From an uncultured Acidobacteriota bacterium (GTDB lineage Bacteria > Acidobacteriota > Thermoanaerobaculia > Multivoradales > UBA5704): DNA of 64,000 bases. The notes beneath the pieces are model-generated. The model ran no database searches, was not told where the DNA came from, and was given only the letters and a program-made list of their open reading frames with translations. Below are positions 1 to 64,000 of this stretch, one piece after another. Numbering within the stretch: position 1 is the stretch's first letter; each line of letters opens with the position of its first letter. The position numbers were made by a program, and so were the translations under genes. The DNA lies in the NCBI GenBank assembly GCA_963770895.1, contig CAVYRF010000002.1, positions 3,936,001-4,000,000 on the forward strand, in the 5' to 3' direction.

Positions 1-2
1 GC

Positions 3-16904
<16,902 letters not shown>

Positions 16905-16914
16905 GGGGGGCGCG

Positions 16915-17685
16915 ATGGAACTTGCCAACGTTCGCGCCGTGGTGACCGGAGCCGCTCGCGGTCTCGGGTGGCACTTTGCGCTCGGCCTGCTGGGCGCCGG
17001 TGCCGGCGTCGCCGCCGGCGACCTCGACATCCCCGGTCTGCGCCAGCTCAAGCAGGCGGCGGCGACGCTGCCCGGCACCCTGGTGGCGTCGGCGCTGGAC
17101 GTGGCGGACGAGGCGTCGGCGGCGGCGTTCGTCGATCTCGCGTGGACGCGGCTCGGCAGCTGCAACGTGCTGATCAACAACGCCGGCATCCTGCGCGACG
17201 GCGTTCTGGTGAGCCGCGAGCCGGGGGGGACGCGCAAGCTGCCCAGCGCGCAGTGGGACCGGGTGCTGGAGGTCAACCTCAAGGGGCCGTTCCTGCTGGC
17301 GCGCGAGTTCGCCGCGCGGTGGGTGGAGGCGGGGGACGGCGGCGGTCTGATCGTCAATATCTCCTCGCTGGCGCGGGCGGGCAACGCCGGGCAGTCCAAC
17401 TACGCGGCCGCCAAGGCGGGGCTCGACGCGGCGACGCGCACCTGGGCGCTGGAGCTGGCGCCGTTCGGCATCCGGGTCGCCGGCGTGGCGCCGGGAGTGA
17501 TCGATACGCCGATCCTGGCCGGGGTGTCGGCAGCCGCCCTCGAAGAGCTCAGGAAGGCCATCCTGATCGGGCGCCTGGGGCGCCCCGAGGAGGTGTGGCA
17601 GGCGGTGCGGTTCGTCATCGAATGCGATTTCTTCAACGGCCGGATTCTCGAAGTGGACGGCGGAGCTCGCATGGGCGCCGTGTGA
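16915..17685 (+). CDS. Short-chain dehydrogenase/reductase (FabG-like)
   Basis: TGAARGLG, NNAG and YAAAK motifs. ATG at 16915 follows GAGGGGG, 11 nt after the megasynthase stop. Confidence 0.92.
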   Translation: MELANVRAVVTGAARGLGWHFALGLLGAGAGVAAGDLDIPGLRQLKQAAATLPGTLVASALDVADEASAAAFVDLAWTRLGSCNVLINNAGILRDGVLVSREPGGTRKLPSAQWDRVLEVNLKGPFLLAREFAARWVEAGDGGGLIVNISSLARAGNAGQSNYAAAKAGLDAATRTWALELAPFGIRVAGVAPGVIDTPILAGVSAAALEELRKAILIGRLGRPEEVWQAVRFVIECDFFNGRILEVDGGARMGAV

Positions 17686-17735
17686 GCGTGCCGCGAGAGA
17701 ACCGGCGAGAGCCAGAGAGCTGAGGGACCAACGCC

Positions 17736-19757
17736 ATGTACGTGCTGGGTGTTCACGGTGGGTTGCGGCGCGATTTCGAAGAGGGCGGCACGGACTATCG
17801 CTGGCACGACAGCGCCGCGGTGCTGGTCAAGGACTACGAGGTGATCGCCGCCATCGAGCAGGAGCGGCTCAATCGGGTCAAGCATTCGAACGCCTTCCCC
17901 GCCGACGCGGTGCGCTGCTGCCTTGCCGAGGGCGGCATCGGGTTGGACCAGGTGGATGCCGTCGCGGTCAACCTGTCGCGCGCCACGGTCGATCTGCTGG
18001 CGATGACGCACACCCTGGAGAACCGCAACGAGACGGTGCTTTCCGGGGCGGACCTGCTGGCGGCGCTCTTCCGGCGCGAGTTCGGCGCCGACGTGTCGCG
18101 GCGGCTGCGTTTCTGCAACCACCACCTGGCGCACGCCTACAGCGCCTACCATGCGACCGACTTCGAGCGCTCGCTGGTGATGACGGTGGACGGCGACGGC
18201 GACGGCCTGTGCGGCATGGTGCTGGTCGGCCACGGCGACGACCTGCGCAAGCTGCGTGAGTACCCGGAGCACAAGTCGCTCGGCAGCTGGTACGTGACCA
18301 TGATCCGCATCCTCGGCTACAGCCGGTTCGACGAATACAAGGTGATGGGGCTCGCGCCCTACGGCGATCCCAAGGTCTACGGCGAGCTGTTTCGCAGCCT
18401 CTACCGCTTGCTCGACGACGGCGAGTACGAGCTGCTGCCGACGACGCGCCAGTTCTTTCAGCTCGATCGCGCCGGGGTCCTTGCCCACATCCGCAAGAAG
18501 GCCGAGCCGTTCACCCAGGTGCACAAGGATCTCGCCGCCGCCCTGCAGGCGGCGCTCGAAGACATCGTGATGCACATCCTGCGGCACTTCCAGCGCGAGA
18601 CGCGCGAGGAGCGGCTCTGCCTGGCCGGCGGAGTGGCGCACAACTGCAGCCTGAACGGGCGGATTCTCTACTCCGGCATGTTCAAGGAGGTCTTCGTGCA
18701 GCCGGCGGCGCACGACGCCGGCACCACGCTCGGCGCCGCCTGGTCGGTGCTGCACGAGGCCGGCATCCGGCGGCCGCGGCGGCGCATGACCCACCTCTAC
18801 CTGGGCCGCGGGATCGGCGGCGACGGCGAGATCGAGCGCGAGCTCGCGGCCTGGCGGGATCTCGTCGACTTCGAGCCGGTCGCGGGGATCGCGGCGCGCA
18901 CCGCGCGGCTGCTCGCCGACGGCGCGGTGGTGGCATGGGTGCAGGGGCGCTCCGAGTTCGGGCCGCGCGCCCTCGGCAACCGCAGCATCCTCGCCGACCC
19001 GCGGCCGGCCGACAACAAGGAGCGGATCAACCGCATGGTGAAGAAGCGGGAAGGGTACCGCCCGTTCGCTCCGTCGGTGCAGCAGGAGCGGGCGGGCGAG
19101 TTCTTCGTGGTGACGCCGGCACAGCCGGACTACGCCTTCATGATCTTCGTGCTCGACGTGCAGAAGAGCCGTCAGGCGGAGCTCGGCGCGATCACCCACG
19201 TCGACGGCACGGCGCGCGTGCACACCGTGGCGCGCGAGGCGAACCCGCGCTACTGGGAACTGCTAGACGAGTTCGGCAAGCTGACCGGCGTGCCGATGCT
19301 GCTCAACACCTCGTTCAACAACCACGCCGAGCCGATCGTCGATTCGGTCGAGGATGCGATCGTCTGCTACCTGACGACGGGGCTCGACTACCTGGTGATC
19401 GGCGATTTCCTGGTCAGCAAGCGCGCGGAGGCGGAGGCGCGGGTGCTCGAGCTCGCCGCGAGCCTGGCGCGCACCAAGAAGCTGGTGCGCCGCACCTCCC
19501 CCGACGGGGCGCCGCAGGGGCGGGAGCGGGAGCCGGCGTATTCGATCGACAGCATGGCAAGCGCCTATTTCGGCGAGACCCGGGCGCCGATCTCGGCGGA
19601 GCTGTTCCATCTCCTGGTGCGGGGCGGCGGCGGCGGCCTGGGCGCGGCGGCGCGAGCGTCGGGGATCGCCTCGCCGGAGGCGCTCGGGCGTCTCGCGGCG
19701 GAAGTGCAGGATCTCTGGGGGCGCCGCATGATCGCTCTGCGCCCGCCCGCCAACTGA
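17736..19757 (+). CDS. O-carbamoyltransferase (NodU/CmcH/TobZ family) with C-terminal extension
   Basis: HDSAA, EQERLNRVKH, HHLAHAYS, YKVMGLAPYG, GGVAHN, EFGPRALGNRS, NTSFN motifs. Confidence 0.95.
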   Translation: MYVLGVHGGLRRDFEEGGTDYRWHDSAAVLVKDYEVIAAIEQERLNRVKHSNAFPADAVRCCLAEGGIGLDQVDAVAVNLSRATVDLLAMTHTLENRNETVLSGADLLAALFRREFGADVSRRLRFCNHHLAHAYSAYHATDFERSLVMTVDGDGDGLCGMVLVGHGDDLRKLREYPEHKSLGSWYVTMIRILGYSRFDEYKVMGLAPYGDPKVYGELFRSLYRLLDDGEYELLPTTRQFFQLDRAGVLAHIRKKAEPFTQVHKDLAAALQAALEDIVMHILRHFQRETREERLCLAGGVAHNCSLNGRILYSGMFKEVFVQPAAHDAGTTLGAAWSVLHEAGIRRPRRRMTHLYLGRGIGGDGEIERELAAWRDLVDFEPVAGIAARTARLLADGAVVAWVQGRSEFGPRALGNRSILADPRPADNKERINRMVKKREGYRPFAPSVQQERAGEFFVVTPAQPDYAFMIFVLDVQKSRQAELGAITHVDGTARVHTVAREANPRYWELLDEFGKLTGVPMLLNTSFNNHAEPIVDSVEDAIVCYLTTGLDYLVIGDFLVSKRAEAEARVLELAASLARTKKLVRRTSPDGAPQGREREPAYSIDSMASAYFGETRAPISAELFHLLVRGGGGGLGAAARASGIASPEALGRLAAEVQDLWGRRMIALRPPAN

Positions 19758-19799
19758 CCGCCGTCTCGTGTTCAACTGCAAGGAAAGGGGAAGTGTGCG

Positions 19800-21266
19800 A
19801 TGAAGAAGGCGAGAGTCATCCTCAACGATCCGGCGGAGCCGCCCTTCCGCGGTTCGCCCTCGGTGATCAACGCGGCGCTCAACGATACCCTGCGCGGACT
19901 GGGCTATGAGCTGGCGTGCCTGTACGGCCGGCGCAACTGGCGGGAGGCCGGCACCTTCCTGCCGGTCGAGGAGGCGCGGCAGGTGGTGCGGCTGCGCGCC
20001 CAGGGGGAGTTCGACCTCGAGGTGCGCTGCAACGTTTCGGTGGTGCAGTACCCGTTGGTGCGCCAGGGGGCGCAGAAGAACGTGGTGTTTTTCCATGCGC
20101 TCGTCGGCTATCCGGGATGGTGGCTCGGCAACCAGGTCGTCGACGGCTTCTGGTGCAACTCGGACTACCTGGCACGGGTGGTCGCGTCGCTCCTGGCGAC
20201 GCCGGATTGGGAGCGCGGCGCGCTGCTCGACCCGCGGGCGTTCGCGCTCGCCGGCCGCATCACCCTTCCCCTGCCCTGGCTCGACCGGCCCGAGGGCGTC
20301 CTGGTGGACGGGCCGGAGGCGCTGCCGCAGATCGCCGAGGAGGCGTTGCAGGGCAACGACATCCTGGGCCACTGCGTGGCCGGCAAGCTGGACGAGAAGG
20401 CGGTCTACAGCACCATGCTGGCGCTCAACATGATGGCGGCGCAGGGCGGGCTCGGCCGGCGCTTCCGGCTGTTCGTGGAACGGTTTCTCTACGACGGCAT
20501 GAAGGGCGCGCTGAGCGCCGACACCGGAGCGGTGCCGTCCGAGTTCGCGCCGCTCAAGGCGGCCTTGGGGCAGCTCGGCATGACGATCGACGACATCCTG
20601 ATTCCGGTGCCGAGGCTCGCCCAGGCGGCGCTCTTCCGGCTGATGCGGGGATGCCGGTTCGGGCTCTTCTATCACTGGTTTCCCGAGCCGTTCGGGCTCC
20701 ACCCCCTGGAGTCGGTCTGCCTGGGATGCCCGATCTACACCAACGGCGCCGGCAACCTGCGCTACCTGTTGCCGGAAGGGCACGGCATCACGGTGTTCGA
20801 GACCGAAGGCATGGCGTTCGGCAACGTCGCCGAGTACCGCGCGGTGGCGGAGCGGATCTTCCGCGACGCGGTGCTGAGCCCGGCGGCCGCCGGCGCGGAG
20901 GCATGCAGGCGCGGCGCCGACTACATCGCGCGCACCTACACCCGCGAGGCGATGCGGCAGGACGTGGCGGCGCGCCTGGCGGCGCTGACCGAGGCGCCGG
21001 TCGAGACGGCGCTCGCGGCGACGCGGGTGGCGCTCAGCCCGCTCGTGCGCTCGTGGAACCCGCAGAGCCGGCGCGTCGTCTCGGACTACCGCAGCGTCGA
21101 GTTGAGCGCCGAGCAGAGCGCAACGCTCGGCGAGGTGGTGGGGCGGTCGGGCGGCGACGTCGGCGGCGACCGCGCGCTGCGCGAGCGGGCCGGCGAGCTG
21201 TTCGATCTGGGCGTCCTGGCACTGCAGCCGGCGGCGGCCGGCGGCGCGCCGGCGGAGGCGGGGTGA
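19800..21266 (+). CDS. Divergent GT-B (GT4-like) glycosyltransferase
   Basis: EX7E motif EPFGLHPLE followed by GCPIY. Purine-rich RBS. Co-oriented with the cluster. Confidence 0.55.
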   Translation: MKKARVILNDPAEPPFRGSPSVINAALNDTLRGLGYELACLYGRRNWREAGTFLPVEEARQVVRLRAQGEFDLEVRCNVSVVQYPLVRQGAQKNVVFFHALVGYPGWWLGNQVVDGFWCNSDYLARVVASLLATPDWERGALLDPRAFALAGRITLPLPWLDRPEGVLVDGPEALPQIAEEALQGNDILGHCVAGKLDEKAVYSTMLALNMMAAQGGLGRRFRLFVERFLYDGMKGALSADTGAVPSEFAPLKAALGQLGMTIDDILIPVPRLAQAALFRLMRGCRFGLFYHWFPEPFGLHPLESVCLGCPIYTNGAGNLRYLLPEGHGITVFETEGMAFGNVAEYRAVAERIFRDAVLSPAAAGAEACRRGADYIARTYTREAMRQDVAARLAALTEAPVETALAATRVALSPLVRSWNPQSRRVVSDYRSVELSAEQSATLGEVVGRSGGDVGGDRALRERAGELFDLGVLALQPAAAGGAPAEAG

Positions 21267-21277
21267 CGCGGCGGCGC

Positions 21278-22642
21278 TCAGATCTCGAGCACGATGCCTT
21301 CGGTGGCGCCGTGCGCCGAGTTGATCACGCCGTCGCCGGTCCCCTTGGGCATCATGCGCAGGAAGGCTCCGCCGTAGAGCTTGCCGAAGCAGAAGAGGCC
21401 CCAGATCACGTCATGCGCCGTCCAGCCGTGCGGGCCGGCCTGGTAGAGATAGGGTTTCGATTCGACGAACTCCTGCGCCAGCCAGCCGGCCTGGCCCAGG
21501 GTCGCGCCGACGATCGATTGCCAGTCGGTGGGGGAGGTGTGGCGCCCCACGTGAACGTCCATTCCCTTGAGGCCGTGGGCCGGTTTGATCACCAGGTCCT
21601 GGCGATGCTCCATGAGGATGTCGCGCAGCGGACCGCTCGCGTCGCGGAAGGAGGTGTGCGCGGTCGTCAGGTCGCGCGACCAGGGTATGTGCTTGGCGAT
21701 GAGCTGCCGTTCGGCGGCGGAGAAGGCGTCGGAGTCCGCATGCCGTGAGAGCAGGCCGAGGTTGCGCTTGTCGCTCAGCAGCGGGCCCAGGGGGCCGGGA
21801 TAGAGGTTTACCCGGCCGCTCTTGAAAGCGCGGAAGATCTGCTCCGATTCGTTCGGATACATCTCGACGATCGCATGGATCGGCCAGCCGTTTTCGTGCA
21901 CCATCCCGTTGCGCACCGTCATGCGCTCGTAGCTGCACACCCGCACCTGGCCCTCGAGCCCGCGGCCGTCCGCTGCGAGGATGCCGGCGTAGAGACGGTT
22001 GAACGCCCGCAGCTCCTGGGGATCGTTGACCTGGTGATCGGGCGGGAAGGCGATTCCGAGGTTGAGGGTACCGCCGGCGCAGACCGCGGTGTCCAGGTTG
22101 TCGAGCACCACGTGGCGGAAGAGCAGGGCGAACGGATCGCGGTGGCGGGGCCGCAGCGCATGCTCCTCATGGAAGCGCGAGAGCACCGGGTGATCCATGA
22201 ACGAGCGCGCGAAATAGCGCATCTGCCAGCCGCCGAGCGAGCCGGCGTTCACCTCCAGGACCTTGAAGCCGTGCTCGGCTTCGATGAAGTCGTGACGGAC
22301 CACGAGTCCCGGCAGGCCGTTCGGCGGCTCCAGCAGGAGGTCGACCAGGGTGGGATCGGGGATGGCGTAGAAGTCGGCGATGCGGCGGCTGTCGTTGGCG
22401 AAGACCCGTGCGAGCAGGGTGCGGATGAGGTCGGTGACGCCGACCGTGGCGCTTTCGATCTCGCGCAGCTTGTCCTGGTCGATATAGGTGGGCCAGGCTT
22501 GGATCGAGAAGTAGCGGCCCAGGGAGGTGGCGCGCAGCCAGTCGGGGTAGCCGGTCGCGAGATGATCGATGGGCCGGGCACGGGCGGGATCCTCCCGCAT
22601 GTAGTTGAGGAAGCGACGCGAAGTGATGACCCCGTTCACCAT
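21278..22642 (-). CDS. ATP-grasp-like amide ligase (glutathionylspermidine synthase / circularly permuted ATP-grasp type)
   Basis: RHDF...KVLEVNAG, LVIKP..G.KG.DVHVG, WLAQEFV, GVINSAHG. The start codon is uncertain (could be 22600). Confidence 0.65.
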   Translation of the reverse strand: MVNGVITSRRFLNYMREDPARARPIDHLATGYPDWLRATSLGRYFSIQAWPTYIDQDKLREIESATVGVTDLIRTLLARVFANDSRRIADFYAIPDPTLVDLLLEPPNGLPGLVVRHDFIEAEHGFKVLEVNAGSLGGWQMRYFARSFMDHPVLSRFHEEHALRPRHRDPFALLFRHVVLDNLDTAVCAGGTLNLGIAFPPDHQVNDPQELRAFNRLYAGILAADGRGLEGQVRVCSYERMTVRNGMVHENGWPIHAIVEMYPNESEQIFRAFKSGRVNLYPGPLGPLLSDKRNLGLLSRHADSDAFSAAERQLIAKHIPWSRDLTTAHTSFRDASGPLRDILMEHRQDLVIKPAHGLKGMDVHVGRHTSPTDWQSIVGATLGQAGWLAQEFVESKPYLYQAGPHGWTAHDVIWGLFCFGKLYGGAFLRMMPKGTGDGVINSAHGATEGIVLEI

Positions 22643-22669
22643 GGTTTCGATCGCGGCAAGAGGTGATCG

Positions 22670-24394
22670 ATGGCTGAGTTGATCAAGTTGTTTGGCATGC
22701 TTTTTCGCTTCACGCGCGGCAACCCGCGCCTGGTCCGGCTACAGGTGCTGGCGCTGGTGGGAACGTCGATCGTGGCGGGCCTTGCGAACACCGGCCTGCT
22801 GGCGTTGATCAACGCCAGGATCGGCCGCCTGACCGAGCCGGCAGGGCGGCTGGTATGGATCTTCGCCGCTCTTTGCGTGCTTCTGCCCCTGACCCGCTTT
22901 GCCTCGCAGGCATTCCTGGTACACATGTCGCAAAATATCACATACGACTTGCGAATGACCTTGAGCCGGCGCATCCTGGCGGCGCCCCTGCGCACCCTGG
23001 AGGAGCTCGGCGCGGCGCGCCTGCTGGCCACGGTGACCGAGGACATCGGCACCATCATCAACGCCCTCACCAACGTGCCGCTCGTCTGCCTGCAAACAAC
23101 GGTGGTGGTCAGCTGCCTGATCTATCTCGGCTGGCTGCATTGGGGCCTGCTGCTCGTGGTCGTCGCCTTCGTCACCGTGGGCGTGATCAGCTACCGCACG
23201 CCGCTGCGCCGCTCGCTGCGTCATTTTCATCTGGGGCGCGAGAGGTGGGACGAGGTCTTCGAGAGCCTGCGCGGGCTCACCTCCGGGGTCAAGGAGCTCA
23301 AGATGCACGGCGCGCGGCGGGCCGACTTCTTCGCCCGCAAGCTCGAACCGGCCGCGGTGGACCTGCGGCGTCATTTCATCGCCGGCGCGACCATCTCCGC
23401 CGTCGCCAACAGCTGGGGGCAGGTGCTCTTCTTCGTGATCATCGGCCTGCTGCTCTTCGTGCTGCCGGGGAGCGTTTCCCTGAGCCCCAAGGTGCTGGTC
23501 GGCTACACCCTCACGATCCTCTACATGCTGACGCCGCTCGACGTCATGCTCAACGTGCTGCCGACGCTCGGCCGCGCCGTCATCTCGGCGCGCAAGATCG
23601 AGCAGCTGGGGCTGTCGCTCGACGGCGCCGCGAGCGAGCCGGTCGAGGCCGGTGGCGTGCCGGCGCTCGGCGGGTGGCGGTCGGTCGAGCTGGCCGCCGT
23701 CACCCATACCTTCTACCGCGAGGACAGCGACGACAACTTCACGCTCGGTCCCATCGACTTGCACATCAAGCCCGGCGAGCTGGTCTTTCTGATCGGCGGC
23801 AACGGCAGCGGCAAGACCACCCTGGCAAAGCTGCTGCTCGGCCTCTATCGGCCGGAGAGCGGCGAGCTGCGCCTGGACGGCAGGACCGTCACCGACGCCG
23901 ATCGCGACGCCTATCGGCAGCTCTTTTCCGTCGTCTTTTCAGATTTTTTTCTTTTCGATCTGCTGCTCGGCCTGCCTGACCCTCACCTGGACGACAGCGC
24001 CCGCGGCTATCTGCGCAAGCTGCATCTGGAGCGCAAGGTGCGCGTCGAGCAGGGGGCGCTCTCCACCCTCGACCTTTCGCAGGGGCAGCGCAAGCGCCTC
24101 GCCCTGCTCACCGCCTACCTGGAGGACCGCCCCATCTATCTGTTCGACGAATGGGCCGCCGACCAGGACCCCCAGTTCAAGGAGATCTTCTATCTACAGC
24201 TCCTGCCCGAGCTCAAGGCGCGCGGCAAGACCGTTGTCGTCATCAGCCACGACGACCAGTATTACGGCACCGCCGACCGCCTGGTCAAGATCAACTACGG
24301 CCAGCTCGAATACTCCGGCGGCGTTGGCGAATATCTCGCTGCGCTGGCCGCCCAGCGTCCGCCTGCGGACGCCCTGGCGCCGGCGGAGTCGTGA
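22670..24394 (+). CDS. Cyclic peptide export ABC transporter (SyrD/PvdE/YojI family)
   Basis: About 6 TM segments followed by GGNGSGKTT, LSQGQRKRLAL and FDEWAADQDP. Confidence 0.95.
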   Translation: MAELIKLFGMLFRFTRGNPRLVRLQVLALVGTSIVAGLANTGLLALINARIGRLTEPAGRLVWIFAALCVLLPLTRFASQAFLVHMSQNITYDLRMTLSRRILAAPLRTLEELGAARLLATVTEDIGTIINALTNVPLVCLQTTVVVSCLIYLGWLHWGLLLVVVAFVTVGVISYRTPLRRSLRHFHLGRERWDEVFESLRGLTSGVKELKMHGARRADFFARKLEPAAVDLRRHFIAGATISAVANSWGQVLFFVIIGLLLFVLPGSVSLSPKVLVGYTLTILYMLTPLDVMLNVLPTLGRAVISARKIEQLGLSLDGAASEPVEAGGVPALGGWRSVELAAVTHTFYREDSDDNFTLGPIDLHIKPGELVFLIGGNGSGKTTLAKLLLGLYRPESGELRLDGRTVTDADRDAYRQLFSVVFSDFFLFDLLLGLPDPHLDDSARGYLRKLHLERKVRVEQGALSTLDLSQGQRKRLALLTAYLEDRPIYLFDEWAADQDPQFKEIFYLQLLPELKARGKTVVVISHDDQYYGTADRLVKINYGQLEYSGGVGEYLAALAAQRPPADALAPAES

Positions 24395-24562
24395 GACTTC
24401 GCGACGGCGGCGACGGCGACGATCAAGGAAGACGACGCCGGATTGGCAAAACGCCGTCGACGCATCAGCGGACTTGTTGCAAACACTTATTGGCGCTATG
24501 CTTGGAACGCCGCCCGACGGCGCGCCGCCGCGCCGCCGCGCCGCCGCAAGAAAGGATAGCCC

Positions 24563-25612
24563 GTGATCGACAACCCCGAGAGCGCCCCTGCCGCAGGCGG
24601 GATTCAGGGTCGGGCGCGGCGCCGCTCCATCGGTCTGACGCTCGAAAACCTGATCGAAACCCGCACCCTGACACCGCTGGGCGAGCTGCCCCTGGTGATC
24701 TCGCCGCGCGTCCCGGGGCTCGATCTCGCGGTGTGGGCGGCCGATCAACGCGGCTTCGTCGAGGCGAGCCTGCTGCGTCACGGCGGGATCCTCTTCCGCG
24801 GTTTCGCCATCGATCAGCCGCAGAAGCTCGAGACCTTCATCCATGCGATCTCCGGCGAGGCGCTCGAGTACCGCGAGCGCTCGTCGCCGCGCAGCGCCGT
24901 CGAAGGCCGTATCTATACTTCGACCGACTATCCGCCGACGCACTCGATCTTCCTGCACAACGAGAACTCCTACCAGACCGTCTGGCCGCTCAAGATCTTC
25001 TTCTGCTGCCAGACCCCGGCGGCTGAGGGCGGCGAGACGCCGATCGCCGACTGCCGGCGCGTGCTCGCCGGCATGGACCCCGCGGTGCGCGACCGCTTCA
25101 TCGACAAGGGGTGGATGTATGTGCGCAATTTCGGCGACGGTCTGGGGCTCGACTGGCCCACGGTCTTCCAGACCTCCGACAAGGCCGCGGTCGAGGAGCA
25201 CTGCCGCAAGAGCGGCATCCAGGTGGAGTGGAAGGCCGGCGATCGCCTGCGCACCCGCGCCATCCGGCCGGCGGTGACCCGGCATCCGAAGAGCGGCGAG
25301 ATGCTCTGGTTCAATCACGCTACCTTCTTCCACGTCTCGACCCTGGCGCCCGACATCCGCCGGGCCCTGCGCGCCGAGTTCACCGACGACGAGCTGCCGG
25401 CCAACACCTATTACGGCGACGGCAGCCCGATCGAGCCCGAAACGCTGGATCATCTGCGCCGTCTCTACGAGCAGGAGACGCTCTGCTTCCCATGGGAGAA
25501 GGGCGACGTCATGCTGCTCGACAACATGGTCGTCGCACACGGCCGCTCACCCTTCCGCGGCGAGCGCAAGATCCTGGTGGGCATGGCCGAGCCGGTACAG
25601 CGCGAAGCTTGA
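24563..25612 (+). CDS. TauD/TfdA-family Fe(II)/2-oxoglutarate dioxygenase (SyrP-like)
   Basis: YTSTDYP, LHNENSY (HxE), WFNH, DNMVVAHGR. Confidence 0.93.
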   Translation: MIDNPESAPAAGGIQGRARRRSIGLTLENLIETRTLTPLGELPLVISPRVPGLDLAVWAADQRGFVEASLLRHGGILFRGFAIDQPQKLETFIHAISGEALEYRERSSPRSAVEGRIYTSTDYPPTHSIFLHNENSYQTVWPLKIFFCCQTPAAEGGETPIADCRRVLAGMDPAVRDRFIDKGWMYVRNFGDGLGLDWPTVFQTSDKAAVEEHCRKSGIQVEWKAGDRLRTRAIRPAVTRHPKSGEMLWFNHATFFHVSTLAPDIRRALRAEFTDDELPANTYYGDGSPIEPETLDHLRRLYEQETLCFPWEKGDVMLLDNMVVAHGRSPFRGERKILVGMAEPVQREA

Positions 25613-25620
25613 CCGGCAGC

Positions 25621-25674
25621 GCTCGCCTCCCTCCCCCCAGGCCCGATTGCGGGCGCGCCGCAATCGGGGCAACC
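25621..25674. repeat. Palindromic intergenic repeat, copy 1 (shortened)
   Basis: CCTCCCCCCAGGCCCGATTGCGG-GCGCG-CCGCAATCGGGGCAACC, matching copies at ~29545 and ~37207. Confidence 0.85.
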
Positions 25675-25716
25675 CAGGCAGACCTCGCGGAACGCGGGGG
25701 CCGGCGCCGCCAGGTC

Positions 25717-27192
25717 CTACTGGGGCGCAGCAGCTGGCAGTGCCAACCCGAAGGTGGCGCCGGCGCCTGGGGCGCTGCGCGCCCAGACGCGGCCGTGCTG
25801 CGCCTCGACCAGGGCCTTGACGATGGCGAGGCCCAGGCCGCTGCCCCCGGTCTCGCGCTGGCGCGCGGTGTCGGCGCGGTAGAAGCGCTCGAAGGCGCGG
25901 GCCAGCTGCTCTTCCGAGAGGCCGCAACCGGTGTCGGCGACCTCGATGCGCACCTCGGCAACGGCTGCGCTGGCGCCCAGGCGGATCTGGCCGCCGGGTG
26001 GTGTGTGGCGCGCGGCGTTGGTCAGCAGGTTGACGAGCGCTTGACGCAGGCGCAGCGGGTCGGCGGCGACGGTGAGGTCAGCGGCGACATCCAGCCGCAG
26101 GCGTGGGTCGAGATCCAGGCCGGCGGTGCGCAGGGCGGATTGCGCAGCGTCGGCCACTGAGATCGGCACGCATTCGAGGCGCAGCCGGCCGGCCTCGGCG
26201 AGCGCCAGCTCCTGCAGGTCCTCGACCAGCTTCACCAGGTGCTCGACGTCGCCGCGGAAACCGGCGAGCGCCGCCGCGGGATCGGTCTCGAGACCGTCCT
26301 GGCCGGCATCCAGGCGGCAGAGCATTGCAGTGAGGGGGGCGCGCAGCTCGTGGGCGACGTCGTTGACCAGGCCGCGGCGGAGCTGCTGCTGCCGTTCGAG
26401 CTCTCCGGCCATGCCGTTGAAGGCGCGGCCAAGCTCGGCGATCTCCTCGGGGCCGGCGGCTGGGACCCGGCGTTCGAGGCGGCCGCGCGCCAGGTCGCGG
26501 GCCGCCTCCCGGAGCTGGCGGACGGGAGCGAGGATGCGCCGCGCCAGGATCCAGGTGGCGAGCAGCGATAGCACCGCCGCCGCGCCGGTGACCGCGACCA
26601 GGCGGCGGTCGAGCGCGTTGAGCACCGCCGCTGAGCGCAGCCCCTCGCCCGGACTGGGGAGGAACAGCGGGACGAGGTAGCCGCTGGCCCCGGCCGTACC
26701 GGCGGCGCCGGGTGGTGGGCCGGCAGCGGCGTGCGGTGCGGTGCCGCCGCCATTGCCGTTGCCGGCGCGCAAGGCCACGGGCACTCCGGTGCCGCGCAGG
26801 TGCAGCTCCCAGAGGTCCTGGCTGCCGCCCGCGGCCCTCATCCGCACCACCAGGCCGTCGCCGTCGGGCGCGGTTTCGACGGTTCTGCCGCGGAGGGGTT
26901 CGCCGGCCGCGGCTACGAGCCTGTCGTGCCCGTCGATGAGCAGCACCGCCGTGGCGGCGGGGAGACTGCCGGCGGCTGCCGCGAGGTCCGCCGCCGCGAG
27001 GCCGTCGGGGCGGCCGGCGGCCAGCTGGCGCAGCAGGTGGTCGACGTCCTCGCGGGAGGCGCGATGCTCCAGGGTCAGATAGCTCCTGATCTCGAAGCGG
27101 GCGCCGTGGCGGGCCGCCAGCGCCACGCCGGCCACGGCGGCGAGCGCCAGCAGGCCCACCGCGGCGAGCAATCGCGCCTGCAGGCTGCGCAT
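25717..27192 (-). CDS. HAMP-domain sensor histidine kinase (BaeS-like)
   Basis: Two TM segments, HAMP, HELRAPL, NLLTNA, DTGCG, GSGLGL. Confidence 0.93.
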   Translation of the reverse strand: MRSLQARLLAAVGLLALAAVAGVALAARHGARFEIRSYLTLEHRASREDVDHLLRQLAAGRPDGLAAADLAAAAGSLPAATAVLLIDGHDRLVAAAGEPLRGRTVETAPDGDGLVVRMRAAGGSQDLWELHLRGTGVPVALRAGNGNGGGTAPHAAAGPPPGAAGTAGASGYLVPLFLPSPGEGLRSAAVLNALDRRLVAVTGAAAVLSLLATWILARRILAPVRQLREAARDLARGRLERRVPAAGPEEIAELGRAFNGMAGELERQQQLRRGLVNDVAHELRAPLTAMLCRLDAGQDGLETDPAAALAGFRGDVEHLVKLVEDLQELALAEAGRLRLECVPISVADAAQSALRTAGLDLDPRLRLDVAADLTVAADPLRLRQALVNLLTNAARHTPPGGQIRLGASAAVAEVRIEVADTGCGLSEEQLARAFERFYRADTARQRETGGSGLGLAIVKALVEAQHGRVWARSAPGAGATFGLALPAAAPQ

Positions 27193-27196
27193 GGCG

Positions 27197-27913
27197 TCAG
27201 GGTTCCGCGTCGCCGTCGCGCAGGCGGTAGCCGATCCCCTGCACGGTGAGGATGTAGCGTTCGCCGTGCGGCGGCTCGAGCTTGCGGCGCAGGTGGGTGA
27301 CGTGGGAGTCGATGGTCCGCTCGCTCGCCTCGCGCTCCGGCCCCAGGGCTCGGATCAGCTCGCTGCGGCTGAAGGCCCGGCCGGGATGGCGGGCCAGGGT
27401 GGCGAGGAGGCGGTGCTCGCTGGGGCTGAGCGCCACCTCCCGCCCGGCCACGCGCACACGGTGGCTGCGCGCATCGATCTCCAGCTCGCCGATGCGCTGG
27501 GTCTGCGCGGCGGCGAGCCCGGGCGGCGGCAACCGGCGCAGCAGCGCGCGCACGCGGGCCACCACCTCGGCCGGCCGGAAAGGTTTCCCGACGTGGTCGT
27601 CGGCACCGCTTTCGAGGGCCGCGACCACGTCGTCCTCGGCGGTGAGGGCGGTGAGCATCACGATCGGCACGCTCGATGCGGCGCGCAGCCGGCGGCAGAC
27701 CTCGCGCCCGTCGAGGCCGGGAAGAAGCACGTCCAGGATCACCGCGGCGGGAGCCGCGCTGAGGGCGACGTCGAGCCCGGTCCGGCCGTCGTGTGCCAGC
27801 AGCACGCGGAAGCCGGCATGCTCGAAGTAGAGCCGCAGGGTGGACGCCACCACCCGGTCGTCCTCCACCACCAGGATTGCCTCCGGCTCAGCCGTCATCG
27901 CTCGCTTCTCCAT
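27197..27913 (-). CDS. OmpR-family response regulator
   Basis: VVEDD, LDVLLP, KPF, winged-helix C-terminus TVQGIGY. The start may be 27898. Confidence 0.93.
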   Translation of the reverse strand: MEKRAMTAEPEAILVVEDDRVVASTLRLYFEHAGFRVLLAHDGRTGLDVALSAAPAAVILDVLLPGLDGREVCRRLRAASSVPIVMLTALTAEDDVVAALESGADDHVGKPFRPAEVVARVRALLRRLPPPGLAAAQTQRIGELEIDARSHRVRVAGREVALSPSEHRLLATLARHPGRAFSRSELIRALGPEREASERTIDSHVTHLRRKLEPPHGERYILTVQGIGYRLRDGDAEP

Positions 27914-27958
27914 GCCGCCGAGGCGGCGCGCCGGTACCGCGCGCGCCCGAGGCGCGGC

Positions 27959-29407
27959 CTACTTCTGCAGCGCCTTGGCGAGGGCCGTGCCCAGGTCGGC
28001 GCCGGTGCGCGGGTCGCGATTGGTGAGGACCACGACCGTCCAGGTGCCGTCGCTCGCGAGCAGGGAGTTGGTGCCGGGGGCGCCGCCGGCGGCCTCCAGG
28101 CGAATCGTGGCACGGTCGTCCACCGCCGTTTCGTCGCCGAGCACCCAGGCCGTCCACTGGCGACCCAGCAGCCGGTAGCCGCGCACCGCGCTGTCGTAGG
28201 CTAGCAGGTCGGCGACGGTTGAGAAAACGCCGCCCGCCGCGCAGCCGCGGCCACCGGCGCCAAGGGTGGCCGGTTCCAGGCCGTGGGGTGTCCGGCTGTA
28301 CCCCTGCGCCTTCTTTTCCTCGCGGTCTGATGGCCACAGGAAGGCGGCGCCGGTCATGCCGGCCGGCGCGAAAATGTGAGACGTCACGTAGTCTTCGTAC
28401 GCCGTCCCGGCGACCGCTGCCACGATCTCCCCCAGCACCACGTAGCAGCCGTTGCAGTAGCGGCGCTGGCTCCCGGGCTCGAACTCGAGCGGCAGCGGCG
28501 CGACGCGCAGGAACCAGTCGTGGTTGGAGGCCGGAGGCGGGTCGCCGGCCTTGACGGCAGCGAAGATGTCGGGGATGCCGGCGCGGTGATCGACCAGCTG
28601 GCGGACGGTCACCTGGCGCGCCGCGGCGGCATTGGGGTAGGAGGGCAGGTACCTGGCGATGGGCTCGTCGAGCGCCAGCTTGCCCTGCTCCAGCAGCTGG
28701 CCGACGGCCGCCTTGGTGAACTGCTTGCCGATCGACGCGATGTTGAAGCGGGTGTCCAAGGTGTTGGGAATCTGGCGCTCGCGGTCGGCCAGGCCGAATG
28801 CCCGCTGGTAGAGCGGCTTACCGGCCAGGCCCACCAGGATGGCTCCAGACAGGGCGTCGTGGGCTGCAAGCTCGCTCAGGTAGGGATCCAGGAGGCCGGC
28901 GAGGCGGTGAGGGTCCTCAACGCCGCGCATCTCGGGCAGCGGCGGCAGGAGGATGCGGGGAGTGCCACCGTCGTTGCCAGCTCGCTCCACCATGATCCCC
29001 ATGTCGCGGATGCGATGCGGGGGCGCGGCTTCGAGCTCGACGTGCAGAGTGGCCGTGTCGCCGGCTCCAGTGCCATGAAGCTCGGCGTCGGCCGCCCAGG
29101 GCCCGGTCGACCGCACCGCGGTCACCTCGACGGTGCCGAAGTCCTGGTGAAACCGAGCGATGAGCTGGCGCCGCTGATCGGGGGTGCGGCGAGCCAGCAG
29201 CTCAGGGGCGAAGCGCGCCTGCGCCAGCCGTTCCCAAACGTCGGGGTCGCCAGCCGCCAGCGCCGCCGCCAGGGAATCGATGGCGCCGCGCAGCTCGGGA
29301 GCCGGCGACGTGGTGAGCGCCGAACCCTCCGCGGGTGCGCGGAGCAGGGCGGGCAAGAGCGGTGTGAGTGCGAGAGTCACCAGCAGCAACGATCGTGAGC
29401 GGCGCAT
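27959..29407 (-). CDS. Secreted serine hydrolase, beta-lactamase/class C-like family
   Basis: Signal peptide, SIGK (SxxK), YCN (YxN), LVDHRAGI, RBS AGGAGG. Confidence 0.9.
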   Translation of the reverse strand: MRRSRSLLLVTLALTPLLPALLRAPAEGSALTTSPAPELRGAIDSLAAALAAGDPDVWERLAQARFAPELLARRTPDQRRQLIARFHQDFGTVEVTAVRSTGPWAADAELHGTGAGDTATLHVELEAAPPHRIRDMGIMVERAGNDGGTPRILLPPLPEMRGVEDPHRLAGLLDPYLSELAAHDALSGAILVGLAGKPLYQRAFGLADRERQIPNTLDTRFNIASIGKQFTKAAVGQLLEQGKLALDEPIARYLPSYPNAAAARQVTVRQLVDHRAGIPDIFAAVKAGDPPPASNHDWFLRVAPLPLEFEPGSQRRYCNGCYVVLGEIVAAVAGTAYEDYVTSHIFAPAGMTGAAFLWPSDREEKKAQGYSRTPHGLEPATLGAGGRGCAAGGVFSTVADLLAYDSAVRGYRLLGRQWTAWVLGDETAVDDRATIRLEAAGGAPGTNSLLASDGTWTVVVLTNRDPRTGADLGTALAKALQK

Positions 29408-29499
29408 GAGACCTCCTGATCAGCGGGTAGTCGGGGCGCTCCGGCGGCCAACGTCCGGCTGCCGGTTCGCCCTCCGACGATCACCGTACCGCCCGCTTG

Positions 29500-29516
29500 T
29501 GGAGGATTGATGGAGG
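29500..29516 (-). promoter_or_regulatory. Putative OmpR/BaeR-type direct-repeat box
   Basis: On the minus strand CCTCCA-N5-CCTCCA (11-bp period), upstream of a TACGGT -10-like hexamer and the hydrolase-RR-HK operon. Confidence 0.45.
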
Positions 29517-29544
29517 GGTGGGCGTGGAGTCGCTCGCGCACGGA

Positions 29545-29609
29545 CGCTCCGCCCTCCCCCCAGGCCCGATTGCGGACGCGCCGCAGGCGCGCCGCAATCG
29601 GGGCAACCG
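29545..29609. repeat. Palindromic intergenic repeat, copy 2 (full)
   Basis: CGCTCCGCCCTCCCCCCAGGCCCGATTGCGGACGCGCC-GCA-GGCGCGCCGCAATCGGGGCAACCG. Confidence 0.88.
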
Positions 29610-30043
29610 GAGTTCGAGGGGAGGGCTTTCCCAGCGTTCGAGGGTCCTGGGGTTCACACCGAGCTTGAACGCGAACACCTGCCTGGACATATGCAATCCC
29701 TCGCGGGTCTCGCGAACGATCTGCGGATCGAGCGGTGGCAGAGCAATGGGCGCGACCTCGTGCGTGCGCAGGGTGATACGTCCTTCCCGATGGTCTCGCA
29801 TTGCAGCCACGCCTGCCATGAGCTCGGGGAAGAGCCTCCGCTTGGCGGCTTCTCTCGATGGAGCTGTCTTTGCTTTCCGGGTCTTCCTCGGCATGGTCAC
29901 TGTGCCCGGGATGACATCGCCGGCTTCTGGGTTGACGGTGAGGGAGAGCTGGAGCGCCCGATACTCGCCATCCTCCAAATAACCGTGGCACTCCGCCCAT
30001 CTGCTGCGGATCGACGCTGATCCGAGAGAACCCCAGATCCATC
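29610..30043 (-). pseudogene. Mosaic of toxin-antitoxin remnants: DUF433 N-terminus, RelE/HigB fragment and truncated XRE-HTH antitoxin
   Basis: RISVDPQQMGGVP (DUF433-like), then in another frame YLEDGEYRALQ..NPEAGDVIPGT (RelE-like) running straight into MPRK...MSRQVFAFKLGVNPRTLERWE (HTH), which breaks off just before the repeat. Confidence 0.7.
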
Positions 30044-30286
30044 GTTTCCTCGTGGCGTTGTGTCATGTGCGGCTGGTCCTCGCTCGGCATTGGCCCACCA
30101 TAGCGTAGCGCGGGGCGCCGCCATGGCCGCACAGGCTTGGTCGGTCGGGGGAGGATGGCCATTTCCATCACCCGAATGCTTGCCTTGGGGAGCTTGCGAG
30201 CTCGGGTGTAAATGCCAGAGTCCTGGCATGCGCACCCCAGGCGCGCTTCCGGCTGCGGCCTTGGACTGTCCTTGTAAGGCCTTTTG

Positions 30287-30299
30287 AATCAATTGTTTG
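30287..30299 (+). promoter_or_regulatory. IHF-binding site
   Basis: AATCAATTGTTTG matches the WATCAANNNNTTR consensus in an AT-rich patch. Confidence 0.6.
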
Positions 30300-30326
30300 G
30301 TGCGTTTGGTTGAAGGTCTGGCGGGT

Positions 30327-30341
30327 TGGCCTTGGGCTTGC
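30327..30341 (+). promoter_or_regulatory. Putative sigma54 -24/-12 promoter
   Basis: TGGC-N7-TTGC with correct spacing, just downstream of the IHF site and ~100 nt before ATG 30439. Confidence 0.55.
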
Positions 30342-30438
30342 CTTGATGGGTCTCCAGTCAACGCATGCGGTCGCGATCGGCGGTCGGGTTTCCAGTCGAA
30401 GGAGCGGCCCACCAACGTTTTTCAAAAGGAGACGGATC

Positions 30439-31110
30439 ATGTTTACCCTCACCACTCTGCAACGGCGTCCGCGGTTGGCCCTGGGTGCCGCTCTGGCCCT
30501 GGTTGTTGCGGCGAGCGGCGCCGCCCACGCCACCTGCAACACCCAGCTTTTCTACGGCGACTTCAAGATCGGCTTCGTCACCCACTTTCCAGGTTCGCCG
30601 GTGACCGCCGGGCCGATCGTGCCCACCACCGACACCAACCCGTTGTGCGCCGGTTGGTCCAAGACCACCCTGACCTTGCAGATCCCCACCGGCTGCACCA
30701 AGGCCGTCGTGCTGGTCGGCTACGACGGCTTGCCGGTCGATTGGACTTTGGATATCGGCAACTCTCCCACCAACGACGGCTTCGGCGGCGACGCCGGCAG
30801 CAACGGTGGTCACAATGCCGAGCTGTGGATCCTGGGCGAGAACCTTGAGGTTGCCAACGCCTCCACCGACCCCACCAAGATCGACAACCCCCTGATCATT
30901 CAGACCCTCGGTCTGCAGAACAGCGGTCTCCAGTTCAACGTCATGAACCAGGCCATCAGCTGGGGCAATCCGTACACGTTGCTGCAAACGCCAGCTTCAC
31001 AGAACCTCTTCTTCCCGCCGACGATCTACATCGGCGTCAACCAGGTGGTCGCCGGTGACGCCGGTCGCGACGGTTGCGGCTTGCGCACGGTGCTGATCAG
31101 CTTCGAATAA
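30439..31110 (+). CDS. Secreted hypothetical protein (223 aa, beta-rich, 4 Cys)
   Basis: RBS AAGGAG, signal peptide ending AHA, coherent C/G-ending codon usage. Confidence 0.85.
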   Translation: MFTLTTLQRRPRLALGAALALVVAASGAAHATCNTQLFYGDFKIGFVTHFPGSPVTAGPIVPTTDTNPLCAGWSKTTLTLQIPTGCTKAVVLVGYDGLPVDWTLDIGNSPTNDGFGGDAGSNGGHNAELWILGENLEVANASTDPTKIDNPLIIQTLGLQNSGLQFNVMNQAISWGNPYTLLQTPASQNLFFPPTIYIGVNQVVAGDAGRDGCGLRTVLISFE

Positions 31111-31123
31111 CAGCTGCAACGTC

Positions 31124-31155
31124 GCCGAGGGGGGCCGCGGTTGCCCCCCTCGGCA
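31124..31155 (+). terminator. GC-rich hairpin after the secreted protein gene
   Basis: GCCGAGGGGG...CCCCCTCGGC 10-bp stem. No U-tract. Confidence 0.4.
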
Positions 31156-31315
31156 CCCCGGCGCCGGCCGCCAGGCTGGCGCTCGTCGGGCCGGGTGCCG
31201 CCCCGCCCCCTTGCCGCGCCGTCCGCCGGAGCCGCCATGCCGGAGATGTATAATTCAATGACACCATGCTTCCGACAAATGGGCCCTGGCGCGATGGCGT
31301 GCCCGGTGACGCCCG

Positions 31316-34300
31316 GTGATCCTGGCGCCCGGCGAAACCCTTGGCGGCCGCTTCCAGATCGTCCGCTGCCTCGGCGAAGGGAGCATGGGAGAGGTCTACC
31401 AGGCCCTCGACCTCGAGCTTGACGAAGCGGTGGCGGTCAAGCTCCTGCACGCCGACGTGGCGCGCGATCCCGAAGCGGTGCAGCGCTTCAAGCGCGAAGT
31501 CCAGCTCGCCCGCCGGGTGACCAACCCCCACGTCTGCCGGGTGTTCGACCTTTCCCAGCAACCGCTGGCGCCGCCGGATGGGTCGGCTCCGTCGGTGCTT
31601 GCCTTCGTCACCATGGAGCTGCTGACCGGCGACACCCTGGCGCAGCGCATCGCCCACCGGGGAGCGTTGCCGCCCGCCGAGACGCTGCCCATCGTGACGC
31701 AGGTCGCCGAGGCCATCTGCGCCGCCCATGAAGCCGGCGTCGTCCACCGCGACCTCAAATCCGCCAACGTGATGTTGGTGCCGGCGCCCGCCGCGCCCGG
31801 CGGCGCGCGTGCCGTGGTCACCGATTTCGGCCTTGCCCACTGCCGCCAGCTGGCCTCGCTGACCACCGCCGGCACCCTGGTCGGCTCGCCCGCCTACATG
31901 GCGCCGGAACAGGTCCGGGGCGGTCGGATCACGCCCGCGGCGGACATCTATGCGCTGGGTGTGGTGCTGTTCGAAATGCTCACCGGCAGGCTGCCGTTCG
32001 AGGCCGACACCGCCTTGGGGACGGCCTTGAAGCGGCTGCACGAGGCGCCCCCGTCGCCACGCGCATCGCAGCCGCAGCTCGACGAGGGCTGGGAGAGGCT
32101 CCTCCGCGGCTGTCTGGCGGTCGAACCGCGCGATCGGCCCACCGGCCCCCAGGTGCTCGACGCGCTGGCGCACCTCGCGGGGAGCGGCGGCGGCGGGCTC
32201 GGCGGCGGACGCGGCGCGCGGCGCCAGCTGGCGCCGGCCGTCGGGGCGGCGCTCCTGGTGACCGTGGTCGCGGCGATTGCCGCCTGGCAGTGGGGTTTGG
32301 CCGCCTGGCCGGGTGGGCGCACCCGCGCCGGCGCGCCGCGCACGGCCGTCGCCGTGGTGGGGTTCGAGAACCTGGCGCGGAATGCCGACAGCGCCTACAT
32401 CGAGTCCTCGCTTCTGGAGATGCTGCCCACGGAGCTGGCGGCGGGGGAGCACCTGCGCCTGGTGGCGGGCGAGCAGGTCGAGCAGGTGCGGCGCGACCTC
32501 GGGCTGACCAGCGCCCGCACGTTCGCCAGCCCGACGCTCGCGAAGCTGCGCCAGCGCCTGGGCGCCGACCTGGTGATCGCCGGAGCCTACCTGGTGGTGC
32601 CCTCGCCGGATCATCCGCGGCAGATCCGCTGCGACCTGCAGATCCAGGACACCGCAACCGGCGAAACCGTGGGCGCCCTGCAGGAGGTCGGCACCGAGGC
32701 GGGCTTCCTCGACCTGGTTTCACACCTCGGCGCCAAGCTCCGCGCGCGCCTTGCGTCGGGTCCGCTGACCGCCGCGGAAGGACGGGCGGTCAGGGCCGCC
32801 CTGCCGGCGAACGACGCCGCGGCGCGCCTCTATGCCGAGGGCGTGGCGAAGCTCAACCGATTCGAGGCGATGGGAGCCCGCACCCTCTTCACGCAGGCGC
32901 TCGCGTCCGATCCCCGCAACCCGCTCATTCACGCCCGCCTGGCCGCGGCCTGGGCCACCCTGGGCTACGCCCAGCGGGCGCGGGACGAGCTGACGCAAGC
33001 CGCGGCCCTGGCGACCCATCTCCGTCTCGAGGATCGGCGTCAGATCGAAGCGCAGCTGCGCGAGATCCAGGGCGACCCGGCGGGCGCCGCGGCCATCTAT
33101 GCGGAGCTCTGGTCCTACTATCCGGACAGCCTCGACTACGGCCTGGACCTGGCGCGCTCGCAGGCCAACGCCGGCCAGGGTGCCCTCGCCATCGCGACCC
33201 TCGATCGGCTCCATCGGCTGCCTCCGCCCGGCGACGTCGACCCGCGCATCGATCTGGCCGAGGCGGAGGCGGCGGTCGCCGTTTCCAGCTTCGAGACGGC
33301 GCGCGTGGCCGCCTTGCGAGCGGCGCGGCGAGCGCGGGGACAGCAGGCGCAGCTGCTGGTCGCGCGCAGCCGGTACTGCGAAGGCGTGGCGCTGCGTTCC
33401 CTCGGCCGGCTGCCCGAAGCGGAGGCCGCCGGCGGCGAGGCGAGCCGCATCGCCGTGCGGGGCGGCGATCTGCTGTTTGCGGCGCAGGCGCTGAGCTTCG
33501 TGGGTACGGTCCTGCTCACCCGCGGCGAGGTCGTGGCGGCGCGGGCAACCTTCGAGCGGGTTCTCGGCCAGAGCCGGCAGGTCGGAGCCGATCATCTTCA
33601 GGCCATGGTGCTGGCCAACCTCGGCATCTGTCAGCGCCGGCAGGGCGACTGGCAAGGCGCTCGCGACAGCTATACGGAGGCGGTCGCGCTGTTTCACCTG
33701 TCCGGCGACCGGCGTCACGAGGCCGCCGTGATCGAGAACCTGGCACAGATCCTCGCCCAACGCGGCGCGCTGCGCGAGGCGCGGACGCAGCATGACGCGG
33801 CGCTGTCGCTCTGCCGCCAGCTCGGCGATCTCAGCTCCGGCGCGACGGTCCTTCTCAACCTGGGCACCCTGGACCTGCAGGAAGCGAACCTGGCCGCGGC
33901 GGCGGCGCACTTTTCCGCGGCGCTCGCCACCTATCAGCGGATCGGCGAAGCGGGCGGGGCGGCCGAAGCGCAGGCGGGGAGCGGCCGGGTGCTCGCCGAG
34001 CGCGGCCAGCTCGATGCCGCCCGGCGGGTGATCGAAGGCGCCGTCGCCACCGCCGATCGGGCAGGCGAGCGGGGAACGGCGGCGAGCCTGCGGCTGGATG
34101 TCGCCCGGTTGGAGATCGCCGCCGGCCGGCCGGCCGTGGCCGCAGGCATCGCGCGCGAGGTGGACGCGGGGCAAGGTGCCACCGAGATCATCCGCGATTC
34201 CGCCGCGGTGGTGCTGGGCTCCGCGTTGGTGGCTTCGGGGCACGCGGCGGACGCCGCGGCAGCCCTGGACCGGGTGGCATCGGCGCTCATCCGCTCGGGC

Positions 34301-34777
34301 GATCTCGACGCCCAGGTGGAATCCGAGATCGTGCGCGGCCGCATCCTGGCCGCAGCGGGACAGGGCGCCGCGGCCCAGCGGCAGCTCGCCGCGACGGCGG
34401 CGAAGGCGCGGCGCCTGGGGATGACGCGTTTCGACATCGAGGCCAGGCTTGCCGCGGCTGAGGGGGCGCCGCAAGATCCCGCGACGCCGGAGCGGCTGGC
34501 GGCCATCGCGCGGGATGCCGCGGCGCACGGCCTTGAGCTGCTGCGCCGCCGCGCCACCGCGCGGCCGGCCGACCTCACCCAGGCTCCCGCACCCACGCGG
34601 CTGGCGCCGCCGTCGGCGCCGCCGGCGCCGTTGGCAGGCACCGGGTCAGGGGGCCGGACGGCCCGGTTTGTAGGCCGCCGGGTCGATCTGGTAGCGCTGC
34701 ATCTTGCTGTGGAAGTTTTTGAAGTCGATGCCCGCCGCCTGCGCCGCCCGGCTGATGTTGCCGCCGGCCGCCTGTAG
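31316..34777 (+). CDS. Hanks-type Ser/Thr protein kinase with TM segment, TolB_N-like domain and TPR repeats
   Basis: LGEGSMGEVY, VAVK, HRDLKSANV, TDFGLA, YMAPE, then a TM segment and long TPR-like helices. Confidence 0.92.
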   Translation: MILAPGETLGGRFQIVRCLGEGSMGEVYQALDLELDEAVAVKLLHADVARDPEAVQRFKREVQLARRVTNPHVCRVFDLSQQPLAPPDGSAPSVLAFVTMELLTGDTLAQRIAHRGALPPAETLPIVTQVAEAICAAHEAGVVHRDLKSANVMLVPAPAAPGGARAVVTDFGLAHCRQLASLTTAGTLVGSPAYMAPEQVRGGRITPAADIYALGVVLFEMLTGRLPFEADTALGTALKRLHEAPPSPRASQPQLDEGWERLLRGCLAVEPRDRPTGPQVLDALAHLAGSGGGGLGGGRGARRQLAPAVGAALLVTVVAAIAAWQWGLAAWPGGRTRAGAPRTAVAVVGFENLARNADSAYIESSLLEMLPTELAAGEHLRLVAGEQVEQVRRDLGLTSARTFASPTLAKLRQRLGADLVIAGAYLVVPSPDHPRQIRCDLQIQDTATGETVGALQEVGTEAGFLDLVSHLGAKLRARLASGPLTAAEGRAVRAALPANDAAARLYAEGVAKLNRFEAMGARTLFTQALASDPRNPLIHARLAAAWATLGYAQRARDELTQAAALATHLRLEDRRQIEAQLREIQGDPAGAAAIYAELWSYYPDSLDYGLDLARSQANAGQGALAIATLDRLHRLPPPGDVDPRIDLAEAEAAVAVSSFETARVAALRAARRARGQQAQLLVARSRYCEGVALRSLGRLPEAEAAGGEASRIAVRGGDLLFAAQALSFVGTVLLTRGEVVAARATFERVLGQSRQVGADHLQAMVLANLGICQRRQGDWQGARDSYTEAVALFHLSGDRRHEAAVIENLAQILAQRGALREARTQHDAALSLCRQLGDLSSGATVLLNLGTLDLQEANLAAAAAHFSAALATYQRIGEAGGAAEAQAGSGRVLAERGQLDAARRVIEGAVATADRAGERGTAASLRLDVARLEIAAGRPAVAAGIAREVDAGQGATEIIRDSAAVVLGSALVASGHAADAAAALDRVASALIRSGDLDAQVESEIVRGRILAAAGQGAAAQRQLAATAAKARRLGMTRFDIEARLAAAEGAPQDPATPERLAAIARDAAAHGLELLRRRATARPADLTQAPAPTRLAPPSAPPAPLAGTGSGGRTARFVGRRVDLVALHLAVEVFEVDARRLRRPADVAAGRL

Positions 34778-36208
34778 CCCGCGACAGATGTAGGCGCGCT
34801 CGAACTCCTCGATCACGCGACGCTTGGCAAGGCGGAAGCTCGACGCACCCGCGCCGCGGCGCGCCGCTACCGAGGCACGCAGCGCTTCGGGCAGATCCTG
34901 GGGCTCGATTTCGGGGCCGCGCGCCACCAGCACGGCGCGCTGGATGACGTTCTGCAGCTCGCGGATGTTTCCCGGGTAGTCATAGGCCAGGAGCAACCGT
35001 TCGGCGCGTGCCGAAAGGCGCAGCTCGACGCGGCGCTCGGCGCTCCAGCGTTCGACGAAGTGGCGGGCGAGGAGCGGGATATCCGTGGGCCGGTCGCGCA
35101 GCGGCGGCACTTCGATCTCGATCACGTTGAGCCGGTAGAGGAGGTCCTGGCGCATCTTGCCGGCGGCGACCCGCTCCCGCAAGTCGCGGTTGGTGGCCGC
35201 CACCACCCGCACGTCGGCGCGCCGCACGGCGGCGCTCCCCAGCCGTGCGTACTCCCCCGATTCCAGGACGCGGAGCAGCTTGACCTGCATGGCCGGGCTC
35301 ATCTCTCCCACTTCGTCCAGGAAAAGCGTGCCGCCGCGAGCTCTTTCGAACCAGCCCGGATGGTCGGCGACCGCGCCGGTAAAGGCGCCCCGCTGGTGGC
35401 CGAAGAGCTCGGATTCGAGCAGCGCCTCGGGCAGGGCGCCGCAGTTGACGGCCACGAACGGATGATTCCGGCGCGCGCTGTTGTGGTGGATGGCCTTGGC
35501 GACCAGCTCCTTGCCGGTGCCGCTTTCCCCCTGGATCAGCACCGACGCTTCGGAGTCCGCCACCTGGCTGATCAGCCGCAGCACTTCGAAGAAGGCGTCG
35601 TCGTGGCCCAGAATTGCGTCGAACCGGTATTGCGTCCGCAGCTGGTCCGCCAGCTCGGTGACCCGCAGCCGGAGGCGCCGGCGCTCCAGGGCGTGCGCCG
35701 CGGCCAGGGAAATGAGATCGGCGAAGCTCTCGACCAGGTCGCGGGTTTCTGGTTGGAAAACCTCTGCAGCGCTGCGGTTGTCCATATAGACGACGCCGAG
35801 CGGCTTGCCGGCGTCGAGGATCGGCAGGCAGATCACCGAAAGGATCTGTAGCCTCATCACGCTGCCGCGGCTCCCCAGCGTGTCGTCCGCGAGCGCATTC
35901 ATGCTCCAGAAGGAGCGCCCGTCCTTCCTCACGGTTTCGAGGATCGTGCGGCTCACTTCGAATTCGGGCCTTGCGATGTCCTGGCGATCGAGGTTGCGCG
36001 CCTCTTCGAACTGCGCCTGGCCATCGTCGCCGTAGAGCACGATCATGCCCCGCTCCGCACCCGCCAGCTCGATCAGGCCGTCGAGCGCCAGACTGAGGGT
36101 CTGATCCAAATCGGTGCCGCCGAGGATCTGCCTGCCGATGGCGAGCAGCTGCTTCACCCTGGCCGGCCCGCCACCGTCCCCGTCCGCGCGCGGCTCGATC
36201 GTGCTCAT
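34646..36208 (-). CDS. GAF-domain sigma54-dependent enhancer-binding protein (Fis-type HTH)
   Basis: GESGTGKE, GAFTGA, FLDEVGE, PGNIRELQN, C-terminal HTH. Start reassigned to MSTIEP. Confidence 0.93.
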   Translation of the reverse strand: MSTIEPRADGDGGGPARVKQLLAIGRQILGGTDLDQTLSLALDGLIELAGAERGMIVLYGDDGQAQFEEARNLDRQDIARPEFEVSRTILETVRKDGRSFWSMNALADDTLGSRGSVMRLQILSVICLPILDAGKPLGVVYMDNRSAAEVFQPETRDLVESFADLISLAAAHALERRRLRLRVTELADQLRTQYRFDAILGHDDAFFEVLRLISQVADSEASVLIQGESGTGKELVAKAIHHNSARRNHPFVAVNCGALPEALLESELFGHQRGAFTGAVADHPGWFERARGGTLFLDEVGEMSPAMQVKLLRVLESGEYARLGSAAVRRADVRVVAATNRDLRERVAAGKMRQDLLYRLNVIEIEVPPLRDRPTDIPLLARHFVERWSAERRVELRLSARAERLLLAYDYPGNIRELQNVIQRAVLVARGPEIEPQDLPEALRASVAARRGAGASSFRLAKRRVIEEFERAYICRGLQAAGGNISRAAQAAGIDFKNFHSKMQRYQIDPAAYKPGRPAP

Positions 36209-36342
36209 GTACTCCGACGTACCACACCGGGCGTACACAGGCAAGTCACAACTGCGAAATGCTGGATGGCCGCACGTCGTCGTGTCTGCCAGGTCTGGTT
36301 CCGCTGCTCGCCGCCCTGGGACTGGTCCGCGTGCGGCGGCTG

Positions 36343-37098
36343 TCAGGCGGGCGAAGAGGCCAGGTCGGCGGCGATCTCCTGGAGCAGCGCGGTGCGGGAT
36401 GAGTTGACGAACATGTGGGCGCCATCCAGGACGACGGCGCGAAACGGCCCGGTGGTCTCCCTGCGCCACTGCTGGATCTCGGCTGGGTCTGCCTCCGGAT
36501 CGCACGTGCCGCAAAAGGCGGTCAGGGGCATTGCCAGCGGCGGCCCGTTGCGGTACGCGTAGCTCTCGACCAGGGCGTAGTCGCCGTACAGGCTGGGCAG
36601 CACCACGTCCAGCAGATCCGCGCTATCGAGAAGCGCCGGGCTGACCTCGAACGAGTCGCGCAGCGCGGCGATGAACTCTTCCCGCGGCAGTCCGCTGATC
36701 AAAGGCCTGCGGCGCGGCAGATGGGGCGCCGGGTGCCCGGACACGAACAGCCGCATAGGCAGCCTCCTGCCCCGATCGCGCAGCTCGCGCGCCAGCTCGA
36801 ACGCCACCAGCGACCCGACGCTGTGTCCGAACAGCGCAAACGGCAGATCCAGCAGCGGCTCCACCACCTGCACCAGCGCCGCAACCATGTCCGGGATGCG
36901 CGTGATCGCCGGCTCCCCCAGGCGGCTCTCCCGCGCCGGCGGCTGCATCGCGCAAAGGTCGACATGAGGGGGCAAGGCGTTCCGCCACAGCGCAAAAGAA
37001 GACGCCCCGCCGCCGCCAAACGGAAAACAGAACAGCCGCACCCGCTGCTCCGAGCCCGGCCGCCGATACGGCATCCACTTCGCCAAAGCCCCGCTCAC
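36343..37098 (-). CDS. Type II thioesterase
   Basis: RLFCFPFGGGGAS, GHSVG, GAHMF. Confidence 0.92.
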   Translation of the reverse strand: MSGALAKWMPYRRPGSEQRVRLFCFPFGGGGASSFALWRNALPPHVDLCAMQPPARESRLGEPAITRIPDMVAALVQVVEPLLDLPFALFGHSVGSLVAFELARELRDRGRRLPMRLFVSGHPAPHLPRRRPLISGLPREEFIAALRDSFEVSPALLDSADLLDVVLPSLYGDYALVESYAYRNGPPLAMPLTAFCGTCDPEADPAEIQQWRRETTGPFRAVVLDGAHMFVNSSRTALLQEIAADLASSPA

Positions 37099-37206
37099 CT
37101 TGCCGCTGCTCCTTTCGCGCCCTCAGCCCCCGCTCGCCAGCCGAGCCGGGGAGCTGGGCGAGCATCATATGACGCGTGCCAACGTGCACCGTTCGCGGAT
37201 GGCATG

Positions 37207-37272
37207 ACGCTCCGCCCTCCCCCGGGGCCCGATGGCGGACGCGCCGCAGGCGCGCCGCGATCGGGGCAACCG
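37207..37272. repeat. Palindromic intergenic repeat, copy 3
   Basis: ACGCTCCGCCCTCCCCCGGGGCCCGATGGCGGACGCGCC-GCA-GGCGCGCCGCGATCGGGGCAACCG. Confidence 0.85.
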
Positions 37273-37275
37273 TCG

Positions 37276-37986
37276 CTAATCCTCTTCCTGGCTGGCGCTC
37301 CAACGCACCTGGAGCACGCCTGGCATACCGGACAGCTCCACCCATACCGGCGGCGGAAACACGTCCGCGGGATCGCCGCGCCAGCGGACCGTGCAGTTGA
37401 TGCGGCGTTCGCGCTGCGGCCCCTTCCAGTCCACCGTCCACTTGACGATCCGCAGGCCGGCGCGGGCGAGCAGCGTGCGCAGGTCCTCGCCCGCCGGCCC
37501 GTCCGCGGCGGCGATCACCTGCAGCGTTGCCTTCCGCTCCTCATGCAGCTGTCGTTCGAACCTCCTGAGCAGCTCCAGCGTGACCAGCGCAATGCCCAGA
37601 CCCGCCAGGCCGAGGCCGATCTGACCGCCGCCGAAGCAGAGGCCGAGCACGGTGGTGAACCAGAGCGTGGCGGCCGTCGTCACGCCGGTCACCATGCCAC
37701 CCCGCCGCAAGATGGCCCCGGCGCCGATGAACCCCATGCCCGATAGGATGCCCAGCGGCAGGCGCATCAGGTCGAGCACGACGTACGAATCGCCGAGCTT
37801 GCCACGCCAGGGCAGCATCTGGCAGACCTGCAGCATCGAAAGCGCCGCGGCCAGCCCCACCAGCAGCGTCGTGCGCAGCCCCGCCACGTGGCCGCCCCGC
37901 TTGCGGTCGATACCGATCAACGATCCGGCGGCGAGCGTGAGGGCCAGCCGCAGCGCAACGTCGTCCCATCCGATCAGAGGATTCAT
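37276..37986 (-). CDS. MgtC/SapB family membrane protein
   Basis: AGLRTTLLV, GILSGMGFIGAGAI, GVTTAATLW. Confidence 0.92.
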   Translation of the reverse strand: MNPLIGWDDVALRLALTLAAGSLIGIDRKRGGHVAGLRTTLLVGLAAALSMLQVCQMLPWRGKLGDSYVVLDLMRLPLGILSGMGFIGAGAILRRGGMVTGVTTAATLWFTTVLGLCFGGGQIGLGLAGLGIALVTLELLRRFERQLHEERKATLQVIAAADGPAGEDLRTLLARAGLRIVKWTVDWKGPQRERRINCTVRWRGDPADVFPPPVWVELSGMPGVLQVRWSASQEED

Positions 37987-38003
37987 AGTTTGCACCTCAC
38001 CCG

Positions 38004-38019
38004 CGGCACATCGCTTGCA
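38004..38019 (+). promoter_or_regulatory. Putative sigma54 promoter
   Basis: CGGCAC-N5-TTGCA, ~45 nt upstream of the TPP-enzyme start. Confidence 0.55.
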
Positions 38020-38065
38020 AATGCGATGACAGCGGGAGCTGAGCTCTCAGCAAAGGGAGGGTTTC

Positions 38066-39814
38066 ATGGCGGAGACGGCGGCTGAGATCCTGGTCGAAAC
38101 TTTGATCGATTGGGGGGTGGATACCATCTTCGGGCTCCCTGGCGACGGCATCAACGGCATCATGGAAGCGCTGCGCACGCGGCAGGACAAGGTGCGGTTC
38201 ATCCAGGTGCGGCACGAGGAATCGGCGGCATTCATGGCCTGCGCCTACGCCAAGTACACCGGGCGCCTGGGGGTCTGCCTGGCCACCTCCGGGCCGGGCG
38301 GCATCCACCTGCTCAACGGTCTCTACGACGCCAAGTTGGACGGCCAGCCGGTGCTGGCGATCACCGGCCACCATTACAGCGATCTGATCGACACCTTTCA
38401 GCAGCAGGACGTGGACCTGGACCGTCTGTTCGAAGACGTCACCGTGTACAACACCCGGATCATGGGGGCGGCGCACGTCGAAAACGTTACCAACCTGGCC
38501 TGCCGCGCGGCGCTCGCCCGGCGCGGCGTGGCGCACCTCAACTTTCCGGTCGACCTCCAGGAGCAAAAGGGTGGCAAGCGCAGCCGCGACAACGTCGCCC
38601 GCCACGTTTCCAGCGTCGCCGCCGACAGCGCGCACCTGCCGGCGATGGACGATCTGCGGCGGGCCGCAGCGTTGCTCGACGCCGGCAAGCGCGTGGTCAT
38701 CCTGGCCGGGCGCGGTGCCCTGGACGCCGGCGCCGAGCTGGAACAGCTGGCGGAGCGCCTGCAGGCGCCCATCGTCAAGGCGCTGCTCGGCAAGGCGGCG
38801 GTGCCCGACGACAGCCCCTACACGACGGGCGGCCTCGGACTGTTAGGCACCCGGCCCTCCCAGGAAGCGCTCGAAGAATGCGACACGCTGCTGATCGTCG
38901 GCAGCTCCTTCCCCTACATCGAATTTTTGCCGGAGCCGGGCCAGGCGCGTGGGGTCCAGATCGATCTCGATCCGGTGCGCATCGGCCTGCGCTATCCGGT
39001 CGAGGTGGGATTGATCGGCGATGCGCGCGCGACGCTGCGCGAGCTGCTGCCGCTTCTGGCGGCGGAGCGCGACGGTGCCTTCCTCAAGCAGGCCCGCGAG
39101 GCGATGCAGACGTGGCGCTCGCAGCTTGCCGATCAGGCGCAGCGTATGGACAAACCGATGAAGCCCCAGGTGGTCGCCTGGGAGCTGGGCCGCCGCCTGG
39201 CCCCGAACGCCATCGTCTCGTCCGATTCGGGCACCAACACCACCTGGTTCGCGCGCCTGATCCCGGTGCAGCGCGGCCAGATGCATTCGGTTTCGGGCAC
39301 CCTGGCCTCGATGGCCTGCGGGCTGCCCTACACCCTTGCCGCGCAACTTGCCCATCCCGATCGGCAGTGCGTCGCGTTCGTCGGCGACGGCGGGTTCAGC
39401 ATGCTCATGGCCGAATTTGCGACCGCGGTCAAATACAAGCTGCCGGTCAAGATCGTGGTGGTAAAGAACGACACCCTGGGCCAGATCAAGTGGGAACAGA
39501 TGGTGTTTCTCGGCAACCCCGAATACGGTTGCGATCTGCACCCGATCGACTTTGCCGCCTTCGCCCGCGCCTGCGGCGGCCACGGCGTGACCATCGACGA
39601 CCCGGCGCGCTGCGGCGCCGCCCTGGACGAGGCCCTGGCCCACCCCGGCCCGGTGCTGATCGAAGCCGTCGTCGATCCCTTCGAAGCGCCGATGCCCCCC
39701 AAGATCGATGCCAAGCAGGCGGCGAACCTGGGCAAGGCGCTGCTGCGCGGCGAACCCAACCGCGGCAAGATCGCCGTCACCCTGATCGCCGACCGCGTGC
39801 GCGAGCTGGTCTAG
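38066..39814 (+). CDS. Thiamine-diphosphate enzyme, pyruvate oxidase/dehydrogenase (PoxB-like)
   Basis: GLPGDG, VRHEESAAF, TSGPGGIHLLNGLYDA, GDGG...KND TPP motif, RBS GGAGG. Confidence 0.92.
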   Translation: MAETAAEILVETLIDWGVDTIFGLPGDGINGIMEALRTRQDKVRFIQVRHEESAAFMACAYAKYTGRLGVCLATSGPGGIHLLNGLYDAKLDGQPVLAITGHHYSDLIDTFQQQDVDLDRLFEDVTVYNTRIMGAAHVENVTNLACRAALARRGVAHLNFPVDLQEQKGGKRSRDNVARHVSSVAADSAHLPAMDDLRRAAALLDAGKRVVILAGRGALDAGAELEQLAERLQAPIVKALLGKAAVPDDSPYTTGGLGLLGTRPSQEALEECDTLLIVGSSFPYIEFLPEPGQARGVQIDLDPVRIGLRYPVEVGLIGDARATLRELLPLLAAERDGAFLKQAREAMQTWRSQLADQAQRMDKPMKPQVVAWELGRRLAPNAIVSSDSGTNTTWFARLIPVQRGQMHSVSGTLASMACGLPYTLAAQLAHPDRQCVAFVGDGGFSMLMAEFATAVKYKLPVKIVVVKNDTLGQIKWEQMVFLGNPEYGCDLHPIDFAAFARACGGHGVTIDDPARCGAALDEALAHPGPVLIEAVVDPFEAPMPPKIDAKQAANLGKALLRGEPNRGKIAVTLIADRVRELV

Positions 39815-39881
39815 ATCTCCCGCTCACCGCGATCTGCCCGTCCGTCACGCTCAGTGGCCGGCCGTGGCCACCGCCTTGGGC

Positions 39882-41972
39882 TCAGGGTCTGGTCAGGACG
39901 AAGACGCCGGCGGTGGCGGTGCCGGCGAGAAGGGTTCGGGGTGGTGTGACGGCGGCGGCGATCGTGGTCACGGAGGGCGGCAGGCCGGGGGCGGTGAGGA
40001 GCTGCCAGGTGGCGGCGCCGTCGTCGCTGACGAAGATCTGCTGGCTGGCCAGGGTTTGGGTCAGCAGGTAGAGCGTTGTCGGGGTCGTCGGGTCGATTGC
40101 CAGGGTGACGACCTGGGCGTTGCGTGGGAGGCCGAAGGAGGCGGCGGCCCAATGCGCGCCTCCATCGATGCTCTTGAACAGGACGCGCTGGCGTTGGTGC
40201 CCGAGAGCGGCGTAGAGGGTGGGCGGGGCGCCGGCGCCGATCGGTCCGCCGGGGGCGACTTCCAGATCGACGAAGGGACCGGCCAGCGGCGACAAGCTGA
40301 GGGAGGTGCTGCCGGGGAGGGTCCTGAACAGGGCGCCCTCGATGAGGGCAAAGGCCTGGCGAGGGTTGGCGGGGTCGAGCCGGACCAGGGAAGCGTCCGA
40401 CGATTCCACTTCGCGGCTCACGGTGCCGAGCAGGCGCCAGCCGCGACCGAAGGTGTTGGTGAGGTAGAGCGACGGGTTGTCGCAGCCGAAGTTGAACAGG
40501 TACAAGGCATTGGGTGTGCAGCTGAGGCCGACGACCTTGCCGGGCAGCAGGGGATCGGCGGCGATGGCGAGCGCGGAGCTCGGCAGGATAAAGGACTGCC
40601 AGCTGTCGCCGCCGTCCACGCTGATGTCGGGCCCCGACACACCAGGCAGGCCCATGGCATAGAGCACGCCGGGCTGCGCATCGAGGACCAGACGAGCGAG
40701 GACGCTGCTGGAGGGCGTCAGGCTGCTCCAGGTTTCTCCGCCGTCGGCGCTGTGCCAGGTGGGCACGGCGAAAATCTGGCTTTCGAGCTGGGCGTTCTCC
40801 TCCACGTAGAGGGACCGCGTGCCCAGCGGACCCGCCAGCACCTGGGAGACGTCCAGGCCGCTGGGAGGCTGGGCGGGCAGGGTCCAGGTTCTGCCTTGAT
40901 CCGGGCTTCGTTGGATGCCGCCGTCCGGGATGAGAAAGAAAAGCTGGTCGGGAGATCCCGCGCCCGCGGCGAGGCTCCCCCCGGAAGGCAGCGAGGAGAT
41001 CTGCTGCCAGGTGGCGCCGCGATCGGTGCTTTGGAAGATTTGGCAGATGAGGGGAGCCGTGCCGAAGCCCGTTGCGCTGGCGTAGAGGTCACCTGACGGG
41101 CCGACGACGAAGCTGCCCAGCGTCGGCGCCAGGCCGCTGCCGGCCGCAGTCCAGGTGGTGCCGTTGTCGATGGAGCGGTAGACGGGCGCGCCGGTCTCGC
41201 CGGCGGGGCGCGCGGCGGCGATGTACAGCGCCGCACCGGGGGCGTCGAAGACACCGAGGGGAGCGTCCAGTGAGGTGAACGGGCTGAACGGGGTGCCCCA
41301 GGTGGCGCCGCCGTCGCTGCTGCGCAGGAAGCCCGGCGCACCGAGCACATAGAGGGTGTTGGGGTCGGAGGGTGAAACCGTCAGCCTGGCAGGAGTGTAG
41401 GCGGCAGGCAGGGTGCCCGTCACGGTCCAGGTCGCGCCGCCATCGGTGCTCCGGGCGACCTGGATGGGACCGCCGCTTGGTGCCGCTTGGGTGCCGTACA
41501 GGGTCTGGGGCGCGGACGCAGCGATGGCGACGTTCTGCACGGCATCGGTGAGGAGCGCCCAGGTGGTGGCGCCGTCGGTGCTTTTGTAGATGCCGGCGGC
41601 GGCGGACGTGTCCGCGGCGTAGAGCGTGCCGCTCGCCGTGGGGTCCACCGCGTCCAGCGTTACAGGCCCCACCACGGGAGCGCCGGTGTAGGTCCAGGTT
41701 TCGCCGCCGTCGGCGCTGCGCCAGACGGCGCCGCCGCTGCTACAGGCATAGATCACTTCCGGGCTGCTCGGCGCGCCGAGCAGGCTGCTGAACTGGCCGG
41801 CGGGCGGCCCGACGGAAGTCCACTGGCCGCTGCCGGCAGCGGCGAGGACGGGGGCCGCGAGCCAGCCCAAAAGGGCGAAACCGAGAGCCCAGGCCGGTGC
41901 TTCCAGGCGTGCTGTCCGGTAGCGGTTGTCGATCGGTTTCGAGGACATTGGCGCGCTGGGTGGTTGTTGCAT
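39882..41972 (-). CDS. Secreted BNR/Asp-box repeat (VPS10/sialidase-like) beta-propeller protein
   Basis: Many SxDGGxTW repeats, signal-peptide-like N-terminus, RBS GGAGAGG before ATG 41972. Confidence 0.88.
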   Translation of the reverse strand: MQQPPSAPMSSKPIDNRYRTARLEAPAWALGFALLGWLAAPVLAAAGSGQWTSVGPPAGQFSSLLGAPSSPEVIYACSSGGAVWRSADGGETWTYTGAPVVGPVTLDAVDPTASGTLYAADTSAAAGIYKSTDGATTWALLTDAVQNVAIAASAPQTLYGTQAAPSGGPIQVARSTDGGATWTVTGTLPAAYTPARLTVSPSDPNTLYVLGAPGFLRSSDGGATWGTPFSPFTSLDAPLGVFDAPGAALYIAAARPAGETGAPVYRSIDNGTTWTAAGSGLAPTLGSFVVGPSGDLYASATGFGTAPLICQIFQSTDRGATWQQISSLPSGGSLAAGAGSPDQLFFLIPDGGIQRSPDQGRTWTLPAQPPSGLDVSQVLAGPLGTRSLYVEENAQLESQIFAVPTWHSADGGETWSSLTPSSSVLARLVLDAQPGVLYAMGLPGVSGPDISVDGGDSWQSFILPSSALAIAADPLLPGKVVGLSCTPNALYLFNFGCDNPSLYLTNTFGRGWRLLGTVSREVESSDASLVRLDPANPRQAFALIEGALFRTLPGSTSLSLSPLAGPFVDLEVAPGGPIGAGAPPTLYAALGHQRQRVLFKSIDGGAHWAAASFGLPRNAQVVTLAIDPTTPTTLYLLTQTLASQQIFVSDDGAATWQLLTAPGLPPSVTTIAAAVTPPRTLLAGTATAGVFVLTRP

Positions 41973-42188
41973 GTTCGTCCTCTCCGTGTGGTGTCGGGTG
42001 CATTGGGCCATACCGCTGCCCGGGCGGTTTCCTGGTGCTCTCCGAGGTGCTCTCGATCAGTATACGGAAGGGAGCGCACAGGTGCTCAAATGTCGGACAG
42101 CTAAAGTCGCGCCGTGCCCACGATCCAGGTTGCAAGCGCAGCCCGCCGGCCTCTGGGGGGCCGGTTGCCGGGGGTGCCGACGATGCGA

Positions 42189-42246
42189 TTGACAACCTGT
42201 TCGCTCGTCGGGCAGAATCAAAGCGTATTAATGAGACTTTGTCTCA
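42189..42246 (+). promoter_or_regulatory. Sigma70 promoter with downstream palindromic operator
   Basis: TTGACA-N18-CAGAAT followed by TGAGAC-TTT-GTCTCA. Confidence 0.55.
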
Positions 42247-42418
42247 AGTGGGATTGAGTGCCTGCAATGGCGGATGCCGCGACGGGCACTGATAGCGCGA
42301 AGGGGCGATCGGGTCGAGACTTGGGGAAGGCTCCGCCGGCTGCCTCTTCGGTGTGTATGACCCGTCACCGGCACCGCGTGGACGGTGCCTGTGACACGAC
42401 CACGAGGAGAGCGCTCCC

Positions 42419-44065
42419 ATGGGCACCTGCTATGGCATCAAAAGGTCGCGACTGCGCATCGCGGCGTGGGTTCTGTGCGTGCTGAGCCCGGCGGCGGGAT
42501 TCGGCCAGAGCTCGGCGGTCTGTCCGCGGTTCGCGGCGGGCAGCACCGTGGCCGCCCCGGCGGATCTGTTTTCGGTCAACGGGGTCCTGAACGTCAATCT
42601 GACCTACCAGACCAGCTCGGATGCGAACGGCAATGCGCTCTATTGCTTCCTCACGGACGATGGGGTCCAGTCGCCGACCCTGCACGTGCATCCCGGCGAT
42701 GAGCTGATCATTCATTTCAGCAACGGACTGACCGCCGGGGCGGGCGCCGATGCCATCGCGGACATGCCTGCGATGCAAGTCGCGGCGTCCGCGGCGGATG
42801 CGTGCGGTGCGTCGGTGATGACCGGGACGTCGGTCAACATCCACTACCACGGCACCAACACGCCGCCGACCTGCCACCAGGACGAGGTGATCAAGACGCT
42901 GGTCAACGCCGGCGAAAGCTTCGTCTACGACGTGCACTTTCCCGCCGACGAGCCGCCGGGCCTGTATTGGTACCACCCGCACGTGCACGGGATCTCGGAG
43001 GCCGCGGTGCAGGGTGGCGCGTCCGGGGCGATCGTCGTCGAAGGCATCGAGAAGTTGATTCCCGCCGTCGCCGGTCTGCACCAGCAGATCCTGGTGATCC
43101 GTGACAATCCGCTCGCCCCCGACGCTCCGCCGCCCGGCGGCGCGGTGCCGTCGTGGGACCTGTCGCTCAACTACGCTCCGATCGCGTATCCGGCGATGAT
43201 CCCCGCCGTCGTTGCGGTGCGGCCGCTGGAAAAGCAGCTGTGGCGAGTGGTGAACGCTTCGGCAGACACCATCCTGGACCTCCAGGTGCGCTACGACGGC
43301 CGCCGGCAGCCGCTGCAGGTGGTGGCTCTGGACGGCGTTCCGGTAGGGTCGCAGGACGGCGCCGCCCGCGGCCATGCGCAGACGCAGACGCACATCCTGC
43401 TGCCGCCCTCGGGGCGCGCCGAATTCATCCTCACGGCGCCGGCGGCGACCGTGCGCAACGCCGTCTTGCTCACGCTCAGGATCGACACCGGGCCGGATGG
43501 CGACAACGACCCGCAGCGCACCATCGCCGTCATCAAGGCGAGCGCGGATGCGCCGGAGCCGGCACTGGTGGTGCCGGCGGCGAGCGGTGCCGCCAACGCC
43601 CAACGCTTCGCCGGCCTGGCGTCGGCGCGGGCCGTGAGGCAGCGCAAGCTGTACTTTTCGGAAGTATTGTCGAACCCGTCGGACCCCAACAGTCCCACCA
43701 ACTTTTACATCACCGTGGACGGCCAGACGCCGACCCTGTTCGATCCTGCCAATCCGCCCGCCATCGTCACCACGCAAGGTACGGTGGAAGATTGGACGAT
43801 CGAAAACCGGGCGCTGGAAAATCACGAGTTCCACATGCACCAGATCCATTTTCTGCTGCTGGAACAAAACGGCGTGCCGGTCGCCAGCGGCGCTTACCTC
43901 GACGTCATCAACGTGCCCTACTGGTCGGGCAAGGGACCCTATCCGAGCGTCAAGCTGCGCATGGATTTTCGCGGTCCCGACGTGGGAGATTTCGTCTACC
44001 ACTGTCACATTCTGGGCCACGAAGACAGCGGCATGATGGCGATCATTCGCGTGCAGCCGCAGTAG
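42419..44065 (+). CDS. Secreted multicopper oxidase (laccase-like)
   Basis: HYHG, WYHPH, HEFHMH, HCHILGHEDSGMM copper motifs. Confidence 0.95.
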   Translation: MGTCYGIKRSRLRIAAWVLCVLSPAAGFGQSSAVCPRFAAGSTVAAPADLFSVNGVLNVNLTYQTSSDANGNALYCFLTDDGVQSPTLHVHPGDELIIHFSNGLTAGAGADAIADMPAMQVAASAADACGASVMTGTSVNIHYHGTNTPPTCHQDEVIKTLVNAGESFVYDVHFPADEPPGLYWYHPHVHGISEAAVQGGASGAIVVEGIEKLIPAVAGLHQQILVIRDNPLAPDAPPPGGAVPSWDLSLNYAPIAYPAMIPAVVAVRPLEKQLWRVVNASADTILDLQVRYDGRRQPLQVVALDGVPVGSQDGAARGHAQTQTHILLPPSGRAEFILTAPAATVRNAVLLTLRIDTGPDGDNDPQRTIAVIKASADAPEPALVVPAASGAANAQRFAGLASARAVRQRKLYFSEVLSNPSDPNSPTNFYITVDGQTPTLFDPANPPAIVTTQGTVEDWTIENRALENHEFHMHQIHFLLLEQNGVPVASGAYLDVINVPYWSGKGPYPSVKLRMDFRGPDVGDFVYHCHILGHEDSGMMAIIRVQPQ

Positions 44066-44172
44066 CGGCGGGGAGCAGGCGGCGTGGCTGTGCCTGGGGA
44101 CCGCGCCATGGCGGCGGGGCGCGATCATCCGGGTGCAGCCGCGGCCGTCGTGGGCGGTGGTAGCATCCGGCC

Positions 44173-44673
44173 GTGCCCGTACTGTTTGCGGTCGATGGGT
44201 GGCAGACCTGGCTGACGGTGGTTGCCGGCGCGGGATCCACCCTGTGTGGGCTGGTGTTTGTCGGCGTAGCGCTCAACCTGGACCACATCAAGCGCTCACC
44301 GGCGCTGGTGGGGCGAGCGGGCGAAGCGATCACGTTGCTGCTGTCGACGCTCGTGCTGTCGCTCATGGGGTTGATTCCGCATGCGTCGCTGCGGCTGACG
44401 GGGACGCTGGTTCTTGGCCTGGGCGTGCTGATCTGGGTGTCTGTGGTGTGCATCCAGGTCGCCGCCTACCAGGAGCAGAAGGTGCGCTATCTGGCCTATC
44501 ACGTTGTGCGCGTGGCCCTGGGCCAGCTGGCGATGGTTCCTACCATCGTGGCCGGCATCAGCCTGCTGGTGGGAGCGGGGGGAGGCATGGCCTGGTTGGC
44601 GTCCGGCCTGGTGATGTCGATCGTGGTGGGCGTTTTCGACGCCTGGGTCCTGGCGGTGGAGATCGTGCGCTAG
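44173..44673 (+). CDS. Hypothetical integral membrane protein
   Basis: Four or five hydrophobic segments. GAGSTLCGLVFVGVALN N-terminal motif. Confidence 0.7.
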   Translation: MPVLFAVDGWQTWLTVVAGAGSTLCGLVFVGVALNLDHIKRSPALVGRAGEAITLLLSTLVLSLMGLIPHASLRLTGTLVLGLGVLIWVSVVCIQVAAYQEQKVRYLAYHVVRVALGQLAMVPTIVAGISLLVGAGGGMAWLASGLVMSIVVGVFDAWVLAVEIVR

Positions 44674-44900
44674 AAGGGCGCCGGCGTCCCCTGGCCGCGC
44701 AGGACGAAGACCCAGGCGCAGCTCGCCACCAGCGCCGCGCCGCCCGCGATCACCACCCATCCCAGCGGCGGCGCCCACGGTCCCAGCGCGCCGCCCAGGC
44801 GAGCGTCGAAGGGTTGGACCAGCAGGGCCAGCCATCCCCACAGCCAAACAAAAAGGCCCGTGTAGACCAGGGCGCGCAACGCCGTCCAATGGTTTCGCAT
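44670..44900 (-). pseudogene. Truncated isoprenylcysteine/phospholipid methyltransferase-family membrane protein
   Basis: RBS GGAGG and two TM segments. The ORF stops at GQGTPAPF, where family members continue DPP..LV..GPY..RNPMY. Confidence 0.6.
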
Positions 44901-44984
44901 GGTTCCTCCTGCGTTGGTCATCCGAGCCCGCTCCCCAGCCCGGCGCACGGGAAGGTAGAATTGGCCTGGAGGTCGCGATCAGCC

Positions 44985-45269
44985 ATGTGCAGGAACATCA
45001 AGACTCTGTTCAACTTCGACCCACCGGCCAGCGACGACGAGGTGCGCGCGGCCTCGGTCCAGTTCGTCCGCAAGCTCAGCGGATTCACCGCCCCCTCGAA
45101 GGCCAACCAGGCCGCCTTCAACCGCGCGGTAGAGGAGGTGTCGGAGGTCGCCCGCCGCCTGGTCGATTCCCTGGTCACCAACACCCCCGCCCGCACTCGC
45201 GCGGAGGAAGCCGCCAAAGCCAAAGCCCGCAACGCCCAGCGCTTCGGCCGGCCAGCCGCCACCCCATAG
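44985..45269 (+). CDS. DUF2277 family protein
   Basis: MCRNIKTLFNFDPPA...AASVQFVRKLSG, RBS GGAGG. Confidence 0.88.
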   Translation: MCRNIKTLFNFDPPASDDEVRAASVQFVRKLSGFTAPSKANQAAFNRAVEEVSEVARRLVDSLVTNTPARTRAEEAAKAKARNAQRFGRPAATP

Positions 45270-45287
45270 GGGGGCCACGGGTCTGGC

Positions 45288-47120
45288 TCAGGGACAGGCG
45301 AAGGCGCCGGTGTCCTGCACCGGGGGTGCGGCGACGCCGTCGGTATTGGAGTAGGTGCGCTGGGCGCTGGTTTGCGTATCGATCACCGATACCTGGAATG
45401 CGACGTTGGTGCCGGCGGAATAGAACACCCAATAGTGATTGTCCACCGCGCAGCCGTTGAGGACCTTGATCAGCATTTCAGGATTGGTGGCGCCGAAGAA
45501 CCAGAAGAGGCCGCCCTGGGCGACGCCCAGGCTTTGCAGGCTGATGGCGTGACCGTTGCCGGAATTGTTGTTGCCGGCGTCGTAGCTGACGCGGACCTGG
45601 AAGCGGCTGTCGATACAGAGCGTGGACGCGTCGGCGGCGCAGGCCGCCTGATCGACGGCCGCTGCCGGGGCCGGAGCGGCAGCGGGGGCCGCGGCTGGCG
45701 GCGGAGCGGGCACTGCGCCGGTGGGCATGGCGGGTGGCGCGCCGGCAGCGGGAGCGAGGTCGACGTTCAGGCAGGGAAAGGCTGCGGTGTCCTGCACCGG
45801 CACCGCGGCTGTGCCGTCGGCGTTGGTGTAGCTTTTGGTGCTGCTGGGCAGGTGGGTGTCCTTGATGGTCAGGGTGTAGCCGACGTTGGTGCCGGCGGAG
45901 GCGAAGACCCAGTACTGCTGGTCGACGGCGCAGCCGTTGAGCACCTTGACCAGCATTTCGGGGTTGTCGGCGCTGAAGAACCAGAACAGGCCGCCGTCGG
46001 TGAGCCCGAGACTGGAGAGCTGGATGGCATTGCCGCTGCCGGCCAGGCCGCCGCCCTGGGCGGTGCTGTAGGAGATGTCGGCCTGCCAGCGCTGATCGCC
46101 GGGCTGGTCGTCGATGCACAGAGTGGTGGCGGTTGGCGTGCATGGCGGCGTCGCGCGGCCGATATTGCCGGTGTTGAGCTCGCTGAACCAGAGGTCGCCG
46201 TCGGGGCCGGCCGTGATGTTGGCGGGCGAGGCGTTGGTGGTCGGCACCTGGTATTCGTGCACCACGCCGGCGGGCGTGATGCTGCCGATCTGGTTGGCGG
46301 AGGGCTCGGTGAACCAGACGTTGCCGTCGGGGCCGAGCGCGATGCCGTAGGCGCTGGCGCTCAGGGTGAACGGCGTCAGGGTGCCGCTGGGGGTGAGGCG
46401 GTAGACGGCGGCGTTGAACAGGGTGGTGAACCACAGGTTGCCGTCGGCGCCGGCGACGATCTGGACGGCGTCCGCTGCGCCATTGAACTGGCTGATCGCG
46501 CCGCCGGTGGTGATGCGGCCGATCTGGCCGGTGCCCTCCTGGGCGAACCAGAGGGCGCCATCCGGTCCCCGCGTGATGCCGGCCGGGTCGCTGCCCGTGG
46601 TGAGCGCCTCGGCGGCGATGGCACCGGCCGGCGTGATGCGGCCGATCCGGTTGCCCTGATACTCGGTGAACCAGAGGTTGCCGTCGGGTCCGGCGGTGAT
46701 GCCGATGGGCTGGTCCAACGCCTCGGGCAGGGCAAATTGGTGCAGGGTGCCGGTGGGCGTGATGCGCGCGATGGTGTTGCCCGCGACTTCGGTGAACCAC
46801 AGGTTGCCGTCGGGCCCGCTGGTGATGACCGGCCGGGCTTCGGTATTCAGCGAGTTGGCGCTCACCGGAAACTCCGTCACCGTGCCGCCGGGAGTGATGC
46901 GCGCCACGTTGCTGCTTCCCAGCTCCAGGAACCAGACGTTGCCGTCCGGCCCGGTGGTGATCGAATCCGGCGCCGCACTGGCGCTGGGGAGCGGAAACTC
47001 GGTGATCGGCAGGATGGCGGCGCCGGCAGGCCTGGCGACGCAGGCGGCGGCTGCCGCGACGACGGCCAGGAGGGAGAGCGCGGTGCGCGAAATTCGCAGA
47101 GGACGCCGGAACCGTGGCAT
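45288..47120 (-). CDS. Secreted Vgb-lyase-like beta-propeller with two tandem C-terminal Cys-bounded domains
   Basis: Signal peptide, seven GPDG(N/A/D)(L/V)WF-type repeats, duplicated GLFWFF..NPEML.KVLNGC domain, RBS GAGGAGG. Confidence 0.88.
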   Translation of the reverse strand: MPRFRRPLRISRTALSLLAVVAAAAACVARPAGAAILPITEFPLPSASAAPDSITTGPDGNVWFLELGSSNVARITPGGTVTEFPVSANSLNTEARPVITSGPDGNLWFTEVAGNTIARITPTGTLHQFALPEALDQPIGITAGPDGNLWFTEYQGNRIGRITPAGAIAAEALTTGSDPAGITRGPDGALWFAQEGTGQIGRITTGGAISQFNGAADAVQIVAGADGNLWFTTLFNAAVYRLTPSGTLTPFTLSASAYGIALGPDGNVWFTEPSANQIGSITPAGVVHEYQVPTTNASPANITAGPDGDLWFSELNTGNIGRATPPCTPTATTLCIDDQPGDQRWQADISYSTAQGGGLAGSGNAIQLSSLGLTDGGLFWFFSADNPEMLVKVLNGCAVDQQYWVFASAGTNVGYTLTIKDTHLPSSTKSYTNADGTAAVPVQDTAAFPCLNVDLAPAAGAPPAMPTGAVPAPPPAAAPAAAPAPAAAVDQAACAADASTLCIDSRFQVRVSYDAGNNNSGNGHAISLQSLGVAQGGLFWFFGATNPEMLIKVLNGCAVDNHYWVFYSAGTNVAFQVSVIDTQTSAQRTYSNTDGVAAPPVQDTGAFACP

Positions 47121-47197
47121 GAGCACCTCCTCGAATACGACAAAACCAACCCTACCACGCCTGCCCTCGGTGTGAGCAAGGGCGGGTGGCACGCACG

Positions 47198-48388
47198 CTA
47201 CAGCGTGTCGTCCGGCAGGGTGCGGCGGGCGGCGGCCATGGTGTCTGCCCAGGCGCCGCGGTCGCCGCTTTCGACCAGCGATTCGAGGTGGGCGAGCGCT
47301 TCGCGCGTGGCGCGGTAGACGTCGCTGCGGAAGGGATTGAGGCGCTGGATGTCGAGGTACAGGTCGGGATCTTCGCCCAGCACCGAGCGGGCGGTGGCGG
47401 CCTGCCGCAGGAAGGTGGTCGAGGCGCAGTCGTGCAGCTCGGTGGGGGAAACGCCGCTGCGGCTGAGGGCGGCGCCGAACAGCAGGTTGGTGAGATGGGC
47501 CAGGCCCAGGAGCCACCCCATCAGGCGGTCGTGGTGGAGGAACGGCACCGCGACCAGGCGCGTGTAGGGGTGCGACACGAAAGGGGCGATCTCGGCCTGC
47601 TCGATGGCGGCGTCGCGCCGCGTCGCCAGGACGAAGACCAGCGGCTCGTAGGGCGACTTGCCCGGGCCGAACATCGGGTGGAGCGACAGCACCCGCAGGC
47701 CCGCGCTCTCCGCCTGCGCCAGGACCGGTTGGAGCGGCGCCTTGACGGAAGCGATTTCGATCACGATCGGCAGGGTGGCGGATGCGGCCGGCCCGGCGGG
47801 TGCGCCGGGAGCGTCCGCGGGATGGCCGGCCTGACCGCCGGCGCGCGCCACCAGCTCTTCGACGACCGCCGGCGTGTGCCCGAGCGGCACGGCCACCAGC
47901 ACCGCCGCGTAGGCGTCGAGAGCCGGGGCATCCGCCAACCTGGCGAAGGTGCCCGCCTGCGGCGGCAGCCCGGCAAAGGCGGGGTCCACCAGGTCGCAGC
48001 GGTGCCCGGCCAGCTCGTAAAAGGCGCGGAACCACCCGCCCATGCCGCCGGCGCCGCCCAGGATCAACAGCCGTTCGCCGCGGCGCGCCCGCAGTTCGAC
48101 GCCCACCCGGTGCTGGCGCTCGACCGAGCCGCGGATGACGGCGCGGAAGATCGATTCGAGCACGTCTTCGGACACGCCGCAGCTGGCGGCCTGCTGGCGC
48201 GCGCGCTGCAGCACCTGGTGCTCGACGTCGCGCACGACGATGGGGGCGCCGCGCTCGGCCTTGATGCGCCCCACCTCGCCGGCGATCTCCATGCGCCGGC
48301 GCAGCAGCTCGAGCAGCGCCCGATCCAATTCGGCGATGGCGTCGCGCAGCGGCGGCAGCGGATCGGGCGGGGTCGTGGTCCTGGCCAT
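47198..48388 (-). CDS. tyrA: Bifunctional chorismate mutase / prephenate dehydrogenase
   Basis: N-terminal AroQ-type LRDAIAELDR..LL.RR, Rossmann GGAGGMG, ASVK, HPMFGP, HDRLM. Confidence 0.85.
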   Translation of the reverse strand: MARTTTPPDPLPPLRDAIAELDRALLELLRRRMEIAGEVGRIKAERGAPIVVRDVEHQVLQRARQQAASCGVSEDVLESIFRAVIRGSVERQHRVGVELRARRGERLLILGGAGGMGGWFRAFYELAGHRCDLVDPAFAGLPPQAGTFARLADAPALDAYAAVLVAVPLGHTPAVVEELVARAGGQAGHPADAPGAPAGPAASATLPIVIEIASVKAPLQPVLAQAESAGLRVLSLHPMFGPGKSPYEPLVFVLATRRDAAIEQAEIAPFVSHPYTRLVAVPFLHHDRLMGWLLGLAHLTNLLFGAALSRSGVSPTELHDCASTTFLRQAATARSVLGEDPDLYLDIQRLNPFRSDVYRATREALAHLESLVESGDRGAWADTMAAARRTLPDDTL

Positions 48389-48482
48389 GGGCAGGAAAGA
48401 CTAGCAAATGAGCAGCCCTCCGCGCCGGCATCGTGCCCGCGGGAGGGCTGGTTGCACGCCGCGCGTGCCCGGCAGGGTCAGG

Positions 48483-48647
48483 TCAGCAGATGCAGGTGTT
48501 GCAGTGCGTGTGGTTGCAATACGTGCAGCTGGCTCCGGGGCACTGCGTGGCAGGGAGCTCACCGCTGATCCCGCCGCCGACCTTGATCAGGACGCCGGTG
48601 TCGAGGCTGCGCAGGGTCTCGCGATGCAGCTTGATCCGCTTCTTCAT
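48483..48647 (-). CDS. Putative RiPP precursor peptide, 54 aa: MKKRIKLHRETLRSLDTGVLIKVGGGISGELPATQCPGASCTYCNHTHCNTCIC
   Basis: Translated by hand (below the ORF-track cutoff). AGGAGG RBS, basic leader with IKLHRETL, GG motif, core with 6 Cys and 6 Ser/Thr, GC3-rich codons. Confidence 0.85.
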   Translation of the reverse strand: MKKRIKLHRETLRSLDTGVLIKVGGGISGELPATQCPGASCTYCNHTHCNTCIC

Positions 48648-48722
48648 GACGTGCTGTACCTCCTGCCGCTGGCGCGGTGTTAGGGGTTACAACCTCAAAA
48701 GTGCCGCGGAGAGGTTGAACCG

Positions 48723-50480
48723 CTACCGATCGGCGCGATAGCCGGGACCGTAGAGCGGCCGGCCGGGGCGGGCGTCGGTGATCTGCCCGCCGTCGACCAC
48801 CAGCTGGCCGTTGACGGCGACGTAGGGGATGCCGGCGCTGTAGTGGAGCGGATCGGTGTAGGTGGCGACGTCGCGGATCTCGGTGGGGCTGAACACCACC
48901 AGGTCGGCCGCCATGCCGGGGCGGACGATGCCGCGATCGGCGATGCCCATGCGCGAGGCCGGCAGCGAGGTCATCTTGCGCACCGCCTCTTCGAGCGTCA
49001 GCACCTTTTCGTCGCGCACGTAGTGACCGAGGATGCGGGGAGCGGACGCCCAGGCGCGCGGGTGCGACTTTTCCTGGCCCAGGATGCCGTCCACCGCCTC
49101 GGCGTTCGAATCGGTGCACAGGGCGACCAGGCGGTCGGCGAGCGCCGTGCGCACGTCCCGGTCGTCCATGATGAACACGATGTTGGCGGTGTGGGCGCGG
49201 TCGGCGATCACCAGGTCCATGATGACGTCCACCTCGTCCTTGCCTTCGGCCTTGGCGATGTCGGCGATGGTCTTGCCTTCGTATTTCTTCAGCTCGGGGG
49301 CGACGGTCGTGGCGATCAGGATGTTGGCGCCGCCGCCGGCGCACTGGTACTGGTTCTCCCAGGTACGGTCGTCGCGGTGCACTTCCGCACGCACCCGCGC
49401 CCGCACGGCGGGGTCCTTGAGGCGCTCGACCATGCGGTCGGTGCCGCCGTCGCGGACCCATACCGGCAGGTTGGCGTCCAGGCCGTTCTCTCCGGCCGTC
49501 CAGGGGTACTGATCGGCGGCGACGTCCAGCCCGGCGGCGCGCGCTTCTTCCAGGCGGGCGAGGACGTGCGGCATCGTGCCCCACGTTCCCTTGCAGGCGG
49601 TCTTCAGATGGTAGATCTGGGCGGGGAGCCTGGCCTCACGCGCGATGCGGAAGATTTCGTCCAGGCTGCCGTCGATGGCGTAGCCTTCGGAGCGCTGGTG
49701 GGTGATGTAGCTGCCGCCGTAGCGCGCCGCGACCTTGGCCAGGGCGATGATCTCGTCGGTCGAGGCGAAGCGGTCGGGGACGTACTGCAGCGACGTCGAC
49801 AGGCCGAAGGCGCCGTCTTCCATCGCGTCGGCCACCGCCTTTTCCATCGCCGCCAGCTCCGCCGGGGTGGCCTGGCGGTCGCTTTCGCCGAGCACCAGGT
49901 TGCGCACGCCGCCCTCGCCGACGAAGGTGCCCAGGTTGATCGCCGGGCGCGCCCGCTGAAAGACCCGCCAGTATTCGCGCAGGGTGGTCCAGGTGGGCTT
50001 GACCCCGTAATGCTCGTAGTAGTCCTTCTCTTCGTCGATCATGCGCTGATTGATCGGCGCGATCGAGGAGCCTTCGCCGGTGATCTCGGTGGTGATGCCC
50101 TGGGTGATCTTGCTGGCCGCGCGGTTGTCCACCAGGACGGTGTATTCGGACTGCCCCAGCATGTCGATGAAACCGGGCGCCACGGCCAGGCCGCGCGCGT
50201 CGATGCGCCGCCTGGCCCGTGCGCCGGCCAGCAGGCCGACCGCGGCGATCTTGTCGCCGGCGACGCACACGTCGGCGCGGAACCACGGCGCGCCGGTGCC
50301 GTCGACGACGCGCCCGCCTTCGATGAGCAGGTCGCACTCGGGAGCCGCCGGTGCGGCGGGGGTTGGAGCCGCGGCCGCCGCTGTGGCGGGCGGCCTGGCC
50401 TGCGGGCGACCGGCGGTCGGAGTGAGCAGCGCCAGGCAGGCGGCGGCGGCAAGCAAGCGAGCGGCAAACGCGCGGACCAT
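48723..50480 (-). CDS. Secreted N-acyl-D-amino-acid deacylase (D-aminoacylase, amidohydrolase family)
   Basis: GGRVVDGTG, PGFID, QGITT, THQRSE, HLK, HPR, TLEEAVRKMT, ADLVVF. Confidence 0.9.
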   Translation of the reverse strand: MVRAFAARLLAAAACLALLTPTAGRPQARPPATAAAAAPTPAAPAAPECDLLIEGGRVVDGTGAPWFRADVCVAGDKIAAVGLLAGARARRRIDARGLAVAPGFIDMLGQSEYTVLVDNRAASKITQGITTEITGEGSSIAPINQRMIDEEKDYYEHYGVKPTWTTLREYWRVFQRARPAINLGTFVGEGGVRNLVLGESDRQATPAELAAMEKAVADAMEDGAFGLSTSLQYVPDRFASTDEIIALAKVAARYGGSYITHQRSEGYAIDGSLDEIFRIAREARLPAQIYHLKTACKGTWGTMPHVLARLEEARAAGLDVAADQYPWTAGENGLDANLPVWVRDGGTDRMVERLKDPAVRARVRAEVHRDDRTWENQYQCAGGGANILIATTVAPELKKYEGKTIADIAKAEGKDEVDVIMDLVIADRAHTANIVFIMDDRDVRTALADRLVALCTDSNAEAVDGILGQEKSHPRAWASAPRILGHYVRDEKVLTLEEAVRKMTSLPASRMGIADRGIVRPGMAADLVVFSPTEIRDVATYTDPLHYSAGIPYVAVNGQLVVDGGQITDARPGRPLYGPGYRADR

Positions 50481-50573
50481 GGTCACCTCCGGAGGATGCG
50501 GTGGCGCGATGGTAGCACCGCCGCGCCTCGCCGAGAGGGCGGGTGGGTGGCGGGGTCGCGGCCGGATGGGCGG

Positions 50574-52109
50574 TCAGGCCTGCGGCGGTGAGGGCGCTGC
50601 GACGGCGGCATTGGGGGCATTGGCGCCGGTGCCGCCGCGGGCCAGGCGCAGCAGCTGATCCATCTCGTCGTGGAAGCCGGCGACGATGGGCTGCGGATCG
50701 GGCACCAGGCCGGCGTCGACGCCGATGCCCAGGCGCACGTTGCCGTTGTAGCTGAGGATGGACACGCCGAGGCCGACGTGGCCGGACTGCGGCACCCAGA
50801 AGAAAATGTCGCGGATGGGCGTGCCGGCCAGGTAGAGGGTCTGCACCGGACCGGGGACGTTGGTCATCACCAGCGTCGCCTTGGTGGCGAAGATCCGCAC
50901 CGCCAGCCGCTGCAACGACACTGGGATGCGCCCCATGGCGCGCAGGATGCCGTAGACGGCCAGCGGCTCGGCCGACCGGCGCAGCGCCCGCGAACGCCGC
51001 CCGACCTCGGCCAGCCGCTGCAGCGGGTCCGCCAGACCCAGCGGCAGCGACAGAAAGATCAAGCCGAAGTGGTTGCCCAGCTGGGCCATGCGGTCGAGCG
51101 GGCGCAGGTTGACGGGCATCGCGGCGCGGATGTCCAGGCGCCTGGGCAGCGGATTCCCGTCCCGGTCGCCGCGCGCCGCCAGGTACCGGCGCAGCGCGCC
51201 GGTGGTGGCGGCCACCAGCACGTCGTTGACCGTGCCGCCCAGGGCGCGGCCGATCTCCTTGACTTCGGCCAGCGCCACCGGCGCCGACCAGGCCACGATC
51301 TTGGGCACCCCCAGCGGGCCCTTGAACGCCGTCGCCGGGTCGGCCGGCCGCCCGGTCAGCCGGCCCAGCGCCGGCACGCTCGCCAGCGCCGACAGCAGCG
51401 GCGCACGGCGCAGCGCGTCCGCCGGGTGTTGCAGCAGGCGCAGCAGCTCGGGCGCCAGCTGGCCGGCCAGCGCCCGGATGGCGCCGAGGTCGACCTCGGG
51501 ATGGCAGAACAGGTCGGTGAACGGATTGGTCCCCGGCAGGTCGGGCTGGTCCGGGTGGTTGGGCAGGTCGGGCTGGTCTGCCTGCACCACCGTGGCCGGT
51601 GGGCCGCCGGGCGCCATGTCGGTCAGCGACAGCAGCACCAGCATCAGGGCCACGCCGTCACCGATCGCATGATGGATGCGCGCCAGGAGCGCCGAACCGC
51701 CCAGGTACCCCTGGAACAGCCGCAGCTCCCACAGCGGCCGGTCGGCCGGCAGGGGCTCGCTCATCAGGGCGCCGATCGCAGCCTCCAGCGCGCGGTCGTT
51801 TCCCGGCGCCGGCAGCGTCACCTCCAGGACGTGGCGGTCGACGTCGAAGGCGGCATCGTCCTGCCAGCGCGTGTGCCGCTCGCTCACCACCCGTTGCCGG
51901 AAGCGCCGGATGGGCACCATCCGCCGCTCGACGATCGCCCGCACGCTCGCCAGCGTGACCGGCTGCGCCAGCACGAGCACGCCGTTGATCTGCATCAGGT
52001 TGGCCGGCTCGTCCATGCGCAGCCAGGCGTGGTCCACCGCCGCCACCGGCTCGGACGCCCCGGCCGCCACGCCGCGGGGCGTGGCCGAGGAAGGGCCGCT
52101 TGCGCTCAT
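50574..52109 (-). CDS. Wax ester synthase/diacylglycerol acyltransferase (WS/DGAT)
   Basis: VDHAWLRMD, RPLWE, HHAIGDG, TVNDV, TNVPGP. Confidence 0.92.
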   Translation of the reverse strand: MSASGPSSATPRGVAAGASEPVAAVDHAWLRMDEPANLMQINGVLVLAQPVTLASVRAIVERRMVPIRRFRQRVVSERHTRWQDDAAFDVDRHVLEVTLPAPGNDRALEAAIGALMSEPLPADRPLWELRLFQGYLGGSALLARIHHAIGDGVALMLVLLSLTDMAPGGPPATVVQADQPDLPNHPDQPDLPGTNPFTDLFCHPEVDLGAIRALAGQLAPELLRLLQHPADALRRAPLLSALASVPALGRLTGRPADPATAFKGPLGVPKIVAWSAPVALAEVKEIGRALGGTVNDVLVAATTGALRRYLAARGDRDGNPLPRRLDIRAAMPVNLRPLDRMAQLGNHFGLIFLSLPLGLADPLQRLAEVGRRSRALRRSAEPLAVYGILRAMGRIPVSLQRLAVRIFATKATLVMTNVPGPVQTLYLAGTPIRDIFFWVPQSGHVGLGVSILSYNGNVRLGIGVDAGLVPDPQPIVAGFHDEMDQLLRLARGGTGANAPNAAVAAPSPPQA

Positions 52110-52185
52110 GGCGCAAGTGTAGCGGCAATGGTCCGCGCCCGCGACAGCGGCGCTGCGCAGAGCGATTTCGGGCGACGCGTTTACA

Positions 52186-53181
52186 ATGAGCGGCATGGAA
52201 ACGGGGGCGTTGCCGATCGGGCTGGACGACGTGCGTGCCGCGCGGGAGCGGTTGCGGCCGTTTTTGGTGCCGACGCCGCTGCGCGGATATCGCGCGCTGG
52301 ACGAGGAGATCGGCGGCGGGGTGCGGGTGCTGGTCAAGCACGAAAACCATCAGCCGACCAATGCGTTCAAGGTGCGCAATGCGCTGTCGGCGATGACGCT
52401 GCTGCCGGAGGCGGCGCGGCGGCGGGGCGTGGTGGCGGCGACGCGCGGCAACCACGGGGCGGCGGTGGCGTTTGCCGGCGAGCGGCTGGGCATCCCGGTC
52501 ACCGTCTGCGTGCCGTTCGGCAACAATCCCGAAAAGAACCGCGCCATGCGCGGCTACGGCGCCGAGCTGATCGAGCATGGGCGCGACTACGACGAAGCGC
52601 TGGCGCACGCCGAGCGGCTGGTGGCCGAACGCGGGGCGCACATCGTGCACTCGACGAACGATCCGGCGATCCTGGCCGGCGCCGCAACGATCACGCTGGA
52701 GATGCTGGAGGAGGCGGGCGACCTGGAGGCCCTGGTGGTGGCCGTGGGCGGCGGCTCGCAGGCGGTGGGGGCGCTGGTGGTGGCGGGGGCGCTGCGGCCG
52801 GGTCTCGCGGTGTACGCCGTGCAGGCGGCCGGGGCGCCGGCGATCTACGAGGGGTGGAAATGCGGCCGGCCGGTGCAGAAGGAGTCGGCGGAGACCTTTG
52901 CCGATGGGCTCGCCACCCGCGCCTGCTATCACCTGACGTTTACGGCGCTGTGCGGCGGCGGGCTGCGCGATTTCGTGCTGGCCAGCGAGGCGGAGCTGGC
53001 TGACGCCGTGCGCCTGGTGCTGCGCACCACGCACAACCTGGTCGAAGGCGCCGCGGCGGCGCCGTTCGCCGCCCTGCGCCTGCTGCGCGAGCGGCTTGCC
53101 GGCCAGCAGGTGGGGGTGATCCTGTCCGGCTCGAACATCGATCAGGTGACGCTGCGGCGCGTCCTGACACACGAGATGTGA
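52186..53181 (+). CDS. PLP-dependent threonine/serine dehydratase family protein
   Basis: [29 protein letters not shown]. Confidence 0.9.
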
Positions 53182-53190
53182 GGTGCTGAA

Positions 53191-53910
53191 GTGCTGACCA
53201 CCATGACGGCGACGCAGCCCAAGCAGGAAGGCACCGGCCTGGTCATCGACGACGAACCGCAGATCCGCCGCGTCGTGCGCAACGCCCTGCAAGGGGAGCT
53301 GCGCCGCATCCTGGAGGCGGCCACCGGCAGCGAGGGGATCGATCTTGCGGCGGCGGAGGCGCCGGTGTTGATCGTGCTGGACCTGGGATTGCCCGACATG
53401 CCGGGGATCGACGTCTGCCGCGAGATCCGCCGCTGGTCGGATGCGGCGATCCTGGTGCTGTCGGCGCGCCAGTCGGATGCCGAAAAGGCGCAGCTGCTGG
53501 ACGCCGGGGCCGACGACTACGTGACCAAGCCGTTCAGCACCCTGGAGCTGACGGCGCGGGTGCGGGCCAATCTGCGGCGCGCGGCGGCGCAGGGCACCGC
53601 CGACCGGCGGCTGGAGATCGGCGACCTGGTGATGGACTTGACGGCGCGCACGGTGCGGCGCGGCGACAAGGCCATCCACCTCACGCCCATCGAATGGGAG
53701 CTGCTGCGCACGTTCGCCACGCAGGCCGGCCGCACCCTGACCCACCGGCAGCTGTTTCACGCGGTATGGGGCCGCGCCTTCGGCGATCCCCAGCAGTACC
53801 TGCGCGTCCACGTCGCCAACCTGCGGCGCAAGATCGAGCGCGACCCGGTGCGGCCGCAGGTGATCGTGACCGAACCCGGGGTGGGCTACCGCCTCGAGCA
53901 GCCGGGCTGA
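53191..53910 (+). CDS. KdpE-like response regulator
   Basis: DDEPQIRR, LDLGLPD, YLRVHVANLRRKIE.DP..P..I.TEPGVGY. Confidence 0.92.
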   Translation: MLTTMTATQPKQEGTGLVIDDEPQIRRVVRNALQGELRRILEAATGSEGIDLAAAEAPVLIVLDLGLPDMPGIDVCREIRRWSDAAILVLSARQSDAEKAQLLDAGADDYVTKPFSTLELTARVRANLRRAAAQGTADRRLEIGDLVMDLTARTVRRGDKAIHLTPIEWELLRTFATQAGRTLTHRQLFHAVWGRAFGDPQQYLRVHVANLRRKIERDPVRPQVIVTEPGVGYRLEQPG

Positions 53911-53914
53911 CGGC

Positions 53915-55525
53915 GTGCCGGCCGGCCTCAGGCAGGGCGGCGGCGTGCGGCTCGGTGGGCGTGGCAGCTGGCTGTTCTGGATCGCCACGCTGCTGCTGGT
54001 GACCGCGGCTCTGGTGTCGGTGCGCAGCGACCTGGACCAGGCGCACGCCACGCTGATCTACCTGCTGATCGTGCTGGGTGGCAGCGCGAGCGCCGGCCGC
54101 GCTCTGGGTTTCACCCTGGCCTGCGCGTCGGTTTTGATCATCGACTATTTTCTGCAGACCCCGTTTGACAAGCTGGCCATCGACAAGCCGCTCGATTGGC
54201 TGGTGCTGCTGGCGTTCCTGGTGACGGCGGCGGTGGCGACCCAGCTGCTGGGGCGCGCCAACGCCGAGGCCGAAGCGGCGCGCCGGCGCGCCGAGGAGAT
54301 CGACCGGCTGGCGGCATTGGGCGCCGAAACCCTCAACCTGGGCCGTGCCGACGACGCGCTGGAGGCGATCGTCAACGTCATCCGCCAGACGACCGGCGCC
54401 GAGGAGTGCCAGATCTACGCCGGTGGCAGCGCGAACGCCGGCACCGACGCGGCGGAGTTCCAGCTGGTCGCGGGGAAGGCCGGCGCGGCGCTCGCGCCGG
54501 CGAGCCTGGCGACGCTGGCGTCGGTCGCGGCCAAGCGGCGGGTGGCGACGGAGCGGCTGGACGGCACGCCGGTGCACAGCGGTGCCGCCCACGCCGGCGC
54601 GGCGCTCGACGCCGAGCTGGCGGCGGCGCGCACGCTGCTGCTGCCGCTGGTGGTGCACGAGCGCAGCGTCGGCGTGCTGCGGCTTGCCGACCGCGGCGGC
54701 CTGCGCCTGGACCCGGCGCGGCGCCGCTTCCTGGATGCGCTGTCGTACTACGCGGCGCTCGGCGTCGAACGCGTCCACCTGGTGGTGGAGGCCGAGCATG
54801 CCGAGGCGCTGCGCGAGGCCGACCGGCTGAAGGATGCGCTGCTCGCTTCCGTGTCGCACGACTTGCGCACGCCGCTCACCACCATCAAGGCGCTGGCGCA
54901 CGACATTTCCGGCTCCGGCGACGAGCGCGCGGCGGTGATCGAGCAGCAGGCGGACCGGCTGAACCATATGGTGGCGGACCTGCTGGACCTGTCGCGGCTC
55001 AACGCCGGGAGCGTGCCGGTCCACACCGAGATCAACGCTGCCGAGGACCTGGTGGGGGCGGCGATCCAGCAGGCGGCGGGCGCCCTGGCGGGGCGCGAGC
55101 TGCGCACCGCCCTGGAGCTGGGAGAGCCGATGCCGGTGGGCCGGTTCGACTTCGTGCACTCGCTGCGCATCCTGGTGAACCTGATCGAGAACGCGGTCAA
55201 GTATTCGCCGCCGGCGTCGCCCATCGAGATCTCGATGCGCGGCGAAGGCGACCTGCTGGCCATCGCCGTCGCCGACCGCGGCCGCGGCGTGGCGCCGGCC
55301 GAACGCGAGCGCATCTTCGAGCCGTTCTACCGCCCGGCCGGCGTGGCTCCCGACGGGCGCACCTCCGGCAGCGCAGGTTTGGGGCTGGCGATCGCCCGCC
55401 GCCTGGCCCAGGCCCAGGGCGGCACGCTGGTCTACGAAGATCGGCTGGGCGGCGGCAGCATCTTCACCTTGCGCCTGCCCTCGGCAAGCCTGGATCCCGA
55501 GGCGGTGGCCTGGGACGCGCCCTGA
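53915..55525 (+). CDS. KdpD-like sensor kinase (DUF4118-TM, GAF, HisKA, HATPase; lacks the KdpD N-terminal/Usp domains)
   Basis: Four TM segments, SHDLRTPLT, NLIENAVKY, DRGRG, GLGLAI. Confidence 0.9.
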   Translation: MPAGLRQGGGVRLGGRGSWLFWIATLLLVTAALVSVRSDLDQAHATLIYLLIVLGGSASAGRALGFTLACASVLIIDYFLQTPFDKLAIDKPLDWLVLLAFLVTAAVATQLLGRANAEAEAARRRAEEIDRLAALGAETLNLGRADDALEAIVNVIRQTTGAEECQIYAGGSANAGTDAAEFQLVAGKAGAALAPASLATLASVAAKRRVATERLDGTPVHSGAAHAGAALDAELAAARTLLLPLVVHERSVGVLRLADRGGLRLDPARRRFLDALSYYAALGVERVHLVVEAEHAEALREADRLKDALLASVSHDLRTPLTTIKALAHDISGSGDERAAVIEQQADRLNHMVADLLDLSRLNAGSVPVHTEINAAEDLVGAAIQQAAGALAGRELRTALELGEPMPVGRFDFVHSLRILVNLIENAVKYSPPASPIEISMRGEGDLLAIAVADRGRGVAPAERERIFEPFYRPAGVAPDGRTSGSAGLGLAIARRLAQAQGGTLVYEDRLGGGSIFTLRLPSASLDPEAVAWDAP

Positions 55526-55611
55526 TCTTCCGGCGGCCGGTCGCGGCGGTCGCGGTCATCGCGATCGTTACGGTCGTCGCGGCCCGTCGCCAGGCAGCCA
55601 GCATCGCCGGG

Positions 55612-55629
55612 CTTTGCGTTTTCTTTGTG
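55612..55629 (+). promoter_or_regulatory. Putative KdpE-type binding site
   Basis: CTTTGCG-TTTT-CTTTGTG direct repeat (11-bp period), with TAGCAT -10-like hexamer at 55673. Confidence 0.5.
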
Positions 55630-55754
55630 CCGCCCCCGCTAAACCGGGTTGCCCGCCCCACGAGGGCTTGGTTAGCATCCTTGGGCCGTTGCCGGGGCGG
55701 CGGCGACGGCGCGCCGCCAGGAGCGGTCCAGATGGTGTCGGCGAGAGGAGATGA

Positions 55755-57188
55755 GTGCCAGCGAAGAAAGTTAGCAGGCGGCGGCAGTGCCGGCCGCGCC
55801 GCGCCGGCGAGGCTGCCGCCTGTCTCGCGGTGACGGTTGCGCTGGCACTGGCGTGCGGCGCGGCGGCGCCGGTTTGCGCCAGCGCTGCGAGTGCCGCTAC
55901 CGCTGCAGCCATCGCCGAAGCGCCGGCGGCGCCGGCGCTGGTCGCCGCGGCCGCGGTGGCGGCTCCGGCGGGCACGGACCTGGCGGCGGCGCCGCCGGGG
56001 TCGGTCGCCCAATTGAGCCTGCCGCAGGCGATCGACCTGGCGCTGCGGCAGAATCCGGGGCTTGCGGCGCAGGCGGCGACGGTGACGTCGACACAGGCGG
56101 GCGAGGTGACGGCGGCGCTGCGGCCCAATCCGGCGTTTTCCAACGGCACGGTCGATTTCACCGGCGGCGTGGCCTGGACCGTGGAGCGCGGCGGCAAGCG
56201 CCAGCGGCGGATCGCCAGCGCGCGCCTGGCGACCGCCGGCGCCCAACGCGACCTGGAGGACGCCCGCCGCACCTTGATCCTCAACGTCCGCACCACCTTC
56301 ACGGCGGCGCTGCTGGCGCGATTCGACGAGCAGGCGGCGCACGACAACCTGGCCAACTTCCAGCACGTCGAAGAGCTGAACCGCGTGCGCTTCAACCAGG
56401 GCGACATTTCGGGCGGCGACTTTCTCAAGATCGGTCTGCAGAAGCTGCAGTTCCAGACCGATCTGGAAGACGCCCAGCTGGCCTACCGCACCGCTCGCGC
56501 CAACCTGCGCCAGGCGCTGTTTGCGCCGCAGCTGGCGCAGGATTTCGAGGTCGAGGGCGAGCTGCAGACCGCGGCGCCCGTGCCGGCGCTCGCCGACCTC
56601 ACGGCGCGAGCCGTGGCGACGCGGCCGGACCTGTTGTCGGCAAAGCTGGCGGTCGACAAGGCCGAAGCCGACGCGCGGCTGGCGGAGGCCAACGCCAAGG
56701 TGGACGTGACGCTGTCGCTGGGCTGGATCCACACCGGCCAGCCGATCACCTCCGACGACCGGGTGCAGCCGTTTTTCAGCGCCGGTGAGAGCGCCAACGC
56801 GCTGGGCACCGGCGTCAGCTTCGACCTGCCGATCTTCAACCGCAACCAGGGCGAGATCGCCCGCACCCGCTCCGAGGTGGTGCGGGCGCGCGCCGCCGCC
56901 GAATCCGTGCGCGCCCAGGTCATCGCCGACGTCGAGACGGCCTACGTCGCCCTGGCCGCCAGCCGCGAGCGCGTCAGCCTGTACCAGGACGCCTACCTCA
57001 AGGCCTCCAGCGATTCCCGCGAGATCGCCGAGTTCGCCTACCACAAGGGCGCCACCTCGATCCTCGACCTGCTCGACGCCGAGCGCACCGACCGCGCGAC
57101 GCGCCTCGCCTACCGCCAAGCCCTGGCGGACTACGTCACCCACACCCAGCAGCTCGACGCCGCCGTCGGCGCCGAGCCGGCGCCGTAG
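55755..57188 (+). CDS. TolC-family outer-membrane efflux protein (CzcC-like)
   Basis: Signal region, LSL.QAI.LAL.QNP, ERGGKR..RI, LPIFNRNQG, Y..GA.SILDLLDA.R. Confidence 0.9.
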   Translation: MPAKKVSRRRQCRPRRAGEAAACLAVTVALALACGAAAPVCASAASAATAAAIAEAPAAPALVAAAAVAAPAGTDLAAAPPGSVAQLSLPQAIDLALRQNPGLAAQAATVTSTQAGEVTAALRPNPAFSNGTVDFTGGVAWTVERGGKRQRRIASARLATAGAQRDLEDARRTLILNVRTTFTAALLARFDEQAAHDNLANFQHVEELNRVRFNQGDISGGDFLKIGLQKLQFQTDLEDAQLAYRTARANLRQALFAPQLAQDFEVEGELQTAAPVPALADLTARAVATRPDLLSAKLAVDKAEADARLAEANAKVDVTLSLGWIHTGQPITSDDRVQPFFSAGESANALGTGVSFDLPIFNRNQGEIARTRSEVVRARAAAESVRAQVIADVETAYVALAASRERVSLYQDAYLKASSDSREIAEFAYHKGATSILDLLDAERTDRATRLAYRQALADYVTHTQQLDAAVGAEPAP

Positions 57189-57241
57189 CCAAGCCGCCGG
57201 CTCGCGGCTCTCCTCCCGCCCTTTCGCCCGCGCGCTGTAGA

Positions 57242-58897
57242 GTGATCCTCGTGCATCGGATCACGTTCCAGCCGCTGGAGGTCCGCCGCGACGGGATGAC
57301 CTGCCGGTGGCGGGTCGAGCCGGCCACGGCGCTCTACCAGCGGTGCTCGTTCGAGGTGCGGCTGCCCGCGGGGTTGGACGGGATGCAGGTGCCGCTCGAT
57401 GTCTGGTGGACGGTGGTGCTGCTGTGCCTGCATTCCCATTGGGCGCTGCTCGGGCGGTGCACGGTGTGCTTGCCGGTGCGGCTGCCGCCGGGGCAGGGGG
57501 AGTTCTGGCGGCGGCTGGTGGCGAGCGAGCGGATGACGCTTGCGGCCTATGTGCCGGGGGCGAACCCGGTGCTGGTGGCAGGGCCGGAGGCCGGCGGCGC
57601 GATGGGGGCGATGGGCGGTCCCGCAGCGACCCCGGGGATCGACGGGATCGCAGGGGTCGGAGCGATCGGATGGATCGAGGAGGGGCCGACGCTCGCGGCG
57701 GCGCCGCCGCTGGTGGAGGGTGGGCGCTGCGCGGCGGCGTTCAGCGGTGGCAAGGACAGCCTGTTGCAGGCGGCGCTGCTGGCGGAGCTGGGGTTGCCGG
57801 TGGTGCTGGTGGCGACGACGTCGCCGATGCCGCCGTTGCGCGACCACGAGACGGCGCGGCGCCGCCAGGTGATGGCGGCAATGCCGCGCCGGCGGGACGT
57901 GGAGCTGGTGGAAGTGGCGTCCGACCTGCGCTCGGCATGGAAGAACGACTTTCCTCCCGAGGTGGGGTTTCCGGTGTCGGTCAACGAGGTGACCGATACG
58001 TTTCTGTACACGGCGTCGATGCTGCTGGTGGCGGTGCTCTGCGGCGCCACGCACCTGTTCCTGGCGTCGGAAGCGGAGGTGCAGGACAACACCGCGCTGG
58101 CCGGCGGCGGGGTGGTGCAGCACACCCATTTCATGTACTCGGCGGCGACGCAGCGGGCGCTGGCGGCGCTGCTGGCGCCGCTGGGGGTGCGCTACGGCTC
58201 GCTCATCACCGCGCTGTACAGCGTGCAGGTGCAGACGCTGCTGTGGACACGCTACGGCGACCTGCGCGATCTCCAATATTCATGCTGGCGCGTGGGCGAC
58301 GGCGAGGCCACGTGCAGCCGCTGTTCGCAGTGCCTGCGCCTGGCGCTGACCGCGCTGGCGCTGGGCGACAACCCGGAGCGCATGGGGATCGACCTGGTGC
58401 GGCTGCTGCCGGCGATGCGCGACTGGTCGCCGGCCAAGGCATCCTCCCTGGCGGCGGTGCAGCCGGCCAGCGGTGCCGAGCTGCCCGCGGTGCGCATCAG
58501 CCAACGCCTGCGCCGCCAGGCGCTGCGCGCCCTGGCCGTCACGCCCACGGCGCGGGTGGCGGCGATGCTTGCCGCCGGCGGGCCGCACCGGTTGCTGCGC
58601 CGCGACGGCTGGCAGGCGTTGGCGGCCTATGCAGGCCTGCGCCGGCGGCTTGTCCTGGCGGCTCCCGGCGGCGCCCAGGCGCTGCTTGCGGACGTCGCCG
58701 CCGGCTATCGCACCGGCTTTGCCGCCCAGCTCGACCCGCTGGTGCGCGGCCGCGTCAGCGCCATCTTCGCCCAGCACTTCGCGCCCGAGCCGCTGGCCGC
58801 CCACGCCGGCATCCTGGCGCGCGGCGAAGCGCTCAGCGCCTGGATCGCCCAGCCGCTCGCTGCCGCGTCAGCCGGCGGCGGCGGTGCGGCGCGCTAG
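57242..58897 (+). CDS. Hypothetical PP-loop (adenine nucleotide alpha-hydrolase, QueC-like) protein
   Basis: AFSGGKDS and SCWR...CSRCSQC. Confidence 0.7.
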   Translation: MILVHRITFQPLEVRRDGMTCRWRVEPATALYQRCSFEVRLPAGLDGMQVPLDVWWTVVLLCLHSHWALLGRCTVCLPVRLPPGQGEFWRRLVASERMTLAAYVPGANPVLVAGPEAGGAMGAMGGPAATPGIDGIAGVGAIGWIEEGPTLAAAPPLVEGGRCAAAFSGGKDSLLQAALLAELGLPVVLVATTSPMPPLRDHETARRRQVMAAMPRRRDVELVEVASDLRSAWKNDFPPEVGFPVSVNEVTDTFLYTASMLLVAVLCGATHLFLASEAEVQDNTALAGGGVVQHTHFMYSAATQRALAALLAPLGVRYGSLITALYSVQVQTLLWTRYGDLRDLQYSCWRVGDGEATCSRCSQCLRLALTALALGDNPERMGIDLVRLLPAMRDWSPAKASSLAAVQPASGAELPAVRISQRLRRQALRALAVTPTARVAAMLAAGGPHRLLRRDGWQALAAYAGLRRRLVLAAPGGAQALLADVAAGYRTGFAAQLDPLVRGRVSAIFAQHFAPEPLAAHAGILARGEALSAWIAQPLAAASAGGGGAAR

Positions 58898-59158
58898 CGA
58901 ATCGGCGTCTCCCATTCCCTGAGCGAAGCGGCAGCAGCCAGCCTGTGCAAGCTGTGCCAGGCGACAGCCGCGACCCCGGCACTGCCCCTCCATCCCGATG
59001 ATCCACGCGCTCCGCTCGCCCCGGCGACACGGCAGGACTCGGCGCCGGCAAGCAGTGCCTGGCATAAGGCCTCCACTAACGGCTCAATCACCGTGCTGTC
59101 TTCGAGCAGATCCGCAGCAGGTTGCCGCTGCGCCCAGAGGCGCACGGCCATGCACTGG

Positions 59159-59362
59159 TTAACGATCCGCGAAGTCTCCTGCCGCCTCGAATTTCGGCGC
59201 GCGCACCAAGCGATCCTGGTGCTCGCGCTGCTGGGCCATGTAGTAGGCGACCAGCCGATAGGGGTTGTGGCCGAAGCGCTCAGAGATCCGGTGTCGCACG
59301 GCCCGAACGCGATCGATCTCCTCGTCGTCTTCTCCGAGGATAGGATCAGTTTGGGGAGTCAT
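59159..59362 (-). CDS. Small protein, probable partner/antitoxin of the PIN gene
   Basis: 67 aa; overlaps the PIN stop; DEEIDRVRAVRHRISERFGHN. Confidence 0.65.
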   Translation of the reverse strand: MTPQTDPILGEDDEEIDRVRAVRHRISERFGHNPYRLVAYYMAQQREHQDRLVRAPKFEAAGDFADR

Positions 59363-59858
59363 TGGTTTCTCCTAACAGCTCGAGCGGCGTGGCCAGCACT
59401 GGAACGTACAGGCCGAGCAGACCGTTCACCCGCCGAAGGTGCCCAAACTTGTTGGCATTGGCGAGATGCTGACAGTTCCAGGTTACCAGAAAGTCGCACC
59501 GGTGATACGACGCCAGCGCGAGATGGAGGGCGTCCCCTGCGGGATCCGCGGGCATGAGCCTGTGGCGGACATAACCGGCGACGATCTCCGCCACGGCCTC
59601 GGTGATCTCGAGGAAGACCGGCAGACCAACGACCAAGGCCAACGCGGGCTCCCGACTCGGGTAGTCACCCTCGCGCAGCTCATCGAGGACCGCGTCGCTT
59701 GTGACCATGGAATAGCGGTCGCGGCCAACCTCCCACCAGCGGCGCGTCCATAGCCGGCGCGCCTGGGCCGCGGGTCCCGAACGGGTCGTATGGTAAAAGC
59801 TCGGGATCGTAGTCTCGACATAGACGCGGGGCTTGGGCATATCTTGCTCATCGCTCAT
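59346..59858 (-). CDS. PIN-domain (VapC-like) protein
   Basis: VYVETTIPS, VLDEL, DALHLALAS, LVTWNC.HLAN. Confidence 0.88.
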   Translation of the reverse strand: MSDEQDMPKPRVYVETTIPSFYHTTRSGPAAQARRLWTRRWWEVGRDRYSMVTSDAVLDELREGDYPSREPALALVVGLPVFLEITEAVAEIVAGYVRHRLMPADPAGDALHLALASYHRCDFLVTWNCQHLANANKFGHLRRVNGLLGLYVPVLATPLELLGETNDSPN

Positions 59859-60101
59859 GGCTTGCGTGTTCCCATCTTACTCCCCATGGTTTCTCCGTCG
59901 CAGGCGGAGTGCACCGTCTGGCATTCTTTTCCCTCGGCGCTCCCATCCCCACCGCACTGCCCTCCGCCGCCAACTCGCCGGGCGATCCAGGTTACGATAG
60001 CTGGGCATGTGGCCACCCACAGCCTTGCGTCGGAACAGGTGGTCGCCTTCGCCGGAATCCGCAAGCCAGGCTGGCAAGCTCAGCGATCGAGATTCAATGC
60101 C

Positions 60102-61052
60102 ATGAACCTGACCCCGAGCACACACGCTCGAAAACAAGCGCGCGCACATCACTTCTTGCCAGCATTTTATCTCGCGGGGTTCACCTTGTCCGGCACCCAC
60201 GACGGCAGGTTGTGGGCCCTCGATCGGGAACGAGGCAAAGCTTGGCCCACTACGCCACTAAAGGTCGGACACCGTCGTGATTTCTACCGGATCGACCTTG
60301 CTGGAATCGAGCGAGACGCTGTTGAGAGTCGTCTTGAGAGGATCGAGAGCCGGACGGCCCCAGTGCTGCGGAAAATCTGCTCGACACGCTTGCTGCCTTC
60401 AGGTGAAGACTACCGCACGCTGCTCTCGTTCGTAGCGCTGCAAGCCGTCCGCGTGCCACATTTCCGCCGCTTTCTTGAGGAGAAGATGACCTGCCTCGCC
60501 AGACATCGGGCAACGGTTGCCCTTTCCAGCGTACAACTCTTTGAGCAGGTGGTTGAAGAAATGAGACTGCGCGGCAAAGAGATACCTGCGTCGATTTCAA
60601 GGAAATCGCTTCTCGCGTTCCTAAAGGACGAGGGCCGCAGTACTGTCGAGATCTCTCGTGAGGCAACGATTAACCATATGTTCGACATGGCAGGCGCTCT
60701 CGTGCCTGTGTTGGGGCGCCGGAACTGGTCGATCTTATTCTCGCAGGAAGCGGATGTTGACTTCATCTGCTCGGATCAGCCCGTCCTTCTTTGGGCGAAA
60801 CCGCCCGCCTTGCCCTTCTTGGGATTTGGGACAGCGGACGAAATCTTGATCCCTTTGGACAGGCATACTGTTTTAGTGGGGATCTTGGGCGGCGAGAGTC
60901 GATCTTTCGAAGCAAATCGGCTCCGCGTGGGGCTCCTCAATCAGCTCATGCTTGACAAATCAAGCGGCAATATCTACTCGAGCCGCAACGAATTTGTCGT
61001 TACGACTCGCTGTCGTAAAGCGAATCTTCGGCCTGCGGGTCCGACGGATTGA
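60102..61052 (+). CDS. DUF4238 family protein
   Basis: HHFLPAFYLAGF, DFY, FICSDQPV. Visibly lower GC than the flanks. Confidence 0.8.
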   Translation: MNLTPSTHARKQARAHHFLPAFYLAGFTLSGTHDGRLWALDRERGKAWPTTPLKVGHRRDFYRIDLAGIERDAVESRLERIESRTAPVLRKICSTRLLPSGEDYRTLLSFVALQAVRVPHFRRFLEEKMTCLARHRATVALSSVQLFEQVVEEMRLRGKEIPASISRKSLLAFLKDEGRSTVEISREATINHMFDMAGALVPVLGRRNWSILFSQEADVDFICSDQPVLLWAKPPALPFLGFGTADEILIPLDRHTVLVGILGGESRSFEANRLRVGLLNQLMLDKSSGNIYSSRNEFVVTTRCRKANLRPAGPTD

Positions 61053-61216
61053 ACCAGAGTGCCGCGACCGGCGGCAGCCGCGGCCGACCTGGACTGAACT
61101 TTCAGAGCAATCGCCGGATAGCGGTCGGTGGGGCGGTTCTTTGATACTGGCGGGGATGGGCGGCGTGGGGCCGCTCGCGGATGCGGCGCCGCCTGGGGCG
61201 CCGGCTGGAGGAAGTG

Positions 61217-61711
61217 ATGATCCCATTTCGCGTTGTTGCCATTCCCGAATCGATTGCGGCGGAGGTGCGTGCTACGCGGCGTTCGCCTGGCTATGGACAC
61301 CCGGCGCACCGCGAGGTGGCGCGGGGCCACGGGCCCTGTCGGCTTTGCCTGCGCGGGTTTGCGGTGGGGAGCGACGAGCGGATGCTGTTCACCTATGACT
61401 CGTTTGCCGGGGTGGAGCGGCTGCCGCTGCCGGGGCCGGTCTTTATCCATGCGGCGGGCTGTGCGCGCCATCCAGAGGAGGCGGGCCTGCCGGCGGATCT
61501 GCGCGAACATGCGCTGACGTTTTCGGGCTATGGGCGCGGGCGGCTGCTGCGGGCTGTCGAGCAGGCGGTCGGCGATCAGATCGAACCGGCGATCGAGCGG
61601 CTGCTGGCGCGCGCCGACGTGGACTACATCCAGGCGCACAACACCGAGGCCGGCTGCTACGACTTCCGCATCGAGCGCGCCGGCGTGGAGAGTGAGAAAA
61701 TGGCCGGGTGA
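61217..61711 (+). CDS. DUF1203 family protein
   Basis: PCRLCL, PGPVFIH, YIQAHN..AGCY, RBS GGAGG. Confidence 0.85.
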   Translation: MIPFRVVAIPESIAAEVRATRRSPGYGHPAHREVARGHGPCRLCLRGFAVGSDERMLFTYDSFAGVERLPLPGPVFIHAAGCARHPEEAGLPADLREHALTFSGYGRGRLLRAVEQAVGDQIEPAIERLLARADVDYIQAHNTEAGCYDFRIERAGVESEKMAG

Positions 61712-64000
61712 GCGAATCTCCGGCGGACGCGGCGCGCGGCCTTGTGCTGCGGATCGCCAGCGAGGTGGCGCACGAGGTCCACGGCCCGCAGTGGGGGGCG
61801 AGCGCTTCGCGGCTCGCGATGGGATCGTCGCTGGAGCGCGACCTGGGGCTGGACAGCCTGGGCCGGGGCGAGCTGCTGGCGCGCCTGGAGCGGCACTTCG
61901 CTGTGTCCCTGCCAGAAAGCGTCCTGATCGACGCCGAGACGCCCGAAGACCTGTGGCAGGCGCTGGCCGAGGCCGGGGCGGCGGCGGCATCGCCGCCCTT
62001 GGCTCCGCCGCTTGCTGCTACGCAGCTCGCTACAGCGTTGCCTGCTGCCGCGCCGGATCAGGCACTGCGGCCAGGACCAGCGCCAGCGGCGCCGGCCGCG
62101 GACCTGGCTGGTGGCGCGGCGGCGGTTGGCGGGGACGGTGGGGCGGAGCCGGCGCCCGATACAGTGCGCACGCTGGTCGAGGTCCTGGCGTGGCATGCGG
62201 AGCGGCATCCGCGGCGGCGGCATCTGCTGTTCTATGCCGGCGACGGGGCGCCGCTGGAGCTGAGCTACGGCGAGTTGCAGCGGCGGGCGGGACGGGCGGC
62301 GGCCGGCCTGCGGGCAGCCGGGGTGGCGCGCGGCCAGGCGGTGGCATTGATGCTGCCCAGCGGCCACGACTACTTTGTCGCCTTCTGCGGCGTCTTGCTG
62401 GCGGGCGCCGTGCCGGTGCCGCTCTATCCGCCGGCGCGCCGCAGCCAGATCGAAGACCATCTGCGCCGCCAGGCGGGCATCCTGGGCACGGCCCAGGCGG
62501 TGGCGCTGATCACGTTCGGCGAGGCGATGACCGCCGCGCGGCTGCTGCGGGCGCAGGTTCCGGGGCTCGCGCGGGTGACGACGGTGGCCGACCTGGAGGA
62601 GGCGGCGGGTGCAGTCGATGCCGCCTCCGAAGGTGGTGGGCCTGGCGGGGATCACGTGTCGGCAGGGGAGGGCGTGCCGGCGACGAGTGGCGCCAGCGAG
62701 CTGGCCGCGGATCGCGGCGTGGCGGGGGCCGGCGCGGGCGAGGAGATCGCGCTTTTGCAGTTCACCTCGGGCAGCACGGGGCAGCCCAAGGGGGTGGTGC
62801 TGACGCATGCCAACCTGCTGGCCAACTTGCGGGCGATCGGGCGGGCGATCGAGATCGGGCCGCGGGATGTGGTGGTGAGCTGGCTACCGCTGTACCACGA
62901 CATGGGCCTGATCGGCGCCTGGATGGCCAGCCTGTACTTCGGCATGCCGCTGGTGCTGATGTCGCCGCTGACGTTTCTGGCGCGGCCGGCGCGGTGGCTG
63001 CAAGCGCTGTCGCGCCATCGCGGGACGCTGTCGGCGGCGCCCAACTTCGCCTACGAGCTGTGCGCGCACAAGGTCACGGACGAAGAGATGGCGGGGGTCG
63101 ACCTGTCGAGCTGGCGGTTTGCCTTGAACGGCGCCGAGCCGGTCAGCCCCGAGGTGCTGGGGCGGTTCACCGCGCGCTTCCGCCGCTTCGGCTTTGAGCC
63201 GCGGGCGATGGCGCCGGTCTACGGCCTGGCGGAATGCTCGCTGGCGCTGGCGTTTCCGCCGCAGGGGCGCGGGCCGGTCGTCGACGTGGTGGACCGCCGC
63301 CGGTTCGAGCGCTCCGGCCGCGCCGTGCCGGCGGCGCCGGTGCCGGCGGACGCTGCTGGCGAGGGGGATGCGGCAGTCGGATCGCCGGCGGTGCTGCGCT
63401 TTGTCGGCTGCGGCGTGCCGCTGCCGGGGCACCAGGTGCGGATCGTGGACACCGCCGGCAACGAGGTGGGCGAGCGCGTCGAAGGGCGCCTGCAGTTCCG
63501 TGGGCCTTCGGCGACCAGCGGCTATTTCCGCGATCCGGCGGCGACGCGGCGCCTGCGCCACGGCGATTGGCTGGATTCGGGCGACCGCGCCTACACGGTG
63601 GGGCGCGAGGTGTTCCTCACCGGCCGCGACAAGGACATCATCATCCGCGGCGGCCGCAACCTGTATCCGCACGAGCTGGAGGAAGCGGTGGGCGCGGTTG
63701 CCGGCATCCGCAAGGGGTGCGTGGCGGTGTTCGGCGTCGCCGATCGCCGCAGTGGCACGGAGCGGCTGGTGGTGCTGGCCGAGACCCGCGAACGGCAGGA
63801 GCCGGCGCGCGCCCGGCTGCGCGCCGCGGTCGAGGAGCGGGCGCTGGCGCTGCTCGGCGAGCCGGTGGACGAGGTGGTGCTGGCGCCGCCGCACAGCGTG
63901 CCCAAGACCTCCAGCGGCAAGGTGCGCCGGGCCGCCGGCCGCGAGCTGTACCTGTCGGGGCGGATCGGCCGCGGCAGCGCGGCGCTCGGCGTACAGATGG
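61708..64000 (+). CDS. ACP + fatty acyl-AMP ligase fusion (3'-truncated by window; probably continues into an acyltransferase)
   Basis: Not in the ORF track. GTG overlaps the DUF1203 stop. LGLDSL ACP motif, LQFTSGSTGQPKG, SWLPLYHDMGLIG, YGLAE, PKTSSGK. Confidence 0.88.
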   Translation, partial: MSESPADAARGLVLRIASEVAHEVHGPQWGASASRLAMGSSLERDLGLDSLGRGELLARLERHFAVSLPESVLIDAETPEDLWQALAEAGAAAASPPLAPPLAATQLATALPAAAPDQALRPGPAPAAPAADLAGGAAAVGGDGGAEPAPDTVRTLVEVLAWHAERHPRRRHLLFYAGDGAPLELSYGELQRRAGRAAAGLRAAGVARGQAVALMLPSGHDYFVAFCGVLLAGAVPVPLYPPARRSQIEDHLRRQAGILGTAQAVALITFGEAMTAARLLRAQVPGLARVTTVADLEEAAGAVDAASEGGGPGGDHVSAGEGVPATSGASELAADRGVAGAGAGEEIALLQFTSGSTGQPKGVVLTHANLLANLRAIGRAIEIGPRDVVVSWLPLYHDMGLIGAWMASLYFGMPLVLMSPLTFLARPARWLQALSRHRGTLSAAPNFAYELCAHKVTDEEMAGVDLSSWRFALNGAEPVSPEVLGRFTARFRRFGFEPRAMAPVYGLAECSLALAFPPQGRGPVVDVVDRRRFERSGRAVPAAPVPADAAGEGDAAVGSPAVLRFVGCGVPLPGHQVRIVDTAGNEVGERVEGRLQFRGPSATSGYFRDPAATRRLRHGDWLDSGDRAYTVGREVFLTGRDKDIIIRGGRNLYPHELEEAVGAVAGIRKGCVAVFGVADRRSGTERLVVLAETRERQEPARARLRAAVEERALALLGEPVDEVVLAPPHSVPKTSSGKVRRAAGRELYLSGRIGRGSAALGVQM

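Follow-up and report, generated by a model that had tools for sequence, protein, structure and literature searches.

A candidate class I lanthipeptide precursor gene in a soil Acidobacteriota genome and the dispersed family that shares its leader

Can a gene that resembles a lanthipeptide precursor be functional when it lies far from every enzyme of the kind that matures such peptides? The question is raised by a short open reading frame (ORF) in the window, the term used here for the whole 64-kb stretch of DNA that we analysed (Table 1). We addressed it through the coding signals of the ORF, the family to which its leader belongs, the enzymes encoded elsewhere in the same genome (G000) and the company that the leader keeps in related genomes.

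Table 1 Features of the precursor locus, its neighbours and the candidate maturation genes
Feature	Position	Strand	Description
Precursor gene	48483..48647	(-)	54 codons, ATG start, TGA stop 48483-48485
Leader, residues 1-26	48570..48647	(-)	MKKRIKLHRETLRSLDTGVLIKVGGG; I-x-L-x-R-x5-L box at residues 5-15, GGG at 24-26
Core, residues 27-54	48486..48569	(-)	ISGELPATQCPGASCTYCNHTHCNTCIC; 6 Cys and 6 Ser/Thr
Shine-Dalgarno AGGAGG	48659..48664	(-)	11 nt before the ATG; plus-strand CCTCCT
GC-rich hairpin	48413..48450	(-)	between the peptide stop and the CM_2 gene start
Amidohydro_3 family (D-aminoacylase-like) gene	48726..50486	(-)	upstream neighbour; outside the system
396-aa chorismate mutase type II (CM_2) domain gene, tyrA-like	47201..48388	(-)	downstream neighbour; outside the system
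Full-length LanB, 1177 aa, PF04738 + PF14028	C2:5,180,053-5,183,583		single full-length copy in the genome
C39-ABC transporter, 771 aa, with its preceding GAF-HlyD protein	C2:2.970-2.975 Mb		near a LanC paralog; order as in relatives' clusters

The locus and its coding signals

The ORF translates to MKKRIKLHRETLRSLDTGVLIKVGGGISGELPATQCPGASCTYCNHTHCNTCIC, identical letter for letter to the 54-aa product given in a preliminary description of this DNA, which had also noted the AGGAGG ribosome-binding site. It occupies a 334-nt gap between two genes that are both on the same strand. That description had called the gene an orphan, and this placement holds: the D-aminoacylase-like and CM_2 flanks are as given, and no LanB, LanC, LanM, radical-SAM, YcaO, MNIO or C39 domain was detected in the 33 window proteins scanned. 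Genome-wide matches to the LanB, LanC, LanM, radical-SAM (rSAM), YcaO, MNIO and C39 families likewise included none inside the window, the nearest LanC-like domain being ~121 kb and the LanB and LanC pair ~1.2 Mb away from it. No positional ortholog of the locus was found in four same-family genomes, where the two flanking genes (amidohydrolase and CM_2) are on different contigs and have no leader ORF beside them.

Several lines of evidence indicate that the ORF is coding. With a codon table trained on 281 long ORFs of the same genome, its log-odds score was +13.6, compared with +0.4 in the best of the other five frames; a control set of 2705 ATG-ORFs of 40-75 aa had a median score of -12 and an SD-like site in 13% of cases. 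A simple gene caller using the same codon table also called the ORF, unprompted, and a protein collection contains the identical 54-aa protein, which must therefore have been predicted by at least one gene caller. The ORF matched the leader profile built from its own genome with an E value of 4.7e-11. A protein search with the 54-aa sequence alone returned the peptide itself as sole match, and the corresponding single-peptide search of its own genome gave 42 matches at E<=10. We conclude that the ORF is more than a chance reading frame.

Signals for its expression were sought around the gene. A scan of positions 48250-48900 found neither a sigma-70-like promoter nor a consensus terminator, and there was no Rfam match at 48300-48800. 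The 102-nt fold of the hairpin region downstream of the stop has an energy of -46.6 kcal/mol, which is not significant against shuffled sequences (z = -1.46); the hairpin may be a leaky terminator or a stabiliser, at an evidence grade that we set as weak. Variant contigs from soil runs (X1, X2 and X3), which represent one strain seen in contigs of 4 DNA runs, carry 8 changes at 48649-48682, the 34 nt just 5' of the ATG, and leave the AGGAGG unaltered in all three. The X3 contig covers the whole ORF and has 0 changes in 165 nt, while X1 and X2 cover its 5' part only (48537/48538 onward). An unchanged ORF and SD site beside 8 upstream changes give a weak hint of constraint.

The leader and a family of 97 unlinked paralogs

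Residues 5-15 of the peptide, IKLHRETLRSL, fit the motif LxLx(K/R)x5L with Arg in the place of Lys, and the GGG provides a GG-type leader end. If cleavage after G26 is assumed, V, L, L and L fall at positions -4, -7, -12 and -15, hydrophobic positions that we take to be the pattern of double-glycine leaders. The accessible text of Walker et al. (2020; PMC7268733) describes Bacteroidetes class I LanAs that have LxLxKx5L instead of FxLD, many of which end in GG, with a C39 protease often in the cluster. The leader had been put forward as one of lanthipeptide/double-glycine type, and the agreement of IKLHRETLRSL and GGG with the motif published for class I LanAs bears this out.

Curated models see less of it. 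The window peptide gave no match to NCBIfam NF038153 (lant_leader_L1a, 'class I lanthipeptide'; cutoff 22 bits), and 0 families matched it at E<=10. Among 19 aligned family members, 12 matched NF038153 at E<=1, under its cutoff, and 2 weakly matched TIGR04149; seven siblings scanned singly against NF038153 gave 11.6-19.3 bits in six cases and nothing in one. When public proteins were searched with the profile, 1012 of 3261 candidates reached E<=1e-3. Most of these proteins are metagenomic, and at least six of the matches listed are named 'class I lanthipeptide' and come from Thermoanaerobaculia MAGs. We conclude from these comparisons that the leader appears to be a diverged branch of the NF038153 L1a-type class I lanthipeptide leaders.

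It is also one of many. A regular expression for the leader gave 38 frames, and 35 frames ending at most 90 residues from the motif served as profile seeds; membership was defined as a profile E<=0.05 together with an ORF end no more than 85 residues from the leader start. On this definition the genome (8.16 Mb, 3 contigs, 70.7% GC) has 97 small ORFs with the leader, 21 of them at E<=1e-10, 70 at E<=1e-5 and 85 at E<=1e-3. They are spread over C2 (66), C1 (30) and C3 (1), and only 18 of the 97 have a neighbouring member within 2 kb. An SD-like site precedes 75 of the 81 Met-start members, compared with 13% of the 2705 control ORFs, and in 94 of 97 members the coding score is highest in the named frame. 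Mean pairwise identity (3160 pairs from 80 members) is 39.5% for leaders and 21.4% for cores, and overall identity reaches 70% in just two pairs. These results show that the 97-member leader family is real and not a set of chance ORFs. They sustain the proposal of a dispersed precursor family, and in its many unlinked precursors, conserved leaders and hypervariable cores the family has the make-up expected of one.

The distribution of the members was compared with several other features of the genome. A crude test for a common promoter found no 7-mer enriched more than ~3-fold upstream of the 81 Met-start members. A genomic-island origin was rejected, because the 5-kb windows under the 5th percentile of background GC contain just 3 of the 97 members. 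Of 62 MacB-like duplicated permeases, 6 have a member no more than 500 bp away, where 2.8 would be expected; 6 or more came up in 50 of 1000 simulations, and we make no claim for so weak an association. LanC-like genes are immediate neighbours of five family members, and one member is 3.5 kb from a LanM.

The cores share composition rather than sequence. The count of 6 Cys and 6 Ser/Thr first reported for the window core is confirmed in the translation; the median core of the family has 26 aa, 4 Cys and 6 Ser/Thr. Family cores contain 15.9% Cys, 14.7% Thr, 8.0% Ser and 1.8% His, compared with 0.8% Cys, 5.05% Thr and 4.8% Ser in 280 long ORFs. Each Cys can be paired with a distinct N-terminal Ser/Thr in 89 of 96 cores, a number that falls to 19 of 96 on reversal of the sequences, and the first Ser/Thr stands ahead of the first Cys in 91 of 95. 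The window core passes this polarity test, with a balanced 6:6 composition and a distinct upstream Ser/Thr assignable to every Cys. Odd numbers of Cys occur in 40 of 96 cores. Judged by the arrangement of these residues, the family cores appear to have lanthipeptide polarity, not mere Cys richness. Three of the possible Thr-Cys pairs in the window core have T-x-C spacing, which is short for known rings, and the core holds C-x2-C twice and H-x-H once. A C-terminal Cys, present in 40 of 97 peptides, raised the idea of LanD/AviCys chemistry, and the genome has 3 PF02441 genes; we did not retain the idea.

Maturation genes in this genome and in its relatives

The preliminary description had looked to maturases elsewhere in the genome, and such genes are present: LanB, LanC paralogs, LanM, a LanKC-like protein and PCATs, along with SPASM and MNIO matches. 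With paralogous leaders and maturases both encoded here, the outcome that the description had named as its refutation, a genome that has neither and does not express the gene, does not apply. The single full-length LanB is convergent with a 501-aa LanC (PF05147) that has the WCYG and CHG motifs, an arrangement that matches G039 and the closest MAGs. No family ORF lies beside this LanB. A 246-aa Gly/Asn-rich protein upstream of it was considered as an alternative substrate and rejected, being conserved beside LanB in 0 of 109 other loci. The genome further encodes a LanB-N-only protein of 890 aa, a protein that combines RamC_N, kinase and LanC (LanKC-like), and eight more stand-alone LanC-like genes. 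Four of these eight paralogs (at C2:3.320, C2:3.321, C1:1.011 and C2:2.967 Mb) share 35-46% identity with the LanB-linked LanC or among themselves and keep AHG, WC(Y/A)G and CHG, motifs that we take to be the catalytic His and Zn ligands of LanC; with the LanB-linked enzyme, five LanC paralogs keep the Zn-ligand motifs. Three C39-ABC transporters (PCATs) retain the catalytic Cys, with Q..(D/E)CG and HFVV motifs.

There are two LanMs, each adjoined by its own small ORF with a different, longer leader. Because the LanMs have their own precursors, maturation of the window family by class I enzymes (LanB/LanC) rather than by LanM, presumably in trans, is supported by these comparisons. The description of the locus as prochlorosin-like thus survives in part: the dispersed family and its conserved leaders agree with it, and the LanM type of enzyme does not. 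Other maturase-type matches in the genome are one YcaO, five SPASM and two MNIO proteins, none adjacent to a family member, the shortest distance being the 5 kb between one member and a SPASM gene.

The leader and LanB occur together across the class. In a comparison set of G000 and 200 same-class genomes (201 in all), the family profile matched in 22 and PF04738, the LanB N-domain, in 28. PF04738 is present in 22 of 22 leader-positive genomes, compared with 6 of 179 leader-negative ones, and 16 of the 21 leader-positive genomes other than G000 have a leader ORF at a distance of 0.4-4.5 kb from LanB. The unpublished G179 is among the genomes counted; leaving it out changes the figures to 21/21 and 15/20 and affects no other result. 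Gene order was annotated in three of these clusters: a GAF-domain protein, PCAT, LanA, a 1.2-kb gap and LanB in G055; GAF/HlyD, PCAT, six LanAs and then LanB in G133; PCAT, LanA, LanB and a convergent LanC in G039. The LanB-adjacent peptides of relatives matched a profile made from G000 only at E values of 1e-10 to 1e-15, five of them scored 31.9-39.5 bits against NF038153, over its 22-bit cutoff, and such LanAs scored 17.9-27.1 bits against TIGR04149. This clustering of LanA, LanC, LanB and PCAT genes in relatives is observed directly, as are the precursor gene, its 97-member family and the enzymes encoded in its genome.

Beyond the comparison set, leader-family ORFs were detected in 33 of 80 named LanB-homolog loci (flanks of at most 8 kb, several ended by contig ends), from Thermoanaerobaculia, Holophagales, Acidobacteriaceae, Archangium, Cystobacter, Myxococcus, Kofleriaceae and a few other MAGs. 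A LanC homolog stands beside LanB in 73 of 110 loci searched. Identity between the G000 LanB and LanBs of Thermoanaerobaculia MAGs reaches 73%, and the G000 protein nests among these LanBs with strong support, so that G000 is most probably a genome of this Acidobacteriota class.

Large numbers of leader matches are shared by close relatives. G000 has at least 32 on this genome-by-genome count, the same-family G041, G097 and G153 at least 30, 30 and 21, and G020, of the same order, at least 32; most other leader-positive genomes have one. An orthologous LanB and many leader matches (at least 21) occur together in G041, G097 and G153, and the same-family G065 has neither a leader match nor an orthologous LanB, its best PF04738 match (E 2e-75) aligning over only 264 aa to the G000 LanB at 25% identity. 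No leader ORF was found within ~8 kb of LanB in G000, G041 or G153; G020 keeps a cluster of LanB, 2 LanA and LanC beside its dispersed copies. We conclude from these genomes that the precursor expansion appears to be a lineage trait, common to sister genera. The idea that an orphan LanB marks a derived clade was rejected. LanA adjacency is patchy on the 46-row LanB tree, with 14 changes compared with a shuffled mean of 15.1; since it is unclustered, we do not claim a single loss event.

We also modelled the leader with the LanB of the same genome. LanB residues 1-800 (with the 46-LanB alignment) and the peptide (with a 19-paralog alignment) were predicted as a complex in three runs, with 3 controls. 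The complex scored 0.68 in the three runs, compared with 0.00 in the best of the 3 controls; of 80 solved complexes 58 attain the score mark, as do 2 of 110 mismatched pairs, although these numbers are approximate here because our own alignments were used. Contact agreement between runs was at least 41%, and the peptide pLDDT of 41-44 denotes low confidence for the peptide fold. The confident predicted contacts join peptide residues 3-16, which span the LxLxRx5L box, the best-conserved part, to LanB residues 199-223 (strand 211-218) and 275-292. The complex of NisB with the NisA leader has reportedly been solved already, and the passing score may reflect likeness to it; with that proviso, the model supports a putative binding of the leader to LanB.

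A class I reading, its alternatives and its relation to known systems

Taken together, we consider that the window gene is probably a functional LanA of a diverged L1a-type branch, matured in trans by LanB and LanC and exported by a PCAT. On this reading the LxLxRx5L box would dock as a strand on the single full-length LanB, ~1.2 Mb away, which would dehydrate up to six Ser/Thr of the core. The LanB-convergent LanC, or one of at least four other LanC paralogs with Zn motifs, would then add the six Cys thiols to give (methyl)lanthionine rings. Finally, the C39-ABC transporter with its GAF-HlyD partner would cut after the GGG and export a 28-residue polycyclic peptide. Trans action on the window copy, its thioether rings, its export and any bioactivity are steps that we infer.

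A different fate for the same leader would be export without dehydration: a Cys-rich C39-ABC double-glycine substrate with three disulfides, bacteriocin-like or signalling, with LanB and LanC serving only the few LanC-adjacent copies. The GG-type leader, the three PCATs with catalytic Cys, the even Cys number of the window copy, the absence of LanB and LanC nearby and the drift of this genome's leaders under the NF038153 cutoff all agree with such a peptide, yet we hold it to be unlikely. The odd Cys counts are a poor fit to disulfides alone, the Ser/Thr-before-Cys polarity and the threefold enrichment of Thr would be left unexplained, and the best-conserved leader box is not needed by a PCAT but is predicted to contact LanB. 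There is also little likelihood, in our estimate, that the window copy is silent or decaying, a duplicated precursor that has lost expression or processing, as might be suspected from its missing positional ortholog and promoter. Against this stand an intact ATG, AGGAGG, full leader and balanced core, a positive coding score and, weakly since it comes from one strain, the unchanged ORF and retained SD site of the X3 contig; decay of the family at large would not be expected to leave in-frame coding bias in 94 of 97 members.

We find it improbable that a maturase of another class acts on a similar leader, whether a radical-SAM/SPASM enzyme of the sort that modifies TIGR04149 GG-type RiPPs or one that has so far escaped recognition. 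The TIGR04149 scores of two members and of the relatives' LanB-adjacent LanAs, and the SPASM, MNIO and YcaO genes of this genome, one SPASM gene 5 kb from a member, speak for it; however, rSAM, MNIO or YcaO genes abut no family member, and it is LanB and LanC, rather than rSAM genes, that accompany the leader in relatives. Very improbable indeed is an unmodified peptide that binds metal through CxxC and HxH, which had been offered as the alternative to a thioether peptide. The two C-x2-C and one H-x-H of the window core prompted that suggestion and find no counterpart at the level of the family, where such spacings are not conserved over 96 cores (21% mean identity) and His is scarce; nor would a cleavable export leader be expected on a cytoplasmic metal chaperone.

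The class I LanA reading can be set beside systems already described. The window peptide resembles NF038153/pinensin-type LanAs, as far as the accessible text on them goes (Walker et al. 2020, PMC7268733), in its leader box, GG end and core of Cys and Ser/Thr, in the presence of LanB, LanC and C39 transporter genes in the genome, and in the adjacency of the relatives' profile-matched peptides to LanB. Unlike those LanAs, it has Arg for Lys in the leader (RETL), it is not linked to a maturase gene, and its leader occurs in ~97 copies per genome rather than one to few. Although a LanB with N and C domains and a LanC with a Zn site are encoded in the genome, they do not share a cluster with the precursor at the window locus. 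PCAT-cleaved double-glycine bacteriocin leaders likewise end in GG(G), and catalytic-Cys PCATs are present here and flank the relatives' LanAs, but the window leader has in addition the N-terminal LxLxRx5L box with its predicted LanB contact. The rSAM-modified TIGR04149 precursors of Bacteroidota (CFB) have a similar N-terminal leader, as the weak matches of 2 of 19 members attest; members of the present family, in contrast, have no adjoining rSAM/SPASM gene, and their context in relatives is LanB and LanC. The same bacterial class has the tha/the clusters, which the part of the source available describes as class II, with LanM, a GMC oxidase and thiazole at Gly-Cys/GGC (PMC13083261). They too have Cys-rich, lanthipeptide-type cores, whereas GGC is absent from the window core, and the leader family follows LanB.

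Natural lanthipeptide biosynthesis in which one enzyme serves many substrates is documented for class II, with ProcM and SyncM. The family described here is like the prochlorosins in its scattered precursor genes, conserved leaders and hypervariable cores, and in having far fewer synthetases than substrates. It differs in using, as we read it, a class I LanB and cyclases that are separate LanC proteins, at least five of them with Zn motifs, instead of LanM, in a leader that is not of Nif11 type, and in its host, a Thermoanaerobaculia-like soil Acidobacteriota rather than a marine cyanobacterium. The prochlorosins made by ProcM are given as class II with 29 precursors in the portion consulted of a review (PMC12328550). 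In the literature searched (mostly outside subscription journals, no supplements) we found no description of a natural class I LanB that serves many unlinked precursors, and an earlier description is possible; related Acidobacteriota peptides may already be listed among the precursors of Walker et al. On the present comparisons, the window peptide appears to add a new member, below the model threshold, to a known type of leader, and the ~97 unlinked copies, single LanB and several LanC paralogs, taken together, appear to be a new class I variant of the prochlorosin arrangement. That a class I counterpart of the prochlorosins actually operates in the lineage, with one LanB, ~100 unlinked precursors and a few LanC paralogs as cyclases, and with the same layout in G041, G153 and G097, is a broader proposal to which we give slightly less than an even chance.

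Genes of this kind are missed by curated leader models and by cluster-based miners, as illustrated here by the blank result with NF038153 and by a LanB 1.2 Mb away, and RiPP counts in Acidobacteriota are therefore probably underestimates. If the LanB proves substrate-tolerant, then LanB, a short portable leader box and ~100 natural cores would make a ready-made engineering platform. If the proposal for the lineage is true, its precursors would make up a natural lanthipeptide library larger than any yet seen in a single genome, as well as a large untapped source of peptides from a soil phylum that is hard to culture.

Variants and other genes in the window

Variant contigs from three soil-metagenome runs carry 8 substitutions within 34 nt (window 48649-48682), located between the Shine–Dalgarno region and the ATG of the 54-codon precursor and just upstream. 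There were no changes in the precursor ORF in the only variant contig that spans it, from run X3, nor in the stretch of the upstream gene that variant contigs cover (48723-48859). The window also encodes a hybrid PKS-NRPS megasynthase, over 5633 aa long, which continues past the left end of the window and has the domain order KS-AT-ACP-aminotransferase-C-A... It is followed by genes for an SDR, a carbamoyltransferase, an ABC transporter and a TauD-like dioxygenase, with a thioesterase gene further on. These PKS-NRPS genes are a separate biosynthetic cluster with no relation to the 54-codon peptide.

Features of the window and of its genome (G000; contigs C1 and C2; L021-L035 are excerpts)
Feature	Position	Strand	Location in G000
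Hybrid PKS-NRPS megasynthase	window 3-16904	+	
Genes after megasynthase	window 16915-25609 and 36346-37098		
Gly/Asn-rich protein, 246 aa	L021:13790-14530	-	C2, about 5.184 Mb
LanM-adjacent precursors, one per LanM gene	L022:8447-8653 and L029:11212-11460	- (both)	C2, about 4.307 and 0.276 Mb
1034-aa protein	L027:14988-18089	+	C2, about 3.85-3.86 Mb
1344-aa protein	L027:3063-7094	+	C2, about 3.85-3.86 Mb
MacB-like duplicated permease, example	L035		C2:76574-78994
M16-family peptidase gene pairs			C1:316263-319132 and C2:80097-83350
PF02441 flavoprotein gene			C1:792656-793180
LanC-like gene, outside window	L025:17906-19435		C1:1579906-1581435
LanC-like gene, outside window	L026:7854-9301		C2:2707854-2709301

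LanB, LanM and LanKC-like loci

The gene for a Gly/Asn-rich protein, whose C-terminus contains Cys, immediately precedes LanB and shares its strand; we found no counterpart beside LanB in 109 other LanB loci. The precursors adjoining the two LanM genes (68 or 82 aa) both have a long leader that differs from the leader of the 97-member family. In one of the LanM clusters there is, in addition, a member of that family, with an alpha/beta-hydrolase/S9-like gene 90 bp downstream of it. Elsewhere, the 1034-aa protein has an N-terminus resembling signal peptidase S26, joined to RamC_N, kinase and LanC-like domains, and the nearby 1344-aa RHS-repeat protein bears a C39 peptidase domain.

Genes near members of the precursor family

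The genome encodes 62 MacB-like duplicated permeases of roughly 800 aa (MacB_PCD plus FtsX twice). For 6 of them a precursor gene is no more than 500 bp away, compared with 2.8 expected by chance, an association too weak to be claimed. At two loci, paired M16-family peptidases, 0.8-5 kb from precursor genes, are possible leader-trimming proteases. The PF02441 gene lies 1.3 kb from the family member at C1:791216-791362 and may be a LanD or the housekeeping CoaBC; Cys is the C-terminal residue in 40 of the 97 family peptides, and such peptides are the type of substrate used by LanD-like decarboxylases.

LanC-like genes lacking zinc-ligand motifs

Two LanC-like genes (74% mutual identity) have lost both Zn-ligand motifs, with WCYG replaced by WAYA and CHG by GFG or GYG. 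Next after each is a leader-bearing peptide of the 'RI(N/A)xETLLPL' sub-branch, the core of which contains zero Cys. Each pair would be a cyclase-like protein with a substrate unable to form thioethers.
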